IMG/VR virus record: IMGVR_UViG_3300032241_000435
Coordinates: 1 to 53,123 of that record
Length of the DNA: 53,123 nt
Source of the DNA: a virus
Lineage: Duplodnaviria > Caudoviricetes
Strand: one strand, 5' to 3'
Shown: positions 1 through 53,123 of the stretch, piece by piece
How positions within the stretch are numbered: position 1 is the first letter of the stretch
Layout of the letters: each line of letters opens with the position of its first letter
Notes under the pieces: model-generated
Database searches by the model: none
What the model was told of the DNA's origin: nothing
Seen by the model: only the letters and a program-made list of their open reading frames with translations
Translations under genes and position numbers: made by a program

Positions 1-13
1 AAGGAGCTTAAAC

Positions 14-178
14 ATGGACAAAGTAACTTTATCAACCACACTCGTGAACAACATCATGGCGTACTTGGGAACTAGACCTTTCCAAGAAGTATTTCAATTG
101 ATCCAAGAAGTTCAAAAAGAAGCTCAAGCGCAACAGCCTGCTGCTGCACCTGTACCACCTGCTTCTACAGCGGAGTAA
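14..178 (+). CDS. small hypothetical protein (54 aa), not in ORF track
   Basis: AAGGAG at 1-6, ATG at 14, MDKVTLSTTLVNNIMAYLGTRPFQEVFQLIQEVQKEAQ..., TAA at 176-178. Confidence 0.8.
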   Translation: MDKVTLSTTLVNNIMAYLGTRPFQEVFQLIQEVQKEAQAQQPAAAPVPPASTAE

Positions 179-181
179 CAA

Positions 182-901
182 ATTGATCCGTTTACACTTG
201 TCGCCCTTGCTTCTGGAGCTTTCAAGCTCTGTAAAGACGCTTGTGAAATGTACAAAGAGGGGCGGCAAATTGTTACTGACATCGCCAAGGAAGTTGATGG
301 AGTTGTCAAGGACGTTAAGAATGTACAAAAGAAAGCCAAGGGGCTATTTGGGTTCTTAACGTCCATTTTTGGTGCTAAAGACGAAATCAAGTCAGAAATT
401 GCAGAAAATCTGCAAAAAACGGCTCCAAAAGCTACCAAAAAGAAACGTCAGCCCCCACCAGAGTTTGACGAGAACCTCATTTACCAGCAGGTCAGTGATG
501 CTCTCATTAAGTTCTTTCAAGCTTACAACGCACTTAAAAACTACGTAAAGGAGCAAGAGGAGTTCGCCCTTCACGCCAACAATGAAGAAGGCCAAGAGGC
601 CGCAATCAAGATAACGATTGCCAATCTTCAGATGGAAAAGCTCAATGAAGAACTGAGTAACTATATGGTTTACCATGTGCCCGCTGAACTGAAAGATTTG
701 TATACAAGAGTTAACAAGCAGATTGGTCACATTGCTAACGTACAAGCTCTTGCTAGGCGAGAGGAAATGCTAAGGGAGCGACACGCAAGATGGCTACGGG
801 AGCAAAAAATAAACCGAATCAAGGGAAGAATGGCGGCTTCAGCTCTTACAGTTCTGATGCTAATGTGGATGTGGGCAATGATTCTGAGTCTGACTCACTA
901 G
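182..901 (+). CDS. coiled-coil protein with C-terminal transmembrane helix; probable ATT start
   Basis: ORF 248..901 extends in frame to ATT at 182 (MDPFTLVALASGAFKLCK...), GGAG at 172-175; hydrophobic C-terminus. Confidence 0.75.
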   Translation: MDPFTLVALASGAFKLCKDACEMYKEGRQIVTDIAKEVDGVVKDVKNVQKKAKGLFGFLTSIFGAKDEIKSEIAENLQKTAPKATKKKRQPPPEFDENLIYQQVSDALIKFFQAYNALKNYVKEQEEFALHANNEEGQEAAIKITIANLQMEKLNEELSNYMVYHVPAELKDLYTRVNKQIGHIANVQALARREEMLRERHARWLREQKINRIKGRMAASALTVLMLMWMWAMILSLTH

Positions 902-1032
902 CCATTGTTTTGATTATTTTGTTGTTTGCTGTCATTTTATTGTTTCTCCCAATCCTCGGATGGATGTATACTGATATACGCAAAATGGAGATTCGGGTGG
1001 AAAGAGCTTTATCAAGGATCGAAGGCAAATGA
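790..1032 (+). CDS. small single-TM membrane protein (true start may be GTG 865 or 871)
   Basis: Hydrophobic LAIVLIILLFAVILLFLPILGW followed by short coiled coil; ATGA overlap with next gene. Confidence 0.65.
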   Translation: MATGAKNKPNQGKNGGFSSYSSDANVDVGNDSESDSLAIVLIILLFAVILLFLPILGWMYTDIRKMEIRVERALSRIEGK

Positions 1033-1277
1033 TTAAAAAATCCAGTTTTGTATATACATCAATATTGATATGTATACTTTTTGCAGGATGTCACGATTCT
1101 TATCGCTATGAGTGTCAGAATCCTGAGAACTTTGGAAAAGATATTTGTCAAAAGCCCAGGTGTGAGTTCGATCAGGACTGCCCTGAATATCTCGTAGCCC
1201 CTATATTGGAGAAAAAAATTGAAGGAACTACTTCTAGCGCTCCTCAACAATCCATCCCAGCGACTAACTGCCGATGA
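1029..1277 (+). CDS. small Cys-rich lipoprotein
   Basis: Basic N-terminus, hydrophobic core, lipobox-like FAGC, then RYECQNPENF...CQKPRC...CPE. Confidence 0.75.
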   Translation: MIKKSSFVYTSILICILFAGCHDSYRYECQNPENFGKDICQKPRCEFDQDCPEYLVAPILEKKIEGTTSSAPQQSIPATNCR

Positions 1278-1677
1278 AATTGAGGTAAGGATCAGGGGAT
1301 TCGTCATCGTTGTGGTGACCCTGATATTTGCTTTTATAACATTTGCGCTATTGTATTCAGTCACGTTTGTGACTCAGCCCATCAAGGCTATGGCTCCTAT
1401 CGACCAAGCCTATACCAAGATGCTGAACGACATCGTTCTTCTCATTGTGGGCGGTATTGGGGGTATTATGACCAAAGGCTTGACTAATGAAGCTACTAAT
1501 ATGATGAACGCAGCTAAGGCCAACAAGGATGCATATGTGGCTCCTCCTCCCCCTCCTCCTGCTCCTATTATTGTTTCTGCTCCTAATTGGACTCCACCTC
1601 CTCCGCCCGTCTCGTCTCCTACATTGGAGGATGAAGAAACTAGAGAAAGAATGGCAAGAGCAAGGGCAGGACTATGA
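1219..1677 (+). CDS. two-TM membrane protein with Pro-rich tail (holin candidate)
   Basis: TTG start with GGAG at 1208-1211; two hydrophobic segments; lies in lysis region. Confidence 0.65.
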   Translation: MKELLLALLNNPSQRLTADEIEVRIRGFVIVVVTLIFAFITFALLYSVTFVTQPIKAMAPIDQAYTKMLNDIVLLIVGGIGGIMTKGLTNEATNMMNAAKANKDAYVAPPPPPPAPIIVSAPNWTPPPPPVSSPTLEDEETRERMARARAGL

Positions 1678-2145
1678 ATTTGTTGCAAATGGATGGTGTT
1701 GTTTTTTTGCTTTTAAATAAGCCTCATTTGCTTTTTCTTCAGTTAAAAAATATTCACAAAATATTGTTTTTCTATTTAACATTAATTTTGCGCAAAATCT
1801 TTTTAGTCTTTTGTCAAAATGAACACCAAGTTTTTTCCTATTTTGACCATTTTCAGAAGCATTTGCTTCTCTTAAATTGCAAATTCTATTGTCATTTGGA
1901 ATGCAATTTATGTGATCGATTGATAATTTTGGGAAAACACCATAAACATAAAGCCAAGCTAATCTGTGAGCCTTATAAGATTTTCCATGTATACCAATTT
2001 CCAAATAACCCTGAATCATTGATCCAGCAGTTTTGCCAATTTTTGCACGTTGTGAAAGTCTTTTTTTCCAAACAAAAATTCCAGTATTGGAGTCGTAATC
2101 CAATATTGAATGTAAATATTCTTGAGTTAAAATGAAATTAGTCAT
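1672..2145 (-). mobile_element. free-standing HNH homing endonuclease with AP2-like C-terminus
   Basis: AHRLAWLYVYG...IDHINCIPNDNRICNLRE HNH motif; GGAGG RBS at 2152-2156; antisense to late operon; AT-rich. Confidence 0.88.
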
Positions 2146-2151
2146 GAGACA

Positions 2152-2216
2152 CCTCCATGTCGATTGATTAGAAACTCATTGGCACTGCAATGCCTATGGG
2201 TTTCGACATTATATCA
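2152..2216 (-). promoter_or_regulatory. HNH promoter/leader: extended -10 plus nested inverted repeats
   Basis: TGATATAAT at 2216-2208; hairpin 2171-2204; ATGTCGA/TCGACAT at 2157-2163 and 2203-2209. Confidence 0.6.
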
Positions 2217-2225
2217 AAGGGAAAA

Positions 2226-2807
2226 ATGTTAAGTTTAATGTTTTCTTTTTTTAGTAATTTAATTTATTATTTTGCAATATCTGCAATTTTTTTAGGTATT
2301 GTTTTATACATATTAAGCAAAATAACTAATTTATTACCAATTTTCAAAGGTTATTCTTTGTTAATGCAAGTTTTTGGTATTTTTTTAACTTTAGGAGGTT
2401 TGGCTTATGTATCAAATATTAATGGCTATGAAAGACGGGTTGCAGAAGATAAAGCAGAAATTGAGCGACTTAATGGCGAAGCTCGAGAAAAAGAAGTCGA
2501 GCTCGGACAAAAGCTCGCAAGAGCCACCAGCCAACTAAAACAGGCTAAAAATGACATCAAAATTAAACAGGCTAGTATTGATGCTCGCATTGACTCTGGC
2601 GAGTTGCGCCTCCCCTCCACCTGTGGTGTACAAGCCAGTACAAGTGCCTCCAATGGAAATCAAGCCGATGGAGCCGAATCTGACAGACAGACTGTTAAAA
2701 ATATTGTCGCCATCGCCTCAGACGGAGACAAAGCAATCGTCAAGCTCAACGCCTGTATCAGCCAATATAACGAAGTGATGCAAACTGTTAACGAGGGGGT
2801 TAAATGA
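2226..2807 (+). CDS. Rz-like inner-membrane spanin
   Basis: N-terminal TMs, coiled coil, LRLP...C...GDKAIVKLNACISQY Rz-type tail; contains embedded lipoprotein; AAGGGA before ATG 2226. Confidence 0.82.
   Translation: MLSLMFSFFSNLIYYFAISAIFLGIVLYILSKITNLLPIFKGYSLLMQVFGIFLTLGGLAYVSNINGYERRVAEDKAEIERLNGEAREKEVELGQKLARATSQLKQAKNDIKIKQASIDARIDSGELRLPSTCGVQASTSASNGNQADGAESDRQTVKNIVAIASDGDKAIVKLNACISQYNEVMQTVNEGVK
2551..2778 (+). CDS. Rz1-like outer-membrane spanin lipoprotein embedded in Rz
   Basis: +1 frame; signal peptide with lipobox LASC; Pro-rich mature part (lambda-type embedded arrangement). Confidence 0.82.
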   Translation: MTSKLNRLVLMLALTLASCASPPPVVYKPVQVPPMEIKPMEPNLTDRLLKILSPSPQTETKQSSSSTPVSANITK

Positions 2808-2878
2808 ACGACAAAATTACCATTATTTTGATGTGCCTGGTTGTGGCAGTTTTATTTATGATATTGGTGCAAGTATGA
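2804..2878 (+). CDS. 24-aa single-TM peptide, not in ORF track
   Basis: MNDKITIILMCLVVAVLFMILVQV; ATGA overlaps with Rz stop and endolysin start; GAGGGGG upstream. Confidence 0.65.
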   Translation: MNDKITIILMCLVVAVLFMILVQV

Positions 2879-3468
2879 TTACTGTTGACCAACTTCACCG
2901 TTTGGGAATAGGCTCTCAATGGGAAGGCCCATTAAATGCAACTTTTGCCAAGTTTGGGATTGATGATGATAACAAGCAAGCTGCGTTTATTGGACAGTGT
3001 GCACACGAGTGCAACCATTTCAAAACACTGGAAGAAAACCTCAATTACTCCGCAGCAGGACTTCAAGAGCATTTTCACACCCACTTTCAACCAAGCGAAT
3101 ACGAGCTTTTTGCCCACAAACCTGAAAAAATTGCCAACAGAATTTACGCCAATCGAGGCGGCAATCGAAATGAGGCGTCAGAAGATGGGTATCGCTTCCA
3201 CGGGCGAGGCTGTATCCAGCTCACATTTCATGATAACTACTGGCACTTTGGTCAAGCCGTGGGTCAGGATTTTGTAGCTCATCCTGAATTAGTAGCAACC
3301 CCAATGTATGCTTGTATGAGTGCTGGCTGGTTCTGGGCAACTCACGGTTGTAGTCCCTTAGCAGAAGCTAAAAACTGGCAAATGCTGACTAAGCGCATCA
3401 ATGGCGGTACATTTGGAATCCAAGAACGTATTGCTTTAACTGAACAAGCCTTGACTCTGATGGGCTAA
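2875..3468 (+). CDS. endolysin, glycoside hydrolase family 19
   Basis: AAFIGQCAHE, ENLNYS, GRGCIQLT, SAGWFW, TKRINGG motifs; start at ATG 2875. Confidence 0.92.
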   Translation: MITVDQLHRLGIGSQWEGPLNATFAKFGIDDDNKQAAFIGQCAHECNHFKTLEENLNYSAAGLQEHFHTHFQPSEYELFAHKPEKIANRIYANRGGNRNEASEDGYRFHGRGCIQLTFHDNYWHFGQAVGQDFVAHPELVATPMYACMSAGWFWATHGCSPLAEAKNWQMLTKRINGGTFGIQERIALTEQALTLMG

Positions 3469-3479
3469 GAGCCCATAAT
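3451..3479 (+). promoter_or_regulatory. sigma70-like promoter
   Basis: TTGACT-N17-CATAAT, overlapping alternative AGCCCA/TGGGCT hairpins. Confidence 0.55.
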
Positions 3480-3522
3480 CGATCTGGGCTAATCCCCCTT
3501 TTTTAACCTTTAGGAGAAATTT

Positions 3523-3825
3523 ATGGCAATGAGCTATGAGCAGTTTATGCAAGCCTCTGGCGCAGAACTTGTATGCGGTAACTTGATTGTTGGCATGATG
3601 CAAAATCGTAGAAAGATTGGCGATCGTCTTGACGGAACTTTTACTTTAAATGATGAAGGATTAAAGCTTCTTGCTGAGATCGAAAGCAAAATGGGAATTA
3701 CCGATGCAACCCCCGAAATCGCTGTAAAACCCAAAAAGAAAGCTAAAGATACATCAACGGAAACTGTTGATTTAGGCGATAATATTGTTATTCCTAAGAT
3801 TACTGAGGAAGATTTACTCGTCTAA
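3523..3825 (+). CDS. hypothetical protein
   Basis: AGGAG RBS, 100-aa ORF. Confidence 0.75.
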   Translation: MAMSYEQFMQASGAELVCGNLIVGMMQNRRKIGDRLDGTFTLNDEGLKLLAEIESKMGITDATPEIAVKPKKKAKDTSTETVDLGDNIVIPKITEEDLLV

Positions 3826-3840
3826 TAGGAGAATGGGGTC

Positions 3841-5526
3841 ATGCCAGCATTAAAATTAGAATCTTTTTCTGGAATTAATCCTCGTACTGGCCCCACTTTA
3901 CTTGCTGATAATCAAGCTCAAGTAGCTTCTAATCTCAAGATTCAGTCAGGTGAAATCCGTCCTTGGAAATCCCCAACGACTGTTTATTCGCCTTACTATA
4001 CATCTGCAACTAATTCTATTTATAAGTTTATAGGCCCTGCTGGTGTTTCACCTAGCTATGTTTGGCTTGAATGGACTGGAATTGTAGACGTTGTTCCTGG
4101 CCCAGTTGCTGATTTAACTGATGATAGGTTATATTTTACAAGTACATCGTTTTCTGTAGGCCCTAGAAAAACTAACTGGGCGCTAGCTACTGGTAATAGC
4201 ATTGGTGTAAAACCATTTCCTAATGCTTACTATGAATTAGGTGTTCCTTATCCTACAGCAGCCCCAACAGTTACGGTAGCTGGAACAGGAACAGCGCCAG
4301 TCGAAACACGCACATACATATATACATATGTAACTCAATTTGGTACTGTTCTTGAAGAGTCAGCCCCAAGTCCTCCATCAGTTCAAGTTAATGTAAATTT
4401 TTCTGGTGATTCAGTAACCATCAATAACTTTGCCACACCTCCTTCTGGTAATTACAACTTTGTTTATAAACGTATTTATCGATCTGTTGTTGGAACAACA
4501 AGTGTTGGTTATGAGTTAGTTGCTCAAATCCCAATAGCAAACACGTCTTATACAGATACTGTAGCTGCTGCTAGCCTCGGGCCTGTTTTAACTTCTTTAT
4601 ACTACACTCCACCACCTTCTACATTACAAGGTATTGTGGCTATGCCTAATGGCATATTAGCTGGGTTTACAGGTAATCAAATTTGGTTTTGTGAGCCTTA
4701 TTTGCCTCATGCTTGGCCTGTCAACTATATGTTGACAACGGATTATCCTATAGTGGGATTAGGCACATATAACAATTCTTTATTTGTGGGAACGATAAAG
4801 GAACCTTATTTAGTCACTGGAACAACTCCAGCTTCAATGTCTCAAGAAAAACTTGCATTGATGCAGCCATGCATTTCTAAATTATCAATTGCATCTGACC
4901 AATATGGCGTACTTTACGCTAGCCCTAATGGACTTGTTTCCATTTCTACAGGTGCAGCTGATGTGATTACAAGTTCTATTTTTACTCGAGACGACTGGCA
5001 GGCGCTAAACCCAGCTTCGATGCAGGGTGTTTTGTATAACGACATGTATTTTGGTTTCTACCAAACGACTGGCGGTGCTTACAATTCCTTGGTCTTGCTT
5101 CGTCAAGATACCCCGCCACTTGTCAATTTTTCTGCCGCTGCTAGAGCTTTTTATGTTGAGCCTACAACTGGTATTTTGAATATTTTAGATAACACATCTA
5201 ATACTATTGTTGCTCTTGATACCAGCACAAGTTCAAACACTGTGTTTGACTGGAAGTCCAAAAAGTTTTTACACGCTAAACCGACAGTTTATACAAGTTT
5301 GCAAGTTCATGCTGACTATGTTTACATGGCAGCCAACTCAGGTTCTTATGTAACGATTACAGTTTATGCCGATGGAACATCAATTTATAGTGGCAATGCT
5401 ACTAGTGATTATCCTATCCGTATTGCTGGTGCAAGAGCTTATGTTTGGGAAATTGAAATCACAGGTAATGTGCCTGTTCGTAGAGTAAATCTTGCATCTA
5501 GCATGGTTGAAATTGGAGGAATTTGA
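3841..5526 (+). CDS. virion tail/nozzle (stabilisation-type) protein
   Basis: 561 aa, beta-rich, SEP-like FCEPYLPHAWP segment; position before tail and ejection genes. Confidence 0.65.
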   Translation: MPALKLESFSGINPRTGPTLLADNQAQVASNLKIQSGEIRPWKSPTTVYSPYYTSATNSIYKFIGPAGVSPSYVWLEWTGIVDVVPGPVADLTDDRLYFTSTSFSVGPRKTNWALATGNSIGVKPFPNAYYELGVPYPTAAPTVTVAGTGTAPVETRTYIYTYVTQFGTVLEESAPSPPSVQVNVNFSGDSVTINNFATPPSGNYNFVYKRIYRSVVGTTSVGYELVAQIPIANTSYTDTVAAASLGPVLTSLYYTPPPSTLQGIVAMPNGILAGFTGNQIWFCEPYLPHAWPVNYMLTTDYPIVGLGTYNNSLFVGTIKEPYLVTGTTPASMSQEKLALMQPCISKLSIASDQYGVLYASPNGLVSISTGAADVITSSIFTRDDWQALNPASMQGVLYNDMYFGFYQTTGGAYNSLVLLRQDTPPLVNFSAAARAFYVEPTTGILNILDNTSNTIVALDTSTSSNTVFDWKSKKFLHAKPTVYTSLQVHADYVYMAANSGSYVTITVYADGTSIYSGNATSDYPIRIAGARAYVWEIEITGNVPVRRVNLASSMVEIGGI

Positions 5527-7769
5527 TGGCAAGCTTACCTGATTTTCCATCGATACCATCAGTAACTGCTATTAGCGATCCTACAATTGCGGCGGTCCTT
5601 CGCCCAATGCGTGAAAGTCTTTTGATTATTACTGGTGCTTTGTCAGGAGATTCATTACCTAATGGAACAGTAATTACTAGCGGGTTAAATCCTGTTATTT
5701 CAAATCCAACATTACCAGATGGATTAACAGATTACAGTACCCCTCCAGCACCAACAAATCTTACGGCTACTGGAGCATTTGCTACTGTTATCCTTAGTTG
5801 GGATGCTGCAAAATTTGCAAGTTATGCCTATACTGAAATTTGGAGAGCTTCGATTAATGCCATTGGAGCAGCTAGTCTAATTGGCTCGACTCCTGGAAAT
5901 GTTTTTTCTGATGCTATTGGAAATAATACTACTGATTACTACTGGGTAAGGTTTGTAAATAAAGCTGGGGTTATTGGCCCATTTAATCTTCCAGGGGGTA
6001 CTGCTGGCACAACTGCCATTAATCCATCTTTGGTTATTGCGAGCTTAACTAATTCAATTACAAGTACTCAGTTATACAGTAGTCTTGCTTCTGAGATTGC
6101 TTTGATTCCTGGGCTTTCGACATCTGTTGCAGCAAACACAGCCAGTATTACTACGATTAGCTCACACCAATCAACTCAAGATTCCAGTATTGCAACTCTT
6201 AATACTGAGGTTGCTGCTAATACAACAAGTATTAGCTCTTTAAATGGAACTGTAAGTTCTAATAGTTCTGCAATCTCTACTTTACAAAGTACACAGACTT
6301 CTCAAGCTAGTTCAATTGCTTCTTTGACCACAACTGTCAGTTCACAAAGTTCAACAATTAGCGCTCAAGGAACAACTATTGCTAGCAATAGTGCTGCAAT
6401 TTCTACTTTACAAAGTACACAGACTTCGCAGGGTAGTTCGATCGCTTCGTTAACGACTACAGTTAGTTCTCAAGGCACAACCCTTAGTTCTCAAGGCACA
6501 CAGATTGCCAGCAATACAGCATCAATTTCTACGCAAGCAACTTCCATTAGTGGTTTGCAAGCTCAGTACACAGTTAAGATTGATGTTAATGGTTATGTAT
6601 CTGGTTTTGGTTTAGCTAGTACACCAGTTAATGGAACGCCATATTCGACATTTATTGTTAGAGCTGACTCATTTTCTATTGCGGCTCCTGGAACTGGTAC
6701 GTATGTACCTTTCATTGTTCAGACTTCAGGTACGACTGTAAATGGAGTGTATCGCCCTCCTGGAACTTACATTAATGATGCATTCATTGCCAATGGTGTC
6801 ATTGGTAATGCTCAGATTGGTACTGCTGCTATTGACGATGCCAAGATATCAAACGTAACAGCAAACAAAATTACTGCTGGTTCTTTGACTGCTGGTAATT
6901 ACATTCAATCTGCAACTTATATTTCAGGTTCTACTGGCTGGAATATTAATTCTAATGGAACGGCTGAATTTGGAAGTGTCACAGCTAGAGGTTCATTACA
7001 AGCTGGCACAGCAACTTATAGCGGTGGAACTGTTTCTGGTTCAGGCGCAGCTTTAAATTCTAATGGAACTTTTGCTCTTGGTAGTTCATCTGCTAATTTA
7101 ACTTTTAACGGTAGTACTTTTAATATTTCTGGCAGCCAATTCCAAGTCGGAACAGCTGCCTTATCTGGAGGTTCATCTTCAAGCGCCACGACCATGAGTG
7201 GTAGCGGAGCTATTTTGTATCCAAGTGGAGCTTTTGCTCTTGGTGGTTCAAGTACTAATCCTCTTGGTGTGACTCAAAGTATTGTTAATTCCAGCTCTGG
7301 TATTTATATCAATGGATTTACAACACAATTTAATGCAGCTGTTGCAGGCGGTTCTTCCATTGCTTCGCCATTGACTTTGATTACTTTTACGGTTACTGCT
7401 GCCAATGCAAATTCTTATGGTTTACTGACTACAACTTTTAGTCTTTTGCATATTTTGGCAGGTAATACAGCTTCAACTGAATGTATAACGTCTATTAATG
7501 TTACGCTTTCTTGTTCTAGCCCTTACTATAGTGCTACATACAATGCTGTTAATATTATTCCTTGTGCACTAAAGTTGTATACAGGAGGTGTTAGTTCATT
7601 CTCTGGGCAACAACTTTCTTTTGATTTCCCATTAAAAGTTCCCGCTGGAACATACACACTTTCTATTAGCGGTACTAACACTTTTCATGACAATGGCGGT
7701 GGTTTACAAGGCTATGGAGTTGTTGTGGCTTCTGATTGTTACAGCACTTGGTATCAGGCACAAGTATGA
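5526..7769 (+). CDS. tail fibre / host-specificity protein (FN3, coiled-coil repeats, DUF1983-like)
   Basis: PPAPTNLTATG...YYWVRFVN; QYTVKIDVNGYVSGFGL...FIVRADSFSI; AKISNVTANKITAG; followed by chaperone gene. Confidence 0.78.
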   Translation: MASLPDFPSIPSVTAISDPTIAAVLRPMRESLLIITGALSGDSLPNGTVITSGLNPVISNPTLPDGLTDYSTPPAPTNLTATGAFATVILSWDAAKFASYAYTEIWRASINAIGAASLIGSTPGNVFSDAIGNNTTDYYWVRFVNKAGVIGPFNLPGGTAGTTAINPSLVIASLTNSITSTQLYSSLASEIALIPGLSTSVAANTASITTISSHQSTQDSSIATLNTEVAANTTSISSLNGTVSSNSSAISTLQSTQTSQASSIASLTTTVSSQSSTISAQGTTIASNSAAISTLQSTQTSQGSSIASLTTTVSSQGTTLSSQGTQIASNTASISTQATSISGLQAQYTVKIDVNGYVSGFGLASTPVNGTPYSTFIVRADSFSIAAPGTGTYVPFIVQTSGTTVNGVYRPPGTYINDAFIANGVIGNAQIGTAAIDDAKISNVTANKITAGSLTAGNYIQSATYISGSTGWNINSNGTAEFGSVTARGSLQAGTATYSGGTVSGSGAALNSNGTFALGSSSANLTFNGSTFNISGSQFQVGTAALSGGSSSSATTMSGSGAILYPSGAFALGGSSTNPLGVTQSIVNSSSGIYINGFTTQFNAAVAGGSSIASPLTLITFTVTAANANSYGLLTTTFSLLHILAGNTASTECITSINVTLSCSSPYYSATYNAVNIIPCALKLYTGGVSSFSGQQLSFDFPLKVPAGTYTLSISGTNTFHDNGGGLQGYGVVVASDCYSTWYQAQV
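6258..6530 (+). repeat. 126-bp (42-aa) coding tandem repeat, about 2.2 copies
   Basis: SNSSAISTLQSTQTSQASSIASLTTTVSSQ / SNSAAISTLQSTQTSQGSSIASLTTTVSSQ; TTAGTTCTCAAGGCACA repeated at 21-bp spacing. Confidence 0.85.
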
Positions 7770-8224
7770 AAAACTATACAATTTTTAATCCTACTACGGG
7801 TGAAATCGTTCAATCAGGTGTTTGTTCGGATGACGACTACCAACATCAAATTATTTCTGATTGTCAAACTATTGAAGGTAAAAGTGACTACAAATTAAAT
7901 TATGTAGTTAATGGGCAAATTCAGACTTATACAGATGTCCAAAGAGAAGCCAAGGCAGCAGCGCATCCTTTGTATTTTGTTTGGAGTAATTCATCTTTTT
8001 CATGGGTTGACCCAACTACTCCTGACCAACAAAAAGCCACTCAAATTTCAGTTGTGAATACAAAAAGAGATAATCTTTTATCCGCTTCTGACTGGATAGT
8101 CGTTCGGGCTACTGACCAAGGGACTGCTATTCCTGCCGAATGGAAAACATACAGGCAAGCTCTAAGAGACATACCCACTCAAACAGGTTATCCTTTTAAC
8201 GTGGTTTGGCCTACGTCTCCTTGA
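7766..8224 (+). CDS. tail fibre assembly chaperone
   Basis: RDNLLSASDW...WKTYRQALRDIP...VVWPTSP; ATGA overlap with fibre gene. Confidence 0.88.
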   Translation: MKNYTIFNPTTGEIVQSGVCSDDDYQHQIISDCQTIEGKSDYKLNYVVNGQIQTYTDVQREAKAAAHPLYFVWSNSSFSWVDPTTPDQQKATQISVVNTKRDNLLSASDWIVVRATDQGTAIPAEWKTYRQALRDIPTQTGYPFNVVWPTSP

Positions 8225-8249
8225 TTAAACCAGTTTTAACGCCTAAAAT

Positions 8250-8675
8250 ATGAAAAAAATTGTATACGGAGAAGATGCTAGACTGCTTGCTTGGCTTGAA
8301 CCGAGGCTCGAAGGTCACTTTTCTCCAACGAATGCAACAGCTTTTGGGGTTGAAGATGATAACGAAATCATCGGAGTTGTAGCATTTAATTACTATTCAG
8401 GAACATCTGTCCACATGAATGTCGCTGCGTTACCTGGTCGTTATTGGTTAACAAAAGAATTTTTGTGGCGCAGCTTTGCTTATCCTTTTCTTCAGTTAAA
8501 GTGTAATCGAGTTACCGCATTGGTACGTGAAGACAATATTCATGCTCAAAAGTTTGACGAAAATCTTGGATTTGTCCGAGAAGGTTTACTTAGAAAAGAA
8601 AGTAAAGACGGACAAAATATGATTGTGTACGGTATGCTTAAAGAAGAATGCCGTTTTTTGGAGATTAAAGTATGA
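8250..8675 (+). CDS. GNAT-fold acetyltransferase (virion morphogenesis associated)
   Basis: RVTALVREDNIHAQKFDENLGFVREGLLRK...YGMLKEEC; directly upstream of ejection genes. Confidence 0.85.
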   Translation: MKKIVYGEDARLLAWLEPRLEGHFSPTNATAFGVEDDNEIIGVVAFNYYSGTSVHMNVAALPGRYWLTKEFLWRSFAYPFLQLKCNRVTALVREDNIHAQKFDENLGFVREGLLRKESKDGQNMIVYGMLKEECRFLEIKV

Positions 8676-9562
8676 AGTTGCATGAATATGAAATGCTACC
8701 TGAATTAGCATTTACGCCACGTGGCGGGCGTTTTGGTCGTGGTATGACCCTTTGGGGTAAAGGCGGCGGGGCATCTGCACCCCCTCCAATTGATCCATCA
8801 ATAACAAGTAATCTTGCAAACAATATTGCTCTTGGTGGGCAATTAGCTACGTCTGGTCTTAATACGTATAACAGTACGACTGCTCCAGCTATTCAAAACG
8901 CAATCAATACTCAGACTGCAGCAAATAATACATATTCAACTGCAGCCAATACTGCAGCCAATCAACAATTAGGTATTTATAACAACACTGCTGTTCCTGC
9001 TTTGCAAGCTATTCAAGCCGATGCCAATAATTACAACAATGCTGGTTACCAAGAACAAATTGCAAGTCAAGCGTTGGGCGATGTAAACCAACAGTTTGCA
9101 CAACAACAAGCTAATAACGCATTAAGACAGCAATCTTATGGTATTAACCCTAACTCTGGTGCAGCTCAAATGAGTGGTAATGCCAATGCTGTACAACAAG
9201 CCGAGGCTGGTGCTGCGGCGTCTACTCAAGCTCGTGCTGCTGCAGTTGCTCTTGGGTTGCAAAAGCAACAGAATGTATTTAATTTAGCAAACCCATCTTT
9301 GTCTAACGCCGCTAGTTTAGGTACAGCTGCAATAGGTGCAACACAAAATAATGTTACCAATGCTTTGGCTATGGGTACTTCCAATAACGCTGCTCTTAAC
9401 ACTGCTGGTGGTTTATTAAGTAGCGCAAATACCGCTGCTAATTCTGCTTACGGTAACCAAGTTAGTGCTTACAATGCAACTCAACAAGCTAATGCAACAA
9501 CTTCTGCTGGCTTATTTAGTGGTTTGGGTACAGGTATTGGCGCTTATGCTGCTTTAGCATAA
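8672..9562 (+). CDS. ejection (pilot-like) internal virion protein
   Basis: Ala/Asn/Gln-rich, KGGG near N-terminus, Gly-rich hydrophobic C-terminus. Confidence 0.72.
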   Translation: MKLHEYEMLPELAFTPRGGRFGRGMTLWGKGGGASAPPPIDPSITSNLANNIALGGQLATSGLNTYNSTTAPAIQNAINTQTAANNTYSTAANTAANQQLGIYNNTAVPALQAIQADANNYNNAGYQEQIASQALGDVNQQFAQQQANNALRQQSYGINPNSGAAQMSGNANAVQQAEAGAAASTQARAAAVALGLQKQQNVFNLANPSLSNAASLGTAAIGATQNNVTNALAMGTSNNAALNTAGGLLSSANTAANSAYGNQVSAYNATQQANATTSAGLFSGLGTGIGAYAALA

Positions 9563-9581
9563 CATTAAAAGGCGGTGATTT

Positions 9582-11327
9582 ATGGCAATTAATTATGGTG
9601 TAGGAATAGGTTCTTTTGCTGAAGGTTTGGTTAAAGGCTATTCCACAGTTAAAGATATTGAAGATAAAAAAGCTGATCGTGCGCAACGTCAACAATTGAT
9701 TGATCTTCAATTAAAAGAAGATCAACGCAAACAAGCTGAGTTTGACCAAGCACAAGCTGAAAAACAAGCTATTAACAATGTCTCAACTTCTACTTTGGGG
9801 CAAGCTAATAAGCCTTCAACAGCACCTTCTATTCAAGAAAATACTAGTGTTGGCCCAGTTCAAGCTCAAGGTTTAGCTGTTAACTCAGGCGATACAGAAT
9901 TTGATAAAGCTGTTGCTCAAAGTGATGTTAATACGCTGAATCAAAATGCTCAGGCACAAGGCCAAGCAATTCCAACGCAGACACCTGTTGCGCAACGAGC
10001 TTTGTCTATGGATGAAGCAAGGCAAAGATATGCTCAAGCTTTATACGCTAATCCAAACATTAGCCCTGAAAAAGCTGCAGCTCTTCAAGCTACGCAACAA
10101 CAATTACAACTTGGTGGTTATCAGCTAAATGAAGCTGAACAACAAGCGGACTTGAATAAAAAATTTAAAACATTTAGCGATGACCATTTTAATCGCACAG
10201 AAAAAATCAATAAAGTTGATCCTAATAGTGCTGAATCAGTAGCTAGCGTTCTTGGCCCTGAATATGAAATGCATAATCCTGGGCATCAGGTCGGCTTTGA
10301 TAAAAAAACCAATACAGTTACTTTTGTTGGTGATGACGGCAAGCCAGTAGCTATGAAGCCTGGTGAAGCTTTTGCCATGGCTAAAAAATTAAATGACGAT
10401 CATTTTGCTCTTGGTGCAACAAGATTTGCTAAAAACCCAGCTGAATTTCTTAAAATGTATACCGATATTGAGAATCTTAAAGAGACTCATGCTAAGAATC
10501 AAAGCGAAGCTAAGTACCAAGAGAAAGCTGGTAATGCTGCCCTTATGAATGCCAATGCTGCACAAACTAATGCAGCAACGAATGCTCAAATTGGTACATC
10601 TACTATTGCGTACAACAATGCACGTACACAAACTGCTCAAATTGCTCTTGACTTAGCCAAGAATAATAAAGCTGCTCAAGAAGCCATGAGGCCATATCAA
10701 GATCAACTCGAAGCTCTTACAGATGATGAAATCAAAGCAGGTAAAGGTGATATCATCGCCCAAAAAATGCTTATAGCTGGCTCAACTAAATCTGCTGATA
10801 TTGCAAAATATTTGGCAGAAAGTAAAAAACAAGCTAAGGGTGAATGGAAAACAGTTCCAGGAGCTGAAGACCTCCAAGAAAATTCTGTTACTGGACAAAG
10901 ACGACAACTTGATCCAAACACCAACACTTGGAAACTTCAAGGGCAAGGAAAAGTTTCTGAAAATGCAGCTCGACTTGGGGTTTCATCTCATGTAGATCAA
11001 AACGGACAGATTGGCTACAAAGGTGCAGATAATCGTTATTATTCGACAGAACAAGAAGCTGTTGAGTCATTCCAAAATAAACCTGCTGCGGAAAAGCCAT
11101 CAGCAATTCCTACTGAAAAAGCTCAACCTGCTGAGGCTCCTATTCAATCAACTTCGGCTTTACCAAAAGATGCTGTAAAAAATGTTGGTTTTTACCTAAA
11201 AGATAAAAGTAAACCGTGGTCAGCAGAAGGCGTTAGTGAGCATTTTGCAACTCAAGCAGAAGCAGAAGCCGCTTATCGTAAAGCTCACGTACAATGGCAT
11301 TTACAAAATCCATTTGCCAAGGACTAA
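9582..11327 (+). CDS. ejection / internal virion protein
   Basis: Amphipathic GSFAEGLVKGY N-terminus, Ala/Gln-rich helical body, position. Confidence 0.68.
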   Translation: MAINYGVGIGSFAEGLVKGYSTVKDIEDKKADRAQRQQLIDLQLKEDQRKQAEFDQAQAEKQAINNVSTSTLGQANKPSTAPSIQENTSVGPVQAQGLAVNSGDTEFDKAVAQSDVNTLNQNAQAQGQAIPTQTPVAQRALSMDEARQRYAQALYANPNISPEKAAALQATQQQLQLGGYQLNEAEQQADLNKKFKTFSDDHFNRTEKINKVDPNSAESVASVLGPEYEMHNPGHQVGFDKKTNTVTFVGDDGKPVAMKPGEAFAMAKKLNDDHFALGATRFAKNPAEFLKMYTDIENLKETHAKNQSEAKYQEKAGNAALMNANAAQTNAATNAQIGTSTIAYNNARTQTAQIALDLAKNNKAAQEAMRPYQDQLEALTDDEIKAGKGDIIAQKMLIAGSTKSADIAKYLAESKKQAKGEWKTVPGAEDLQENSVTGQRRQLDPNTNTWKLQGQGKVSENAARLGVSSHVDQNGQIGYKGADNRYYSTEQEAVESFQNKPAAEKPSAIPTEKAQPAEAPIQSTSALPKDAVKNVGFYLKDKSKPWSAEGVSEHFATQAEAEAAYRKAHVQWHLQNPFAKD

Positions 11328-11330
11328 GCC

Positions 11331-14300
11331 ATGCCAATACTTGAAGGTTTTAAACCTGTTGGTGAGTTATCAGGTACAACTCCAACGATTGTTCCAAATG
11401 ACAGCAATGCGCTTATGTCTGGTTTGTCGTCAGGCACAAGTAATCTTGAAGGATTGCTGTACGATGCTTTAGGTGCAGGTGCTGATGCCGCTAAACTTAA
11501 AGAACTTAAAGAGTGGGCCAACAAACAAGCTAAGCAAAAAGAATATGAATCTTTTGTAGCTAGTAGACCTGAACTTAGTAATATTGAAGATCAGTCTTTA
11601 GGTTCTTTACCTTCTTATGCTGCTTATCAACTTGGACAACAATTACCCCAAGTAGGCGGAGCTATGCTCTTAGGTGCAGCTATTCCTGAAGCTGTTGTTC
11701 CTGCTGCTGTATCTAGACTAGGTGCTGTTGCTCCTGATTTTCTCAGTGGCGGAGCTTTAAAAGCTGGTGCTGATTTTGCTACTAGACGTGCTGCTTTAGA
11801 AACGGGAACGGCTCTTGGTAAAAATGCCATGGGTTTGGGAGCGTTCAACGAAGTCCAATCTATTGGTTCTTTATACAATAGCGCCAAAGAAAATCCTGAT
11901 GAGGAAAATGCAGGACTTAAATCCTTAGCATTATCTCCAGCTCATGCCGCACTTGAAACTATTCCAGAAGTTCTTTTGGGTAAAGTCATTGGCGGTGAAC
12001 ATGGATTTACTGGAAACTTTATTCAGCGAGGTTTAAAAGCAGGTGCGTCTCAAGCTACTACGGGAGCTTTATCTGAATTAGGTCAAGGTGAACTAGAGAT
12101 GGCTGTTGGTAAGCCATTAACAGATGAAGAAAAATTTAGCCAAAGATTAAATTCTGGCGTTGCTGGTGGGCTTGTAGAAGGTATTTTGGGCGGCGCTGGC
12201 GGTATGTTGCGTAGTGGTAAAGCTGTACCTTTGATGAAAGGTACAAACGAGCAACTAACTACATCTGAATTAGACCAAGGCAATGGTCAAGGTGGCGGTA
12301 GACAGCCTGATACTGGAGACTCAGTACAACAAGCTTTAAACGATAATCTTGATCTTGGGTCTACTCCAACGGCTAGAGTTCAGTTACCAACGCTTAGCGC
12401 AACTCAGCAAGGGACTACAGATGTAGCTCAACAAGCGGCTGCAGCAGAACAACAGCAACAACAAGCTCAAGCAATTCAACAGCAACAACAAGCGGCTGCA
12501 CAAGCTCAAGCTGACCTAAAAGCTCGTCAAGATCAAGCACTCCAAACTTTTGGTGTGGCGAATAGTGTTGATGACACCAGAGGTAACTTGGTTGGTAAAC
12601 CCATCTTATCTAAGAGTACTTTAAGTGTTGTAGCTAATGCGTTGGAAAAAGAACACAGCGCTATGCCTGAAGATCAAAGAACAATTGCTAGCGCAATCAT
12701 TGCCGCTAATAATGCTTTGGCTACACCTGAAAAAACAAACCCATTGGTAAGCTTTAGCTTTAATGTGGCTGATCCCGCTAAAACAGCTGCGTCTGTACAG
12801 AATGCTTTCAAAGCGATTGCTAATGTAGCTACCAAATACCAAATCCATGATGCGACATCTGCTGAGGAAGCTGCTGCCCGTTTGGATGAACAATCTAAAT
12901 CTGCCAAAGCTGGGGAGTTAGATAAGATCAATGCTATCCATCAAGCCTTGACAGGCAAGGATACTTCTGGTTTCATTGCTAGTCAACAATCTAAAGGAGA
13001 GAAAAATGGAAACAAACAACCCCAACGTCAAGTGGAAGCAACTCCCAGGGTGGGAACAGTACCAGTCCAAGGAGGATCAGCTCAAGCAGCAAATGGAGGA
13101 GGGAATGTGGGGGGCGGAAACGTTCAACCCATCGGAGCAGGAAGTGTCCCTCAAGAACAGGCTGGACAGCAAACTGGACGAGCACCAGCAGAAGGAATAC
13201 GGAATAGCCCCAGTGGAGATGTGCTCGGATTGCACAATAACAATGCTGGGAATGGGACTGGGCAGGGGCAGATAAATGGACAAGCGACCCCAACATCTGG
13301 TGAGTCCACACAACCCAGCGTTCAAACCGTGGCTAAGCCAACTGTGGCAGAAGGCCAAGGAGCGAGAGTCTATGACCCAACAATCTCCTACTACGCAACA
13401 GACCTTAGCCACATCAAACCAGCCAGACGAGAAGAAATCAGAAATGATTTAATTCGAGCTATCCTTGCTCCAGATGTAGAACGAGCTGGTGTGATGACCC
13501 TTGCACAAAGGGTTGACATGGTAACCATGGCTTTGATCGATGGTGAGCCACAAGAAGACATTGCCAAACAACTTGGCGTGTCTAAAGCTGCAGTTCAAAA
13601 ACAATTGGAACGTCTAGGTATTATTGTTAAGCCAAGGCTAACACCTGCTCAACAAAGCGAAATCAATTCTATTGAACAACGTTTAGGCATTCCAGCAGGA
13701 ACACGCAATACGACTAAAGACCCATTTGCGGTGTCTAAAGCAATTACTACGCAACTTCCAGTTGAAGAAACTGCTGATTTAGTCCATCGTCTTGATGGCT
13801 TATATAAGTCTGCTTCCAAAGACTATGGTATTGAAACGCCTAAAGACGGTAAAGCGTTTGACGATATGTTGCTTGACGCAGGTGAAGCCTATCGTTCTGC
13901 TGAATTCCCTGACGGTATTGGTGCTGGAGAAATTGTTTACTTGTATAGCCACGACAAGAACGTTACCACTGAGCAATCTTTGGCTGACGAACTAGAGAAT
14001 GGTAGTGTATCAGGTGATCGTAGCAAGTTGCTTGCTGAAGAAATGCGTGGTCGTGGTGAAGGCAATGAAGGCCAGTCTATGGGAGTTATCTCTCAAGCTG
14101 GTGGTAGCCAAGGTGCAGTAGGGTCATTGAATAAAGAGTTCTTTAACCGCATCGAAAAGCTCACCAACGAGATGGAAGCATTGCCTCCAAAAGACCCACG
14201 CAGAACAGTGATCGAAGAAAAGATCAAAGAAGAGTGGGCTAAGTATGGTAAGAAACAAGCTGCTCTTGCCGAACAAGGTGAGTTAGAGGTCAACCAAACT

Positions 14301-17300
14301 GAAGAAGGTGAGGAAGAAAATGCCGTTCAAGAGCAAAGCGCAAATGAGGGAAATGTTCGCAAATCAACCCGAGGTGGCAAAAAAGTGGGCGAAGCTAACG
14401 CCCAATCCGAAAAACCTGCCCGAAAAAGTGAAGCCAAAACCAGCGTCAAAAAAGAAACCGTAACTAAGTACCCTGTAACTATCGAAGGCAAACCAGCCAC
14501 GGTTTCAATTATTCGTATGGTGGATGACCCAACAAAAGTTGATGCGGTCAGAATCCATGTGAACGGTGAAAAACTACCCAGCAGCTTAGGCAAACAAGGT
14601 GTAGTATCTGATGAGCAAATGCTCAAGAACTTAACGGACATAAACGTTATTGATGAAGCTGAGCCGAAAGAGGTAAAGTCTGACAATCAGTTGGCAGGCG
14701 AAGCATGGGATAAAGTTGCTGCTGAGTATCCTGAAGCTCCAAAATGGGCTGACTTAACCAAAGAACAACAGAAAACGTTTACGGATTTCGGCCCTAAAAA
14801 TTGGACTGCCCAAGATGTTCAAGGTGAGTTAGTTAAACTTGCAAAAGAAAAACAAACCCAACAGCAAGTTGAAAAACAAGAAACCGAAACCAAAGCCGTT
14901 GAAGTTGCTGAAGAAGTTTTACAGCCACATTTAGATAAATTAACCGAAGGCCAAACTACTCGTTTAGAAAACTTCTATAAAGCTAAACGTGGTTCATCTG
15001 AATTTATTGCTAAAGTTCGTGATGATGTTGTCACACTAGCAAACAAAGGTGCTGCGGCAATCAATGCTGCCATTAGAGATATTATTAGCTCGCTTGCCAA
15101 AGGTGTTTTGGCAGTATCTGTGGTGTTTAATCCTCAGTTCATGAGTGCTCCTAATTTTGTATTGCACCCAACAAAAACAATTACCACTACAACCGTAAGG
15201 CAAATCAAAGCTTCTATTCCTCGTGGAGCAGAATCTTTATCTGAGAGTGGTAAAACTGCTTTTGCAACATTATTTCCAGCATTACAAGATGACCTAAAAG
15301 CAAATAATAAATTTTTTGTTTTGGCTGATAAACCGACTTCAACAGTTTTTGTGTTTAATCCAAATGGAACTTTATTTGCCAAATCAAAAGTGCTTCTTGG
15401 TAAGGCTTATGGAGATTTTTATGTTGGCTCAACTGATTTTGTTAAAAACCGCATAACTCCTGCTGGTCTGTTTAAAATTAATGCTGAAAAAGGCAGTGAA
15501 GTTTACGATGGTAAAACTATCTATACGATTGGTAATGTAAAAGAAGGTTGGACTGCTGCTATTTTCCATACCGTTTACACCAAAGAAGCTGATGGCCCTG
15601 CTCGTGTAAATGCTTTAACCAAAGAAGGTGCTGGAGATTCAAGATACTCTCATGGTTGTATTAATGGTAACCCTGAGTTTATGAATAAACTTGCCAATAG
15701 TGGCATGATGAACGAAGCTCATATGTTTGTGGTTCCTGATAACGCTAAGTTATTGGATTCTTTTATTGCAAATAAAGTTTCAAATGAAGATTTAACAAGA
15801 GAAACTATTGAGCCAAAAACTGTTACTGAAACCAAGACAACTACTGTTCCTAATGCAACTTCTGTTGCTACCAATCAAATTGTTGGTAAAGAAGAAAACG
15901 TATTCAAACCAACTAAAAATTTAAAATTTGGTGAAAATACTACCAAGGGTGTAAAGAATCCTTATTCAGTTGCAGAACTCACTGATGAGATTAAAACATT
16001 TATTCGTGCAGATATTCTTGGACGCAAACTTAAAATTGTTGAGAATGTTCAACAATTACTTTTATCTCCAGATCGAGAAGAACAAATCGTTGGCGCTGCT
16101 ATGGGTGTCAATGGCGCTTATGGTGTAGCCACAAACGGCACAGCTTACTTGATTGCTAACCGTATCGAAAAAGGTACAGGTCGTGCCAAATTTATGCACG
16201 AAGTTGGAGCCCATTTGGGTTTAGAAAAACTTCTTCCAACGGCTATCTACAACAAACTTACAGAACAAATCGCAAGTTGGGCTAAGTCTGACAATGGTTC
16301 TGTTGAATCCACGTTAGCAGTTAAAGCTGCTGAACGTGTTATGAATGCCAATACACCTAAAGAAGATCAGCGTTCTGAACTGCTGGCTTACTTTATAGAA
16401 GAAGCAATGCAAGCAGGTATTGATCCAACTGCGGCAGGTAAAGAATCAGCAGCTTTATCGTCTTGGTTCCGTACATTGTGGGCGGCATTTAAAAATGCTG
16501 TTCGTAAACTTGGATTTAAAGAATCTAATCTAACTGCTCAAGATGTAGTTAACCTTGCTTTTGGTGCAGCTCGTTTAGAAATTACTGGCACATGGCATGG
16601 TACTGCTGCTAGCTTCCGTAAGTTTAACCACAAGTTTATGGGTTCTGGTGAAGGAGCTCAAGCTTATGGTTGGGGTACGTATCTTGCACAACGTGTGGGT
16701 ATTGCTCATGGTTATTGGAAAGCTGATGTGCAAAGGAAGACTTCGCCTGTTGAAGTTTTGTACAACGGTAAAGATATTGACCATATTGCTACAGACTTAT
16801 TTTTCAAAAGCAATCTTACTAAGGATGAAAAGGCTTTACTGAATATAGTTACAGAGCTTAGTTTGCAAGCAGGTGTTGGCAATACTGACTCAATTCGCAC
16901 CGTTCACTTAAATCTTGCTAAAAAGTTAAATAAAACAGCAGAAGAAAAATATGCTTCGGAATGGCTTGATAAACATTATTCTGATTTTTCTACAAAAAGT
17001 ACAGCCCCTCTTGGTAGTTTATTTCGTGTAGATGTTGGCGTTGGTCAAAATGATTTATTGGATTGGGATGAGCCCTTATCTAAACAACCTAATGTTTTAA
17101 AAGCAATTAAAAACAATCTTTCTTCTGATGTCATTAACACGCTAGAAGAAGAGTACAACGATGATTTAGATAATCTTACTGGAGAAGACTTTTATCGTGG
17201 ACTGCAAGCTTTAGAAAAAAGAGATGGATTAATAAGCGATCAGTTTAAAGATGTTGAAGATTACAACAAACGTTTAGGCAATAAAGGCGCAAAACAAATT

Positions 17301-20300
17301 GTGTCTACTTATTTAGATGAAATAGCTAAAGTCCCTGGGATTAAATTTTTAGATGCTATGAGTCGGGGCGCAGGCCCTGAAAAGAAACTTGTTTTCCATG
17401 GAGTTAAATATACATCAGATGAATTAAGACATCTAGTAAAAGAAGCTCGAGAGGGAAAAGGAACTCTTACTCTTGACCAAGTAACAAACTTGCGCCATGT
17501 ACTGCATGTTGGTATTAATGCAGCATTAGAAGAATACAAAAAGAAAATCCAAAGGACAATTGATTCTTCTGTTCAAATATACAAAGAATCAAGTGAGAGA
17601 TTTAAAGTACCGTATAACGAAGCTGAGGCATTGGCGAGGGCTAAAGCAATAGCTGAAAAAACTTACGAAGCTCAACAACTGAAATGGCTAGAGGATAACC
17701 TTAAAAATATTGATGTTATCTCCAAAGAAAAAGTTCGCACAAAAAATTTAGTTGTCTTTAATGACAAAAATATCCAGCGTGTTGGATCAGAAGTTGCTGC
17801 TGATAGACAGCGCATGAAGTTTGGTATTGACCAAGCTACTGTTGATAAAAATATCAACAAGCTACCTCCTAGGATTCAAAAGCCTACACGAGTCATCACA
17901 GACTCATTGTTCAAGCAAGTCATCTCTAAGATGGGTGCAGCCAAAAACTTGATCTTGAAGTCTGCCATCACAGAAGATGTGGTGAAGTACGCACAGAAAT
18001 ATATGCGTTCCGCAGACAAATACTTGGCAGCTCAGTATGCTCGTCAAGCCATGGTGAACAAGTTCAACAACAAAGTTGATAAGATTCTTACAGCTTATGA
18101 AAAACTCGACAAAGCGATCCAAGGTGAAGGCGCAGGTAGCGTCAATGAATTTATCGCTGATTCAGTGCTTAGTGGTAAGTGGGGTTATTACCCTGGTTCT
18201 AAATTTGTAGGCACTAAGTTGTTTGAAGTTGATCCAGATATGGAGAAACGTTTCAAAGCGTTTGAGAAGTATGAAGGCGCACAAGAGTTAATTAAGTCAG
18301 TATTTGAGCATGGTCACGATGTATTGATGTCTAAACAATCTGCTGCAACTAAAGCGGTTGATGCTGAGTTTGCTGAGCGTGAGCGTCAAGCATTCTTTGA
18401 CCCAGATATTTTGGATCAGTTACGTGCTGAGAAAAAGGCGGCTATTGCCAAGATATCTTTGGGTGATCCCACTGTACCCTACGCACCCTTGAGCCGCTAT
18501 GGTGATTACGTTGTGATCGCTAAGTCTGCTGAGTACCAAGCCTACGAAGATATGCTGAGTGGCGAACGTGGTATGGCTACTGGTAACAACGATATCGTTG
18601 GGGATGCCAACAGAGCTCGCATTTGGATGGATGAAAATCAATCCAACTCAACTCACTACGTTGTTCAGTTTGCTGAAACTTTAGGCGAGGCCAATAAGAT
18701 TGCTCAAGACCTTGGCGCTACTGGCCTATACGATAACGTTCAGTCGGGTGAAAAAGAAACTCAAGCTAGCTATGCTGGTGGTAGCGATATCCATTTGGCT
18801 GTTACTAGACTACGTAACTTATTCAAACGTTCCACTGAAAACAAGAGTACTCCTGAAGCCAAAGCTTTGGACAAAATGATCGGCGACTTGTACTTGTTGG
18901 CTACTGCTGAGAACAGTGCTCGTAAGTCTGAGATTGAACGTAAAAAGATATCAGGCTTTGATAAGAACATGATGCGTAACCTAGCCACAAGTGGTAAGGC
19001 AAATGCTCATTTCTTGGCTAGCATGGAACACAATGACGCAATCAATGAAGCCATTGATGAGATGCGCCAACAAGCTAAAGCCAATCGTGCTGAAGCCATG
19101 CCTTACTTCAATGAGCTGATGGAGCGCAATTCGGCTTCCATGAACTATAAGAGCCCAAGCATCATTGCCAAGTCTTTGAATCAGGCTAACCATATCTATT
19201 CTTTGACTTTTAGCCCTGCGTTCTATCTGCAACAGATGGTGCAAACTGCGGCTATTTCTTTGCCATACCTTGCTGGTCGTTTGGGTTATACCAATGCTGC
19301 CAAGCATATCGGTCGTGCATACCAAGATGTGAGCAAAATTAAGAATGCATTAGATTTCAAGAACGTCAATGACCATCTTGATTTCAGCAAAGCTCCTGCT
19401 GATGTGCGTGCAATGCTTGATCGTTTGGTAGGCATGGGCAAGATTGATATCGGCATGGATTCTGAGTTCAAAGCCAAGGGTTACGATCAGACTTTGTTTG
19501 ATAAAGTCATGTACAAAATGCAAGGTATTACCAACCGCATCGAAACTGTCAACCGTTCTGTAGCTGCCATAGCCGCTTATCGTGGTTATCTTGAACGCTA
19601 CGGTATGGATAAAGTGGAAGGTGCAACCCAGTACGCTGCAGACGTTGTGTCCGATACTCATGGTTCATACGATGGATTCAATACTCCTCGTGTACTCCAA
19701 AGCACGTTTGGTAAGGTAGCGCTCCAGTTCAGACGTTTCCAAATCATCCAATTGTCTATGATGGCAAAGATGATCCATACTGCTTTCATCGAGAACTCAG
19801 CTTCCAAAGAAGAAAAACTTGTAGCCAAGAAAACACTTGCGTTTATCTGTGCTCAGATGGCGGTAGTGGCTGGCGGCTTGGGTGTGCCATTTGTTTCTCA
19901 GTTGGCATTCTTGATCCTGAAGATGTTCGGTTCACCTGATGAGCCTGATGATGTTGAGTACAAGCTACGCAAATTGATTGGCGATCCAGTTGCGGCTGAG
20001 TTGTTGTTGCGTGGTGTATCGGGTGCTGTCGGCTGGGAATCTTTCGGTAAGAAGATATCCATGGAAAACGTTGCGTCTCCATTCGGTGGGTATGTAGTTC
20101 CTGATCTTACTAATCGTAAAGGTGTAGAAAAGACTGCTCTAGCGATTCTTGGCCCTTCGCTCAGCTTGACTGAGAAGTTGGCTGATGCTTTCCAATATAC
20201 AGCACAAGGCAATTACTACAAAGGACTTGAGGCTGCTTTGCCAAATGGTTTATCAAACTCTCTTAAAGGTGCTCGTTACCTTACAGAAGGTATGACCATG

Positions 20301-20690
20301 AGGAACGGTGACCTTGTAATGAAGCCTGACGATATTGGTATGCTTGGTGCTGCATCTCAAATGTTTGGCCTGCCAACAAATGCGATCACTCATCAACAGT
20401 TTGCTCAGAAAGTTAAAGCTGAATACGATCAGCAATATCAGGAAAGGTTGACTGAAATTAAAGGTGAATATGTGAAAGCCTATCGTGCCAATGATTCTAA
20501 AGGTATGTCTAATGCTAGAGAGGAATTTAGGCAGATGGAAGAGTCACGTATGGCTAACGGATACAAACGCCAACCATTGTCTGAGTTGTTAAAAGCACCA
20601 ATGGCGGCAATGAAGCGTGAACGTTCTGTAGTCAATGGGGTAGAATCTACAAAGCAAAATAAACAATTCTTAGCCACGATGGGTGCATGA
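11331..20690 (+). CDS. giant polyvalent ejection protein (HTH, L,D-transpeptidase, metallopeptidase, ART-like, PLxRFG, LPD-type C-terminus)
   Basis: QEDIAKQLGVSKAAV; H...SHGCIN; HEVGAH; WHGT...GSGEGAQAYGWGTY...NLVVF; PLSRYG. Confidence 0.85.
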   Translation: MPILEGFKPVGELSGTTPTIVPNDSNALMSGLSSGTSNLEGLLYDALGAGADAAKLKELKEWANKQAKQKEYESFVASRPELSNIEDQSLGSLPSYAAYQLGQQLPQVGGAMLLGAAIPEAVVPAAVSRLGAVAPDFLSGGALKAGADFATRRAALETGTALGKNAMGLGAFNEVQSIGSLYNSAKENPDEENAGLKSLALSPAHAALETIPEVLLGKVIGGEHGFTGNFIQRGLKAGASQATTGALSELGQGELEMAVGKPLTDEEKFSQRLNSGVAGGLVEGILGGAGGMLRSGKAVPLMKGTNEQLTTSELDQGNGQGGGRQPDTGDSVQQALNDNLDLGSTPTARVQLPTLSATQQGTTDVAQQAAAAEQQQQQAQAIQQQQQAAAQAQADLKARQDQALQTFGVANSVDDTRGNLVGKPILSKSTLSVVANALEKEHSAMPEDQRTIASAIIAANNALATPEKTNPLVSFSFNVADPAKTAASVQNAFKAIANVATKYQIHDATSAEEAAARLDEQSKSAKAGELDKINAIHQALTGKDTSGFIASQQSKGEKNGNKQPQRQVEATPRVGTVPVQGGSAQAANGGGNVGGGNVQPIGAGSVPQEQAGQQTGRAPAEGIRNSPSGDVLGLHNNNAGNGTGQGQINGQATPTSGESTQPSVQTVAKPTVAEGQGARVYDPTISYYATDLSHIKPARREEIRNDLIRAILAPDVERAGVMTLAQRVDMVTMALIDGEPQEDIAKQLGVSKAAVQKQLERLGIIVKPRLTPAQQSEINSIEQRLGIPAGTRNTTKDPFAVSKAITTQLPVEETADLVHRLDGLYKSASKDYGIETPKDGKAFDDMLLDAGEAYRSAEFPDGIGAGEIVYLYSHDKNVTTEQSLADELENGSVSGDRSKLLAEEMRGRGEGNEGQSMGVISQAGGSQGAVGSLNKEFFNRIEKLTNEMEALPPKDPRRTVIEEKIKEEWAKYGKKQAALAEQGELEVNQTEEGEEENAVQEQSANEGNVRKSTRGGKKVGEANAQSEKPARKSEAKTSVKKETVTKYPVTIEGKPATVSIIRMVDDPTKVDAVRIHVNGEKLPSSLGKQGVVSDEQMLKNLTDINVIDEAEPKEVKSDNQLAGEAWDKVAAEYPEAPKWADLTKEQQKTFTDFGPKNWTAQDVQGELVKLAKEKQTQQQVEKQETETKAVEVAEEVLQPHLDKLTEGQTTRLENFYKAKRGSSEFIAKVRDDVVTLANKGAAAINAAIRDIISSLAKGVLAVSVVFNPQFMSAPNFVLHPTKTITTTTVRQIKASIPRGAESLSESGKTAFATLFPALQDDLKANNKFFVLADKPTSTVFVFNPNGTLFAKSKVLLGKAYGDFYVGSTDFVKNRITPAGLFKINAEKGSEVYDGKTIYTIGNVKEGWTAAIFHTVYTKEADGPARVNALTKEGAGDSRYSHGCINGNPEFMNKLANSGMMNEAHMFVVPDNAKLLDSFIANKVSNEDLTRETIEPKTVTETKTTTVPNATSVATNQIVGKEENVFKPTKNLKFGENTTKGVKNPYSVAELTDEIKTFIRADILGRKLKIVENVQQLLLSPDREEQIVGAAMGVNGAYGVATNGTAYLIANRIEKGTGRAKFMHEVGAHLGLEKLLPTAIYNKLTEQIASWAKSDNGSVESTLAVKAAERVMNANTPKEDQRSELLAYFIEEAMQAGIDPTAAGKESAALSSWFRTLWAAFKNAVRKLGFKESNLTAQDVVNLAFGAARLEITGTWHGTAASFRKFNHKFMGSGEGAQAYGWGTYLAQRVGIAHGYWKADVQRKTSPVEVLYNGKDIDHIATDLFFKSNLTKDEKALLNIVTELSLQAGVGNTDSIRTVHLNLAKKLNKTAEEKYASEWLDKHYSDFSTKSTAPLGSLFRVDVGVGQNDLLDWDEPLSKQPNVLKAIKNNLSSDVINTLEEEYNDDLDNLTGEDFYRGLQALEKRDGLISDQFKDVEDYNKRLGNKGAKQIVSTYLDEIAKVPGIKFLDAMSRGAGPEKKLVFHGVKYTSDELRHLVKEAREGKGTLTLDQVTNLRHVLHVGINAALEEYKKKIQRTIDSSVQIYKESSERFKVPYNEAEALARAKAIAEKTYEAQQLKWLEDNLKNIDVISKEKVRTKNLVVFNDKNIQRVGSEVAADRQRMKFGIDQATVDKNINKLPPRIQKPTRVITDSLFKQVISKMGAAKNLILKSAITEDVVKYAQKYMRSADKYLAAQYARQAMVNKFNNKVDKILTAYEKLDKAIQGEGAGSVNEFIADSVLSGKWGYYPGSKFVGTKLFEVDPDMEKRFKAFEKYEGAQELIKSVFEHGHDVLMSKQSAATKAVDAEFAERERQAFFDPDILDQLRAEKKAAIAKISLGDPTVPYAPLSRYGDYVVIAKSAEYQAYEDMLSGERGMATGNNDIVGDANRARIWMDENQSNSTHYVVQFAETLGEANKIAQDLGATGLYDNVQSGEKETQASYAGGSDIHLAVTRLRNLFKRSTENKSTPEAKALDKMIGDLYLLATAENSARKSEIERKKISGFDKNMMRNLATSGKANAHFLASMEHNDAINEAIDEMRQQAKANRAEAMPYFNELMERNSASMNYKSPSIIAKSLNQANHIYSLTFSPAFYLQQMVQTAAISLPYLAGRLGYTNAAKHIGRAYQDVSKIKNALDFKNVNDHLDFSKAPADVRAMLDRLVGMGKIDIGMDSEFKAKGYDQTLFDKVMYKMQGITNRIETVNRSVAAIAAYRGYLERYGMDKVEGATQYAADVVSDTHGSYDGFNTPRVLQSTFGKVALQFRRFQIIQLSMMAKMIHTAFIENSASKEEKLVAKKTLAFICAQMAVVAGGLGVPFVSQLAFLILKMFGSPDEPDDVEYKLRKLIGDPVAAELLLRGVSGAVGWESFGKKISMENVASPFGGYVVPDLTNRKGVEKTALAILGPSLSLTEKLADAFQYTAQGNYYKGLEAALPNGLSNSLKGARYLTEGMTMRNGDLVMKPDDIGMLGAASQMFGLPTNAITHQQFAQKVKAEYDQQYQERLTEIKGEYVKAYRANDSKGMSNAREEFRQMEESRMANGYKRQPLSELLKAPMAAMKRERSVVNGVESTKQNKQFLATMGA
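13006..13275 (+). CDS. nested +1-frame ORF (89 aa) within giant gene
   Basis: AAGGAGAGAAAA-ATG; METNNPNVKWKQLPGWEQYQ... Confidence 0.5.
   Translation: METNNPNVKWKQLPGWEQYQSKEDQLKQQMEEGMWGAETFNPSEQEVSLKNRLDSKLDEHQQKEYGIAPVEMCSDCTITMLGMGLGRGR
13276..13452 (+). CDS. nested +1-frame ORF (58 aa) abutting the previous one
   Basis: TAA-ATG junction; MDKRPQHLVSPHNPAFKPWLSQLWQKAKERE... Confidence 0.4.
   Translation: MDKRPQHLVSPHNPAFKPWLSQLWQKAKERESMTQQSPTTQQTLATSNQPDEKKSEMI
14320..14463 (+). CDS. nested +1-frame basic microprotein, MPFKSKAQ-type (47 aa)
   Basis: AAGGTGAGGAAGAAA-ATG; MPFKSKAQMREMFANQPEVAKKWAKLTPNPKNLPEKVKPKPASKKKP. Confidence 0.72.
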   Translation: MPFKSKAQMREMFANQPEVAKKWAKLTPNPKNLPEKVKPKPASKKKP

Positions 20691-20935
20691 TGGAAACAGA
20701 AATCGAAACAGCACGTGAACTAGCCACTCATGCCGCAGATATCAAACATCTGCAAGATGATATGGATAAATTAATGTCCGATATGGAAGACATTAAGAAG
20801 TCCCTTCAGGCGATTAGCACTACTTTATCTGAGGCCAAGGGTGGGTGGAAGATGCTAATGTTGATTGGTGGAGCTAGCGGAACTGTTGGCGCAGTAATTA
20901 TGCAAATCATTCATAGCATTCCTTCTTGGAAATAA
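20687..20935 (+). CDS. small coiled-coil plus TM protein (holin-like)
   Basis: Coiled coil then AKGGWK and hydrophobic helix; ATGA overlap. Confidence 0.7.
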   Translation: MMETEIETARELATHAADIKHLQDDMDKLMSDMEDIKKSLQAISTTLSEAKGGWKMLMLIGGASGTVGAVIMQIIHSIPSWK

Positions 20936-20966
20936 AAAATCCCCCAACACCGTGAAGCGTTGGGGG
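20934..20966 (-). terminator. intrinsic terminator between convergent operons
   Basis: CCCCCAAC/GTTGGGGG stem, T-tract on minus strand. Confidence 0.75.
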
Positions 20967-20997
20967 CAACCCTCTAAGGAAAAACCAACTATGGCAA

Positions 20998-23961
20998 CTA
21001 ACCGTGTGATGCTACCATAATCTCTTTCACATTGCTAGTTATCGGGCCACTGGTTTTTTCGACAGCTCCTTCCATGGCTGAATAATCCAACACGATGCAA
21101 GCACAACTACCTGTTGAGTGAGCTGTACCTCTACCCATATTGAATTTATCTGACCATGGCACGATCCATTTTTGACTCTGCGCATACTCCATTAGAACTT
21201 TTGGTTCTGTTCTATTCTTAGAGCACCAATCAATAAATTCTTTTTTCGCAATAAATAACTTACCGACATACTTACTATCGGTATACGTATTACTACCTAG
21301 AACTCGTCTACCTGCAACGGTTCCCATGGGGCGAGAGACTGAATCTTCAGGGCCACGTGCATCGGTTCTCAAATCTCTGTACTCGTACGTCACAATTACT
21401 CGCTGAGACAACTCTCGAATCATTCTGCTTATGGCATCGTTCGGGTTGGTCATGTTGTTAGTTGTCACTGTGTTTGTTAGATCAGTCAACATCCTAGCGG
21501 TAAAGTTTACCAAGACTTCATAGTTAAAATCCACAATACCTAAGTCGATAAGTATTCTTGCGGCTGATAGCGTACAAGCGGCATGGCTTCTAAAGAATCG
21601 ATACTCTGACTCGGGCAACATGACTGACAATTTGTTTTCAGTCTTTGCATACAAGTCTGCCACTTCCTTTTGGTGTGTCACGATATAACGCACAAAGATA
21701 TCACCAGCATTGCCCATGTTTTCACGCATCACATCGATGGCATCTGACACAGTTTTTGATGGATCAATGATAGGTACATTATATTTTGCAAAGTTGATTC
21801 CGATCATACGAACGGCTTCAGCTTGAGTATTGGAGTTATGAGAAGATAGCTTAGAGTGCATATCTTCGTTGGCTGTTACACCCACAACTGCTTTCCATGA
21901 ATGCTGTTCAGCAAATCCAACACGACCACCTTGGGATGTCAACCTAGCTCTGTCTGTACCTTGGGATACAGTGTACGCAAACGTAGACAACTCTGCGGCA
22001 TCCATATCGGTCATCTCATCAAACACCACTGGAATGTTTTTGTGAACTCCAACGATAGCCCAACGAGCGTTCCTTGTGGCTCCATCCTTACCTGCATAGA
22101 TCAACTTGTTGGCATCGGCTAGACCGTACAATGCGGCTCGCCACACAGATGTTTTACCCTTACCTGAATCTCCGCTATTGATAGATACCAAGGCTCCGTT
22201 GTAGCTGTCCTCGCCAAATGGTGTGAGCAATGATCCGTAGACATTACAGAATACATACTGAGCTGCTTCGCTGTTCCCTCTGTTGTAGATAAAGTTTACA
22301 GCTTTGGAATACTCAGCAAGTGTTCCACGAGGTATAGGATAAGAAGCTCTGTGATCTGCCGCACCGCCTCCAATGAAGACTTTGCGAACTGATCCATCGG
22401 TGTGATAAAGCCTGTCACCTAGGAGAAACCCTGACATATCGTCTCGCCATCCAAATGAGGTTAGCGTATCAGTTTCTCTCTGCTCCGCCATCAACTTATG
22501 AACGGAGTCACGTATATATGCAGTCATGTGCATAGTAGCGTCCTTGTTATTAGTTGGCATTAACTCGTACTTTGAGAGGGCTTTGAGCATATCGCTTGAG
22601 CTTGCGAGGCTCGAGGTGTCGACTTCAAAATCCCTAACCCGTTTGTCGGGTAAGTGCATTCTGATGGTAAACGCAAATGACCCATCGCTTTTACGAATCC
22701 GCTGTATGGGGTAGAAAAGCGAAAGACTAAAGGAGTATGGTTGGTTGATTCCATCTTTGTCCTTAATGTAACGAATCATTCTTGCGTTGTACTCGTAGCC
22801 TTCGGGCAATGGAGGAACTGTCGTTTCGACTTCTTCCGCTTCCTCAGTAACCACTTTGACAATTTCTTCTTGTGGCTCAGGTACGATACGACCCAACAGA
22901 ATTGGAGACTTTACTTTCCCATCGTTAACACAACCTGCACATCCGTCAGGATTACATTTCTTAAAGAACTCGCAAGTTGCTGGGCCTGTATCCCATGTCT
23001 CATACCTAGTTAAAGTATCAGTTTGTGAATGGCCTGTTGCAGCCCTTTGTGAACTCCACTCAACTGCTGTATCATAGCCTTCAACACAATGTTTAATTAT
23101 TCCAATTACACCACGCCATGTATCATAATCAACATCTCCTTTGGTGTCTCGCATCTTCCCAACTTGTTGGCAATGGTTGGCTACTTCGGCGGCAGAGCAC
23201 TCTATACTCGGCCCTATATGGGCTAGCAGATCATCGTTTAAACCAGACGACTGATAAGAGTTTGGTGAATGGATCGGAGCGCCATATTTCTCGACTAGCT
23301 TATTCAGTGCTGTTAGAAAATCTTTCGGATCGACAGCATTAGATTCTTTGAGAACCTTGACTTCTTTCTCAGGACGATTAGCTTTTCTGTTAGTACTTCC
23401 AACAGGGCGCAGGATAGAAGATAAGTCAGCAGTGCGGGTAGGATCAACCAATAGCCCAGCACTTTGAAAAACCGATTTAAGCACATTAGCCATTTGTCTC
23501 CAGCTCTTTGGGCCGATAGACTTAGTGAGAGGCCAATAGCAATGTACACCACCGCCACTATCGACAAGCATGGGTGCAGGAAACTGATTTGCATGACAGA
23601 ATCGTAGTATGGCTTTAGCGGCATCTGTCTTTGTAAGGTAGCCCTTACCCTCATCGTGTTTAGATTGACCGCAATCAATGTCAGCCCAAAAGGATTTAGC
23701 CTTATCCCAATTAGGCTCTCCACGGTATTTGGTTTTTGTATTACCTTCGACCGTTGTTTCGTAGCTTGGTGCTTTGTATGCACAGCAAGCATGGTAGACA
23801 GTTAAATTAGGTTGAGCATTGTAGGATGTAATAGCTTTAGCCATTAACTCAAGGGACTCATAAGCTTTGTGGGCTATCCCTGTATGTCCTGCTCTGCTCA
23901 ACCCAACAAACTTAAAGCCCTCCTCGGGCAATATAGTTTGAAGAAAGGTTAACGTATCCAT
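20998..23961 (-). CDS. primase-helicase (AEP-type N-terminus, PriCT-like region, DUF927 helicase)
   Basis: FWADIDCG, VDSGGGVHCYW, ILRPVGSTN, Cys cluster, Walker A GDSGKGKT, Walker B VVFDE. Confidence 0.88.
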   Translation of the reverse strand: MDTLTFLQTILPEEGFKFVGLSRAGHTGIAHKAYESLELMAKAITSYNAQPNLTVYHACCAYKAPSYETTVEGNTKTKYRGEPNWDKAKSFWADIDCGQSKHDEGKGYLTKTDAAKAILRFCHANQFPAPMLVDSGGGVHCYWPLTKSIGPKSWRQMANVLKSVFQSAGLLVDPTRTADLSSILRPVGSTNRKANRPEKEVKVLKESNAVDPKDFLTALNKLVEKYGAPIHSPNSYQSSGLNDDLLAHIGPSIECSAAEVANHCQQVGKMRDTKGDVDYDTWRGVIGIIKHCVEGYDTAVEWSSQRAATGHSQTDTLTRYETWDTGPATCEFFKKCNPDGCAGCVNDGKVKSPILLGRIVPEPQEEIVKVVTEEAEEVETTVPPLPEGYEYNARMIRYIKDKDGINQPYSFSLSLFYPIQRIRKSDGSFAFTIRMHLPDKRVRDFEVDTSSLASSSDMLKALSKYELMPTNNKDATMHMTAYIRDSVHKLMAEQRETDTLTSFGWRDDMSGFLLGDRLYHTDGSVRKVFIGGGAADHRASYPIPRGTLAEYSKAVNFIYNRGNSEAAQYVFCNVYGSLLTPFGEDSYNGALVSINSGDSGKGKTSVWRAALYGLADANKLIYAGKDGATRNARWAIVGVHKNIPVVFDEMTDMDAAELSTFAYTVSQGTDRARLTSQGGRVGFAEQHSWKAVVGVTANEDMHSKLSSHNSNTQAEAVRMIGINFAKYNVPIIDPSKTVSDAIDVMRENMGNAGDIFVRYIVTHQKEVADLYAKTENKLSVMLPESEYRFFRSHAACTLSAARILIDLGIVDFNYEVLVNFTARMLTDLTNTVTTNNMTNPNDAISRMIRELSQRVIVTYEYRDLRTDARGPEDSVSRPMGTVAGRRVLGSNTYTDSKYVGKLFIAKKEFIDWCSKNRTEPKVLMEYAQSQKWIVPWSDKFNMGRGTAHSTGSCACIVLDYSAMEGAVEKTSGPITSNVKEIMVASHG

Positions 23962-24212
23962 TACGCTCTCGCAATGATACTCTTTCCAGTTGCATGAGAA
24001 CCGATTGTGATCGTCTTCTCAATGTGGGCCAAACAAACTTTCATCATATCTCCAGCTTGAATGGAAGTGTCGCATGACTCAACGATCACACGGCCTATAA
24101 GTTCTGAGAGTCCAAGGATAACTTCTCCATGATTGAATCCTTTATCATTGAGTGCGAGATTCGCTTCGATAACTACACCTGCAACTTTACTTGCATCTAT
24201 TTGGTATGACAT
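23961..24212 (-). CDS. hypothetical protein (83 aa)
   Basis: AAGGA RBS before ATG 24212 (MSYQIDASK); TAATG coupling to primase. Confidence 0.75.
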   Translation of the reverse strand: MSYQIDASKVAGVVIEANLALNDKGFNHGEVILGLSELIGRVIVESCDTSIQAGDMMKVCLAHIEKTITIGSHATGKSIIARA

Positions 24213-24227
24213 GGTATTCCTTAAAAA

Positions 24228-24305
24228 TGGTGGGGGCCCCATAAAGCAGGGTTGGGGTGGCGACTTATCCTTCATCCCCTCGGAGCTAAACCGATGCAAT
24301 CCCCC
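24228..24305 (-). ncRNA. tRNA-like cloverleaf RNA ending in CCA (non-canonical)
   Basis: 78 nt, GGGGG...CCCCC-A-CCA with three internal stems; lacks TTCGA. Confidence 0.45.
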
Positions 24306-24313
24306 GAAACTAA

Positions 24314-25228
24314 TTAATCATCGAAATTCAAATCGTCAAGATTCAAATCAGGGATGGACACTTCGACTTCCTTTGGCTCAGGCTTGGGCTCGGCTTTTGG
24401 CTTTGCTTTGGGCTTATCTGCCACGGTTTTAGGTTTTTCATCCTCAGTCTTCTTTACAGTGACCGCAGGTAGATCAGGCTCATTATCGACAGCTTCGGTG
24501 GGTACGAATGCTTGACCGAGAATCTGAGCTACGACATCAGAGTTTACAACTTCTTGGACTTGTTTGTAAGACTCATCGTCCAACAATCCTACAGCCTTAA
24601 ATGTTAACTTTGGTGTTGCTTCTTCCATGACGAAACCAATTTTGGTAAGAACCATGTTATAAGCCAAACGCTTACCGCCACGCTTTTCTAGGACTTTCCC
24701 TAGTTCACCCAATGCACGAATAGATGCAGGAGGGATACGAATCAAGTATGGGTCATTGATACGGTCAGGAGTAGCCACAGCCATGCGAACTGAGTCTTGG
24801 CAAGCCTTACCCTTGCTACCTTGCTCGCTGATCTTGGAACCCCATTGGTTGTTAGGGCATACAGCACAAGACTTAGATACTGGCTCATCAACTTGCGCAT
24901 CGGGTTTGATGCCATCGTTACTGAAACAATCAGGCTTGAGATTCTCTGCACCTTCTGTATAGCCTTTGGCATACCAAACTTTAGATGTACCCTTGTTCAC
25001 CTTGAGCATAACAACTTCAATAGAGGTTGCCGCACTGTCAGGGTCTTTGGGATTAGGTAAAACTGTACGCTCGCCATCTCTAACAATCGTAAAGATTTTG
25101 CCTTTGATACTAATGACTGGGAAACCACCACCAGCGTGAGCTGTTAAGTCATTGTTTAAGTCTGTCGCTTCTGCTGTTTTTAAATACGCAGGTAAATTTT
25201 CGCCATCGAAAGGGATGATATTACTCAT
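24314..25228 (-). CDS. single-stranded DNA-binding protein (Cys-containing type)
   Basis: CFSNDG, CAVCP.NQWGS, GKGKAC; acidic/aromatic tail DLNLDDLNFDD. Confidence 0.7.
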   Translation of the reverse strand: MSNIIPFDGENLPAYLKTAEATDLNNDLTAHAGGGFPVISIKGKIFTIVRDGERTVLPNPKDPDSAATSIEVVMLKVNKGTSKVWYAKGYTEGAENLKPDCFSNDGIKPDAQVDEPVSKSCAVCPNNQWGSKISEQGSKGKACQDSVRMAVATPDRINDPYLIRIPPASIRALGELGKVLEKRGGKRLAYNMVLTKIGFVMEEATPKLTFKAVGLLDDESYKQVQEVVNSDVVAQILGQAFVPTEAVDNEPDLPAVTVKKTEDEKPKTVADKPKAKPKAEPKPEPKEVEVSIPDLNLDDLNFDD

Positions 25229-25252
25229 CGTTTTTTCTCCAAGAAGGGTTAG

Positions 25253-25636
25253 TTAAGACGAACGGCGAATGTTTACCACTCGCTCTGATCGCCATGAAAT
25301 TCCAGGGGGTAGGTCGTCATTTTCCGCTTTGAATTGTTCTACCCCTGTTTTAGAACAACGGATTTCCATCAACTGCCAATCTCCATTTGTTTTCACAAAT
25401 TGGAAGAAAGCGTCTTTGTCAGCCACAGATGCGGTTGATCTTGTAGAAGTGTATGCAGTACCAAATTCAGTTTTGATCGAGTCCATGCCCGCAGAATCGA
25501 AAGTCTGCAACAAACTCGCTTCAATCTTTTCTAGCACTACATCCAACTTCGCAACTTTCGCTTCGTATTCTTTTTTGAATTCCGATTTTTTATCTCTTAA
25601 CTCAATGTACTTTTGTACAAGTTCCGATAGTTTCAT
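25253..25636 (-). CDS. Gp157/Gam-like coiled-coil protein
   Basis: N-terminal coiled coil, SIKTEFGT, LPPGISW; AGGAG RBS. Confidence 0.6.
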   Translation of the reverse strand: MKLSELVQKYIELRDKKSEFKKEYEAKVAKLDVVLEKIEASLLQTFDSAGMDSIKTEFGTAYTSTRSTASVADKDAFFQFVKTNGDWQLMEIRCSKTGVEQFKAENDDLPPGISWRSERVVNIRRSS

Positions 25637-25696
25637 TTTTGTTTTCTCCTAGAGGGGGGATAAGGTTAACAGAAAAATTATATTTGTGCACAGTAT

Positions 25697-27259
25697 TTAT
25701 ACTAATTCTTCGCCCTTCATGATCTCAAGCAAAGAACCTTGTAACTTTTGTTTCTTTTGTAACCGTGAATAAATTTTTCGTTCTATGTCGCTCGCAGCGA
25801 TATGGACAATCACAGTGGTGCGAGTCTGTCCTGGCCTTCGTACACGAGCACAAGCTTGTTCGTATACATCGTTACTATGTATTGGTGCGTACCATACAAT
25901 AGTTGTTGCGTTAGTTAGTGTCAGCCCATGGCTCATCGTTGCAGGGTTTGCAATGATAACGTGTGGGTCAATTGTTTCTTGAAAGTTACTAAAAATTTCA
26001 TCTCTGTTTGATTTGCTTACTCCTCCGTGAATACACGCAACAGTCCACTCCTTGGATAATTCCGTAGCTAAATGCTCAAGTACTCCAGTGAGTGGGACGA
26101 ATACCAATACCTTACCTTCAGATTCTTCAATGATCTCCCTCAGTACGTCTAGCCTTGGCTTGGATGGAATGTTGATAGACTCTCCGCCTTTACCATAAGC
26201 AACTCCGCAAGCAATTTGTACAAGCTTGTTGGCTTTAACTGCTTCGTTGACTGCAAGGACTTCACCGCCTTCATATTCCATCATGAGCTTTTCCAACATA
26301 GCCTTGTAAGCTGTCTTCTGCTCGGGTGTCATTTGAACATCACGTGATGAAATAATTTGTTCAGGCAAGTCAATACAATCGTCTAATGCAAAACGAACTG
26401 ATGGTTGCATCATTTGCTTTACCACTTCAACTGCGTTGGGTCTTGGAACCCAAACGAATTGTGTGATTTGTTTCATTACCAAGTCTTTAAATTTGGAAAA
26501 ATACTTTGGTACGTCAGGATTTGTTGGGTTGACAATTCTGCATTGCGCCCATGCGTCAGTCGGTTGATGTGGTGTAGGAGCTCCAGTAAGTCCCCAGATT
26601 CTTCTCGGATGTTGCTTGTTACAGATATCGTTGAGTGTCTTCCAACGGTCTGTACTAGCGTTGCGGAACATTGCGATTTCGTCCACGATAATGAGATCGA
26701 TATCATCTCTTGCTCTTAAATCTTCTTGGATGGTTTTAATTCCATCGGTGTTGATAATATAAATGTTCACGTCTTGCGCCAATAGTTTCTTACGGCGCTC
26801 TCGTGTTCCATATAGAACCGCACACTCAAGATGAGGGAAAGTCTTCCACACTTCATCAGCCCATGTACGCTCCATAGTAGATAACGGACAAACGATCAGA
26901 ACCTTCTTGACCATTTTTGCATGACGCATATAGTCATAAGTCCATAGCGATGTCACCGTTTTACCTAAGCCCATAGAGTTAAGGCAGAACGCTCTATCGT
27001 GCATTGATAAGAAGTTAGCCGTATCTATCTGAGCTTGGAATGGTTTGAACCGCCCAGTGAATTTATAGTAGTACGACATGGGATCAGGTGCTTCAAGCCC
27101 CAAGTTGCGTAACACTTTAACTTCGTCAGGACGATGTGGCACAGCCACGTAGTCTATGCCATTGTGATTTATCACTTTGGCAGTAGGCATTACAGTAGTT
27201 ATCCTAGAGGGGTTGCGCAGTTTATATATCAGCGCTTTTTTATCTTGTCGAACGATCAT
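25697..27259 (-). CDS. SNF2-family helicase
   Basis: MGLGKT, IVDE, LTGAP, HGLTLT, QACARVRRPGQ. Confidence 0.92.
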   Translation of the reverse strand: MIVRQDKKALIYKLRNPSRITTVMPTAKVINHNGIDYVAVPHRPDEVKVLRNLGLEAPDPMSYYYKFTGRFKPFQAQIDTANFLSMHDRAFCLNSMGLGKTVTSLWTYDYMRHAKMVKKVLIVCPLSTMERTWADEVWKTFPHLECAVLYGTRERRKKLLAQDVNIYIINTDGIKTIQEDLRARDDIDLIIVDEIAMFRNASTDRWKTLNDICNKQHPRRIWGLTGAPTPHQPTDAWAQCRIVNPTNPDVPKYFSKFKDLVMKQITQFVWVPRPNAVEVVKQMMQPSVRFALDDCIDLPEQIISSRDVQMTPEQKTAYKAMLEKLMMEYEGGEVLAVNEAVKANKLVQIACGVAYGKGGESINIPSKPRLDVLREIIEESEGKVLVFVPLTGVLEHLATELSKEWTVACIHGGVSKSNRDEIFSNFQETIDPHVIIANPATMSHGLTLTNATTIVWYAPIHSNDVYEQACARVRRPGQTRTTVIVHIAASDIERKIYSRLQKKQKLQGSLLEIMKGEELV

Positions 27260-27537
27260 TTTTTAGCGCTTTTGTTGTCGCCCCAAACCTTGCCATGGTC
27301 ATCTCTCCACCCACGATTTTCTTTGGCGGGTATAGCACGCATATTGCTCACTTTATTTTTACCGCCAACGTCTAGCATCTTGATGTGGTCAATGTCTTTA
27401 CCATCGCCTTTCTTTGCTTTGCCAGCCTTAATCATTTCTGCTCGGGCTTTGTTTCGCTCCTCACGTTTCTTGATTTGGTCTGGTCTTGACTCGTACGCTT
27501 TGTCGTACGCTGCTTTAGTAGGCCCGCCTTTGTTCAT
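27256..27537 (-). CDS. small HNH-type nuclease
   Basis: GDGKDIDHIKMLDVGGKNKVSNMRAIPAKENRG. Confidence 0.75.
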   Translation of the reverse strand: MNKGGPTKAAYDKAYESRPDQIKKREERNKARAEMIKAGKAKKGDGKDIDHIKMLDVGGKNKVSNMRAIPAKENRGWRDDHGKVWGDNKSAKK

Positions 27538-27829
27538 CTTTTACTCCTTGTAAAAATGCTCTAACTAATTTTGCATCGTCAACCACGATAACATAGCCAC
27601 CATGGTCTTTGATTTCCTTGATTACACGATCCTGATTTGGTGTCGTATTGTTGATCTTACTTGGTGCTTTCGTTTCTATGGCAAAAAATTTACCATCGAT
27701 ACAACATATAAAATCAGGGATACCCACAACACCAAAACCGTTTTGCATCGGGCAAAAATACCATACATTAAATTCTTTAAGAACTTTCTTGACTTCATCT
27801 TTGACCTTCCCTTCAGGTGTACGTGCCAT
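27515..27829 (-). CDS. VRR-NUC nuclease (resolvase-like)
   Basis: TPEGKVK...GIPDFI...AIETKAP...TPNQ. Confidence 0.88.
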   Translation of the reverse strand: MARTPEGKVKDEVKKVLKEFNVWYFCPMQNGFGVVGIPDFICCIDGKFFAIETKAPSKINNTTPNQDRVIKEIKDHGGYVIVVDDAKLVRAFLQGVKDEQRRAY

Positions 27830-28482
27830 TACCGTTTATCCTTGTAGAACTTACAGTTTTTGACTGGACACCATCCATTGCACAAACCTGATGGGCGCTC
27901 AATCCATTTATCTTTCTCGTAAGCTGTTTCTAATTTAGATACACGACCTACAAACTCACGCCAAATGATTGGTATCTCCTTGCGGTTAAATAGCTTGGTG
28001 TCAATCTTCTTTTCTTTAAGCCACACGAACCCTGTTGATACGTACTCCACATCGGGATAAGCGGCAAACGCATATCCTGCGTATAACATGAGTTGCTCCG
28101 TTGGTTTACGCTTACCTGTTTTGTAGTCGAGAATTGCAACGCTGTTATCACATTTAACCACCAGATCAGCAATGCCACGACTCCAAGCAGTGCTCCAATC
28201 AGTAGCTTGGAAGTTTTTATCCACAGCCATTTTAATTTCTGCATACTTTTCACCTTTGAGGTTTTCTATTTTTGTAGCCATTGGCTCCCATTGATCCATG
28301 CCTTCGGGCAATGGTGTCTTTTCAAGGATACGATGCTCAAACGCAGTATGAACTTTCTCGCCCCATATGGTGTGCTCAGTCGGTGGCTCTTTCCAATCCT
28401 TCTTGACTCGGACATGGTAGAACTGTTTGGGGCACGTCTCGAACTTATCGAGTTGCGAATAAGTCCATGCAGGTATGGTCAT
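27829..28482 (-). CDS. PD-(D/E)xK exonuclease
   Basis: YSQLDKFETCP, G.KVH, GIADL, DYKTGK, QLMLYA, C-terminal Cys cluster. Confidence 0.88.
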   Translation of the reverse strand: MTIPAWTYSQLDKFETCPKQFYHVRVKKDWKEPPTEHTIWGEKVHTAFEHRILEKTPLPEGMDQWEPMATKIENLKGEKYAEIKMAVDKNFQATDWSTAWSRGIADLVVKCDNSVAILDYKTGKRKPTEQLMLYAGYAFAAYPDVEYVSTGFVWLKEKKIDTKLFNRKEIPIIWREFVGRVSKLETAYEKDKWIERPSGLCNGWCPVKNCKFYKDKR

Positions 28483-28952
28483 GCTTTCTCCACGATTGGT
28501 CTAGCTTGTTTGCTTCTGATACAGTCGTGCACATAGTTAGTAGCTAGCTCAATGTCTTTAACTGTTGATGCTTCGAGTTGAGCATCGTGTAACTCCATGA
28601 CAAAGTTAATCGCTTTAAGCTCAGGGCCTTTGACGATGAATCGATATCCAAGTTCAACACCACGTTTAGCACACTCCCACAATGCGTCTTGTGCTTCTTT
28701 GATTTCAGCCTTGTACTCCTCACCGATCTTCTGTCTTGCTAACGCTTCGGTAATGTTAAAAGCACTAATCAAAGTGTCGATATCTTCTTTGGTAGCTTGT
28801 CCCAGTCGCAAAGCCTCAAGCGCCAAATGATTCTTCAGTTGGAGAGCTACGAGTTTGTCTTTTAAACTGGTCATGGTCAGCATACCCGACATAACATATG
28901 CCATGTTGTCAGCACGAACAATTTTTGGTCTGTACTTGGATCGTTTTCTCAT
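28479..28952 (-). CDS. hypothetical protein
   Basis: 157-aa ORF, ATGA-coupled. Confidence 0.8.
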   Translation of the reverse strand: MRKRSKYRPKIVRADNMAYVMSGMLTMTSLKDKLVALQLKNHLALEALRLGQATKEDIDTLISAFNITEALARQKIGEEYKAEIKEAQDALWECAKRGVELGYRFIVKGPELKAINFVMELHDAQLEASTVKDIELATNYVHDCIRSKQARPIVEKA

Positions 28953-29122
28953 CGCTTCATGTTCCTAACAAAAGCCGCAAAGCTTTGTGATGTATCTCCA
29001 AAGTTTTTAAGTTTATCGAACTCCAACGCAACTTCATCCAATGTGCGATTGCGAATTACGTTCACAAACCTCTCGTGTTCTTCAACTGATTTTTCATCAG
29101 CAACTTGTTCTTCTTCGTTCAT
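28949..29122 (-). CDS. hypothetical protein (57 aa), not in ORF track
   Basis: MNEEEQVADEK...RNRTLDEVALEFDKLKNFGDTSQSFAAFVRNMKR; ATGA overlaps at both ends. Confidence 0.78.
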   Translation of the reverse strand: MNEEEQVADEKSVEEHERFVNVIRNRTLDEVALEFDKLKNFGDTSQSFAAFVRNMKR

Positions 29123-30981
29123 TTACACTCCGCATAGTTAATTCCAGACGCAGCTTCACAACTCAGAGGCAAAGTCGAACACCACTTGGGAGTCTTCTTC
29201 ATCTCAGATAGCATAAAAGTCGTAGCCCACTCCTCTTCGGATTTCGGTACGACACACACAACTTCGTCATGTACTGTCAATGCTACTCTAAATCTTTGAT
29301 CTGCGCTATCTCTTTTACGCATTTCTTGATCTATTTTTGCCATCTGATCGAACACAACAATACGTGCCAAGGCTTGCACAATGTTCTCTGCAAACTTACC
29401 GCCATATAGTTTGACTGGCCCATACCTACCTGCATAACTATATCCATCTTGTCCTTTGTGTAGATTGGGGTATCTCAGCATAGTTCCATTAGGTAAAACC
29501 ACACCCTCTGAATTAAATTCGAGTAAGTCGCCAAGGCTATCTTCACGACCTGTTGCCATCACATTCAAGTATTTATCTAGTGAACCCCACAAACCCACAA
29601 TATCTTCGTACTGTGCACGATAGAGAGAAACTATTCGTTTTGCTTCATCGATAGGAATTTCTAATTTGATTCCACCCATACCGATCTTGAGAGTGTTCTT
29701 GAACTTCTCAGCACCCATGCCGTAGCCAAGTCCTAGAATACAAGTCTTGCCTACAAACCGTTCAACCTTGTCAGCTTTAGTGACTGGCTTGCCATACACA
29801 CTCGTTGCGAACTTGGAATAGATGTCAACGTTCTGTGCAAAGTCCTCGATTAAATCGTCTTGTCCTGCTAGCCATGCGACCACACGAGCTTCGATTTGCG
29901 CAGAGTCACAAGCAACTACCACGTGCTCTTTTGGAACCGTGATGGCCTTTCTAAGAGCTCCGCCACGAGGTAAGTTTTGGAGATTCATCTTGTCCCCACC
30001 GCTAGCTCTGCCTGTGTGCGCTCCCCAGTAATTGAGAAGGATGGGCAACTTGCCACGCTCGGCTATACCGATGAAGGACTCTGTTCGGGTTTCCTCTAGT
30101 GTAGATTTGATACCAAGTCGTGCACTAACTACAGCTTGAACCATGGGATTCTCGTGCTCAAGCAAAGCATTGAACTCATGGTCAGTCTTACTGAACGCAT
30201 ACGTCTCTTTGGTTGTACGCAAAGATGTCTTCATTGGAGGATCAATACCTAGCTTGGTCAGAACCTCAGCGAACTTGGGGTTAGATAATAGATTCTCACG
30301 ACCGATAGACTTGTCAATACGATCCATGAGGATGGTCTTCTTCGCTTGCACGTTCGCCAAATGGTCAGCCAATACGTCCCTGTCAAGCTCCAAGACTGGA
30401 TCAATAAACATACGCAACATCAAGTCTTGTATGTATATCTCTCTTGCAGGGTTATGGGGTTTGAGGATGTGATACAACTGATACGTGATCTCGGTATCGT
30501 TCTTGCAGTACTCTCCGTATTGAGCAAGCTCGGATGGTGTAAAGTCAGCTCGTCTCTTCCCCAGGGCCGCCACGACTTCAGTACCTTTCTGTCCGATGTT
30601 GTACAGCTTAGCTAAAGCGGCTAATGAACCGCCCACAGTCAAACCCGTGATAGGTCTTGCCATTGACAATGTATCTAAATAATACTTTGGTTTGATGCCA
30701 AAGTGCCAGTTAAGGATGGCCCCGTCAAATGCAGTGTTATGACAAAGCAAATAACAGTTGTGGATTTGAAGGCTAAGTAGAGCTTGCTGCAGCTCGGCGT
30801 GACTTCCACTTACCCACTTTGCCGATCCATCGTTGACTTTAAAGCTGAATCCGATCACCTCGAACTGAGGATCACGTATGTATGCTTCTGTTGTTAGCTT
30901 CTTCAGACCGTAATCTTTAGAGTAGTAGGTTTCAAAGTCAAGGGTTATTATGTTGTTCATGTGTTTAAGATTAGAATTCAT
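29119..30981 (-). CDS. DNA polymerase family A with 3'-5' exonuclease (start 30981 or 30960)
   Basis: LDFETYY, HNTAFD, DSAQIEAR, RFVGKTCILGLGYG, TVHDE. Confidence 0.95.
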   Translation of the reverse strand: MNSNLKHMNNIITLDFETYYSKDYGLKKLTTEAYIRDPQFEVIGFSFKVNDGSAKWVSGSHAELQQALLSLQIHNCYLLCHNTAFDGAILNWHFGIKPKYYLDTLSMARPITGLTVGGSLAALAKLYNIGQKGTEVVAALGKRRADFTPSELAQYGEYCKNDTEITYQLYHILKPHNPAREIYIQDLMLRMFIDPVLELDRDVLADHLANVQAKKTILMDRIDKSIGRENLLSNPKFAEVLTKLGIDPPMKTSLRTTKETYAFSKTDHEFNALLEHENPMVQAVVSARLGIKSTLEETRTESFIGIAERGKLPILLNYWGAHTGRASGGDKMNLQNLPRGGALRKAITVPKEHVVVACDSAQIEARVVAWLAGQDDLIEDFAQNVDIYSKFATSVYGKPVTKADKVERFVGKTCILGLGYGMGAEKFKNTLKIGMGGIKLEIPIDEAKRIVSLYRAQYEDIVGLWGSLDKYLNVMATGREDSLGDLLEFNSEGVVLPNGTMLRYPNLHKGQDGYSYAGRYGPVKLYGGKFAENIVQALARIVVFDQMAKIDQEMRKRDSADQRFRVALTVHDEVVCVVPKSEEEWATTFMLSEMKKTPKWCSTLPLSCEAASGINYAECK

Positions 30982-31071
30982 TGGGGGGTTAACAAGGCAC
31001 TTCAGGATGTCGTACGTAGGGAATTTTCCTTGTTTCTGCCCTACCTAGTTGAACGACCGAATGAACTCCCA
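30982..31071 (-). ncRNA. structured RNA with potential pseudoknot upstream of polymerase
   Basis: Nested stems GGGAGUU/AACCCCC, GUCGU/ACGAC, GUAGGG/CCCUAC; loop ACAAGG complementary to downstream CCUUGU. Confidence 0.5.
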
Positions 31072-31260
31072 TTATTCATATGGCTCGATTATCACTTTAA
31101 CTTTGACAACTTTGTACATAGTCTTGCGATCCATGAGTAGCGCTTCTTCTGCGCTTTTCTTTCGTTTAAAGAGTAAGTAAGGTGCATCATCTATAAAAGG
31201 TTTCACATATTGCCCACCTTTCTTTACGATAGCAAACCTGTTGGTACTGATTCGTTTCAT
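31072..31260 (-). CDS. hypothetical protein
   Basis: 62-aa ORF coupled to upstream gene. Confidence 0.65.
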   Translation of the reverse strand: MKRISTNRFAIVKKGGQYVKPFIDDAPYLLFKRKKSAEEALLMDRKTMYKVVKVKVIIEPYE

Positions 31261-31397
31261 AGTAATGCGTCTCCTGCATCTTCAAGTGTTTGTTGTTTAT
31301 CCCTTCGTTGGATTTCTTCCAGTATCTTTGGATCGACTCTATCGAAAGGCCACCATTGGTTAGCCTGTATCTTGGCTATGATTTCTTCAGTACCCAT
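31257..31397 (-). CDS. hypothetical protein (46 aa), not in ORF track
   Basis: AAGGAG RBS; MGTEEIIAKIQANQWWPFDRVDPKILEE...DAGDALL. Confidence 0.72.
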   Translation of the reverse strand: MGTEEIIAKIQANQWWPFDRVDPKILEEIQRRDKQQTLEDAGDALL

Positions 31398-31650
31398 TCT
31401 TCTCCTTCAAAGGGTGGGTGTAAAGAGGTACTGTATAGCTACCTTCTTCACGCTCATGTTCGTCAGGGCAAATTACATCAAGGATAACTCCGTCTTTTTC
31501 CATGCCCCACGCTACAGGCTCATCTTTTGTTTCTAATGCTTTTTCTGCTACCAGTTTGGCAAACAACTCCATCTCTTCATAAAACTCAACAACAAACTCT
31601 TCGTTCAAGCCAGTTGTTTTTAAACAGTCAATGATCTCTTCTTCAGTCAT
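31387..31650 (-). CDS. hypothetical protein
   Basis: GGAGG RBS; EPVAW...PLYTHP pattern common in phage early genes. Confidence 0.75.
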   Translation of the reverse strand: MTEEEIIDCLKTTGLNEEFVVEFYEEMELFAKLVAEKALETKDEPVAWGMEKDGVILDVICPDEHEREEGSYTVPLYTHPLKEKNGY

Positions 31651-31826
31651 GTTACATCCTCCCAAATCCAGCCCAACAACTCTGTTGTGTTTTTGATTTG
31701 TTCATTAGTAGGCTTTTGAAACATTGCAAATTTTGTCGCTGGTGAACTACCATACAAACACCAATAGCCAACTGGGTCAGGAGGTTTGTAAAAAGTAATT
31801 TTTGTTTGTTCAAAATTATCAGTCAT
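31647..31826 (-). CDS. hypothetical protein
   Basis: AAGGAG RBS before ATG 31826. Confidence 0.7.
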   Translation of the reverse strand: MTDNFEQTKITFYKPPDPVGYWCLYGSSPATKFAMFQKPTNEQIKNTTELLGWIWEDVT

Positions 31827-31828
31827 GC

Positions 31829-31930
31829 TTACTCCTTGCACTTATGTGTTGGAAATATTCTTCCTAACCATCCAATTCGCTCTCCACATTTTTGGCAACA
31901 ATAAGATGGATATTTAGTTTTATCAATCAT
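31829..31930 (-). CDS. 33-aa Cys/His zinc-finger-like peptide, not in ORF track
   Basis: MIDKTKYPSYCCQKCGERIGWLGRIFPTHKCKE; ATGA overlap. Confidence 0.6.
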   Translation of the reverse strand: MIDKTKYPSYCCQKCGERIGWLGRIFPTHKCKE

Positions 31931-32130
31931 TTCAATGGCCTCCATTGTGTTTTCGGTACGTTCGCATACTTCATGTAGAAGTCGATCAAGAAATCAAACG
32001 TTTGTACATAAGTCATTACAACTCCAGTATCTTCTTTGATTTTCTCTCTGATCCTATCGATCTCAGGCTTGACATCCACAGTTACTCTCTTGTTTCGTAT
32101 GCGTTTAAGTTTCACAACTTTGTCAGTCAT
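31927..32130 (-). CDS. hypothetical protein, possible RHH-like DNA binder
   Basis: GGAG RBS; strand-helix-helix pattern. Confidence 0.65.
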   Translation of the reverse strand: MTDKVVKLKRIRNKRVTVDVKPEIDRIREKIKEDTGVVMTYVQTFDFLIDFYMKYANVPKTQWRPLK

Positions 32131-32365
32131 ACTTTGCTCCAACTGCGAGCATGATTCCATAGGCCGATGTGCAGACAAGGCACATTAGGGCGAACATGAA
32201 ATAAACAAGGGTGATGAAATCAAAATAGTAGTAAGTCATATAACTTCTTCTTTCTCCAAGGAGGACATCTTGTACCCAGTCTTGGTCAGGGTTGTAGTAT
32301 TTATACCGAGGCTCTTGGTAGAGCAAACCAATCTTGACCTTGCCTGTGTCATACACGTTCTTCAT
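32123..32365 (-). CDS. hypothetical membrane protein
   Basis: GGAG RBS; TGKVKIGLLY; hydrophobic C-terminus. Confidence 0.72.
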   Translation of the reverse strand: MKNVYDTGKVKIGLLYQEPRYKYYNPDQDWVQDVLLGERRSYMTYYYFDFITLVYFMFALMCLVCTSAYGIMLAVGAKYD

Positions 32366-32751
32366 TTTTTCTCCAATACGTGTTTAACCATCTCGGTTGT
32401 AAATAAGTCTTTAAGTTCTTCGATGTTGCTTGCAATGTAGGTCTTACCTAACACTTGCATGGTGTAACCGTTGGCTACTTTACGCACACTAAAGTCCAAG
32501 TCTGAGTGGTGATAGTCCATGGTGTTGGGGTTGTAGATAGCCGTTGTTCCAAACGTACCTCCGTTGATGGCTTGTGCTAACGCACCTGACATCTCACTTT
32601 GTTGGGCGGCCCACGCTCCTGCGCTTGTTTGACCCGACTGGCCTGCCACGTTTTGGAATGGGCTTTGGCTCGGGTTCGAGTTGGATATGATTGCGTGAAG
32701 CAAGGTGCTCAGATAATTTTTCGCCATAGTGTAGTGCTTTGTTAACGTCAT
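32362..32751 (-). CDS. hypothetical protein (start uncertain)
   Basis: C-terminal VRKVANGY...YIASNIEEL domain; 5' part overlaps DUF3310 gene. Confidence 0.6.
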   Translation of the reverse strand: MTLTKHYTMAKNYLSTLLHAIISNSNPSQSPFQNVAGQSGQTSAGAWAAQQSEMSGALAQAINGGTFGTTAIYNPNTMDYHHSDLDFSVRKVANGYTMQVLGKTYIASNIEELKDLFTTEMVKHVLEKK

Positions 32752-32929
32752 TGATTCCCCCTTTATCTGTGTATCTAGCTAAATACTTAATTGCGTTTCC
32801 TCGTAAAAAACCCTCGAATTGTTCGGGGCTCATCCACGCTTCCATGGCCTCCCATGGTTGTACTTTCTTGTTTACGTAATGGCTTCCGCCCACTTGCTTC
32901 TGATTCGTGATAGGTAATTTTGCTTTCAT
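32594..32929 (-). CDS. DUF3310 family protein (T7 gp1.7-related, putative nucleotide kinase)
   Basis: QVGGSHY...QPWE...GFLRGNAIKYLARY..KGG..D..KA.HY. Confidence 0.85.
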   Translation of the reverse strand: MKAKLPITNQKQVGGSHYVNKKVQPWEAMEAWMSPEQFEGFLRGNAIKYLARYTDKGGINDVNKALHYGEKLSEHLASRNHIQLEPEPKPIPKRGRPVGSNKRRSVGRPTK

Positions 32930-33023
32930 ATTTTCTTTCGTTAGGATCGATGCCCATGTGGAGCATCAGTTGTACAAGTCTTGACTCGATGCGTGCCAAG
33001 CGTTTTTCAATATCGTTGTTCAT
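32787..33023 (-). CDS. hypothetical protein
   Basis: RLARIESRLVQLMLHMG coiled coil; ATGA coupling. Confidence 0.6.
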   Translation of the reverse strand: MNNDIEKRLARIESRLVQLMLHMGIDPNERKYESKITYHESEASGRKPLRKQESTTMGGHGSVDEPRTIRGFFTRKRN

Positions 33024-33676
33024 GATCCTGCACCTGAGAATCTAGCGCCAACGTATGCAGATACAGCCAAGTCTGTATCGATGCTCTTCAAAGCCTCAAG
33101 TGCTTTAGACTCAGCGGCTTTCTTTTTCTTAGCTTTATCTCCAAGTCTATCCATATAGTCCTCGTTGATATACAGTGCAACATCAGGCCATAGCTTGATC
33201 GCCTCGTTCAATGACTTACAGCTTTCAAGAAACTCAACCACTTGGGTTTCTACTTTATCCCACTTAGTTGTTATCGCTTGTAGCTTACGTTTGTATTCGA
33301 TGTATGGTGCGAACACTGGTAGGTTCGTGTCCTTGGCAACTATGTTCATATAGTTTTCACGATACCCATATTGGCAGTCCTTGATATGAGGACATTCAAA
33401 TTGTTTGTTGTCTGTATTCCTAAAGCTAAAGTGCAGCCTACCTCCATCTACGGGAAGTATTACGTGGACAGTATCAGCCATAAACTTCCATTCAGATGGA
33501 ATCTTATTTTTAAGTTCGATATGTTCACCCCACAACAAACCCATCAATGTTGGATCGTTTAAATCAACACGGACTATATCTGGTACTGCCTCGATACTTC
33601 CAATGTCTTTAGATCGAAGGGTTTCGATTCTGTTTTTAACTGTTCCAATTAAGTCTTTTGAAATTGCTACGTACAT
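33020..33676 (-). CDS. hypothetical protein, possibly Nmad5-like
   Basis: FLESCKSLNEAIKLWP motif; AAGGA RBS; family call tentative. Confidence 0.6.
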   Translation of the reverse strand: MYVAISKDLIGTVKNRIETLRSKDIGSIEAVPDIVRVDLNDPTLMGLLWGEHIELKNKIPSEWKFMADTVHVILPVDGGRLHFSFRNTDNKQFECPHIKDCQYGYRENYMNIVAKDTNLPVFAPYIEYKRKLQAITTKWDKVETQVVEFLESCKSLNEAIKLWPDVALYINEDYMDRLGDKAKKKKAAESKALEALKSIDTDLAVSAYVGARFSGAGS

Positions 33677-33686
33677 TTTGTTTTCC

Positions 33687-34511
33687 TTAGTAAGTTAATT
33701 CAACACGCTCAAAGCCATCGTGAGTTCTGTAATACGCTTGACGTACTAACTGCATCGCTTTGGCTACTGCTTTTGCTCTTGTCTGCATCATCTCTTGCTC
33801 ACTTGCACGACTCCACATACCAACTTTTAACAAACCTGCTAGATATACGGTTGTAATATCTTTGGGTTCAATGTGCTCGGGTCGCATTGCAATGGCATCA
33901 AGATCACTGTCTGTGGGTCTTTCCTCAAAGTTCCATTTGTAATCTATTTTTTTATAACTGTTGTACCCTCCTAGTTTGTTAGTGATTGCCATTGTGTCGA
34001 ACACTTCTTTGAGTGCTTTCCTTGCCTCATTGATAAGTGGTTTCTTAATCAATATTTTGGCATCCGCTATTGGATTCAGTATCTTTGATGGAATTCCATT
34101 GTCTCCCATTTGAAACTGCAAACCCACATGACATGGTATGGTTGATCCGTACTTAGCATCCAATCCAAATCGACCAGCCTCATTTCTATAACTCCATGTG
34201 CTGATTCTCACAGGGCTTTCTTTAGTCTTGTGTCTTGATACGTCTTGGTAGACTGTTGCATGAAGAATCCACGTTAGGCGGTTGCGTATTGTTATATCGT
34301 CTTTACCGTCTGTCAATAAGGTAAGTACGTTTTCTCGATTGATTTTACAAATCGGAATTGGTTTGGTATAGCCTACGTATATCAAGTGATACTCATCTTC
34401 CTCTTTTTTGTGGATTAGATGGCAACCTCGCATGACGGCTTTGAAATCTCTACCTTTGGCTCTGCGGTTGAATGCGCTTTGGCAGTTTCTGTAATTTAAA
34501 TATGTGTGCAT
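33687..34511 (-). CDS. hypothetical protein
   Basis: 274-aa ORF, GAGGA RBS. Confidence 0.8.
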   Translation of the reverse strand: MHTYLNYRNCQSAFNRRAKGRDFKAVMRGCHLIHKKEEDEYHLIYVGYTKPIPICKINRENVLTLLTDGKDDITIRNRLTWILHATVYQDVSRHKTKESPVRISTWSYRNEAGRFGLDAKYGSTIPCHVGLQFQMGDNGIPSKILNPIADAKILIKKPLINEARKALKEVFDTMAITNKLGGYNSYKKIDYKWNFEERPTDSDLDAIAMRPEHIEPKDITTVYLAGLLKVGMWSRASEQEMMQTRAKAVAKAMQLVRQAYYRTHDGFERVELTY

Positions 34512-34518
34512 GTTTTCC

Positions 34519-34779
34519 TCATTTAGTTAGTGATACGACTGCTACTGCCCACGCTTGGGCTTCCTCCAATGTCTTAAACTGGTTTCCATTAAGATCAAAG
34601 GTATCTGTGAAGATAGTTACTTTCCATTTATACGGCTCTGCGTAATCCTCCCTGCTTACACGAGCAACTGTTGAATTAAAAACTTGGACTGGGTTTTCAA
34701 CTTGAAGAAGGTACACTTCTTTCGATCTGTACCCTCCGTCATACTGAAGTTGGCTATTGGTAACTTGAACCCATTTCAT
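34519..34779 (-). CDS. hypothetical protein
   Basis: 86-aa ORF, ATGA-coupled. Confidence 0.7.
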   Translation of the reverse strand: MKWVQVTNSQLQYDGGYRSKEVYLLQVENPVQVFNSTVARVSREDYAEPYKWKVTIFTDTFDLNGNQFKTLEEAQAWAVAVVSLTK

Positions 34780-35924
34780 GCTAGCTCGAAGTGCACATTC
34801 TCGCCATGTGTTGCTACCACATCGCTACTGATACACCACACGATAGGATAATCTTGAGCCTCACCGAAGTCGGTATAGCCGTCAGTTAAAACTACCATCA
34901 CGTCAGGGCTTATGCCATTTTGTGATAGGTAATCAAAGCCAGCTGGCATATGAGTTCCACCACCTGAGAAGAATGTAAGACCAAACTCCTCGCCATGTTC
35001 AAACTCATCGTGACGTTGTACGTCTGTGTCTACATACAATACATGGACTTTATCGGGAGCACACATTTCGATGATACGCTTGAGGTGTCCGTTGTAATGA
35101 TCCAGTTCTTGCTTGCTGATGGAACCAGATACATCGACTTGCACAACAAGTTCTCCCATCTTGGGTAGCTTATCCACGCTAGGCAGATACACATCCTGAT
35201 GCCTGCGGTTAGGACGTTTCCACGTTTGATTCTGTCTAACTTGAGCTACCATGTGTTTCTCAAGTATGTCATACCATGGAGTCTTGACGTCAAGGATATC
35301 GGCTACCATATCCTGTAAGCTACCTGATAACTTACCACGCATCTTGGCAGTCTGCGCAGCCTCAGCGATCTCTACTTTCATCTTACCCTCGATCTCACGT
35401 TGCTCGTCTTTGGTCAGTGGTCTATTGCCTGTACCATCTTCACCACCATCACCCTCGATGATATCCTCGCCTAGCCCATCACCATCCATTGGATTATTGT
35501 TAGGCTTACCGCTACCGCCACCATTGTCGGGTAGATTGTTATAGATGTTATCGACTGTATCGTCCTTGCTACCCTTCATGTCTACACACTTGGGGATACG
35601 TTGTCCAATACCTGCATCGTCAAGAGTATCATTGATCCATGCGTCACCTGCATAGTTCCACTTACGTTGATTCCTACCGCCCAGTCTATTAGCGTGTTGA
35701 CCTACCACGTGCATGACCTCATGACACAAACCCCACACGAGTTGAGGTACTGGTAAGCTCTCAGTGAACTCAGGGTTATAGAAGATCGTACCCTTGCCAT
35801 CGACCCCTAGCGTTGGTACTTCCTTGGTACTTACTAGCTTGCGTCTTAACAGTATCGATGCAAAGAACGGATGATCTAACACGATCTGCGTCACTGCTTT
35901 CTCTATCTTAGTTGGTTGCGCCAT
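34776..35924 (-). CDS. DUF2201-type metallopeptidase plus VWA-domain protein
   Basis: HEVMH zincin motif; MIDAS DVSGS, GGGT, TDG; AAGGAG before ATG 35924. Confidence 0.88.
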   Translation of the reverse strand: MAQPTKIEKAVTQIVLDHPFFASILLRRKLVSTKEVPTLGVDGKGTIFYNPEFTESLPVPQLVWGLCHEVMHVVGQHANRLGGRNQRKWNYAGDAWINDTLDDAGIGQRIPKCVDMKGSKDDTVDNIYNNLPDNGGGSGKPNNNPMDGDGLGEDIIEGDGGEDGTGNRPLTKDEQREIEGKMKVEIAEAAQTAKMRGKLSGSLQDMVADILDVKTPWYDILEKHMVAQVRQNQTWKRPNRRHQDVYLPSVDKLPKMGELVVQVDVSGSISKQELDHYNGHLKRIIEMCAPDKVHVLYVDTDVQRHDEFEHGEEFGLTFFSGGGTHMPAGFDYLSQNGISPDVMVVLTDGYTDFGEAQDYPIVWCISSDVVATHGENVHFELA

Positions 35925-36147
35925 TTGTTTTCTCCTTTTTGATAATAGTAAAACCATCTTCAGTTACGATTGCCTCGGCCTCACCTTCAGCGATCGCTTG
36001 CATCGCTCGGCATATGGCTTTTAGCTCGTAGTCTTTCTTTTCTATCTCTGCTTTGTAGTTGCGTTTATCTAGTATGCTACCGACAATCATCAGTACCACG
36101 GCTACCATCAGCAAAAACTCCACCACACTTATTTCAATTGTTCCCAT
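35908..36147 (-). CDS. small membrane protein
   Basis: N-terminal hydrophobic helix. Confidence 0.65.
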   Translation of the reverse strand: MGTIEISVVEFLLMVAVVLMIVGSILDKRNYKAEIEKKDYELKAICRAMQAIAEGEAEAIVTEDGFTIIKKEKTNGATN

Positions 36148-37039
36148 ACATAAACCCCATTTGTTTTGCTATCTCGTCTAACTTCTTAGCAGTATTCTCA
36201 CGAACGATTGGAGACTCTCGTAAGACTGCGCCATTGTCTTTGAATATACTGATCGCTCGTTGGATCGTGTCTGCCATCTGCTCGATCTCTGGATCGTCCT
36301 CCATGTTCAACTTCCTAGCCATTTCAATACCCTCGATGATGTTCTCGATTGCACTATCTCTAAAGATCGCACCTTCAGTACCTATGGGTTTATTTAACTT
36401 CTCAATTAAGTGACCCAAAGGTTGCATCATCTTCTTAATGACCTCAGCCCTTGCGCTCCGCTGTACTTCCTCCATGGTTTGGTTAAATGCCTCCATGTCT
36501 GCATCGCTAATGTCAAACAAGAAGTGCTTGGACTCAGGTAGTGGACTGAATCGAATATCGTGACCCATGCCACGCTCAAACACCTCAGCCGTTGGATAGT
36601 CATCGATACTTGGTGCTATATAGCGAGTAGGTTTAGCTTTGCCTGAATCCTGGGCTATGCGAGATTGCACATCAAGCTGTACATACTTGTCATAGTTAGG
36701 CATATGCAAGGCCATCATGTTATCCACCTCTTGAATGATGTTGCGCATATTGGTTGTGTACTCAAAGTATCTTGCGTTGGGCAAGAGCCTTGGGCCTTTG
36801 TCAATATATGCGAGCGTGTTCTTTTTATGATAGGTATACACTTCACCCGCCTTGCTCATGATCTGATTGATCGGGTTCAATGGATCACGAAACAACTTCT
36901 TATTGACGATGAATGCAGTGTCACCTAGCTCGGCTTGTAGATATTCCTCTGCCATCATGTCACGCTTGGTTAGGTTCGCTCTGCGTGTTGTGAGCTTGAC
37001 TAGCATTGCCTTGCTAGATAATGTCTTGAGTTGCATCAT
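36134..37039 (-). CDS. helical protein, DUF3150-like
   Basis: KKLF, GPRLLP, DYPT pattern; lies between AAA ATPase and VWA gene. Confidence 0.6.
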   Translation of the reverse strand: MMQLKTLSSKAMLVKLTTRRANLTKRDMMAEEYLQAELGDTAFIVNKKLFRDPLNPINQIMSKAGEVYTYHKKNTLAYIDKGPRLLPNARYFEYTTNMRNIIQEVDNMMALHMPNYDKYVQLDVQSRIAQDSGKAKPTRYIAPSIDDYPTAEVFERGMGHDIRFSPLPESKHFLFDISDADMEAFNQTMEEVQRSARAEVIKKMMQPLGHLIEKLNKPIGTEGAIFRDSAIENIIEGIEMARKLNMEDDPEIEQMADTIQRAISIFKDNGAVLRESPIVRENTAKKLDEIAKQMGFMYGNN

Positions 37040-37261
37040 TTAAATCTCCAATTGAGTTAGTCCGTTGATTACCTTCTTACCTTGAATGTCTTTGAGCATT
37101 CGCTCTAAACATTCGATTAAACCTTCTACTGATTCACATCCTGTACAGATGTTGGTGTACCCTGTTATTGTTTTTTTCTCGTAATACACCTCCTTGATCT
37201 CAAACCATGGATCACCACCATTCTCATGGCTCATGTCTACTATTCTGTGATTCCAATGCAT
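37040..37261 (-). CDS. hypothetical protein
   Basis: AAGGAGG RBS; WNHRIV...IKEVYY motif. Confidence 0.78.
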   Translation of the reverse strand: MHWNHRIVDMSHENGGDPWFEIKEVYYEKKTITGYTNICTGCESVEGLIECLERMLKDIQGKKVINGLTQLEI

Positions 37262-37311
37262 ACTTCCTCCTTAGTTAGTTAATAGGTAGGGGTCTGTGCC
37301 CCTATTCATCA

Positions 37312-38316
37312 TTACAGTAAAACGCTTGCATTCTTTACTGACCATTGCACGAACGCTTTGGTATCCTTGATCTCAGGCTTGCGCTTGATCGAGTCGAGCA
37401 TATACATGACTTGGAACTCCTGTGGCAGTCTGCTTGCATACTCAGTCAATCGATCGAAGTTATCTGCGCTGACACGGTTAGATATCGCACCAGTTAACGC
37501 ATACATGACTGCTTTGTCGGTCGGTACTTCCGCTTTGCTTGGGTTCATAATGATGCCATCGATGTTAGGCAGACTCCTGAAGATACGAAGAAAGCCAGTG
37601 AACTCAGCCGCCGCACCCTCGCCAACAAGTCCTGCGATGTTGCCATAATAGAGATCACTAGGTAGGGTATCGTTGACCTCATTGACCAGTTCCCATGATC
37701 TTGGGGTTGGATTGATACTGCGGTTAGGATCGAAGTCACTCAGTAGGTTTGGTCTGAATCTGATGAACTGAATCAATGGCATCTTGAGATCGGCATCGAT
37801 CGCCCAGTCGCACCAGTCGTCTAGGTTCTCGTCAAACTGTAATGTCTGCATACGATTACCCAGTTTGGTACTCATGCGGTTCGCACCTGACTTGTCTTGG
37901 GTACGATTACCTGTGGCAATGATGAACAGTTTAGGGTGCAACCTGAGCTCACCAGCATAACGATCCAAGATGACTCGACACATGGGATTTTGCATCGGTA
38001 TGGGTGCATCGCTTAACTCCTCGATGAGCAGTGCGCATGGTTGGTCTGTGCCATCGTCTCGAATACGATAGAACTCAGGCATTGGTATCCATTTGGCTAC
38101 GTCTGCCTCGGTACGTGGAACACCCATGATATCGACTGGATCACGAAGAGACGGGTTGAACTCGGTTACACGCTCGGGGTTGATGCCAAGTGTTTTGATA
38201 ATGTCACGACCCAGTGAAGACTTACCACCCCCTGGTTTACCCTCGATATAGGGCACAAGTTTGTTACCAGTTGAAAAGTTAGCAATTACGGATTGCTTGA
38301 TATCGGAATACTTCAT
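37312..38316 (-). CDS. MoxR-like AAA+ ATPase
   Basis: Walker A GKPGGGKS, Walker B LLIEE, IATGNR, NR finger, TPRSW. Confidence 0.9.
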   Translation of the reverse strand: MKYSDIKQSVIANFSTGNKLVPYIEGKPGGGKSSLGRDIIKTLGINPERVTEFNPSLRDPVDIMGVPRTEADVAKWIPMPEFYRIRDDGTDQPCALLIEELSDAPIPMQNPMCRVILDRYAGELRLHPKLFIIATGNRTQDKSGANRMSTKLGNRMQTLQFDENLDDWCDWAIDADLKMPLIQFIRFRPNLLSDFDPNRSINPTPRSWELVNEVNDTLPSDLYYGNIAGLVGEGAAAEFTGFLRIFRSLPNIDGIIMNPSKAEVPTDKAVMYALTGAISNRVSADNFDRLTEYASRLPQEFQVMYMLDSIKRKPEIKDTKAFVQWSVKNASVLL

Positions 38317-38395
38317 GTGATTTCCTTAAATGTTGAAGTTATGATAGGTTTATTTACTAAGTGACGAGCTCATCGTGTGAGCTTCTTGTTATTGT

Positions 38396-38698
38396 TTACA
38401 TCTCCCATCTGCGGAACATTCGGCATGGTGCGTCATAGTCCAAAGATGTTGAGGTGAATCGGATTTCCTCCCATGTCGGGATTCTTGCTTTCAGTGCCTC
38501 GATAAAGATACCTGCGTCACAGTCTTCTTCCAAGAACACACGCTCTCCACGTATGTATGAGTAACGTGATATCTTATCTTGGATATTTAGCGCATATATT
38601 TCATCTAAGCTGACCTCTAACCACGCATGGCCTGGATCACTGATCCAGTTATAGGTTAAAGTATTCTTTGTTGGCATATGTGTTGCGTTGGTTGTCAT
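38396..38698 (-). CDS. hypothetical protein
   Basis: GGAGG RBS; DPGHAWLEV...ISRYSY...LEEDCDA. Confidence 0.8.
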   Translation of the reverse strand: MTTNATHMPTKNTLTYNWISDPGHAWLEVSLDEIYALNIQDKISRYSYIRGERVFLEEDCDAGIFIEALKARIPTWEEIRFTSTSLDYDAPCRMFRRWEM

Positions 38699-38699
38699 A

Positions 38700-38876
38700 T
38701 TATTTTCCTCCTGTTGATTCGAGTAACATTCCTCCGATGACACCACCGAAGAACACCAAGGCTTGCGCCAAGTAATACCCTCCGATGAATGATCCGCCTG
38801 TGTATATCGCTGTGCACATGACAGCGGTTGCTAAGATAACCATATGATCTCTGTTGATGTTGTCATAGAATTTCAT
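38700..38876 (-). CDS. small two-TM membrane protein (58 aa), not in ORF track
   Basis: AGGAGG RBS; MKFYDNINRDHMVILATAVMCTAIYTGG... Confidence 0.7.
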   Translation of the reverse strand: MKFYDNINRDHMVILATAVMCTAIYTGGSFIGGYYLAQALVFFGGVIGGMLLESTGGK

Positions 38877-39091
38877 TTGAACAGTCCTCCTTTGTTGTTG
38901 ATGCCTTTTAAATCCTCGGGATCGGTGATGAGTAGGTAGTTACTCTTGTGCATGGGCACGATGGTTCGCTTGGTTCTACTGGCTACCTTGTCTCCACATC
39001 CCATACAGATGGGACGCATTGCCCTCGCTCGGTGTGGTTCCACACGAACTGCATAGCATTCGGTACATATAGGTAGATAGTTCTCATTCAT
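38873..39091 (-). CDS. small zinc-finger protein
   Basis: CTEC...CMGC, VPMHKSNY. Confidence 0.75.
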   Translation of the reverse strand: MNENYLPICTECYAVRVEPHRARAMRPICMGCGDKVASRTKRTIVPMHKSNYLLITDPEDLKGINNKGGLFK

Positions 39092-39267
39092 AGTAGCCAG
39101 CCTCTTGTGTATGTTCTGGGTTGATTCCTTCCAACGATGACGGTTCGGGTCGGTTGGAGTTCGGTGAGTAGTGAATAGGGGCCAACAACGTCTCCTCTAA
39201 ATGGTACAACTGTGTTGGTTTTGAGTTGTTGTGTATGTAATCCAGTAATTAAGTGAGTGCGTTTCAT
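39088..39267 (-). CDS. hypothetical protein
   Basis: ATGA-coupled at both ends. Confidence 0.6.
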   Translation of the reverse strand: MKRTHLITGLHTQQLKTNTVVPFRGDVVGPYSLLTELQPTRTVIVGRNQPRTYTRGWLL

Positions 39268-39458
39268 ATGTAGTCTTTCCATGATAGGTTTTTGTTGGGC
39301 ATCGCCATTTGATCGAGATACCAATTGATGGACATCTCTGCATCGGAATCCAAGGTTGGATCGTTGTCGATGAACGGGCATTCGTACTCTTCATAATCCA
39401 CATCTGTATATACAGAGTCGATGGACTTGGTGGTTGTGAGCATTAAACGTATTGACAT
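39264..39458 (-). CDS. small acidic protein
   Basis: AAGGAG RBS before ATG 39458. Confidence 0.68.
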   Translation of the reverse strand: MSIRLMLTTTKSIDSVYTDVDYEEYECPFIDNDPTLDSDAEMSINWYLDQMAMPNKNLSWKDYI

Positions 39459-39550
39459 ACTTGACTCCTTTAGTAAGTTAATTGACAAGCGGAAAACAGA
39501 GTTGTATACTCCTGCTTATGCAGGAGTGAGATACAAGGTTTTGGAGAGGT

Positions 39551-39881
39551 GAATATTCCAGTGAAAATTGATGCGGAATATTCATGTGAGTGGTTACTTA
39601 CTTGGAAACGTAATAACCATGCGGGTTTCGGAAAATCAGAAAACGAATATTCCAATATTCCAAGTTTTGAAAAGGGTCAGACGGGTTTTGAGATTGTTAG
39701 ATTTATACGTATGTTATGTTCTCATAAAACACTTCATGCCATGTAACTCTCAAACCTTTCTGATACTATATTTATATGGAATATTGGAATATTGGAATAT
39801 TCTAGTTAATAAACCTAATGGAATCAATAACTTATGAATATTCCAATCCATATTCCTTCCGAGCACCTTGGAATATTCCAA
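39551..39881. repeat. GGAATATT/AATATTCC iteron array, putative replication origin
   Basis: About ten copies, including a tandem x3 at 39777-39803 and palindrome TTGGAATATTCCAA at 39868-39881; AT-rich intergenic gap. Confidence 0.7.
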
Positions 39882-40280
39882 TCAAGCCTCAATGACGTCA
39901 CCAGTTGATGCAATACGCTCAACGATTCCATACACAAAAGCCTTTTGACCTTTCAATTCCTTACCCTTTTGGCGTACGAGAAACGTGACGCTAGTGCACA
40001 GGTTAAATAATACTTCCTTGGAAACAGGGCCTGATTGTGGAACTTGACCTTGCAAGAGGATTGCACCTTCCTTGCCAACTAAACCACAGTTGAGAATGTC
40101 CTCAACTACTGGACGATATTGTCCATTACCTAACCATTTAGCGTAAAGTGCCTGACCCATTGCGAGTCGAGTGTCACGAGATGCGAAAGCGATTGCACGA
40201 GCAAATGATCCAGTCTTGCCAGTTTTGGCAGACAAAACAACTTGACCATTACCTTCAACGAGAGCGATTGCGTTATCCAT
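39882..40280 (-). CDS. hypothetical protein, first gene of early operon
   Basis: AAGGA RBS before ATG 40280 (MDNAIALVEG). Confidence 0.8.
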   Translation of the reverse strand: MDNAIALVEGNGQVVLSAKTGKTGSFARAIAFASRDTRLAMGQALYAKWLGNGQYRPVVEDILNCGLVGKEGAILLQGQVPQSGPVSKEVLFNLCTSVTFLVRQKGKELKGQKAFVYGIVERIASTGDVIEA

Positions 40281-40348
40281 GATAAATCCTTTGTGAGTTA
40301 ATAAGTTAAAGAGACATGATGTGCACCGATTCACGATACACAATAATG

Positions 40349-40560
40349 TCCCCTATTTCTAGGGGATTTTCTAATTTGCACACGATACTTATCGTGCGAC
40401 CTCGGCTTACGTGGATTCTTACCCGTTAAACCGTTACAGTCCCGTTTACTCTTGCGAGTGCCACGCTAATATGGCGGGTTTGACGTGAGACTAGCTCCCG
40501 TATGATTGTTACTCACGCTAGCTTGATACTCGTGAGATGGCTCGTGCTTGATGGATTGCT
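40349..40560 (-). ncRNA. putative structured early leader RNA
   Basis: Hairpins 40349-40366, 40378-40397, 40512-40536; three-way junction with GCAA tetraloop 40441-40478. Confidence 0.45.
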
Positions 40561-40591
40561 AGCCCATTGTTGCCTAAGTGATTACAGTCTT

Positions 40592-40740
40592 AAATTTTGA
40601 ATGAACGGTCTCGCATTAGAATTTTGATATGTGCCCACCATGAAACCGATAGCTCACGCCATGACTTCGATAGTAGTACCAAAGAACTAATGTTACTTGT
40701 TAAAGATCAGAGACTGTAGACAATGCGATGACTGCCTACA
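40592..40740 (-). promoter_or_regulatory. antitermination-like leader: hairpin plus two boxA-like elements
   Basis: TGTAGGCAG/TTGTCTACA hairpin 40715-40740; TGATCTTTAACAA 40709-40697; CGTTCATTCAAAATTT 40607-40592. Confidence 0.6.
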
Positions 40741-40881
40741 CTAATGGTTTTGACCCGACAAGGACGAGAGGGGAGAGGGGGAGGACACCACGAATTGGAC
40801 CCCACCCCCATGTCCACCCATCTCATAAATAACAAGGTCTAATTTTTACTATATACATACATTCGCCACAACATTAGACAT

Positions 40882-40903
40882 AAAAAAGCCCACCGAAGTG
40901 GGC
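40882..40903 (-). terminator. intrinsic terminator
   Basis: GCCCAC-TTCG-GTGGGC then T6. Confidence 0.85.
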
Positions 40904-40923
40904 CTCGCATACATCAAAAAGAT

Positions 40924-41181
40924 TTAAGCAGCAGGTGTTGCAGTAGCGTCAGCAGTTGCAACCACAGCAGGAGCTGGAGTCACAGGAGCAGTAGCATCCG
41001 CAGTTGGAGCCACAGGTGTAGCTACAGGAGCAGCTGGAGTAGTATCAATAGTAACGGGGGCTGGCGCTGGAACTGGAGCTTGAGCAGCTTCCAAGTTTTC
41101 AATCTTTGTAAGAATGTCTTGGCGGAAATTGTGGAACTCGTGGATGAACGTGCGCAGTTCATGAATAATGGTATCGAACAT
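40924..41181 (-). CDS. small protein with Ala/Pro/Thr-rich tail
   Basis: AGGAG RBS, own terminator. Confidence 0.75.
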   Translation of the reverse strand: MFDTIIHELRTFIHEFHNFRQDILTKIENLEAAQAPVPAPAPVTIDTTPAAPVATPVAPTADATAPVTPAPAVVATADATATPAA

Positions 41182-41310
41182 GAAAATCTCCTAAAGGTTA
41201 AAGTGACGCAGTAAAACTGCGTGTGTATGATAATATAGTTTTGTTGCAAATGCTTGACTTTTACGTTCAGTAAACTAATATACACAAACCATTTAACCAA
41301 AGGAGACAAA

Positions 41311-41535
41311 ATGGCAACCGATCTGAAGAAAATTTTCAAAGGCAAAGAGACAAAGAAAGAAGAGATGACCGAGGCCAAAGACCTCAAAAAAGGCATGATC
41401 TCTAAGAAACAGTATGTCAAAGGTGAGAAGGGTGAAGGCGAAAAAGCTTCTACCAAGTCACTCATGAAAGAAGCTACAAAGATTAAGTCAGGTAAAGAAT
41501 CTCCCATGGCATACGCCAAGAAAGGTATGAAGTAA
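41311..41535 (+). CDS. Lys-rich small protein
   Basis: AAGGAG RBS before ATG 41311. Confidence 0.78.
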   Translation: MATDLKKIFKGKETKKEEMTEAKDLKKGMISKKQYVKGEKGEGEKASTKSLMKEATKIKSGKESPMAYAKKGMK

Positions 41536-41717
41536 TGGCTACCAAAAATTGGATCGCTGGTGCGACTAAAAACAAAGGCGCCCTTCACAAAGCTCTTGGA
41601 GTACCCGAAGGAGAAAAGATTCCAGCAAAAAAGCTCAGCAAAGCGGCTGGAGAAAAAGGCAAGATTGGAAAAGAAGCCCGTCTAGCCGAGACGCTTAAAT
41701 CTTTGAAAAAGAAATAA
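41535..41717 (+). CDS. Lys-rich small phage protein
   Basis: KNWIAGA.K.KGALHKALGVP.GEKIP...ARLAETLK; TAATG coupling. Confidence 0.8.
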   Translation: MATKNWIAGATKNKGALHKALGVPEGEKIPAKKLSKAAGEKGKIGKEARLAETLKSLKKK

Positions 41718-41719
41718 TC

Positions 41720-41965
41720 ATGGCGTCTACTCCTGCATGGCAACGCAAGGAAGGGAAGAATCCGAACGGCGGCTTAAACGCCAAAGGTCGAGCATCCGCA
41801 AAGAAGGAGGGGATGAATTTAAAGCCTCCACAACCAGAGGGCGGATCAAGGAAAGATTCTTTTTGTGCAAGGATGGAAGGAATGAAAAAGAAACTGACAT
41901 CCGAGAAAACAGCTAAAGACCCTAATAGTCGGATTAACAAATCTCTTAGAGCATGGAAGTGTTAA
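41720..41965 (+). CDS. DUF6321-like basic protein
   Basis: AWQRKEGKNP.GGLNAKGRAS...SFCARM...DPNSRINKSLRAWKC. Confidence 0.8.
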   Translation: MASTPAWQRKEGKNPNGGLNAKGRASAKKEGMNLKPPQPEGGSRKDSFCARMEGMKKKLTSEKTAKDPNSRINKSLRAWKC

Positions 41966-41967
41966 TC

Positions 41968-42126
41968 ATGAAAGACGGACTTTATGCGAACATCCATCGA
42001 AAGCAAGAGCGTATAAAACGTGAGAAGGCTGAAGGAAAGCCTGTGGAGAAAATGCGCAAGGTGGGCTCAAAAGGTGCACCGACTGCACAAGCGTTTAAAC
42101 AATCTGCAAACACTGCTAAAAAATGA
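41968..42126 (+). CDS. basic small protein (52 aa), not in ORF track
   Basis: MKDGLYANIHRKQERI...MRKVGSKGAPTAQAFKQSANTAKK. Confidence 0.8.
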   Translation: MKDGLYANIHRKQERIKREKAEGKPVEKMRKVGSKGAPTAQAFKQSANTAKK

Positions 42127-42260
42127 AACGATATAATTTTTACCTGCCCGAGCCACTGATCGTGGCACTACGCAAACACGCTGAAGAAACTGGACTTACC
42201 ATGTCTGAGTTGATGAGGCGTGCATTGTCTTCTTACATCAAAGACTTGAACAAAGAATGA
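42123..42260 (+). CDS. ribbon-helix-helix (CopG-like) regulator (45 aa), not in ORF track
   Basis: MKRYNFYLPEPLIVALRKHAEETGLTMSELMRRALSSYI; ATGA overlaps both sides. Confidence 0.82.
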   Translation: MKRYNFYLPEPLIVALRKHAEETGLTMSELMRRALSSYIKDLNKE

Positions 42261-42736
42261 GCGAAGACTTAACTGAATTTGCAGACTACCGAGAATTTGC
42301 TTTGCCTGATGTTTCATCAGAGCCGCATGTGACTTTAAACATACCACCGCAACTTGTGTGGGAGTGTGCTGCGGGTTTAGAAGACCCAGTGGCGATAGCA
42401 CGTAGGTTCAATCTATCTGATGAGCAGTGGGCAAGGCTCTCTCAGTGGCCTGCGTTCATTAATGCAGTGCAAGCGCAGCGTGCTCAGTTTGAGCGTGAAG
42501 GAATGACATTCAGATTGAAAGCCAGTCTCATGGCAGATGAAGTCATGGATGGATTGTTTAAGCAGACCATATCGTTGGATAGCACGATCAGTCAAAAGCT
42601 CTCGGTGCTCAACACACTCGTTGACATTGCAGGGATCAAGAATACAAAGAAGGAGGATGCATCGAACGCAGCTCCTAAGTTCAGTATAACAATCAACATA
42701 CCCCAAGGCACACAGCCTTTAACCATAGATGGCTAA
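42257..42736 (+). CDS. terminase small subunit (putative)
   Basis: Directly upstream of TerL; HTH-like IARRFNLS; C-terminal FSITINIP strand. Confidence 0.65.
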   Translation: MSEDLTEFADYREFALPDVSSEPHVTLNIPPQLVWECAAGLEDPVAIARRFNLSDEQWARLSQWPAFINAVQAQRAQFEREGMTFRLKASLMADEVMDGLFKQTISLDSTISQKLSVLNTLVDIAGIKNTKKEDASNAAPKFSITINIPQGTQPLTIDG

Positions 42737-44129
42737 CCTAGTTTACACACCGAGTCCATCGGTTGTACCGTTTCTCACAAGCACTAAGTTTGCTAACTTC
42801 ATCGTAGGGCCAGTAGGTTCTACAAAAACAACTGCGTCACTCATAAAGATTGGTTATGAGGCCAAACAAGTTAAGGCTTGTAGTGATGGCATAAGGCGCA
42901 GCAGATGCGCAGTTATTCGTAACACGAGACAGATGCTTTGGGATACGACAATCCCTGACTTTATCAAATGGTTCCCAGACCAAGAGGCGGGGATACTTGA
43001 GAAAACGAACTCAAGATTTATTTTGAAGTTTGATGATGTCGAGTGTGAAGTATTGTTCAGGGGACTCGATGATGCCAACGATGTGAGACGTTTGCTGTCT
43101 TTGCAGTTGACCTTTGGTGTCATGGACGAGTTTCGTGAGATAAACCCTGATATTTACAACGCACTGACGGGTCGTCTAGGGAGATACCCTGATAAAACGA
43201 TGAACGGGGTCGGGGCGTGTAACGATGCAGGAGATCAAGTTCATAAAGCATGGGGAGCAACTAACCCACCCGATGCAGATACGTTTTGGGAAAAGATGCT
43301 CACAGAGCCAGCAAAAAATATGCATGTGACGATACAGCCATCAGGACTATCGCAAGAAGCTGACTGGATTGAATTCTTACCCGATGGGTACTATGAGAAT
43401 TTGTGTGAAGGCAAGTCGGAAGATTGGATTGATGTATACGTACATGGCAAGTTTGGCAAGAGTTTAAGTGGTCAACCTGTGTTCAGATCATTTGAAAAAG
43501 ATATCCATGTTGCTCCAAAACCACTACAATACATAAAATTATCAACACACCCATTGATTATCGGGATGGACTTTGGTTTAACTCCAGCATGTACGGTCAA
43601 TCAAATTGACATGCATGGAAGACTATTGACATTCGCAGACCTTGTGTCGGATGGCATGGGAGTGTTAAGATTCAGTCGAGAGAAGCTAAAACCCATGCTG
43701 GCTAATCGTTTTCCTGGGATGAATGTGTTAATTATTGGCGATCCCGCTGGTACACAAAGAGCCCAGACAGACGAGAAAAGCGTGTTCGATATTTTGAAAG
43801 CTGAAGGCTTCAGAGTCATTTCAGCAAAGTCAAACAATATCGTGGCTCGTGTCAATGCAGTGGACAAGTTTCTCACACGAACCATAGACGGAAAACCTGG
43901 TCATTTGATCGATCCATCATGTGTACATTTAATTGCTGCACTAAGAGGAGGATATAGGTATAAAATCCGTCAAAATGGGGAGGCTGATGATAAGCCCGAA
44001 AAAAATCAATATTCACACATTGCTGATGCACATCAGTACGCTTGTTTACATGCAGATGGAAATGTAACAGGTGACGCATGGCAAAAGAAAGCAGTGGTAG
44101 TCCAAAAATCTTCTTACGTCTGGAACTGA
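42729..44129 (+). CDS. terL: terminase large subunit
   Basis: GPVGSTKT, VMDE, ATNPP, GMDFGLTP, SHIADA. Confidence 0.93.
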   Translation: MANLVYTPSPSVVPFLTSTKFANFIVGPVGSTKTTASLIKIGYEAKQVKACSDGIRRSRCAVIRNTRQMLWDTTIPDFIKWFPDQEAGILEKTNSRFILKFDDVECEVLFRGLDDANDVRRLLSLQLTFGVMDEFREINPDIYNALTGRLGRYPDKTMNGVGACNDAGDQVHKAWGATNPPDADTFWEKMLTEPAKNMHVTIQPSGLSQEADWIEFLPDGYYENLCEGKSEDWIDVYVHGKFGKSLSGQPVFRSFEKDIHVAPKPLQYIKLSTHPLIIGMDFGLTPACTVNQIDMHGRLLTFADLVSDGMGVLRFSREKLKPMLANRFPGMNVLIIGDPAGTQRAQTDEKSVFDILKAEGFRVISAKSNNIVARVNAVDKFLTRTIDGKPGHLIDPSCVHLIAALRGGYRYKIRQNGEADDKPEKNQYSHIADAHQYACLHADGNVTGDAWQKKAVVVQKSSYVWN

Positions 44130-44130
44130 A

Positions 44131-46266
44131 ATGCAATTAGGCTTGAACATTACGAATTCCGCAGCGCCCGACAGCATTATGACTGGCGGGATGGTAAGGA
44201 TTAAGTCTATCAAAGCCTTGCAAAGAGAAGAGAAAGCTCAAGCTGAAAAAGACAACAGCGATCCGATCGTTAGAAGTTTAGCTGGTTATGTCAAGACAAA
44301 GTGGACAGCAGCAATGCTGGCTAAGCAGCAGACAGCCGAGCAACAAATGTTGCAAAGCGTACGTCAACGCAGAGGCGAGTACGATCCCGATAAATTAGCA
44401 CAGTTGCGTGAGCAAGGAAGCTCAACGATCTACATGATGTTGACTTCAAATAAATGTCGTGCTGCTGTGAGCTGGCTGAAAGATACCTTATTGCAAGCAG
44501 CCGAGGATAAACCTTGGTCGATCGAGCCTAGTCCCATACCTGAGTTGCCACCTAACGAGGTTGAGGGTTTGATCCAACAAGCTGAAAAAGAAATTCAACA
44601 GCTGTACATGAACGGCACACCTCCTACAGATCAGCAGGTCAGAGAACGTTTGCTTGAGATGAAAGACATGGCGATGTCTCACATGAAAGACCTCGCACAA
44701 CGTACATGCGACCGCATGGAAGTAAAGATGGAAGACCAGTTGCAACAAGGCGGCTGGGAAAAAGCATTCTCTGAATTCCTAGAAGATTTAGTGACCTTCC
44801 CTGCGGCGATCATGAAAGGGCCTATCGTTCGCAAACGTCCCAGAATGAAATGGGTTCCAGATGGTAAAGGTGACTATGCACTTGATGTGCAAGATGAGCT
44901 GGTTCTCGAGTGGGAGCGTGTTGATCCATTTAACTTATACCCAGCTGCCGATTCGAGCTATATTGATGATGGATACTTAATCCAAAGGCATAAGCTTCAC
45001 AAGCAAGACTTGCAAGCGCTGATTGGCGTTGAAGGTTATAGCGATGGTGCTATCCGTGGTGTGTTAGATGATTACGGTCGCCAAGGTTTGCGTGACTGGA
45101 TTTATGTGGATATGAACAAGGCTGCGGCTGAGGGCAAGTCCACAATGGGCGTTCAGCAAAATCCATCAGAATTAATCGATGCGCTTCAGTTTTGGGGCAG
45201 TATTCATGGTCAGCTTCTGCTTGACTGGGGTATGAGCGAGGAAGAGATTCCTGATCCATTGCTCGATTACGATGTTGAAGTTTGGACAGTTGGAAACTGG
45301 GTTATTAAAGCAGTCTTGAATTCAGACCCCATGGGTCGTAAACCTTATTACAAAGCATCCTACGAAGAGGTTCCTGGCACTTTTTGGGGTAATTCAATAT
45401 GTGACCTAGCACGTGACACTCAAGACATCTGTAACGCTGCCGCCCGTTCTTTGGTCAATAACTTGTCCATCGCTTCTGGCCCTCAAGTCGTTTACAACAT
45501 TGATCGTTTGCCACAAGGCGAGAACTTGACCCAGATGTTCCCATGGAAAATTTGGCAAGTTACTTCTGACCCATTGGCAGGTTCAGCACCTCCTATGCAG
45601 TTCTTCCAGCCAGAGTCTCTTGCACAAGAGCTCATGGCGGTCTATGACAAGTTTTCTGTTCTGGCTGATGAGTACACAGGTATTCCTCGTTATATGACTG
45701 GGGATGGCGCTGCAGGAGGTGCAGGACGTACTGCTTCAGGTATGTCCATGCTCATGGGTAATGCTGGTAAATCTATCAAGCAAGTCGTATCGAATATCGA
45801 TAAGAATGTAACTCAGCCTTTGATCGATAGATTGTTTTTCTATAACATGAAGTACAGCGATGATCCCGATCTTAAAGGCGATGTCAATATTCGTGCTCAT
45901 GGCGCTGAAGCCATTATGCTCAAAGAGCAAGCTCAGCAACGTCAAGCTCAGTTCTTGCAGTTGGCTCTCCAAAGTCCGATTGTTCAACAAGTTGTCGGTA
46001 TGGACGGAATTGCAGAATTGCTCCGTCAGTCAGCTAAGAACCTTGAACTTAACCCTGATAGAATCGTTCCGCCTGTTGAAGTTATCAAGCAAAAGATGGC
46101 CCAACAGCAACAAGCACAAGCCATGGCTGCGATGCAAGCTGCGGCACAACAGAGTGGTCAGGCACAGGCGGGGGGAACCCCTCCTACCCCACAAAGCGGG
46201 GCTCAATTGATGAATGGAGCCCCAGTTACTAACACATTCGCTTCGCAAGAGGGAATAGCTAGTTGA
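44131..46266 (+). CDS. portal protein
   Basis: 711 aa after TerL; RTASGMSML; Gln-rich C-terminal barrel. Confidence 0.88.
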   Translation: MQLGLNITNSAAPDSIMTGGMVRIKSIKALQREEKAQAEKDNSDPIVRSLAGYVKTKWTAAMLAKQQTAEQQMLQSVRQRRGEYDPDKLAQLREQGSSTIYMMLTSNKCRAAVSWLKDTLLQAAEDKPWSIEPSPIPELPPNEVEGLIQQAEKEIQQLYMNGTPPTDQQVRERLLEMKDMAMSHMKDLAQRTCDRMEVKMEDQLQQGGWEKAFSEFLEDLVTFPAAIMKGPIVRKRPRMKWVPDGKGDYALDVQDELVLEWERVDPFNLYPAADSSYIDDGYLIQRHKLHKQDLQALIGVEGYSDGAIRGVLDDYGRQGLRDWIYVDMNKAAAEGKSTMGVQQNPSELIDALQFWGSIHGQLLLDWGMSEEEIPDPLLDYDVEVWTVGNWVIKAVLNSDPMGRKPYYKASYEEVPGTFWGNSICDLARDTQDICNAAARSLVNNLSIASGPQVVYNIDRLPQGENLTQMFPWKIWQVTSDPLAGSAPPMQFFQPESLAQELMAVYDKFSVLADEYTGIPRYMTGDGAAGGAGRTASGMSMLMGNAGKSIKQVVSNIDKNVTQPLIDRLFFYNMKYSDDPDLKGDVNIRAHGAEAIMLKEQAQQRQAQFLQLALQSPIVQQVVGMDGIAELLRQSAKNLELNPDRIVPPVEVIKQKMAQQQQAQAMAAMQAAAQQSGQAQAGGTPPTPQSGAQLMNGAPVTNTFASQEGIAS

Positions 46267-46292
46267 CAAAGTTCATTCATCGTAGATAATCT
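46263..46292 (+). promoter_or_regulatory. sigma70-like promoter for head genes
   Basis: TTGACA-N16-GATAAT (or N18-TAATCT). Confidence 0.55.
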
Positions 46293-46315
46293 AACCCAAG
46301 CTATAGGAGATTTCC

Positions 46316-46558
46316 ATGAAAGTCGAAGATAAAAAAGGTTTTACCGAAAAAAATGACGGTTCTGGCGAATATAAAGCCATGCGCCGCAATGAAGGCGAAG
46401 GTAAAGAATACAGCCAAGAAACTTTAGGCGGTGAAATGTCTAAAGGCCCCAAAGAGCAGGGCACTGGCGGTGATGACGGCAATATTTTTGAACTTGGTAA
46501 GCGTGGCGGAAAAGAATTCGCTATGGAAGAAGCCAAGTACGAAGGAATGTGCAAGTAA
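46316..46558 (+). CDS. small Gly/Glu/Lys-rich protein
   Basis: AGGAG RBS. Confidence 0.75.
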   Translation: MKVEDKKGFTEKNDGSGEYKAMRRNEGEGKEYSQETLGGEMSKGPKEQGTGGDDGNIFELGKRGGKEFAMEEAKYEGMCK

Positions 46559-46792
46559 GTGGTTAGAATTGACGAACGAGTAGCAAGAGGATTCTCACTG
46601 TTACGTTCCGAAGAATTCAAACCTCTGGTAGAATTCTTGAAGGCTAGACGCATGGACACTCTTGAGAGTCTAGGCGTAGAGCAAAATGAAGGAATGAAGT
46701 CTAGGCTGCAAGGCCGAAACTTAGAGCTCAAGGAAATTCTTGAGTTCATTGAAGATGCTGGCAGTTTGCTAGCAAAAACCCGCAGACTTTGA
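46559..46792 (+). CDS. small helical head-associated protein
   Basis: GTG start; RLQGR motif typical of genes between portal and scaffold. Confidence 0.7.
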   Translation: MVRIDERVARGFSLLRSEEFKPLVEFLKARRMDTLESLGVEQNEGMKSRLQGRNLELKEILEFIEDAGSLLAKTRRL

Positions 46793-46911
46793 GCAGACCG
46801 TTAAGTCGGAGCACAGAGTCACAATTGAAAATTTAAACCAAGTAGCAGACCGTAAGCGAACAAGGACAGACCGTCAAGGCGGAGTCCCTAAGCGTAGTCG
46901 GAGCGAAGGAG
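46785..46911 (+). promoter_or_regulatory. structured leader of scaffold gene with three AGA/A internal-loop motifs
   Basis: CAGACCG...CGGAG occurs three times; last copy closes next to the AAGGAG RBS. Confidence 0.65.
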
Positions 46912-46918
46912 ATAGAAA

Positions 46919-47878
46919 ATGGCATTGCCAAAAGCAGTTCAACAACAAGTCGATGAAGCAGATGCATTAGTTGCACAGTTAAATGGTCAGACCGCAGACA
47001 ATGCGGAGACTAATCCAAATAACCAACAACAACCTGATCCTCAACCCGCTGAACCGCAGCCGCAGCCAGTTTCGCAAGAGCCAGAACCAAAGCCTCAAGT
47101 TTCTGAAGATGTATGGGAACGCAAGTACCTAACATTGAAAGGAATGTATGACGCTGAAGTGCCTAGATTGCATCAGCAAGTTCGTGAGATGAATGCGCAA
47201 ATAACGCAGATCATTGCAGAGCGTGCCGCAGCCCAAGCAGTTCAAACTCAAACTGAGCCGCAGAAGTCTACTCTTATCACTGAACAAGACAAAGAAGCTT
47301 TTGGGCCTGATTTGTTGGATTTAATTGACAGAGCAACAGAAGCTAAAGTTTCTGAATTAAGAACTAGAGAATCTCAGTTGAAGTCAAAGATTGCTGATCT
47401 AGAAGGTAAGCTTGGTAATGTAACGGAACGTCAAGGTGTATCTGATAAAGATAGATTCTTGTCTTCTCTTGCGCAACAAGTTCCAGATTGGGAATCAGTT
47501 AATGTTGACCCAGGATTTTTATCTTGGTTAGCAGAAGTTGATTCTGTATATGGAATCCCAAGACAGTATGCCGTGAATAACGCATATGAAAACCTTGATG
47601 CAAAACGTACTGCTGATATATTTAAACAATATAAAGCAACGCTAGCACCTGTTCAGCAACGCCAACAAAACAAGACCGTAGAACTTCAGCGTCAAGTAGC
47701 ACCGACTCGCTCGAAAAGTTCACCTACACCTGCTGCTTCGGATAATAAAGGTATTTGGGATCAAAACCAGATTACCCAGTTTTACGAGGATTGGCGGAGG
47801 GGTATGTTGAATGAAACCGAAGCGGCTCAAATGGAAAAAGATATCCATGCAGCCATTGCTGAAGGTCGTATTAGATAG
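46919..47878 (+). CDS. scaffolding protein
   Basis: Pro/Gln/Glu-rich, coiled coil, precedes capsid, ends AIAEGRIR. Confidence 0.82.
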   Translation: MALPKAVQQQVDEADALVAQLNGQTADNAETNPNNQQQPDPQPAEPQPQPVSQEPEPKPQVSEDVWERKYLTLKGMYDAEVPRLHQQVREMNAQITQIIAERAAAQAVQTQTEPQKSTLITEQDKEAFGPDLLDLIDRATEAKVSELRTRESQLKSKIADLEGKLGNVTERQGVSDKDRFLSSLAQQVPDWESVNVDPGFLSWLAEVDSVYGIPRQYAVNNAYENLDAKRTADIFKQYKATLAPVQQRQQNKTVELQRQVAPTRSKSSPTPAASDNKGIWDQNQITQFYEDWRRGMLNETEAAQMEKDIHAAIAEGRIR

Positions 47879-47930
47879 TACACCCACATTGGTTGCATCC
47901 CACAGTTTTATTTTTTAAAGGATGTAAATC

Positions 47931-48953
47931 ATGTCAACAATTACCGCAGCAGCAGCCTATCCCATTAACTCTGGTGGCTTTAATAGCCCCGCTGGTCAGG
48001 TTGCCTATTCAGGCACAGCCTATTCTGGTTCCTTTATTCCAGCCCTTTGGTCTGGTAAATTGGCACAAAAATTCTATGCCGCTACCGTTTTCGGTGAAAT
48101 CGCTAATACCGACTGGCAAGGCGATATCACTGGCATGGGCGACACAGTAATTATCAACACAATCCCCACGATCAACATCTATGCTTACAGCGTTGGTCAG
48201 AACTTGAACTATGACGTTCCTGCTCCTAGCACCATCACATTGACCATTAACCATGGTAAATATTTCGGTGTTAACGTGAACAACGTTCTCGAGTTGCAAG
48301 CCAAACCCAAATTGATGGACATGTTCACCAATGACGCTGCAATGCAAATGAAGATTCAGATCGACAAGGATGTGTTATATACAAACTTCAACCAAGGTTC
48401 TGCTTCTAACCAAGGCGCAACAGCTGGTGCTATCTCTGGTGCTTACAACCTCGGTACTGACCTTGCTCCTGTTACATTGACAGCTTCTAACATTCTGCAA
48501 AACATCACTGCTTTGTCTAGCGTGTTGGACGAGTCTAACGTTCCTGAGACTGACCGTTGGTTGATTATCACTCCTACAGAGCGTCAAATCCTCATGCAAT
48601 CTAACCTTGCACAAGCTCAATTCATGGGTGACGCAAGCTCTATTTTGCGTAACGGCAAAATCGGTATGATTGATCGCTTCACAGTGTATGTTTCTAACTT
48701 GGTTCCAAGAGGCGCTGCTGGCTACACATGGACTAACCCCAATGGTACAGCCGCTACTTCTGAAACTAGTGCTCTTAAGCGTCACGCTGTTATTGCTGGT
48801 CACAAGTCTGCAATCACTTTTGCATCACAAATTGCTAAAGTTGAAAGCTTGCAAAACCCCAATGATTTCGGTACATTGGTTCGTGGCTTGAATGTGTATG
48901 GCACACAAGTTACTCAACCTAATGGCTTGGCTTTGTTGGTTGCCGCAGGTTAA
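47931..48953 (+). CDS. major capsid protein
   Basis: FIPALWSGKL, GDTVIIN, LDESNVP..DRW, GKIGMIDRF.VY.SN, RGLNVYG. Confidence 0.92.
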   Translation: MSTITAAAAYPINSGGFNSPAGQVAYSGTAYSGSFIPALWSGKLAQKFYAATVFGEIANTDWQGDITGMGDTVIINTIPTINIYAYSVGQNLNYDVPAPSTITLTINHGKYFGVNVNNVLELQAKPKLMDMFTNDAAMQMKIQIDKDVLYTNFNQGSASNQGATAGAISGAYNLGTDLAPVTLTASNILQNITALSSVLDESNVPETDRWLIITPTERQILMQSNLAQAQFMGDASSILRNGKIGMIDRFTVYVSNLVPRGAAGYTWTNPNGTAATSETSALKRHAVIAGHKSAITFASQIAKVESLQNPNDFGTLVRGLNVYGTQVTQPNGLALLVAAG

Positions 48954-48969
48954 TCCCTGTTAAATTGGT

Positions 48970-49000
48970 GGAGGGGCAATTGCCCCTCCTACATTCTTTT
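48970..49000 (+). terminator. terminator after capsid gene
   Basis: GGAGGGGCAATTGCCCCTCC palindrome then weak T-rich tract. Confidence 0.7.
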
Positions 49001-49017
49001 AACAAAGTGAGGATATC

Positions 49018-49266
49018 ATGGCAGTCATAGACGATCTCGTTTCTAGTGGTTTTTCTTTACCTCAAGCTCAAGCTGTTTTAGATGACAGTGTTTCACAAGG
49101 CCAAGCTTTTCGTGATGAGTTGGTAGCAGCAGGTTTTACTTATACACAAGCTGTTGAAATTGACCTGTATTTTACTGGTACAGTCGGCACACTGGCTACT
49201 ACCAGTGATTTGACTACACAAGGTTTGTGGGCAGGCACACAAGTCCCAGCTATTGTTGAGGCTTAA
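49018..49266 (+). CDS. small virion-associated protein with internal repeats
   Basis: DDLVSSGFSLPQA / DELVAAGFTYTQA / SDLTTQGLWAGTQV. Confidence 0.7.
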   Translation: MAVIDDLVSSGFSLPQAQAVLDDSVSQGQAFRDELVAAGFTYTQAVEIDLYFTGTVGTLATTSDLTTQGLWAGTQVPAIVEA

Positions 49267-49268
49267 TA

Positions 49269-49952
49269 ATGGGAACAATTACCGCTGGAACCATTGTCAG
49301 TCAAGCTGCGACCCAGCTTACTGATATTGCTAATGTCCGTTGGACACAGGCGGAATTGCTTCAATGGTTGAATGCTGGCCTTCGTCAAATTGTGACGATA
49401 CAGCCTAATGCTACTTCAAAGCTAAGTGTTGTAACTTTAGTATCTGGCACAAGACAAACTATTCCTTCCGATGGCTGGATGTTGCTTCGTGTTCACAGAA
49501 ATATGGGTACAACTGGAACAACTCCAGGTCGGGCTATTCGTGTTGTTTCCCGTGAAATCCTAGATGCTTTTAATCCTTATTGGCATACCGATCCCGCTAC
49601 TTTAGAAGTCAAGAATTTTATCTATGACATTGAAGACCAAGCGGCATTTTATGTTTACCCACCCAATCTTGGTGGGCAACAGATTGAATTAAATTATTCA
49701 GAACAACCAACTGATTTGACATTAACTCAAGTCATACCAATTTTTGATGTTTTTGCTTCTGCATTGCTTGATTACATTATGTATAGAGCTTGCAGCAAAG
49801 ACGCAGAGTATGCACCAGGGCTTGCGCTTGCTCAAGCTTATTTGTCTACATTTACAGCCGCTATTGCAGCTAAAGACAAGTCAGAAAAAGAAGTTGCACC
49901 TGATAATGCTCTTAACGGTCGTAACCCAGCAGTTAAAGGAAGTGACACATGA
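49269..49952 (+). CDS. head-tail adaptor-like protein
   Basis: RWTQAELLQWLN, FYVYPP, ALLDYIMYRA.SKDAE; position. Confidence 0.7.
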   Translation: MGTITAGTIVSQAATQLTDIANVRWTQAELLQWLNAGLRQIVTIQPNATSKLSVVTLVSGTRQTIPSDGWMLLRVHRNMGTTGTTPGRAIRVVSREILDAFNPYWHTDPATLEVKNFIYDIEDQAAFYVYPPNLGGQQIELNYSEQPTDLTLTQVIPIFDVFASALLDYIMYRACSKDAEYAPGLALAQAYLSTFTAAIAAKDKSEKEVAPDNALNGRNPAVKGSDT

Positions 49953-50608
49953 GTTACGAAGTTTCGTATGATTTGTTTATGCCTGAGATCATGCCTTATT
50001 TGCCTGATGTGCCTGAACTCGTGGTTACGCAAGCTATCCGAAATGCCACCATTGAGTTTTGCCAAAAGACAAGATATCTCCAAGAAAACTTACCTTCAGT
50101 AACACCAATCTACAACATTGGTGTTTATGATTTAGGTTCTTATTTGGATGGCACATATACAATTGCTGATGTGATCGAAGCTTGGTATGGTGATGTTCTT
50201 TTGATCCCTAAATCAGTAGAACAACTTACAAAAATTTACAGGGCTAATGATTGGCAAAATATGTTGGGGCAACCTTACTATTTTTTTCGCCGTACAAATC
50301 ATGAGGTGACCATTGTGCCTAAACCACAATTCACTATGCCTCAAAGTCCAATGCAGTTCTTGGTAGCTAAAACGCCTACCAGAGCCTCTACAACAGTTGA
50401 TTATGCAATCTATGAGCATTTCCTAGAGCAGATATGTTTCGGCGCTCGTGCGAGGCTATACGGAACTCCTGGACAGCCTTATTATGATCCTAATGCGGCT
50501 CTCGACTATCGTAAACGTTTTTATGACGCCACAAACGAAGTTAGAGAGCGAGTAAACCGTAGTAATTCACGTGCTGCTGTCAATGTTGAATATCAGAGGT
50601 GGGTATGA
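49949..50608 (+). CDS. tail tubular / adaptor protein
   Basis: AIRNATIEFCQKT; position. Confidence 0.65.
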   Translation: MSYEVSYDLFMPEIMPYLPDVPELVVTQAIRNATIEFCQKTRYLQENLPSVTPIYNIGVYDLGSYLDGTYTIADVIEAWYGDVLLIPKSVEQLTKIYRANDWQNMLGQPYYFFRRTNHEVTIVPKPQFTMPQSPMQFLVAKTPTRASTTVDYAIYEHFLEQICFGARARLYGTPGQPYYDPNAALDYRKRFYDATNEVRERVNRSNSRAAVNVEYQRWV

Positions 50609-50937
50609 GTTCAGTCATTAAATTGGTTCAAGGTGATAGTCTTAGACCTCAAGTCCAAGCTACAATCACAGACGACAACACAGGTAATATTGTTGATATT
50701 ACTGGGGCAACTTGCATTTTGAAGTTTCGTGCTGTTGGAGCTACGGTACTAACAGATACTATTTCAGGCACAGTTTTAAATGGTACGGCTGGCACTGTTG
50801 TTTTTCCTATGAGCACATTGTCAATGGCAGGCCCTCCTGGAGATTACGAAGGCCAACTCCAAATTACTTTTCCATCAGGAACAGGTATTCAGTCTGTTTA
50901 CAATAGTTTAAGGTTTAGACTTACAGCGGAGTTTTAA
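50605..50937 (+). CDS. BppU-like Ig-fold virion protein
   Basis: LVQGDS...VDITGAT...GDYEGQLQITF. Confidence 0.65.
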   Translation: MSSVIKLVQGDSLRPQVQATITDDNTGNIVDITGATCILKFRAVGATVLTDTISGTVLNGTAGTVVFPMSTLSMAGPPGDYEGQLQITFPSGTGIQSVYNSLRFRLTAEF

Positions 50938-51800
50938 TGGCTATAAGTTATTCAACGGTAGTTTTAAAAGCACAAACTGCGTTTGTAACGCTTAAAGCAC
51001 AGCTATCGTTTGTGACTTTATTGGCAGCAAATGTCATTACTGGTTATTTTATTAAGTTTATAATTTTAACTGATTCAGTTTTAAATACTGATACTTTAGT
51101 ACGTATATTCGGTAAAAGTTTAACTGACTTCCAAACTACAACGGACAATTTAGCTAAACAGTTTACTAAAAAACTAAACGATTCGACTCCGCAAACTGAC
51201 CAATTAACCAAAACAGTTGGAAAAGGTTTAAATGATTCTGAAACAGTTTTAGATAACAAAAAGACTACTTTTGGCAAAGCTTTATCTGACTCAGAAGCGC
51301 AAACAGACGTAGCCACAAAAAACGTTTCAAAAGTTCTTTCGCATGTTGTGTATCCGTTTGACGATTTAAACAGCACAACGGCAGGCGATTCCGAACACAT
51401 GCAGTTCGGGAAAACACTAACTGATATCCAACTTTCGACAGATACGTTCAGCCGTATTGTTGGGTACAAACGATCATTTTCTGATTCTGAAAGCCCAACA
51501 GATACAAAAGCAATTACTTTTGGAAAAACTTTATCTGATTCTGAAAGTGCAACTGATGCACTTTATCGGCTTGTCGGTAAAAGCCTAAATGATTCTGAAA
51601 GTTCAACGGATTTAAAAACAATTGTTTTTTCTAAATCTTTATCTGATTCCCAATTGTCAAGCGATGCCAAAGCCCTCACTGTTGGGAAAAGCCTATCTGA
51701 CACGACAACAAGCTCAGATTCTGGTACAGTGTTGAGCCAAGGGTATTGTGATATCACATACTTCTTGGAAGACTATGTTGGGTATTCAACAACTTTTTAA
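50937..51800 (+). CDS. tail-associated protein with 18-aa tandem repeats
   Basis: About 12 copies of (F/V)xKxLxDSxxxxD. Confidence 0.75.
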   Translation: MAISYSTVVLKAQTAFVTLKAQLSFVTLLAANVITGYFIKFIILTDSVLNTDTLVRIFGKSLTDFQTTTDNLAKQFTKKLNDSTPQTDQLTKTVGKGLNDSETVLDNKKTTFGKALSDSEAQTDVATKNVSKVLSHVVYPFDDLNSTTAGDSEHMQFGKTLTDIQLSTDTFSRIVGYKRSFSDSESPTDTKAITFGKTLSDSESATDALYRLVGKSLNDSESSTDLKTIVFSKSLSDSQLSSDAKALTVGKSLSDTTTSSDSGTVLSQGYCDITYFLEDYVGYSTTF

Positions 51801-51809
51801 GGATTTATC

Positions 51810-52256
51810 ATGATTGAAGATTTTATTAAGGCAACGGGTCAGTTAAACATTCAAGTTGTTGGTGCTGACGGTTTTGTCAAACAAGACCAGACAGTTGATA
51901 ATTTGGTGGTCACAACTGGAAAAGTATTTATTGCTTCTCGTATGGCAGGTACAACTTCTGCTGTGATGAGCTACATGGCGATTGGTACTGGTACTACAGC
52001 AGCTGCTGTTGGCGATACTGCATTGCAATCTCAGTCTGCAATCGTGGCTTTGACATCGACAACACCCAGCTCAAACACCGTTGTGTATGTTGCTTCTTTC
52101 CCAGCAGGTACTCCCGCAACTTTGACTGCAATCACTGAGGCAGGTATTTTCAATGCCGCAAGTGCAGGCACAATGCTTTGTCATACCATTTTTGCTGCTA
52201 TCAACAAAGATGTTGGCGATACAATGCAGATCACTTGGACTATTACATTATCATAA
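51810..52256 (+). CDS. tail structural protein
   Basis: NLVVTTGK, MAIGTG, ITEAGIFNA, INK..GDT.QITWTI. Confidence 0.75.
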   Translation: MIEDFIKATGQLNIQVVGADGFVKQDQTVDNLVVTTGKVFIASRMAGTTSAVMSYMAIGTGTTAAAVGDTALQSQSAIVALTSTTPSSNTVVYVASFPAGTPATLTAITEAGIFNAASAGTMLCHTIFAAINKDVGDTMQITWTITLS

Positions 52257-52259
52257 TCT

Positions 52260-53123
52260 ATGAGTACAATTGTTACCCGATCTGGTAAAGGCTCACCTCT
52301 TACAAACAATGAGGTAGATGCCAATTTTACAAACCTGAATACTGACAAAGTTCAGGTGACGGGTACACCTACGACTGGGCAAGCCATCGTTTGGAACGGT
52401 ACAGCATGGGTTCCTGGAGCTAGTGCTGTCTATCCTGGAGCTGGTATTCCAGTGTCAACAGGCTCTGCCTGGGGATCATCTTATGGAACTTCAGGCGCAA
52501 CATCAGTTGTGCTGCGAGACGCTAATGTCAATGTTTCAGCCAATACATTTTTCATTGGTTTTAGCAATGTTGCTGCAGCGGGTACGACCACAGTTTTAAC
52601 TGTTAGCTCGGTTTATAACTGGGTTGTCACGGGTTCTGGTGGTCAAACTTACCAGTTACCCGATGCGACAACTTTACCTAATGGGGCAGTTTATACATTC
52701 AACAATAATCAGAGTTCTGGAACAATTGTTGTTAAAAACAATTCAGGAACTACTGTTGCGACTATTCAGTCTGGTGGGTTTCTTGAAGTTTTGTTGCTGT
52801 CCAATTCTATTGCAGCAGGTTCTTGGGATACTCACAATCAAGCGCCTTCTAATGCTTCTTGGTCAACCAACACGTTGACTTGGGCTGGAACATATTCTGG
52901 TGGAACATGGAATGGAAACGTCATTACAGGTGCTTATGGTGGAACAGGTGTTAACAATGGTTCATCAACAATTACTCTTGGTGGAAACGTCACACATAGT
53001 GGCGCATATACTCAGACTTTTGTGGCTACTGGCAACACTAGCGTTACTTTGCCTACATCTGGCACGTTGCAAACCACAACAGGATCGTTAGCGAGCAACA
53101 CAGGATTGCCTTTATCTACAGGC
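52260..53123 (+). CDS. tail fibre protein, truncated by window end; not in ORF track
   Basis: ATG 52260; MSTIVTRSGKGSPLTNNEVDANFTNLNTDK, then Gly/Thr/Ser-rich, GGTG motif; no stop seen. Confidence 0.82.
   Translation, partial: MSTIVTRSGKGSPLTNNEVDANFTNLNTDKVQVTGTPTTGQAIVWNGTAWVPGASAVYPGAGIPVSTGSAWGSSYGTSGATSVVLRDANVNVSANTFFIGFSNVAAAGTTTVLTVSSVYNWVVTGSGGQTYQLPDATTLPNGAVYTFNNNQSSGTIVVKNNSGTTVATIQSGGFLEVLLLSNSIAAGSWDTHNQAPSNASWSTNTLTWAGTYSGGTWNGNVITGAYGGTGVNNGSSTITLGGNVTHSGAYTQTFVATGNTSVTLPTSGTLQTTTGSLASNTGLPLSTG

Follow-up and report, generated by a model that had tools for sequence, protein, structure and literature searches.

The low-complexity linker of a giant gene in an uncultured phage genome (Caudoviricetes; IMG/VR record IMGVR_UViG_3300032241_000435, all 53,123 nucleotides of which are here called the window) is very likely a dual-coding region. 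Two tandem open reading frames (ORFs) are nested in the +1 frame of this gene. The first, ORF1, is almost certainly a real protein-coding gene, and the second, ORF2, is probably one as well. The evidence for both being real comes only from relatives; the window alone is unremarkable.

Layout of the giant gene and its nested frames

The features considered in this study are as follows.

11331..20690, + strand: giant host gene, a 3119-aa ORF for a DarB-like/polyvalent virion protein, with a DarB-like C-terminal part, a YkuD domain, and an HTH-like segment
Residues about 559-690 of the giant protein: low-complexity linker, overlapping the nested ORFs
12994..12999, + strand: Shine-Dalgarno (SD)-like AAGGAG, 6 nt before the ORF1 ATG, with the spacer AGAAAA
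13006..13275, + strand: ORF1, nested +1-frame gene of 89 aa, with ATG at 13006 and TAA at 13273-13275
13276..13452, + strand: ORF2, probable second nested gene of 58 aa with two Trp residues; its ATG abuts the ORF1 TAA, and its TAA is at 13450-13452

The first-pass annotation, made from the window alone, had described an AAGGAG-N6-ATG that opens an 89-aa ORF, followed by a TAA-ATG that opens a 58-aa ORF, and this arrangement was present exactly as described. Relative to the giant gene, both ORFs are read in the +1 frame; both contain Trp (three residues in ORF1), and a CxxC motif is present (C73-x-x-C76 of ORF1). Among relatives, the CxxC proved to be confined to the window. A third +1-frame ORF attributed to the same gene (16597..16842) does exist, but its conservation was not borne out: only a near-identical relative matched it, over residues 1-43.

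The giant protein was assigned by homology. Its residues 2382-3102 matched the PHROG family phrog_10089, annotated as DarB-like antirestriction (E=6e-41), and an identity of 24-26% was found with DarB-like/PLxRFG proteins of cultured phages. A YkuD domain scored just past the Pfam cut-off (E=6.6e-5, 24 bits against 23.4), and Sigma70_r4_2 and ART-PolyVal (E=0.064) were matched below threshold. With several domains, a DarB-like/PLxRFG-type region, and effector-type domains, the predicted protein fits the polyvalent/DarB-like class.

The composition of the main frame is distinctive over the nested ORFs, where Gly, Gln, and Ala make up 37% of the residues versus 25% across the whole gene, and hydrophobic residues 9% versus 21.5%. 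The T content of the linker region is 13.8%, versus 26.3% gene-wide. The Gly/Gln/Ala richness noted earlier was thus confirmed, and the ordinary composition of the open +1 frame, which had been taken as a cue to coding, is by itself explained by the linker composition.

Distribution of ORF1 and conservation of its signals

Searches in which the ORF1 peptide or alignments of it served as queries identified 55 viral loci, one metagenome locus, and one MAG contig, and the analysis set comprised 57 loci (window included) with 48 distinct sequences. Most of these loci were recovered by querying ORF1 itself, so that its presence among them is partly built in. Searches seeded with the main frame returned only two relatives, both of which carry ORF1. 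The main-frame domain downstream has a mean column identity of 20% among relatives and no invariant columns; it diverges too much to serve as a query for relatives without ORF1. The 48 sequences form only five single-linkage clusters at 60% identity, and the p-values below therefore overstate independence.

At all 57 loci, ORF1 starts with ATG and is enclosed by a long main-frame ORF, relative to which it is shifted by +1; 55 of the 56 complete copies end with TAA. The AAGGAG motif is found 6 nt ahead of the ATG in 46 of the 57 loci, and the remaining loci have AAGGA(A) (seven), AGGAG (two), GGAG (one), or no such motif (one). In all 48 distinct sequences, folding over the 60 nt around the ATG is weaker than the local background, by 6.6 kcal/mol. 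The search for an internal promoter was counted as negative, because two promoter-like sites were found where 1.3 were expected. The ORF1 protein is 78-91 aa long among relatives. Family-wide it is conserved to 40% identity and has invariant motifs; its motifs include LPGWEQ[YF]QSK, FNPSxQE, R..SK, and EYG.AP, and a short hydrophobic stretch near the C-terminus is followed by a polybasic end.

The start signals also bear on an alternative in which ORF1 is reached by +1 ribosomal frameshifting, which would yield a truncated isoform of the giant protein (the N-terminal ~558 aa followed by ORF1) with the internal SD as stimulator. Such stimulation of +1 shifting by an internal SD is known from prfB. 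An A-run (AAA-A) stands right before the ATG in the window, where Lys-tRNA could slip by +1, and at least nine codons of the +1 frame are open upstream of the ATG in all loci. However, the slip-prone codon varies, with spacers that include ACA-A and TCA-A, and the ATG is invariant although the main-frame residues that span it vary (N/D, then G/E). The SD-to-ATG spacing of 6 nt is typical of initiation, and ORF2 has an SD and start of its own. Frameshifting is therefore considered improbable, though it ranks first among the alternatives to two nested genes.

ORF1 appears to be widespread yet hidden from annotation. It matched 56 metagenome protein clusters of small homologues. These lack Pfam domains, and apart from one mislabelled entry they are either unnamed or called "hypothetical"; those located on long contigs include P0002, P0006, P0008, P0017, P0032, and P0037. 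Among 1.84 billion representatives, a profile search matched 13; two of these, the long proteins P0061 (2288 aa) and P0062 (938 aa), are repetitive and were judged spurious. A tblastn search with ORF1 against 50,697 GenBank phage records returned no match, and on this basis cultured DarB-like phages seem to lack the ORF1 cassette; blastn of positions 12400-14000 against GenBank phages and plasmids likewise returned none. Carried by at least 55 viral contigs, ORF1 is the best-conserved coding element in its part of the giant gene in a widespread group of uncultured lake phages. The invisibility of the family in phage annotation follows from standard gene callers, which forbid nested genes on the same strand.

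Frame-specific selection on ORF1

The shifted codon periodicity that had been proposed as a check among relatives was found across ORF1 and, in ORF2, over the first ~36 codons. Within ORF1, diversity at nested codon positions 1, 2, and 3 was 0.363, 0.273, and 0.434 (48 distinct sequences; position 3 above position 2, p=7e-7), and the least variable sites were the main-frame third positions. In the flanks, by contrast, the main-frame third position was the most variable (0.62-0.64). Expressed as a ratio to the mean of positions 1 and 2, main-frame third-position diversity was 0.53-0.85 across ORF1 versus 1.4-2.8 in the flanks.

Substitution rates pointed in the same direction. In 12 of 12 pairs, dN/dS was 0.06-0.30 for the nested frame, with a pooled value of 0.26; the main-frame values were 1.0-14, or 2.1 when pooled. 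Identity was higher in the +1 frame than in the main frame in 36 of 36 pairs. In all 17 distant loci, ORF1 was 40-68% identical, against 22-37% for the upstream 559 main-frame residues. Four DNA contig runs yielded only variants of the L001/L002 type; among the 13 variant places listed in 13006-13217, eight, four, and one fell on nested positions 3, 1, and 2, respectively.

The main frame is maintained too. When synonymous ORF1 codons were resampled, about 6.6 main-frame stops were expected (P(open)<=0.0025), and the main frame over ORF1 is open in all 48 distinct sequences. Both reading frames over ORF1 are maintained.

These patterns weigh against ORFs that are open by chance, where a main frame poor in T and in hydrophobic residues strips stops from the alternative frames and an SD-like string of K-G-E codons precedes the ATG by accident. 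In the window the +1 frame is as open as the main-frame protein predicts, with two stops seen versus 2.9 expected in 150 codons (P=0.41), and the probability per sequence of no +1 stop given that protein was 0.13 for ORF1 and 0.36 for ORF2. The same region also holds the longest or second-longest open run of three other alternative frames. Chance leaves unexplained the +1 codon periodicity and the dN/dS of 0.26, as well as amino acids, ATG, SD spacing, and TAA kept in 57 loci while the flanking protein is only 22-37% identical. The chance reading, very improbable overall, is refuted for ORF1, and it is still a live alternative for ORF2 in lineages without an adjacent ORF.

Diversifying selection on a hypervariable main-frame segment, with no +1 translation, would inflate changes at main-frame positions 1 and 2, consistent with the main-frame dN/dS above 1 and with the 24, 14, and 7 substitutions on main-frame positions 1, 2, and 3 between the window and its relative L002. 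It is hardly credible, as the segment is less diverse in nucleotides than its flanks, conservation is highest at main-frame synonymous sites, and the +1 protein keeps both its family-wide identity and its start and stop signals.

In two close relatives, mosaic breakpoints of similarity lie at 12894 and 13293, on either side of the cassette, and the cassette persists while flanking modules are swapped. These breakpoints would suit a non-coding cis element (RNA structure, recombination hinge, or packaging signal) as the cause of conservation, an equally remote prospect given that such an element produces no three-base periodicity in one frame, no in-frame ATG and TAA, and no dN/dS of 0.26, and that the start region is weakly folded. 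A role as recombination hinge could nevertheless be a by-product beside ORF1 coding.

Conservation and heterogeneity of ORF2

The occurrence of ORF2 varied among loci. Of 56 loci, 41 have a +1-frame ORF of at least 40 aa whose start is no more than eight codons from the ORF1 stop. ORF2 is absent in at least five of the 56, only distant or doubtful candidates were found in eight more, and several lineages are without it. Two loci (L025 and L027) keep the same ORF2 family at a distance of 47 codons, its ATG preceded by GGAG at 6 nt. The hidden mini-operon that had been proposed for the polyvalent linker is supported strongly for ORF1, by the signals, frame, and amino-acid sequence conserved in 57 of 57 loci and by purifying selection in the +1 frame, and moderately for ORF2, by the 41 adjacent ORFs and the +1 periodicity of its first ~36 codons.

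The junction between the two ORFs takes two main forms. ORF2 starts at a gap of zero in 18 loci and four codons downstream in 20. A TAA-ATG junction is found in 14 loci, the window among them. Of the loci with a four-codon gap, 17 have GGAG 6 nt upstream of an ATG or GTG start; some ORF2 starts are GTG. In its abutting stop and start codons, or its SD, the tandem has the layout expected for translational coupling, which may link the two products.

Over ORF2 codons 1-36 (13276-13383), position diversity was 0.165, 0.156, and 0.281 (position 3 above position 2, p=3e-4), and an alignment guided by the main frame agreed, with a main-frame third-position diversity of 0.29-0.35 over these codons versus 0.55-0.63 in the flanks. 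The tail (13384-13452), within which a conserved main-frame domain begins, has main-frame periodicity. Using hhalign, the window-type ORF2 was matched to the commonest ORF2 family with a probability of 97%, where part of the match between families A and B is forced by the conserved main-frame tail. Family C did not match family A, and the ORF2 families are heterogeneous. A scan with family A returned 21 contigs, all of them already known.

Proposed expression and candidate functions

Most likely, ribosomes would initiate internally on the late mRNA of the giant gene at AAGGAG-N6-ATG, in a weakly folded, A-rich stretch, and produce a protein of about 80-90 aa that ends at the conserved TAA. ORF2 would probably be expressed through termination-reinitiation at TAA-ATG; in relatives the equivalent start is an ATG or GTG four codons further on, preceded at six bases by a GGAG of its own. 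Selection acts mainly on the ORF1 protein, and the main frame would only be held open and flexible, resulting in the Gly/Gln/Ala "filler".

The peptide searches proposed earlier did find relatives of both ORFs, but neither matched a known family. Matches to Pfam were below threshold (E=0.015 and 0.055), no families were found in PHROGs or PADLOC, a single NCBIfam match (E=0.055) was far under its cut-off, the best match to PDB sequences had an E of 0.82, and the ESM Atlas gave no usable match. Structure models were of low confidence (pLDDT 64.6 for ORF1 and 61.0 for ORF2), and a BFVD fold search with the ORF1 model gave a best E of 4.1. The functional part of ORF2 would be about its first 36 residues, with one predicted helix. 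The hydrophobic moment of ORF2 was not beyond that of shuffled sequences (a fraction of 0.02-0.58 of shuffles reached the value), giving no indication of an amphipathic helix.

Two candidate functions were rejected. A holin or single-gene lysis protein resembling phiX174 E was dismissed for ORF1, which has no transmembrane segment: over 48 sequences, the highest Kyte-Doolittle mean of any 19-residue stretch reaches at most 1.14, with a median of 0.13. An embedded o-spanin of the Rz1 type was dismissed for both ORFs for want of a hydrophobic N-terminus, signal peptide, or lipobox; N-terminal Cys residues are not conserved, are missing in the window, and are never preceded by a lipobox.

With poor models and no family match, a functional guess draws on position. 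Tentatively, these may be mostly disordered small late proteins whose action is at the cell envelope or joint with that of the giant ejected protein; our best guess includes roles such as helping in assembly or packaging, or protecting a partner. A more speculative and rather doubtful extension is that the two nested genes form a dedicated module whose function is linked to the giant ejected protein, and that the linker arose when two ancestral genes fused through read-through of a small-gene pair that already lay between them in another frame. It would fit the stronger constraint on the nested frame, the merely open main frame, and the survival of the cassette through swaps of flanking modules. 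If so, a chaperone, packaging adaptor, or protective partner, for example, could be supplied from the same mRNA, and the disordered linkers of polyvalent proteins might have come about as a by-product of older embedded genes, which they would now harbour.

Comparison with known overlapping genes

Small phages are known to contain overprinted genes, such as E inside D and B inside A in phiX174. The class has been reviewed in general (PMC8227390), and ORF1 and ORF2 share with it dual coding, asymmetric constraint, suppressed synonymous sites in the host frame, and poorly ordered overlap products. They differ from overprinting of the phiX174 type in that the phage has a dsDNA genome of ~53 kb with no evident genome-size pressure, ORF1 has no transmembrane segment, and the stronger constraint is on the nested rather than the host frame.

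The giant protein resembles the polyvalent and DarB-like proteins described by Iyer et al. 2017 (PMC5512222) in its size, multiple domains, DarB-like/PLxRFG C-terminus, and YkuD domain. The word "overlap" has no occurrence in the text of that paper, and the passages found in it do not mention nested ORFs.

The window would represent a clean case, in a ~53-kb dsDNA phage, of an embedded frame rather than the host frame dominating selection. The apparent "positive selection" of the linker (dN/dS>1) and its "filler" composition would both be side effects of the hidden gene, which suggests caution for evolutionary scans and for the interpretation of domain linkers in polyvalent proteins. The two ORFs would constitute two new small-protein families, with virion assembly, ejection, and host takeover as candidate roles.

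Embedded spanins of the lambda Rz/Rz1 type, in which the o-spanin is encoded wholly within the i-spanin gene in the +1 frame, are described in two papers (PMC6139136, PMC5295617). As in the Rz/Rz1 arrangement, the genes described here are small, have start signals of their own, and are wholly contained, in the +1 frame, within a larger phage gene of the same direction. In contrast, neither ORF1 nor ORF2 has a signal peptide or lipobox, their host gene encodes a giant virion protein rather than an i-spanin, and two nested ORFs occur in tandem. An Rz1-like pair was also observed elsewhere in the window, where a 75-aa +1-frame ORF (2551..2778) lies inside an Rz-like gene (2190..2807) and has a signal peptide, a lipobox-like LASC, and a Pro-rich body.

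Nested reading frames in the giant gene

The window is catalogued as a virus record, and it is a phage genome with genes for terminase, portal, major head, tail fibre and endolysin and with spanin-like genes. The C-terminal region of its giant protein is DarB-like (phrog_10089, E=6e-41 in PHROG) and shares 24-26% identity with DarB-like/PLxRFG proteins of cultured phages, and a YkuD domain was found narrowly over the Pfam cut-off. Among relatives, the giant proteins diverge strongly at their N-termini and in a downstream HTH-like domain. The first-pass annotation had described a strong ribosome binding site and tandem ORFs of 89 and 58 amino acids with a TAA-ATG junction inside this gene, and these elements were located exactly as proposed:

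11331..20690, plus strand: giant gene, 3119 aa
12994-12999, plus strand: Shine-Dalgarno-like (SD) AAGGAG, 6 nt before the ATG at 13006
13006-13275, plus strand: ORF1, 89 aa, ATG at 13006 and TAA at 13273-13275, +1 frame of the giant gene
13276-13452, plus strand: ORF2, 58 aa, ATG at 13276 directly abutting the ORF1 TAA, +1 frame
16597..16842, plus strand: third +1 ORF, 81 aa, inside the giant gene, probably the third nested ORF of the first-pass annotation

The ordinary composition ascribed to the nested ORFs and the Gly/Gln/Ala-rich composition of the main frame were verified, and the T content of the nested segment is 13.8%, compared with 26.3% across the giant gene. When the main-frame protein was held fixed and synonymous codons were resampled, 2 stops were seen in 150 codons of the +1 frame against 2.9 expected (P=0.41), so that no depletion of stops beyond chance was detected in the window alone. 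The longest or second-longest open run of three other alternative frames also falls at the nested segment. By itself, the open +1 frame of the window is within chance expectation.

Conservation of ORF1 among relatives

Searches seeded with the main frame returned two relatives: L001, with 96.6% nucleotide identity to the window until 13293 and divergence beyond, and L002, with 91.3% identity and no gaps from 12894 to 14400. Viral contigs were then searched with the ORF1 peptide and with alignments of its matches, expanding the set from 7 to 25 and to 55 loci. One extra 1.26-kb contig of a metagenome-assembled genome (MAG) was added (L065), and one locus cut at the contig start (L060) was excluded. 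The 57 loci analyzed, including the window, provided 56 complete copies, as L062 is incomplete at its 3' end. Since the loci were recruited through ORF1, its presence is by construction, which does not hold for its frame, its signals, or the way it evolves.

The homologues recovered by the peptide search were nested likewise, with ORF1 in the +1 frame of a long open main frame in all 57 loci (351-3120 codons, bounded by contig ends). ORF1 begins with ATG in every locus, ends with TAA in 55 of the 56 complete copies and TAG in the other, and spans 78-91 aa. AAGGAG precedes it at exactly 6 nt in 46 loci, followed by AAGGA(A) in seven, AGGAG in two, and GGAG in one; the only locus without such a motif, L063, contains another possible start, an ATG located three codons upstream. 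Hence, for ORF1, the SD motif, the start codon, and the open frame named in the first-pass annotation are all conserved.

Similarity to the two closest relatives breaks off on either side of the nested cassette, with L002 alignable from 12894 and L001 only to 13293. The cassette, which is conserved, may serve as a hinge at which the giant gene exchanges its N- and C-terminal modules.

Probable initiation at the ORF1 start

SD-like motifs precede 27 of the 53 long-ORF starts of the phage. The pattern AGGAG-N5-8-ATG occurs 25 times on both strands, with overlapping forms counted, compared with 8.3±3.8 in shuffled sequences, often at long-ORF starts. In all 48 distinct sequences, folding of the 60-nt segment centered on the ORF1 ATG is weaker by 6.6 kcal/mol than in the local background. 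No internal promoter stood out. A +1 frameshift from the main frame, rather than initiation, could also deliver ORF1, but it is less favored because the ATG is invariant in spite of variation in the overlapping main-frame residues (N/D, then G/E) and in the spacer codons.

Selection and dual coding

Between the window and L002, 45 substitutions were found in 13006-13452, distributed as 24/14/7 over main-frame positions 1/2/3, and only one was synonymous in the main frame. In both flanks, substitutions were concentrated at position 3 as usual, with counts of 5/6/13 on the upstream side and 20/8/34 on the downstream side. Among the 48 distinct sequences, the shifted codon periodicity anticipated for relatives was observed for ORF1, with a nucleotide diversity of 0.363/0.273/0.434 at nested positions 1/2/3 (position 3 over 2, p=7e-7). 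The least variable class, nested position 2, is the main-frame third position, which is the most variable in the flanks (0.62-0.64). When 18 sequences were aligned under main-frame guidance, third-position diversity divided by the mean of the first two was 0.53-0.85 over ORF1, approximately 1.0 in the first part of ORF2, and 1.4-2.8 elsewhere; no further dips in main-frame synonymous diversity were seen between 200 codons before and 420 codons after the start of ORF1.

The Nei-Gojobori dN/dS of the nested frame was 0.06-0.30 in 12 of 12 pairs (pooled 0.26), compared with 1.0-14 (pooled 2.1) for the main frame in the same columns, and identity was higher in the +1 frame in all 36 pairs. Across 17 distant loci, ORF1 was 40-68% identical to that of the window and better conserved in every case than the upstream 559 residues of the giant protein (22-37%, best HSP). 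It also exceeded the main-frame reading of the same DNA (31-49%, one locus without a match), and downstream main-frame best HSPs reached 26-61% over partial coverage. With the ORF1 protein held fixed and synonymous codons resampled, approximately 6.6 main-frame stops were expected (P(open)<=0.0025), while every one of the 48 distinct sequences has an open main frame; therefore, the region is truly dual-coding. For ORF1, sequence comparison among relatives overturns the chance reading. It is the nested protein that dictates the sequence, with the main frame maintained open as a linker poor in hydrophobic residues, a dominance that is unusual for embedded genes.

Variability of ORF2

In 41 of the 56 loci, a +1 ORF that is 40 aa or longer begins within eight codons of the ORF1 stop. 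It starts at the codon right after the stop in 18 loci (TAA-ATG in 14, including the window) and four codons past it in 20, of which 17 have GGAG 6 nt upstream. In L025 and L027, the same ORF2 family is encoded 47 codons downstream, and GGAG lies 6 nt ahead of the ATG. No such ORF is present in five loci, and the candidates in eight others are all distant or doubtful. The ORF2 sequences included family A (25 loci), family B (the window, L002, L042, L044, and L046), family C (4 loci), and others. Family B matched A by hhalign with 97% probability, partly via a tail imposed by main-frame conservation, and C did not match A.

When the three families were pooled, the first 36 codons had +1 periodicity (0.165/0.156/0.281; position 3 over 2, p=3e-4) and the last ~23 had main-frame periodicity (main position 3 at 0.331, p=0.005), a split reproduced with main-frame-guided alignments. 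Main-frame third-position diversity over ORF2 (0.29-0.35) is well under that of the flanks (0.55-0.63). These patterns suggest that ORF2 is probably a real, lineage-variable second gene. Of the hidden internal mini-operon initially proposed, the ORF1 part stands as a nested gene under selection, and the ORF2 part is weaker, given adjacency in 41 of 56 loci and periodicity in the first 36 codons only.

The third +1 ORF was matched over residues 1-43 by a single near-identical contig, with no sign of conservation. The CxxC pointed out in the nested ORFs was not conserved either: in ORF1 the two closest relatives have CSNG or CLAG in its place, and it is missing from the others.

Properties of the predicted nested proteins

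ORF1 has an invariant P-G-x-E core inside LPGWEQ[YF]QSK and further conserved motifs NPSxQE, R..SK, and EYG.AP. The body of the protein is acidic, with a median net charge of -2.5, and the Pro-rich C-terminus includes a short hydrophobic tail with three to five basic final residues (+3); no hydrophobic stretch of transmembrane length was found. For ORF1, AlphaFold predicted no more than short helices (pLDDT 64.6, pTM 0.31), and for ORF2 a single helix at residues 18-33 (pLDDT 61). Neither protein matched curated families, solved structures, viral models, or Atlas clusters.

A set of 5.8 billion proteins included 56 small homologues of ORF1 (51-142 aa) with no Pfam domain, all unnamed or hypothetical except P0020, which its source labels, clearly wrongly, as ribosomal protein S16. 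Two others, P0050 (142 aa) and P0053 (132 aa), contain only half of ORF1 fused to unrelated sequence and are likely assembly or gene-call chimeras. In lake-metagenome contigs, a 1-nt deletion at 13180 is accompanied by the insertion of 1 nt two to three bases on (13180-13183 of the window), restoring both frames within one or two codons.

The nested proteins may assist or partner the giant ejected protein, or may have a late function directed at the envelope, a tentative suggestion drawn from the nesting, which is invariable despite the module shuffling around the cassette.

Relation to known embedded genes

Gene E inside D of phiX174 and the nested ORFs of T7 are examples of embedded phage genes. 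Embedding in the +1 frame is well known in phages, with Rz1 inside Rz as the standard case (PMC6139136, PMC5295617). An apparent example, and a second +1 nested gene, is present in the same genome as ORF1:

2190-2807, plus strand: i-spanin (Rz-like) gene, PHROG matches, E=1e-9
2551-2778, plus strand: embedded 75-aa +1 ORF inside the Rz-like gene, with a signal peptide, a lipobox-like LASC, and a Pro-rich body

The embedded ORF looks like an Rz1-type o-spanin, which would imply a diderm host. ORF1 and ORF2 share with Rz/Rz1 the placement of a small gene in the +1 frame of a larger phage gene, but they fit neither the spanin nor the holin class. Literature searches of main texts brought up no account of genes nested within polyvalent or DarB-like proteins, and the word "overlap" does not occur in the text of Iyer et al. 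(2017; PMC5512222) on polyvalent proteins. ORF1 was absent from GenBank phages by tblastn. ORF1 and, probably, ORF2 represent new small-protein families within the known class of embedded phage genes.

The ORF1-ORF2 cassette of L065 lies within a giant-gene fragment on a 1261-bp contig of an Actinomycetota MAG. As the spanin evidence points to a diderm host, this contig is probably a piece of phage DNA binned by mistake and not a clue to the host.

Downstream of the giant gene, an 82-aa ORF (20687-20935, plus strand; phrog_1193 'hemolysin', E=2e-7) overlaps its stop by 4 nt (ATGA) and may encode a small membrane or holin-like protein coupled to it. Two HNH endonuclease genes are encoded on the minus strand, at 34776-35957 (phrog_1314, E=1e-81) and at 1672-2145 (phrog_99, E=3e-55), the latter amid plus-strand neighbors.

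Follow-up and report, generated by a model that had tools for sequence, protein, structure and literature searches.

Does a short reading frame lying out of register inside a giant virion-protein gene encode a protein of its own? The question arises in the window, i.e. the complete 53,123-nucleotide stretch of caudoviral DNA analysed here, where 47 codons running from ATG 14320 to a TAA ending at 14463 (product MPFKSKAQMREMFANQPEVAKKWAKLTPNPKNLPEKVKPKPASKKKP) are read in the +1 frame relative to a giant ORF whose codons begin 1 nt 5′ of that ATG (Table 1). Our reading of the sequence agrees with the first-pass annotation, which had described a 47-aa +1 ORF with a purine-rich Shine-Dalgarno (SD) site at this ATG, and a low-complexity linker in the host frame, whose translation is as quoted there (EEENAVQEQSANEGNVRKSTRGGKK...). 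The peptide is basic (13 K+R vs 3 D+E; pI 10.47). By length alone the ORF is ordinary and no more than chance would provide: it is one of six ATG-initiated ORFs of at least 47 codons in the two alternative forward frames of the giant gene, and the region 13000–16000 is overlapped by 33 ORFs that are 30 aa or longer. It is distinguished from such chance ORFs because it is conserved. We consider it very probably a real protein-coding gene embedded in the giant gene, because stand-alone homologues exist, related giants keep the +1 ATG and the open frame, and the small frame is constrained.

Table 1. Coordinates of the embedded genes, their associated features and the host gene in the window
Feature	Position	Strand	Basis or remarks
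Embedded microprotein gene, MPFKSKAQ family (phrog_1375-like)	14320..14463	+	Family, selection, intactness, copy number
Shine-Dalgarno-like GAGG	14310..14313	+	6 bases 5′ of the embedded ATG, purine-rich surroundings
Predicted helical hairpin, residues 6–15 and 17–26	14335..14397	+	AlphaFold2; preceded by invariant MPFKS
Lysine/proline-rich basic C-terminal tail, residues 36–47	14425..14460	+	Alignments
Host giant virion/ejection-type (polyvalent-like) protein, 3119 codons	11331..20690	+	ORF, domain matches, neighbours
ORF-B, second embedded +1-frame gene, 89 aa	13006..13275	+	Conservation, substitution pattern

The MPFKSKAQ protein family

Homology searches place the small frame in a large, old family of phage proteins that also exist free-standing. 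The 47-aa peptide has 41 small relatives at E≤0.01, among which M1, P2, F3, K4, S5, Q8, K31 and L33 are invariant. A profile search recovered 4208 cluster representatives at E≤1e-3 (687 at E≤1e-10); among the best 150 of the 4208, MPF or MPY begins at residue 1 in 134, and 90 are no longer than 100 aa. At least 440 viral contigs encode a relative. The window peptide displays every feature by which the family was delimited, namely the MPFKS start, Q8, P17, A20, an aromatic residue at position 23, L33-P34, a basic tail and a total length of about 40–60 aa, and in the window genome the family profile recognizes it with 85.8 bits (E=2e-25). The first-pass annotation had pointed to, and proposed checking by BLASTp or HMM search, a resemblance to small stand-alone basic proteins of phage head and packaging clusters, and this was confirmed in that stand-alone homologues proved numerous.

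Copies of the family occur embedded in giant genes (21), stand-alone, as N-terminal fusions or partly overlapping other genes. In five of seven annotated loci, the stand-alone copies lie near genes for TerL, portal, major capsid or internal virion proteins. One cultured stand-alone copy adjoins a holin gene, not head genes. The expectation that gene callers would miss the embedded gene is right in part: it holds for the two GenBank records inspected, which annotate the giant CDS only, but metagenome pipelines did call the 41 small relatives.

With regard to named families, the window peptide matches phrog_1375 (PHROGs v4, 'unknown function') weakly, at E=4.1e-4 and 21.7 bits with residues 3–29 on profile positions 17–43 of 70, in a collection that has no curated cut-off; its relatives reach E=1.5e-7 over profile positions 17–61. 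Like phrog_1375 the embedded peptide is a small, basic phage protein, but the former extends about 16 positions further at the N-terminus. In a language-model search DUF3008 (PF11450; score 0.86, family on 15% of members), which has a similar K-S-K-x-Q start, was the closest named cluster. Membership was rejected as none of 95 family members matched DUF3008 in hmmscan at E≤1, and a Pfam search of the 47-aa peptide returned no family, DUF3008 included, at E≤0.1. The neighbours identified by structure come from uncultured Caudovirales and from Mycobacterium and Streptomyces phages, and are themselves uncharacterised. A literature search with the first eight residues of the peptide gave no match.

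AlphaFold2, run with a 95-sequence alignment, predicts a helical hairpin with a mean pLDDT of 81 (87–93 over the first 20 residues). Among relatives the C-terminal tail varies in sequence and length and is always basic; in gp48 of Streptomyces phage FlowerPower it is AKK-rich and histone-like. Searches for structural relatives yielded only chance-level profile matches to poly(A) polymerase among solved structures (E=0.03) and, with Foldseek against the PDB, nothing below E=8. In other phages the module is fused to a LigD phosphoesterase plus ligase and to a lysozyme, and in two polyvalent proteins it follows in frame directly after the InPase domain (PF18823). When 44 longer module-bearing proteins were compared with Pfam, only LigD_N/ligase (1), DUF5661 (2) and a weak AAA match (1) were found, and comparison with PHROGs gave only phrog_1375 and one weak match to another family of unknown function. 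It is possible, and we suggest it tentatively on the basis of the model and these contexts, that the product combines a helical hairpin with a basic tail and an N-terminus that must stay free, that this small protein associates with DNA or the virion and may travel with the genome or the ejected proteins, and that elsewhere the module may serve larger injected proteins as an N-terminal docking or DNA-binding unit.

Proposed translation of the embedded frame

We propose that the microprotein is translated by internal initiation on the mRNA of the giant gene, because the ATG is conserved, SD-like sites accompany it in phages whose presumed hosts rely on them, and the A-rich start region folds weakly. 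All 21 embedded copies have the ATG, with the host frame always 1 nt upstream. An SD-like site, defined as any 4-mer of AGGAGG at −17 to −5, precedes 28 of 42 distinct embedded copies, compared with 6.5% of positions in the same giant genes, and these sites occur in all three host codon phases. Of the 14 copies in which the strict 4-mer is absent, six are AT-rich and Bacteroidota-like, and the remainder carry AAGGGGAAG-type G-runs. The start region falls at a median folding percentile of 0.11, with 40 of 42 copies below 0.5, a weakness that may reflect merely the A-rich, lysine-coding composition.

Known bacterial frameshift sites are likewise preceded by SD-like elements. The +1 frame might be entered by programmed ribosomal frameshifting rather than from a start of its own, either because ribosomes translating the giant frame shift by +1 and terminate early, leaving an N-terminal fragment that ends in the module, or because ribosomes starting at ATG 14320 slip by −1 in the lysine-rich tail and read on through the last two-thirds of the giant, yielding a fusion of module and cargo akin to the in-frame ones of other phages. 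The latter version gains some appeal from the window itself, where two in-frame A_AAA_AAG heptamers are located at codons 21 and 44 and a −1 shift from the small frame leads into the host frame, and the module does form the N-terminus of long proteins in other phages. However, among 45 distinct embedded copies only two have an in-frame A_AAA_AAR and 11 have an X_XXY_YYZ heptamer of any kind, while A_AAA_AAR is commoner in stand-alone copies (6 of 24). A −1 fusion of the module to the C-terminal giant, which would call for a conserved dnaX-type slippery heptamer, was therefore rejected. Moreover, the ATG is found in 33/33 embedded copies of an independent sample (see below) as well as in the 21 mentioned above, and the family starts at residue 1 in nearly all of its best representatives. 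The sequence immediately 5′ of the ATG is variable except for the SD, and the small frame is always closed by a stop. Frameshifting is therefore a highly improbable route into this frame, and initiation at the internal ATG is the reading we follow.

Maintenance of both frames

The independent sample consisted of 38 giants selected solely by their C-terminal domain. An intact, ATG-started +1 ORF of 46–57 codons was found in 33 of them (27 of 29 with a complete 5′ end and six of nine truncated giants), and none of the 33 giants having the region carried a decayed copy with a stop or a lost start. Loss of the +1 ATG or gain of stops in related giants, named in the first-pass annotation as the outcome that would speak against a gene, was thus not encountered. 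Two complete but distant giants (32% identity) have no embedded ORF, and one 98%-complete genome is without any copy of the family; the embedded gene is therefore not indispensable. By contrast, the window genome and three further genomes that are 93–100% complete possess a single family copy, the embedded one.

That the family is dispensable in some relatives would fit an embedded copy that is a recently silenced relic, overrun by the giant gene and intact merely for lack of time. Such a history is very unlikely, however, as the embedded copies have diverged to about 55–70% identity across lineages that have no DNA similarity outside the overlap, yet none of the 33 has lost its start or acquired a stop. 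In addition, the SD is kept in varying codon phase, the small frame is under purifying selection (see below), and the embedded copy is the sole one in the four near-complete genomes just mentioned.

The overlap forms an island of conservation, with an entropy at host codon position 3 of 0.21–0.26 as compared with 1.1–1.65 in the flanks, and the stretches on either side of it are unalignable. Within it, entropies at small-frame codon positions 1/2/3 are 0.82/0.68/1.08, the host wobble positions being the least variable. Along a minimum spanning tree built from 34 ungapped cores, we counted 213 changes that were silent for the small protein but altered the host protein, and 58 of the reverse kind, whereas 1842 and 2573 such changes, respectively, were possible (odds ratio 5.1, p=4e-33; because the sequences are related, this and our other binomial, Wilcoxon and Fisher p-values overstate their independence). 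Amino-acid identity averages 71.6% in the small frame vs 53.2% in the host frame, and the small frame has the higher value in 555 of 561 pairs. Codon usage points in the same direction: Ser5 of the microprotein alternates between AGC and TCG, which alters the host residues. Host-frame stops are absent from all 45 embedded copies, compared with a mean of 4.0 in 24 stand-alone copies. Likewise, Phe3 is encoded by TTC in all 45 embedded copies, and by TTC in 14 and TTT in 10 of the stand-alone ones; TTC and AGC are forced in embedded copies because the host frame must avoid TAA. Comparison of homologous giants by codon position, as the first-pass annotation had advised, hence shows that both frames are kept open inside giant genes and that the small frame is under the stronger constraint.

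The same data bear on the idea that the conservation is due to a host-frame NAVQ[EK]QS motif or to a nucleic-acid element acting in recombination, packaging or regulation, with the +1 ORF as its shadow; a NAVQ/DAVQ-EQS motif does recur in the host frame, and the island, whose conservation is visible in the DNA itself, is sometimes the sole similar region between distant giants, but this idea is barely credible and already largely refuted by the comparisons, given that the motif is dictated base for base by MPFKSKAQM, that free-standing genes retain the small-frame sequence despite about four stops in the 'host' frame, and that the fivefold enrichment of small-frame-silent changes, the pairwise identities and the serine codon-family switches all favour the small protein.

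A second gene, ORF-B, very similarly underlies a G/N/Q-rich linker of the giant, which suggests that the arrangement is not a one-off. It was matched in 41 of 126 loci (31 distinct, all in the +1 frame of the giant) and was embedded in 58 of 58 contigs. Changes silent in ORF-B and non-silent in the host outnumber the reverse by 217 to 77, and amino-acid identity is 71% as opposed to 53% in the host frame. Searches of ORF-B against PHROG and Pfam gave no family, and its predicted structure (pLDDT 60 with a 12-sequence alignment) is too poor for structure searching. ORF 13276–13452 and three other alternative-frame ORFs were rejected as candidates: with low-complexity filtering they match just 2–4 loci (for three of these ORFs, 3–4 close relatives) and are likely to mirror no more than conservation of the host frame.

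Known systems and the origin of the overlap

Embedded genes in phages have a familiar precedent in Rz1 of phage lambda, which lies inside Rz; spanin genes are reportedly embedded, overlapped or separate in different phages, as Summer and colleagues are said to have described in 2007. The microprotein gene likewise lies wholly within a larger ORF on the same strand, in the +1 frame and with its own SD-like site; it shares with Rz1 containment in another frame, a conserved start and purifying selection on the small frame, and the MPFKSKAQ family, too, is embedded, partly overlapping or separate depending on the phage. The differences from Rz1/Rz are that neither the microprotein family nor its giant host gene is related to spanins (an Rz-like spanin of the window is encoded elsewhere, at 2190–2807), that conservation is stronger in the embedded frame, which is probably also the older one, and that the host gene carries two embedded genes.

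The host gene resembles polyvalent-protein genes as treated in the main text of Iyer et al. (2017, PMC5512222) in that it encodes a multi-domain giant beside virion genes; InPase-bearing polyvalent proteins are considered there as likely packaged into the virion, and that main text contains no occurrence of 'overlapping' or 'frameshift'. The parts of the literature consulted on polyvalent proteins, on elemo phages and on genes that overlap or lie within those for phage virion proteins do not describe the overlap. None of the Pfam LPD domains covers the microprotein module. Among effector domains of the polyvalent repertoire, the giant passes the cut-off for YkuD only, and this barely (aa 1329–1456; 24.0 bits vs 23.4), while ART-PolyVal scores 14.5 bits against a cut-off of 31.2. 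Its C-terminal part (aa 2382–3102) matches phrog_10089 ('DarB-like antirestriction') and phrog_11358, and its neighbours encode an internal virion protein, a tail fibre and a virion structural protein. No DNA similarity of positions 13800–15000 to cultured phages was found. Both embedded genes sit beneath low-complexity linker segments of the giant.

When genes overlap, the newer one usually lies inside the older. Here the polarity seems to be the opposite: the conserved and widespread frame is the small one, and the giant's frame is probably the newcomer. The giant gene would then read, by way of its younger 'linker' frame, across the older small gene and across the second one. According to the earlier proposal, the growing polyvalent protein would have engulfed the small gene. 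The broad occurrence of stand-alone copies and the rapid evolution of the host linker are in keeping with such a course, but a search for stand-alone copies with homologues of the giant's two halves on either side found none. Specifically, tblastn of the giant against 82 loci matched embedded-type relatives only, and none of 84 longer module-bearing proteins matched any of 20 giants in blastp at E≤1e-3. Neither an ancestral fusion of the module with the C-terminal part nor stand-alone copies between giant halves find any support in these comparisons.

Going further, it is tempting to speculate that the giant virion/polyvalent genes of widespread podophage-like viruses, including cultured Flavobacterium elemo phages, have fast-evolving low-complexity 'linkers' superimposed on small genes that are older or co-evolve with them, each giant having at least two; that the microproteins made within the giant's message cooperate functionally with the injected giant or with the genome; that the MPFKSKAQ module is near-universal, needs a free N-terminus, has DNA(-end)-binding or virion-targeting properties and is used alone or as leader of injected enzymes (ligase/LigD phosphoesterase, lysozyme, InPase proteins) by phages of at least three bacterial phyla; and that the 130-nt island is also a recombination joint at which giant-gene modules are shuffled. 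Taken jointly, these four propositions are rather doubtful.

The embedded gene itself would have consequences beyond this phage. A microprotein family of thousands of sequence clusters would include a whole lineage of copies that annotation overlooks on account of their position within giant genes. The NAVQ/DAVQ-[EK]QS 'motif' and the conservation island of the giant proteins would be the shadows of another gene, and domain or linker analyses and dN/dS scans of such giants would be misled at the overlap. The arrangement is amenable to experiment since cultured Flavobacterium phages (vB_FspP_elemo, grown on Flavobacterium sp. BAL314 and represented by 68 records) carry it and the start codon can be removed with the giant protein unaltered. 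The T of the small gene's ATG coincides with a host wobble position in all embedded copies, so that a change to ACG leaves the host Asn or Asp as it is. In the window, G14387A would make a stop of Trp23 and preserve the host Val, and T14321C would convert the ATG of the small gene to ACG and is silent in the host frame, where Asn is kept.

The embedded frame and its protein family

The stretch that carries the MPFKS gene is dual-coding, as the first-pass annotation had proposed: its small frame, which belongs to a large family, is under stronger constraint than the host frame, and both frames are kept open and maintained. The window genome (53,123 bp, estimated completeness 91%) has its TerL, portal and major capsid genes at 42.7–49 kb and its replication module on the opposite strand; genes for an internal virion protein, a tail fibre and a virion structural protein lie 5' of the giant host gene. 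The giant protein scores above the Pfam YkuD cut-off at residues 1329–1456, and over its last 700 residues it matches PHROGs of giant phage proteins, including one named DarB-like antirestriction. The giant gene is mosaic in that the closest relative (comparison with L003 and others, 87–92% identity) is without residues 1172–1531, including the YkuD domain. In length alone the small ORF is ordinary, six ATG-ORFs of at least 47 codons being present in the giant's alternative plus-strand frames. The TTG-ORF antisense to it is probably a by-product of constrained sequence.

Features of the window and of homologous loci
Feature	Position	Strand	Description
Giant (host) gene	11331–20690	+	ORF, 3119 codons, uninterrupted
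ORF-B	13006–13275	+	89 aa, +1 frame of giant, under G/N/Q-rich host linker; matches 41 of 126 loci
ATG-ORF	13276–13452	+	58 codons, +1 frame like ORF-B, begins directly after ORF-B stop
SD-like GAGG	14310–14313	+	six bases 5' of ATG 14320
MPFKS gene	14320–14463	+	47 codons, ATG start, TAA end, +1 frame of giant
TTG-ORF	14327–14686	-	119 codons, overlaps MPFKS gene antisense
MPFKS gene, L058	L058:2656–2775		about 51 codons into acidic protein of about 405–413 aa, giant-type offset
MPFKS gene, L075	L075:1929–2054		as in L058
Small gene, L070	L070:10001–10126		frame at giant-type offset open across entire gene
FlowerPower gp48	L127:4001–4219		72-aa homologue

The 47-aa peptide is basic (13 K+R vs 3 D+E; pI 10.47). 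A Pfam search with it matched no family, and PHROGs yielded a single weak match, phrog_1375 (unknown function, E=4e-4). Membership in DUF3008, a lead from an Atlas search, was rejected, as 0 of 95 family members match. A word-indexed protein search returned 41 small proteins of 41–81 aa at E≤0.01 in which M1, P2, F3, K4, S5, Q8, K31 and L33 are invariant. The profile built from these relatives retrieved, out of 1.84 billion cluster representatives, 4208 with E≤1e-3, of which 687 had E≤1e-10. Among the best 150 of the 4208, the MPF or MPY start is at residue 1 in 134; 90 are at most 100 aa long, 44 have 101–300 aa, and 16 are longer. The AlphaFold2 prediction (95 sequences, mean pLDDT 81) is a helical hairpin of residues 6–15 and 17–26 that leads into an extended basic tail. 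No similar solved structure was found with either the sequence profile or the predicted model; structural neighbours in BFVD are uncharacterised phage proteins, some from Mycobacterium and Streptomyces phages.

Genomic contexts of the family

At least 440 viral contigs encode an MPFKSKAQ relative. Eighty loci from viral contigs and two GenBank loci were sorted by script into four context classes. In the first, comprising 21 cases including the window, the small gene is enclosed by a giant open frame that exceeds 1000 codons, and in all 21 the host frame begins 1 nt 5' of the small-gene ATG. Embedded copies also occur in the uncultured podovirus genome MW202828 and in cultured Flavobacterium elemo phages, whose GenBank records annotate the giant CDS alone. 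In distant giants (L001/L002, L016/L022) the dual-coded island is sometimes the sole similar region; as a speculation, it could be a recombination joint.

The second class consists of small genes standing alone. TerL, portal, major capsid or internal virion protein genes lie within a few kb of them in five of seven annotated loci. Two such loci share the order TerL, ~640-aa ORF, 82–91-aa ORF, small gene, 211–274-aa ORF and 327–339-aa ORF; the ~640-aa ORF is portal-sized and without PHROG match, and the last ORF is at the capsid position, with major-head PHROGs matched in L074 only. The homologue gp48 of the cultured Streptomyces phage FlowerPower, which has an MPYKS start and an AKK-rich, histone-like tail, is not in a head module; it is located between gp47, a peptidoglycan-binding-like 'peptidase', and the holin gp49.

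In the third class the module forms the N-terminus of longer proteins (113–361 aa). Longer forms fuse it to LigD phosphoesterase plus ligase, to lysozyme, or to many unknown, often low-complexity regions. P0077 (344 aa) and P0081 (1477 aa), two polyvalent-type proteins, have the module internally and in frame, immediately C-terminal to an InPase domain (PF18823); in P0081 it retains the M-P-F start. A passage in Iyer et al. (PMC5512222) considers InPase-bearing polyvalent proteins to be virion-packaged.

The fourth class comprises genes that lie inside, or overlap, frames of medium size, with the offset seen in giants. It includes L058 and L075, where the acidic host frame of the overlap reads ...EDAVQEQSTDEVPV...; the overlap is thus not limited to giant genes. 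In L054, L055, L060 and L070 the frame at this offset remains open over all of the small gene and continues into a conserved stretch of about 75 codons (...GIGYRRLAKMFNLRRDTV...) which may hold a helix-turn-helix. This arrangement is a same-offset overlap, not full embedding in a giant gene.

Selection and initiation signals in embedded genes

Conservation was assessed in an independent sample of 38 giant loci picked by C-terminal domain alone, five of them from contigs of the first set. Of 29 giants with a complete 5' end, 27 carry the family ORF with ATG start in the +1 frame (46–57 codons), and the two without it are the most distant (32% identity). Six of nine 5'-truncated giants carry it, the other three missing the relevant upstream part. 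Loss of the start or gain of an internal stop, which according to the first-pass annotation would speak against a gene, was seen in none of these 33 copies.

Entropies at small-frame codon positions 1, 2 and 3 were 0.82, 0.68 and 1.08 in 20 distinct embedded copies and 0.77, 0.73 and 1.52 in 39 stand-alone copies. Because small-frame position 2 is the host wobble base, the latter is the least variable position in embedded copies. Among ten related giants, host position 3 shows the highest entropy of the three in the flanks (1.1–1.65) and drops to 0.21–0.26 in the overlap, lower than host position 1; the island is bordered on both sides by sequence that cannot be aligned. Along a minimum spanning tree of 34 ungapped distinct cores (399 differences in total), changes silent in the small frame and non-silent in the host numbered 213 (1842 possible single changes), and the reverse type 58 (2573 possible). 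The odds ratio is 5.1 with Fisher p=4e-33, a p-value that is too small since independence of related sequences is assumed; direction and size of the effect are consistent over lineages without DNA similarity outside the island. The small frame has an amino-acid identity of 71.6% and the host frame one of 53.2%, and in 555 of 561 pairs the small frame is the more similar; MW202828 and an elemo phage, the most distant pair, share 32 of 42 residues in the small and 19 of 42 in the host frame. The host 'motif' NAVQ[EK]Q[SG] is dictated by MPFKSKAQM. Host-frame stops are absent from 45 of 45 embedded copies and average 4.0 in 24 stand-alone ones. Likewise, the Phe3 codon is TTC in all 45, because TTT would create a host-frame TAA, and stand-alone copies have 14 TTC and 10 TTT.

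A 4-mer of AGGAGG is present at -17 to -5 in 28 of 42 distinct embedded copies, compared with 6.5% of positions in the same genes. Its occurrence in all three host codon phases points to selection on bases rather than on host residues. The strict 4-mer is absent from 14 copies, six of which come from giants of 32–40% G+C (one a Flavobacterium phage); most of the remaining eight have GGGG runs. The 60 nt around the start are more weakly folded than sequence elsewhere in the same giant gene (median percentile 0.11; below 0.5 in 40 of 42), in part because of A-rich composition. The embedded copy is the sole family copy in the window genome and in three other genomes (93–100% complete); no copy is present in a 98%-complete genome whose giant is distant. 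Frameshift readings of the +1 frame are disfavoured, and we infer that the MPFKS gene would be translated by independent internal initiation.

When the giant's other alternative-frame ORFs were searched as controls against 126 loci, four matched just 2–4 loci with low-complexity filtering (3–4 close relatives for three). ORF-B proved to be a second embedded gene. It lies in the giant's +1 frame in 31 of 31 distinct sequences, with an ATG a few codons 5' of a conserved C-K-Q-L-P-G-W stretch and a basic terminus before the stop. Its selection signature is the same as that of the MPFKS gene: changes silent in ORF-B and non-silent in the host numbered 217 (2247 possible) vs 77 of the reverse type (3424 possible; odds ratio 4.3), identity is 71.2% vs 53.4% in the host frame, and host position 3 is least variable (0.40). 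PHROG and Pfam searches found no family, and its predicted structure is poor (pLDDT 60). All 58 viral contigs with ORF-B have it embedded and none has a free copy; in 42 that host frame also contains the MPFKS gene, 1.0–1.7 kb further downstream. The ATG-ORF adjoining ORF-B matches four loci with filtering and ten without, overlies an apparent folded host domain and is probably a shadow.

Origin and possible function

The MPFKS gene is probably the older reading, on which the giant's linker would have been superimposed. The first-pass annotation's idea that the gene was engulfed as a polyvalent protein grew across it fits this order, but a search for stand-alone copies flanked by homologues of the giant's halves found none.

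The invariant N-terminus, nearly always residue 1, suggests that a free N-terminus is needed; after removal of Met it is probably Pro. The tail is basic and sometimes histone-like, and fusion partners are enzymes acting on DNA ends or the cell wall, or virion-packaged polyvalent domains. Because the module is strongly conserved across phages with unrelated structural proteins, its partner would more likely be universal, as DNA is, than phage-specific. Taking these features together with the head-module location, our guess, a doubtful one, is that the small protein associates with DNA or the virion and accompanies the genome. Alternatively it may act as a head-assembly accessory or have a lysis-linked role, as the adjacency of FlowerPower gp48 to the holin gene would allow.

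Searches of open-access papers and bioRxiv turned up no report of the MPFKSKAQ family, of its embedding in giants or of ORF-B. Embedded phage genes are a known kind, Rz1 within Rz of lambda being an example; unusual here are the polarity of the overlap and the presence of two embedded genes per host gene. Also unusual is that annotation misses a whole lineage of the very large MPFKSKAQ family.

Follow-up and report, generated by a model that had tools for sequence, protein, structure and literature searches.

A predicted YkuD-fold module in a giant PLxRFG polyvalent protein of a podophage and its possible action on the host cell wall

The giant gene and its carrier class

The window analyzed here, a stretch of 53,123 nucleotides (IMG/VR record IMGVR_UViG_3300032241_000435), comes from a podophage with an SU10-like portal and adaptor, and its gene order agrees with that of the podophage Parlo. 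The giant gene P0001 (Table 1) is the final large gene of the late/structural operon, with tail-fibre and virion-protein genes upstream and a terminator downstream, in which a stem of 11 pairs, 7 of them G-C, is followed by a T run. A GH19 endolysin and an Rz-like spanin are encoded in the lysis cassette of the same phage, and the lysis genes are transcribed in the same direction as P0001.

Table 1. Coordinates of the giant gene, the segments of its module and the neighboring terminator in the window
Feature	Position	Strand	Description and basis
Giant ORF P0001	11331-20690	+	3119 aa; PLxRFG-type polyvalent protein; ORF list and translation
Conserved helical segment ahead of the module	14895..15068	+	aa 1189-1246; three predicted helices
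Hydrophobic helix AIRDIISSLAKGVLAVSVVFNP	15069..15134	+	aa 1247-1268; Kyte-Doolittle 1.5-1.56 over 19 residues
Linker	15135..15242	+	aa 1269-1304; predicted disordered, pLDDT 40-56; conserved anchors P1297 and S1304
Helix ahead of the catalytic core	15243..15302	+	aa 1305-1324; DSSP H55-74 in model 1, pLDDT >90
Predicted YkuD-fold catalytic core	15312..15740	+	aa 1328-1470; Pfam PF03734 on aa 1329-1456, invariant columns, Foldseek and VIA fold matches
Codon of His1413, presumed catalytic His	15567..15569	+	Kept in 150/150 filled rows; end of strand E157-164 in model 1
Codon of Cys1443, presumed nucleophile	15657..15659	+	Kept in 148/148 filled rows; aligns with the SxGC Cys of known Ldts
PLxRFG ('tail-700') C-terminal domain	18642..20624	+	aa 2438-3098; NCBIfam NF032893, 291.9 bits (cut-off 100), E 1e-86
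Strong hairpin terminator	20941..20966	-	Separates the late operon from the convergent replication genes

The C-terminal PLxRFG domain contains the most hydrophobic stretch of the whole protein (aa 2834-2868, nt 19830-19934; hydropathy up to 2.03). Searches of this tail with tblastn found genes annotated as PLxRFG, 'DarB-like' or 'structural protein' in 71 phage records, and the PHROG matches, which cover aa 2382-3102, were phrog_10089 'DarB-like antirestriction' and phrog_11358. P0001 receives the 'DarB-like' label because of the shared tail only. A true DarB identity, as in phage P1, was rejected since no methylase or SF2 helicase family was found in P0001 at E <= 1; the DarB pair of adenine methylase and helicase is present in Parlo, LASTA, POI1126 and P0097. 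Relatives of P0001 carry LPD38, ART-PolyVal, GNAT, ParB_N, MTase and SNF2 domains. In P0001 itself, neither LPD38 nor LPD39, both present in relatives, was detected by Pfam, and HTH (24.2 against a cut-off of 25.7) and ART-PolyVal (16.8 against 31.2) gave sub-threshold matches. A candidate zinc-peptidase motif HExxH near aa 1620 was also rejected, as the string reads HEVGAH (HExxxH) and has no Pfam support. Polyvalent proteins are recognized as long late-gene polypeptides with several unrelated domains (Iyer et al., 2017), and P0001 is such a protein.

An earlier reading made from the sequence only (here, the sequence-only reading) had taken the carrier for an ejection protein similar to T7 gp16. 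It is instead a PLxRFG polyvalent protein of the DarB-like or Bcep22-Parlo kind, and domains and annotations set it apart from T7 gp16: P0001 has no SLT domain, and its PHROG matches include no family annotated as internal core or ejection protein. The homologue in phage Epa33 was annotated as a 'structural protein'. In phage phi24B, gp47 is a giant polyvalent protein with LPD5, LPD1, LPD38 and a MuF-C metallopeptidase; proteomics detected it in virions, and the authors of that work put it forward as an ejection protein. Based on these homologues and on the gene position, P0001 would also be packaged in the virion and ejected.

The YkuD-fold module and its flanking segments

The sequence-only reading had placed a YkuD-type L,D-transpeptidase domain at 15080..15770. 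This interval is in frame with P0001 except for its first nucleotide, as the frame begins at 15081, and all the motif strings quoted for it were found in the same frame. FFVLADKPTSTVFVF begins at aa 1328 (nt 15312), and TPAGLF, IFHTVY and SRYSHGCIN begin at aa 1376, 1411 and 1437, respectively. The AF2 model of aa 1251-1490 (model 1) reached a pLDDT of 86.4, with more than 90 in the core. When model 1 was compared with the PDB by Foldseek, 63 matches had E <= 1e-3, and all the matches listed to rank 50 were of the L,D-transpeptidase fold; the predicted model has the beta-sandwich of YkuD proteins. The proposed fold was thus borne out by the model and the structure search, with the Cys/His pair intact. 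In PDB sequence searches (single-sequence and profile), Ldts appeared just at E 0.36-1.4 (best 3zg4, E 0.36), and the top rows were repeat-protein noise, such as designed 'Bagel' propellers and NHL repeats, caused by the strand pair 'aDKp..vfvFn.dG'. As these sequence searches gave mostly noise, the fold assignment depends on the structure searches, and in the predicted structure the module is unambiguously of the YkuD / L,D-transpeptidase fold with a Cys/His pair.

The Pfam YkuD profile PF03734 exceeded its cut-off of 23.4 bits by a small margin, with 24.0 for the complete protein, 29.5 for the module by itself and 30.4 in the six-frame search, and E <= 0.01 was reached in just 10 of 24 family members. 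An hhalign comparison with an alignment of E. coli LdtB, LdtA and DpaA covered 19 columns around SxGC alone, with a probability of 7.8%; the SxGC loop of the module aligns with those of LdtMt1 and E. coli LdtA, LdtB and DpaA. Conservation was counted in a 151-row alignment of relatives with identities down to ~25%. The conserved residues of the core are DKP (1333-1335), GD (1361-1362), TPAG (1376-1379), His1413, Arg1425, S-x-G-C-I-N (1440-1445) and Pro1469. Gly1442 and Asn1445 were each kept in 148/148 rows, and position 1440 was Ser in 144 rows and Thr in 4. At position 1441, where P0001 has His, the residues listed for the 151 rows were F (85), Y (39), H (11), W (7) and A (2), with 3 gaps. 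The sequence-only reading had named SHGC as the catalytic motif. Its cysteine, Cys1443, is indeed invariant, and the whole 3119-aa protein contains just one other cysteine. The histidine of SHGC, His1441, is however not conserved, and the conserved pair is therefore His1413/Cys1443, in which His1413 is the presumed catalytic histidine. His1413 lies 26 residues ahead of the Ser of the S-x-G-C loop, and the distance from His to Cys is 28-30 in 147 of the 148 rows with both residues and 34 in the remaining one. The canonical motif, given as HXX14-17-(S/T)HGCh in PMC9638812, implies a distance of 18-21, in contrast to the 28-30 of the phage module; in the model, an inserted helix with the invariant Arg1425 accounts for the longer spacing. 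A chance motif was ruled out by fold and conservation, and a decayed relic domain by the invariant catalytic residues.

The flanking segments are also conserved. BLASTP blocks to relatives begin at aa 1191-1194, and the shared block of ~300 aa includes the upstream helices, in whose alignment (A3) L16, Y28, D44 and G52 are invariant. The hydrophobic stretch reported earlier ahead of the domain is present, and its maximal hydropathy over 12 aa is at least 1.62 in 130/130 rows with the segment and at least 1.8 in 120; N1267 is kept in 130 of 134 rows. This helix had a pLDDT of ~55 in model 1 and ~91 (block 61-70) in model 2, which includes the upstream helices, themselves modeled with a pLDDT of 87-97 (residues 11-60). 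In these models it seems to behave as if packed in a helical subdomain with the phage-specific upstream helices. The helix at aa 1305-1324 is covered by several phmmer alignments to bacterial homologues, which start at query residues 32-55.

Relatives of the module and wall hydrolases of related giants

Relatives of the module were found in at least 281 protein clusters (E <= 1e-3). Most are giants, 2000-3800 aa long, and among the 150 best clusters 127 have at least 1500 aa. In IMG/VR, relatives occur on 121 contigs, many of them 55-68 kb long. The module was absent from 50,697 GenBank phage records (tblastn, E <= 1e-3), blastn was also without a match, and no NCBIfam family matched the module or its bacterial homologues. 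The module is thus carried by a large clade of ~50-70 kb phages without match in the GenBank phage records. The finding is not wholly new: PhaLP lists YkuD domains in 10 phage lytic proteins, and the automatic names in UniProt already include 'L,D-TPase catalytic domain-containing protein [Podoviridae sp.]'. In BFVD, small phage proteins are named 'Tlde1 domain-containing' and 'L,D-carboxypeptidase/transpeptidase'. In literature searches (supplements of Iyer et al., 2017, excepted), no paper describing a YkuD domain in polyvalent or ejection proteins was found.

Among the best 80 bacterial loci, 74 were small ORFs, and 61 of these 74 have a signal-like N-terminus by our own heuristic. In the tree, the giants and the small bacterial proteins separate with 2 changes. 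The phage module is related to these small signal-bearing proteobacterial proteins, and this sequence relationship points to a periplasmic ancestry. The proteins of Burkholderiales, Caulobacter and Lysobacter have ~30% identity to the phage module over the whole core, and share with it the motif [DN][SNK][RK][YIV]S[FYH]GC[IV]N, the long His-to-Cys spacing and a hydrophobic segment ~60-80 residues upstream. They differ from it in being free-standing, cellular and uncharacterized proteins of 210-300 aa, and they lack the three upstream helices that are part of the phage block. Both Pfam and NCBIfam miss them, and with this work an as yet unannotated proteobacterial family of small secreted YkuD-like proteins comes to light. 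The sequence-only reading had likened the hydrophobic stretch to a relic signal peptide, and the likeness holds by position, as the helix stands where the bacterial homologues have their N-terminal signal-like segment. Homology in sequence was abandoned because, with an HMM of the phage segment, 0/74 N-termini of the bacterial homologues scored above the best reversed control; phmmer alignments extend into the segment in just 4 of the 74, and the helix itself is modeled confidently once the upstream helices are included.

The statement that P0001 lacks a transglycosylase motif was confirmed, since no SLT, lysozyme or Hydrolase_2 match was obtained with the whole protein or with five pieces of it. 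Among 24 other ORFs, no transglycosylase or lysozyme domain was detected except the GH19 endolysin, and the structural genes have no wall hydrolase besides the module. In the homologous giants of the syntenic cultured phages Parlo and LASTA, SLT is present, and the giant of POI1126 carries Hydrolase_2 and Peptidase_M15. In total, a wall hydrolase (SLT, SleB-like or M15) was found in 3/6 cultured PLxRFG giants and in 0/21 YkuD-bearing giants (Fisher p = 0.007, in a test that ignores relatedness and with the 21 chosen for carrying the module). The wall hydrolases lie at the N-terminus of the cultured giants, and the YkuD module is central. As the other 3/6 cultured giants have no Pfam wall hydrolase, such a domain may be dispensable. 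The earlier suggestion that a YkuD domain stands in place of a transglycosylase gains comparative support from the SLT domains of the Parlo and LASTA giants and their absence from P0001, and the module may accordingly be viewed as a replacement for the SLT, SleB-like or M15 hydrolase of cultured relatives.

Proposed action, alternatives and comparison with known systems

We propose, with moderate confidence, that the module is a virion-delivered Cys/His L,D-peptidase that acts on the host peptidoglycan at entry; for its substrate, site and reaction we infer peptidoglycan, the periplasm and hydrolysis rather than cross-linking. If it behaves like its homologues, the giant protein would travel in the capsid of the short-tailed phage and, on ejection, enter the envelope of a Gram-negative host before or together with the DNA. 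In the periplasm, His1413 would activate Cys1443 for an attack on an L,D peptide bond of the stem at meso-diaminopimelate (mDAP), candidates being mDAP-D-Ala, the mDAP-mDAP 3-3 cross-link and the mDAP-Lys link to an outer-membrane protein. Water would most likely resolve the thioester intermediate, and the wall, or its outer-membrane tether, would be locally loosened and let the ejected proteins and the DNA pass. Against an opening of the sacculus, it counts that YkuD enzymes do not cut glycan or 4-3 cross-links. It also counts against the proposal that the cytoplasm is the presumed place of action for most domains of polyvalent proteins.

Two readings would keep the transpeptidase reaction. 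The module, as a transpeptidase or a trapped acyl-enzyme, might staple the host sacculus, through its mDAP, to the ejected giant or to a partner and so fix a trans-envelope conduit. The thioester chemistry of the family inherently links enzyme and substrate, E. coli LdtA-C, which attach Braun lipoprotein to the sacculus, offer a model, and, with a hydrophobic region on each side of the module, the very long protein could reach across the envelope. Still, this is unlikely: neither a Lys nor a Gly acceptor motif was identified, literature searches gave no precedent, and most members have F or Y instead of His ahead of Gly-Cys. The H129A change of Tlde1a, at the residue before Gly-Cys, is reported to have strongly lowered cross-linking but not D-amino-acid exchange. 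Structural Z differences of 3 do not separate the reactions. A somewhat more doubtful version is that a true transpeptidase bonds the giant conduit protein covalently to host mDAP at ejection, and that the membranes on either side are held by its conserved hydrophobic helix and by the hydrophobic hairpin of the PLxRFG domain; if true, this would be the first virus stapling its DNA-delivery machine to peptidoglycan.

Other readings move the module away from entry or from the wall. It might be an enzyme of host take-over or exclusion, either a Tlde1-like L,D-carboxypeptidase or D-amino-acid exchanger or a DpaA-like enzyme releasing Lpp, that stops growth or division or blocks superinfection. Polyvalent proteins are described as bundles of early-acting conflict effectors, and the BFVD names noted above fit such a role; we regard it as improbable, since the negative association with the entry-type domains SLT, Hydrolase_2 and M15 fits substitution better, and one or a few molecules per virion would probably be a small dose for a global effect. 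There is equally little probability that the module has no wall substrate and is either a peptidase that processes the giant itself or a part with a purely structural role, for example in capsid maturation. Polyvalent proteins were proposed to be cut by their own peptidase domains, P0001 has no processing peptidase recognizable by Pfam or by its HEVGAH string, and the hydrophobic helix seems, in the models, to be packed with phage-specific helices. However, the characterized YkuD-fold enzymes matched in the structure search all act on peptidoglycan or its protein links, and the closest relatives from cells, small single-domain proteins whose N-termini resemble signals, have nothing to process. 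The L,D specificity of the family is also ill-suited to ribosomal peptides. Least of all do we expect a late helper of lysis or assembly, with the giant not ejected and the module acting on the wall from within as infection ends. The place of the gene in the late operon and the common direction of the lysis genes would suit it, but the phage already has an endolysin and a spanin, an internal hydrophobic segment cannot be an N-terminal export signal without cleavage, and homologous giants are virion proteins, as the Epa33 annotation and the report on phi24B gp47 indicate.

The virion-borne wall enzymes of entry described to our knowledge are glycosidases/transglycosylases or peptidases of the metallo-, NlpC- and CHAP types. 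A YkuD module where cultured relatives have a glycosidase points to an undescribed phage route through the bacterial wall. If active, the peptidase proposed here would bring a new chemistry to phage penetration, give a handle on the periplasmic work of PLxRFG giants and supply a compact family of L,D-bond enzymes for tools or enzybiotic parts. Carbapenems and copper block YkuD enzymes, and they might hinder infection by such phages if the module is active.

Compared with Ldtfm, LdtMt1/2, E. coli LdtA-E and YcbB, which are secreted cellular enzymes, the phage module is embedded in a giant protein. Unlike L,D-transpeptidases, it has no LysM or peptidoglycan-binding partner domain, and its family departs from the canonical (S/T)HGC in having F or Y ahead of Gly-Cys in most members. 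The YkuD-fold enzymes with other reactions, namely the L,D-carboxypeptidases Csd6, Pgp2 and Bd1075, the Lpp amidase DpaA/LdtF and the T6SS effector Tlde1a, are no closer to the module than true transpeptidases in sequence or structure, and the module lacks the NTF2 domain of Csd6 and Pgp2. These hydrolases are delivered by Sec or T6SS, whereas the module would be delivered by the proposed phage ejection. T7 gp16 is alike in its proposed role, as a capsid-packed and ejected protein that handles the wall at DNA entry, and different in its chemistry, which is that of a glycan-strand lyase; the module of P0001 is a predicted cysteine peptidase acting on the peptide stem. The giants of Parlo, LASTA, Bcep22-like phages, POI1126 and Epa33 (cf. 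phi24B gp47) have in common with P0001 the PLxRFG domain, the place in the genome and a mosaic of optional domains. The cultured PLxRFG giants carry SLT, Hydrolase_2, M15 or no wall domain, together with the DarB methylase-helicase, whereas P0001 carries the YkuD block instead.

Identity and presumed catalytic residues of the YkuD-type module

The IMG/VR virus record of 53,123 bp, 91% complete according to CheckV, encodes the giant ORF P0001, in which a sequence-only reading had placed a YkuD-type domain (here the module) from position 15080. The module lies in frame in P0001, and the frame begins at 15081. All motif strings quoted for it were found in the translation: FFVLADKPTSTVFVF starts at aa 1328, TPAGLF at aa 1376, IFHTVY at aa 1411 and SRYSHGCIN at aa 1437. 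The hydrophobic stretch described upstream of the domain is also present (AIRDIISSLAKGVLAVSVVFNP, aa 1247-1268). P0001 contains 2 cysteines in 3119 residues, namely Cys1443 in the module and C2840 in the most hydrophobic stretch of the protein, a possible membrane hairpin.

Sequence evidence by itself for the YkuD identity is thin. The Pfam family PF03734 (cut-off 23.4 bits) scored 24.0 bits with whole P0001, 29.5 with the module alone and 30.4 in a six-frame scan, and matched only 10 of 24 module relatives at E <= 0.01. PDB sequence searches were dominated by repeat proteins mimicking one strand pair, with real L,D-transpeptidases (Ldts) only at E 0.36-1.4, and hhalign of the module against three E. 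coli Ldts aligned the SxGC stretch only. It is the predicted structure that settles the identity: the AlphaFold2 model of aa 1251-1490, built from a 24-row alignment, reached a mean pLDDT of 86.4 with a core above 90, and Foldseek returned 63 matches at E <= 1e-3 (best E 8e-6), in agreement with the fold first proposed.

Conservation was assessed in 151 rows, the module and its 150 best representatives, with counts among filled rows. His1413 is invariant (150/150), as are Cys1443, Gly1442 and Asn1445 (148/148 each) and Arg1425, Thr1376, Gly1379, Lys1334 and Gly1361; Asp1333 occurs in 146 of 147. Of the SHGC motif said to have intact His and Cys, the Cys holds throughout, whereas the His position varies in the 151-row alignment (F 85, Y 39, H 11, W 7). 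Such variation before Gly-Cys is inside the known range, since E. coli LdtA and DpaA have SQGC and SIGC there and LdtMt1 has SHGCIN, identical to the module. We infer a catalytic role for His1413 from its invariance and from its place at the end of the modelled strand preceding the loop. This residue is separated from the Cys by 28-30 positions in 147 of the 148 rows having both residues, against 18-21 implied by the canonical motif HXX14-17-(S/T)HGCh (PMC9638812), and the extra residues are modelled by AlphaFold2 as a short helix with the invariant Arg1425.

Distribution, shuffling and possible origin of the module

When 1.84 billion representatives were searched exhaustively with HMMER, 281 proteins matched the module at E <= 1e-3, of which 124 also pass E <= 1e-10 and 75 pass E <= 1e-30; among the best 150 of the 281, 127 are at least 1500 aa long, with the module in mid-protein. 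Relatives were present on 121 IMG/VR contigs, many of 55-68 kb, and in BFVD proteins of uncultured phages, for instance a 'Large polyvalent protein associated domain-containing protein' (E 1e-17, TMq 0.72). A further BFVD entry bears the automatic name 'L,D-TPase catalytic domain-containing protein [Podoviridae sp.]'. In GenBank phages no module match was obtained by tblastn at E <= 1e-3, a search that may leave out close kin of the window genome, and none of the GenBank phage records matching the P0001 tail matches the module.

BLASTP of P0001 against giants with the most similar modules aligned only aa ~1190-1525 (53% block identity in P0003, 41% in P0020), and giants sharing its N- and C-termini have more distant blocks of 40-45% (P0001 compared with P0003, P0020, P0012, P0038 and P0061). 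Among 150 module-bearing representatives, aa 1200-1500 are common to 129-139, the PLxRFG tail to 47-61 and the P0001 N-terminus to at most 17. This shows mosaic giants with shuffled parts; because the 150 were chosen for having the module, the pattern speaks for mosaicism and not for universality of the module in PLxRFG giants.

Module relatives of ~30% identity are encoded at no fewer than 408 bacterial loci, mostly of Burkholderiales, Caulobacter and Lysobacter, and some are annotated as L,D-transpeptidase. Small ORFs were found at 74 of the best 80 loci, and a simple heuristic assigns a hydrophobic, signal-like N-terminus to 61 of these 74. They form a YkuD-like family of ~210-300 aa (L007:2812-3474, L061:2752-3462 and 72 more small ORFs in L002-L081); its signal-bearing proteins share the long His-to-Cys spacing of the phage module, and the two members scanned were recognised by neither Pfam nor NCBIfam. 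In a FastTree tree of 210 cores, two changes suffice to separate 136 giant/viral rows from 74 small bacterial ones, which would fit one or two captures and then a long radiation, the tree being unrooted and giving no direction of transfer.

The hydrophobic helix occurs in 130/130 rows covering the segment, at the position of the signal-like segment of the bacterial proteins. An HMM of the phage segment scored 0 of 74 bacterial N-termini above the best reversed-copy control, and for only 4 of the 74 did the phmmer alignment extend that far; a signal-peptide origin, as the earlier reading suggested, is plausible but unproven. A second model, of aa 1189-1490, to which 62 conserved upstream residues were added, had a pLDDT of 85.6 with three upstream helices around 90; the hydrophobic helix rose from ~55 to ~91, and the linker was still disordered. 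In the stored state at least, the helix is probably packed within a helical subdomain specific to the phage proteins.

Carrier protein and genome setting

Features of P0001 and its genome
Feature	Position	Strand	Location and evidence
Giant ORF P0001, 3119 aa	11331-20690	+	ORF list; contains the whole finding
Sigma-70 region-4-like helix-turn-helix	13503-13625 (aa 725-765)		in P0001; 24.2 bits, cut-off 25.7
Weak ART-PolyVal match	~16590-16740 (aa ~1755-1800)		in P0001; 16.8 bits, cut-off 31.2
PLxRFG ('tail-700') domain	C-terminal 660 residues of P0001		NCBIfam NF032893; 291.9 bits, cut-off 100
Most hydrophobic stretch of P0001	19830-19934 (aa 2834-2868)		within PLxRFG domain; hydropathy up to 2.03
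Rz-like spanin	2190-2807		lysis cassette (2190-3468)
GH19 endolysin	2833-3468		lysis cassette, adjoins spanin
GNAT acyl-CoA N-acyltransferase gene	8250-8675		inside structural operon; phrog_4470, E 1.6e-43
Terminator hairpin	20941-20966		11-bp, G+C-rich, T run; between convergent late and replication blocks
SU10-like portal	44131-46266
Two neighbouring SU10 adaptor paralogues	49269-50608		downstream of portal; E 1e-31, 4e-8

The C-terminal region of P0001 matched phrog_10089 'DarB-like antirestriction' and phrog_11358, and the tail region was found by tblastn in 71 phage records, including Serratia phage Parlo, Klebsiella phages LASTA and SopranoGao, Ochrobactrum POI1126, Vibrio phages and many Pseudomonas phages, where the gene is annotated as PLxRFG protein, DarB-like or 'structural protein'. 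Pfam scans found no methylase or helicase domain in P0001, which is therefore ruled out as a DarB in the strict sense. Module-sharing relatives carry LPD38, ART-PolyVal, GNAT, ParB_N, DNA methylase and SNF2 helicase domains and correspond to what Iyer et al. 2017 call 'polyvalent proteins'. The helix-turn-helix and ART-PolyVal matches of P0001 itself are both sub-threshold; the former recurs in the relatives P0061 and P0012. Clear domains of ART-PolyVal, the ADP-ribosyltransferase of polyvalent proteins, directly follow the YkuD block in the relatives P0020, P0099 and P0105. A candidate zincin motif, 'FMHEVGAHLG' (16170-16190, aa ~1615-1625), was rejected as HExxxH without Pfam support.

The P0001 gene ends the late operon, with a strong terminator beyond it. 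The order acetyltransferase, two ORFs, giant gene is common to the window and podophage Parlo, and the GNAT gene has its syntenic counterpart in the acetyltransferase gene that lies upstream of the Parlo giant gene. The SU10-like portal and two adaptors, the GH19 endolysin and the Rz-like spanin together indicate a Gram-negative host, and among cultured phages those of Rhizobium come closest in capsid and portal (38-43% identity). No holin was identified in the window by the scans run. Two near-coextensive candidate ORFs of ~155 aa lie on opposite strands at 1672-2145 (-) and 1674-2135 (+).

By analogy, P0001 would be packaged in the virion, because its homologue in Epa33 carries the annotation 'structural protein' and because gp47 of phi24B, a polyvalent protein of 2811 aa whose domains include LPD5, LPD1, LPD38 and a MuF-C metallopeptidase, was detected in virions by proteomics and proposed to be an ejection protein (phi24B preprint).

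Possible function and known systems

Among six cultured PLxRFG giants, Pfam detected an N-terminal SLT domain (wall transglycosylase) in those of Parlo (aa 44-150) and LASTA (aa 46-141), Hydrolase_2 and Peptidase_M15_3 in that of POI1126, and no wall-hydrolase domain in those of Vibrio 1F273_PE002, Epa33 and douglas 12A4. The Parlo genome note mentions the N-terminal transglycosylase and a link to Bcep22-like DarB homologues. None of 21 YkuD-bearing giants (P0001 with 13 and 7 relatives) had an SLT, Hydrolase_2 or M15-type domain at E <= 1e-3, in line with the earlier remark that no transglycosylase motif was recognised. The comparison (3/6 vs 0/21, Fisher p = 0.007) ignores relatedness, involves a small sample and concerns domains at different protein positions. 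No wall-hydrolase domain was found in the other structural ORFs of the window, the GH19 enzyme belonging to the lysis cassette beside the spanin.

We favour, with some confidence, a reading in which the giant would be ejected into the host envelope, where its YkuD module would attack an L,D bond at meso-diaminopimelate; hydrolysis of the resulting thioester would then loosen, close to the entry site, the sacculus or the covalent link that ties it to the outer membrane. To our knowledge no YkuD reaction obviously opens the wall mesh, which is a weakness of this entry-hydrolase reading. L,D-carboxypeptidase, 3-3 endopeptidase and Lpp/OMP amidase are candidate activities, equal by sequence. We lean towards hydrolysis or exchange over cross-linking, because most members have F or Y in place of the second His and because H129A at the equivalent position of Tlde1a is reported to lower cross-linking much more than D-amino-acid exchange. 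Service of the module as a covalent anchor is unlikely; an effector of take-over or exclusion, and a non-wall role such as self-processing, are about as unlikely, and help in late lysis is very improbable.

Among the papers listed by full-text searches for YkuD in phage virions, none, judged by title and abstract, concerns ejection or polyvalent proteins, and among those listed for LD-transpeptidase and polyvalent proteins of phages none contains both terms. No literature was found joining L,D-transpeptidase with DNA ejection or with a virion-associated or ejection protein of phages; these zeros are weak evidence, because phrase matching may fail at the comma of 'L,D-'. YkuD is listed by PhaLP in 10 phage lytic proteins, and automatic database labels for the module already exist. 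Descriptions exist of polyvalent proteins with lysozyme, SpoIID-like, DD-peptidase or zeta-toxin-like kinase domains; the main text of Iyer et al. 2017 has no mention of YkuD, ErfK or transpeptidase. Virion-delivered wall enzymes are known as a kind, and the module, if active, would add a new chemistry to them.
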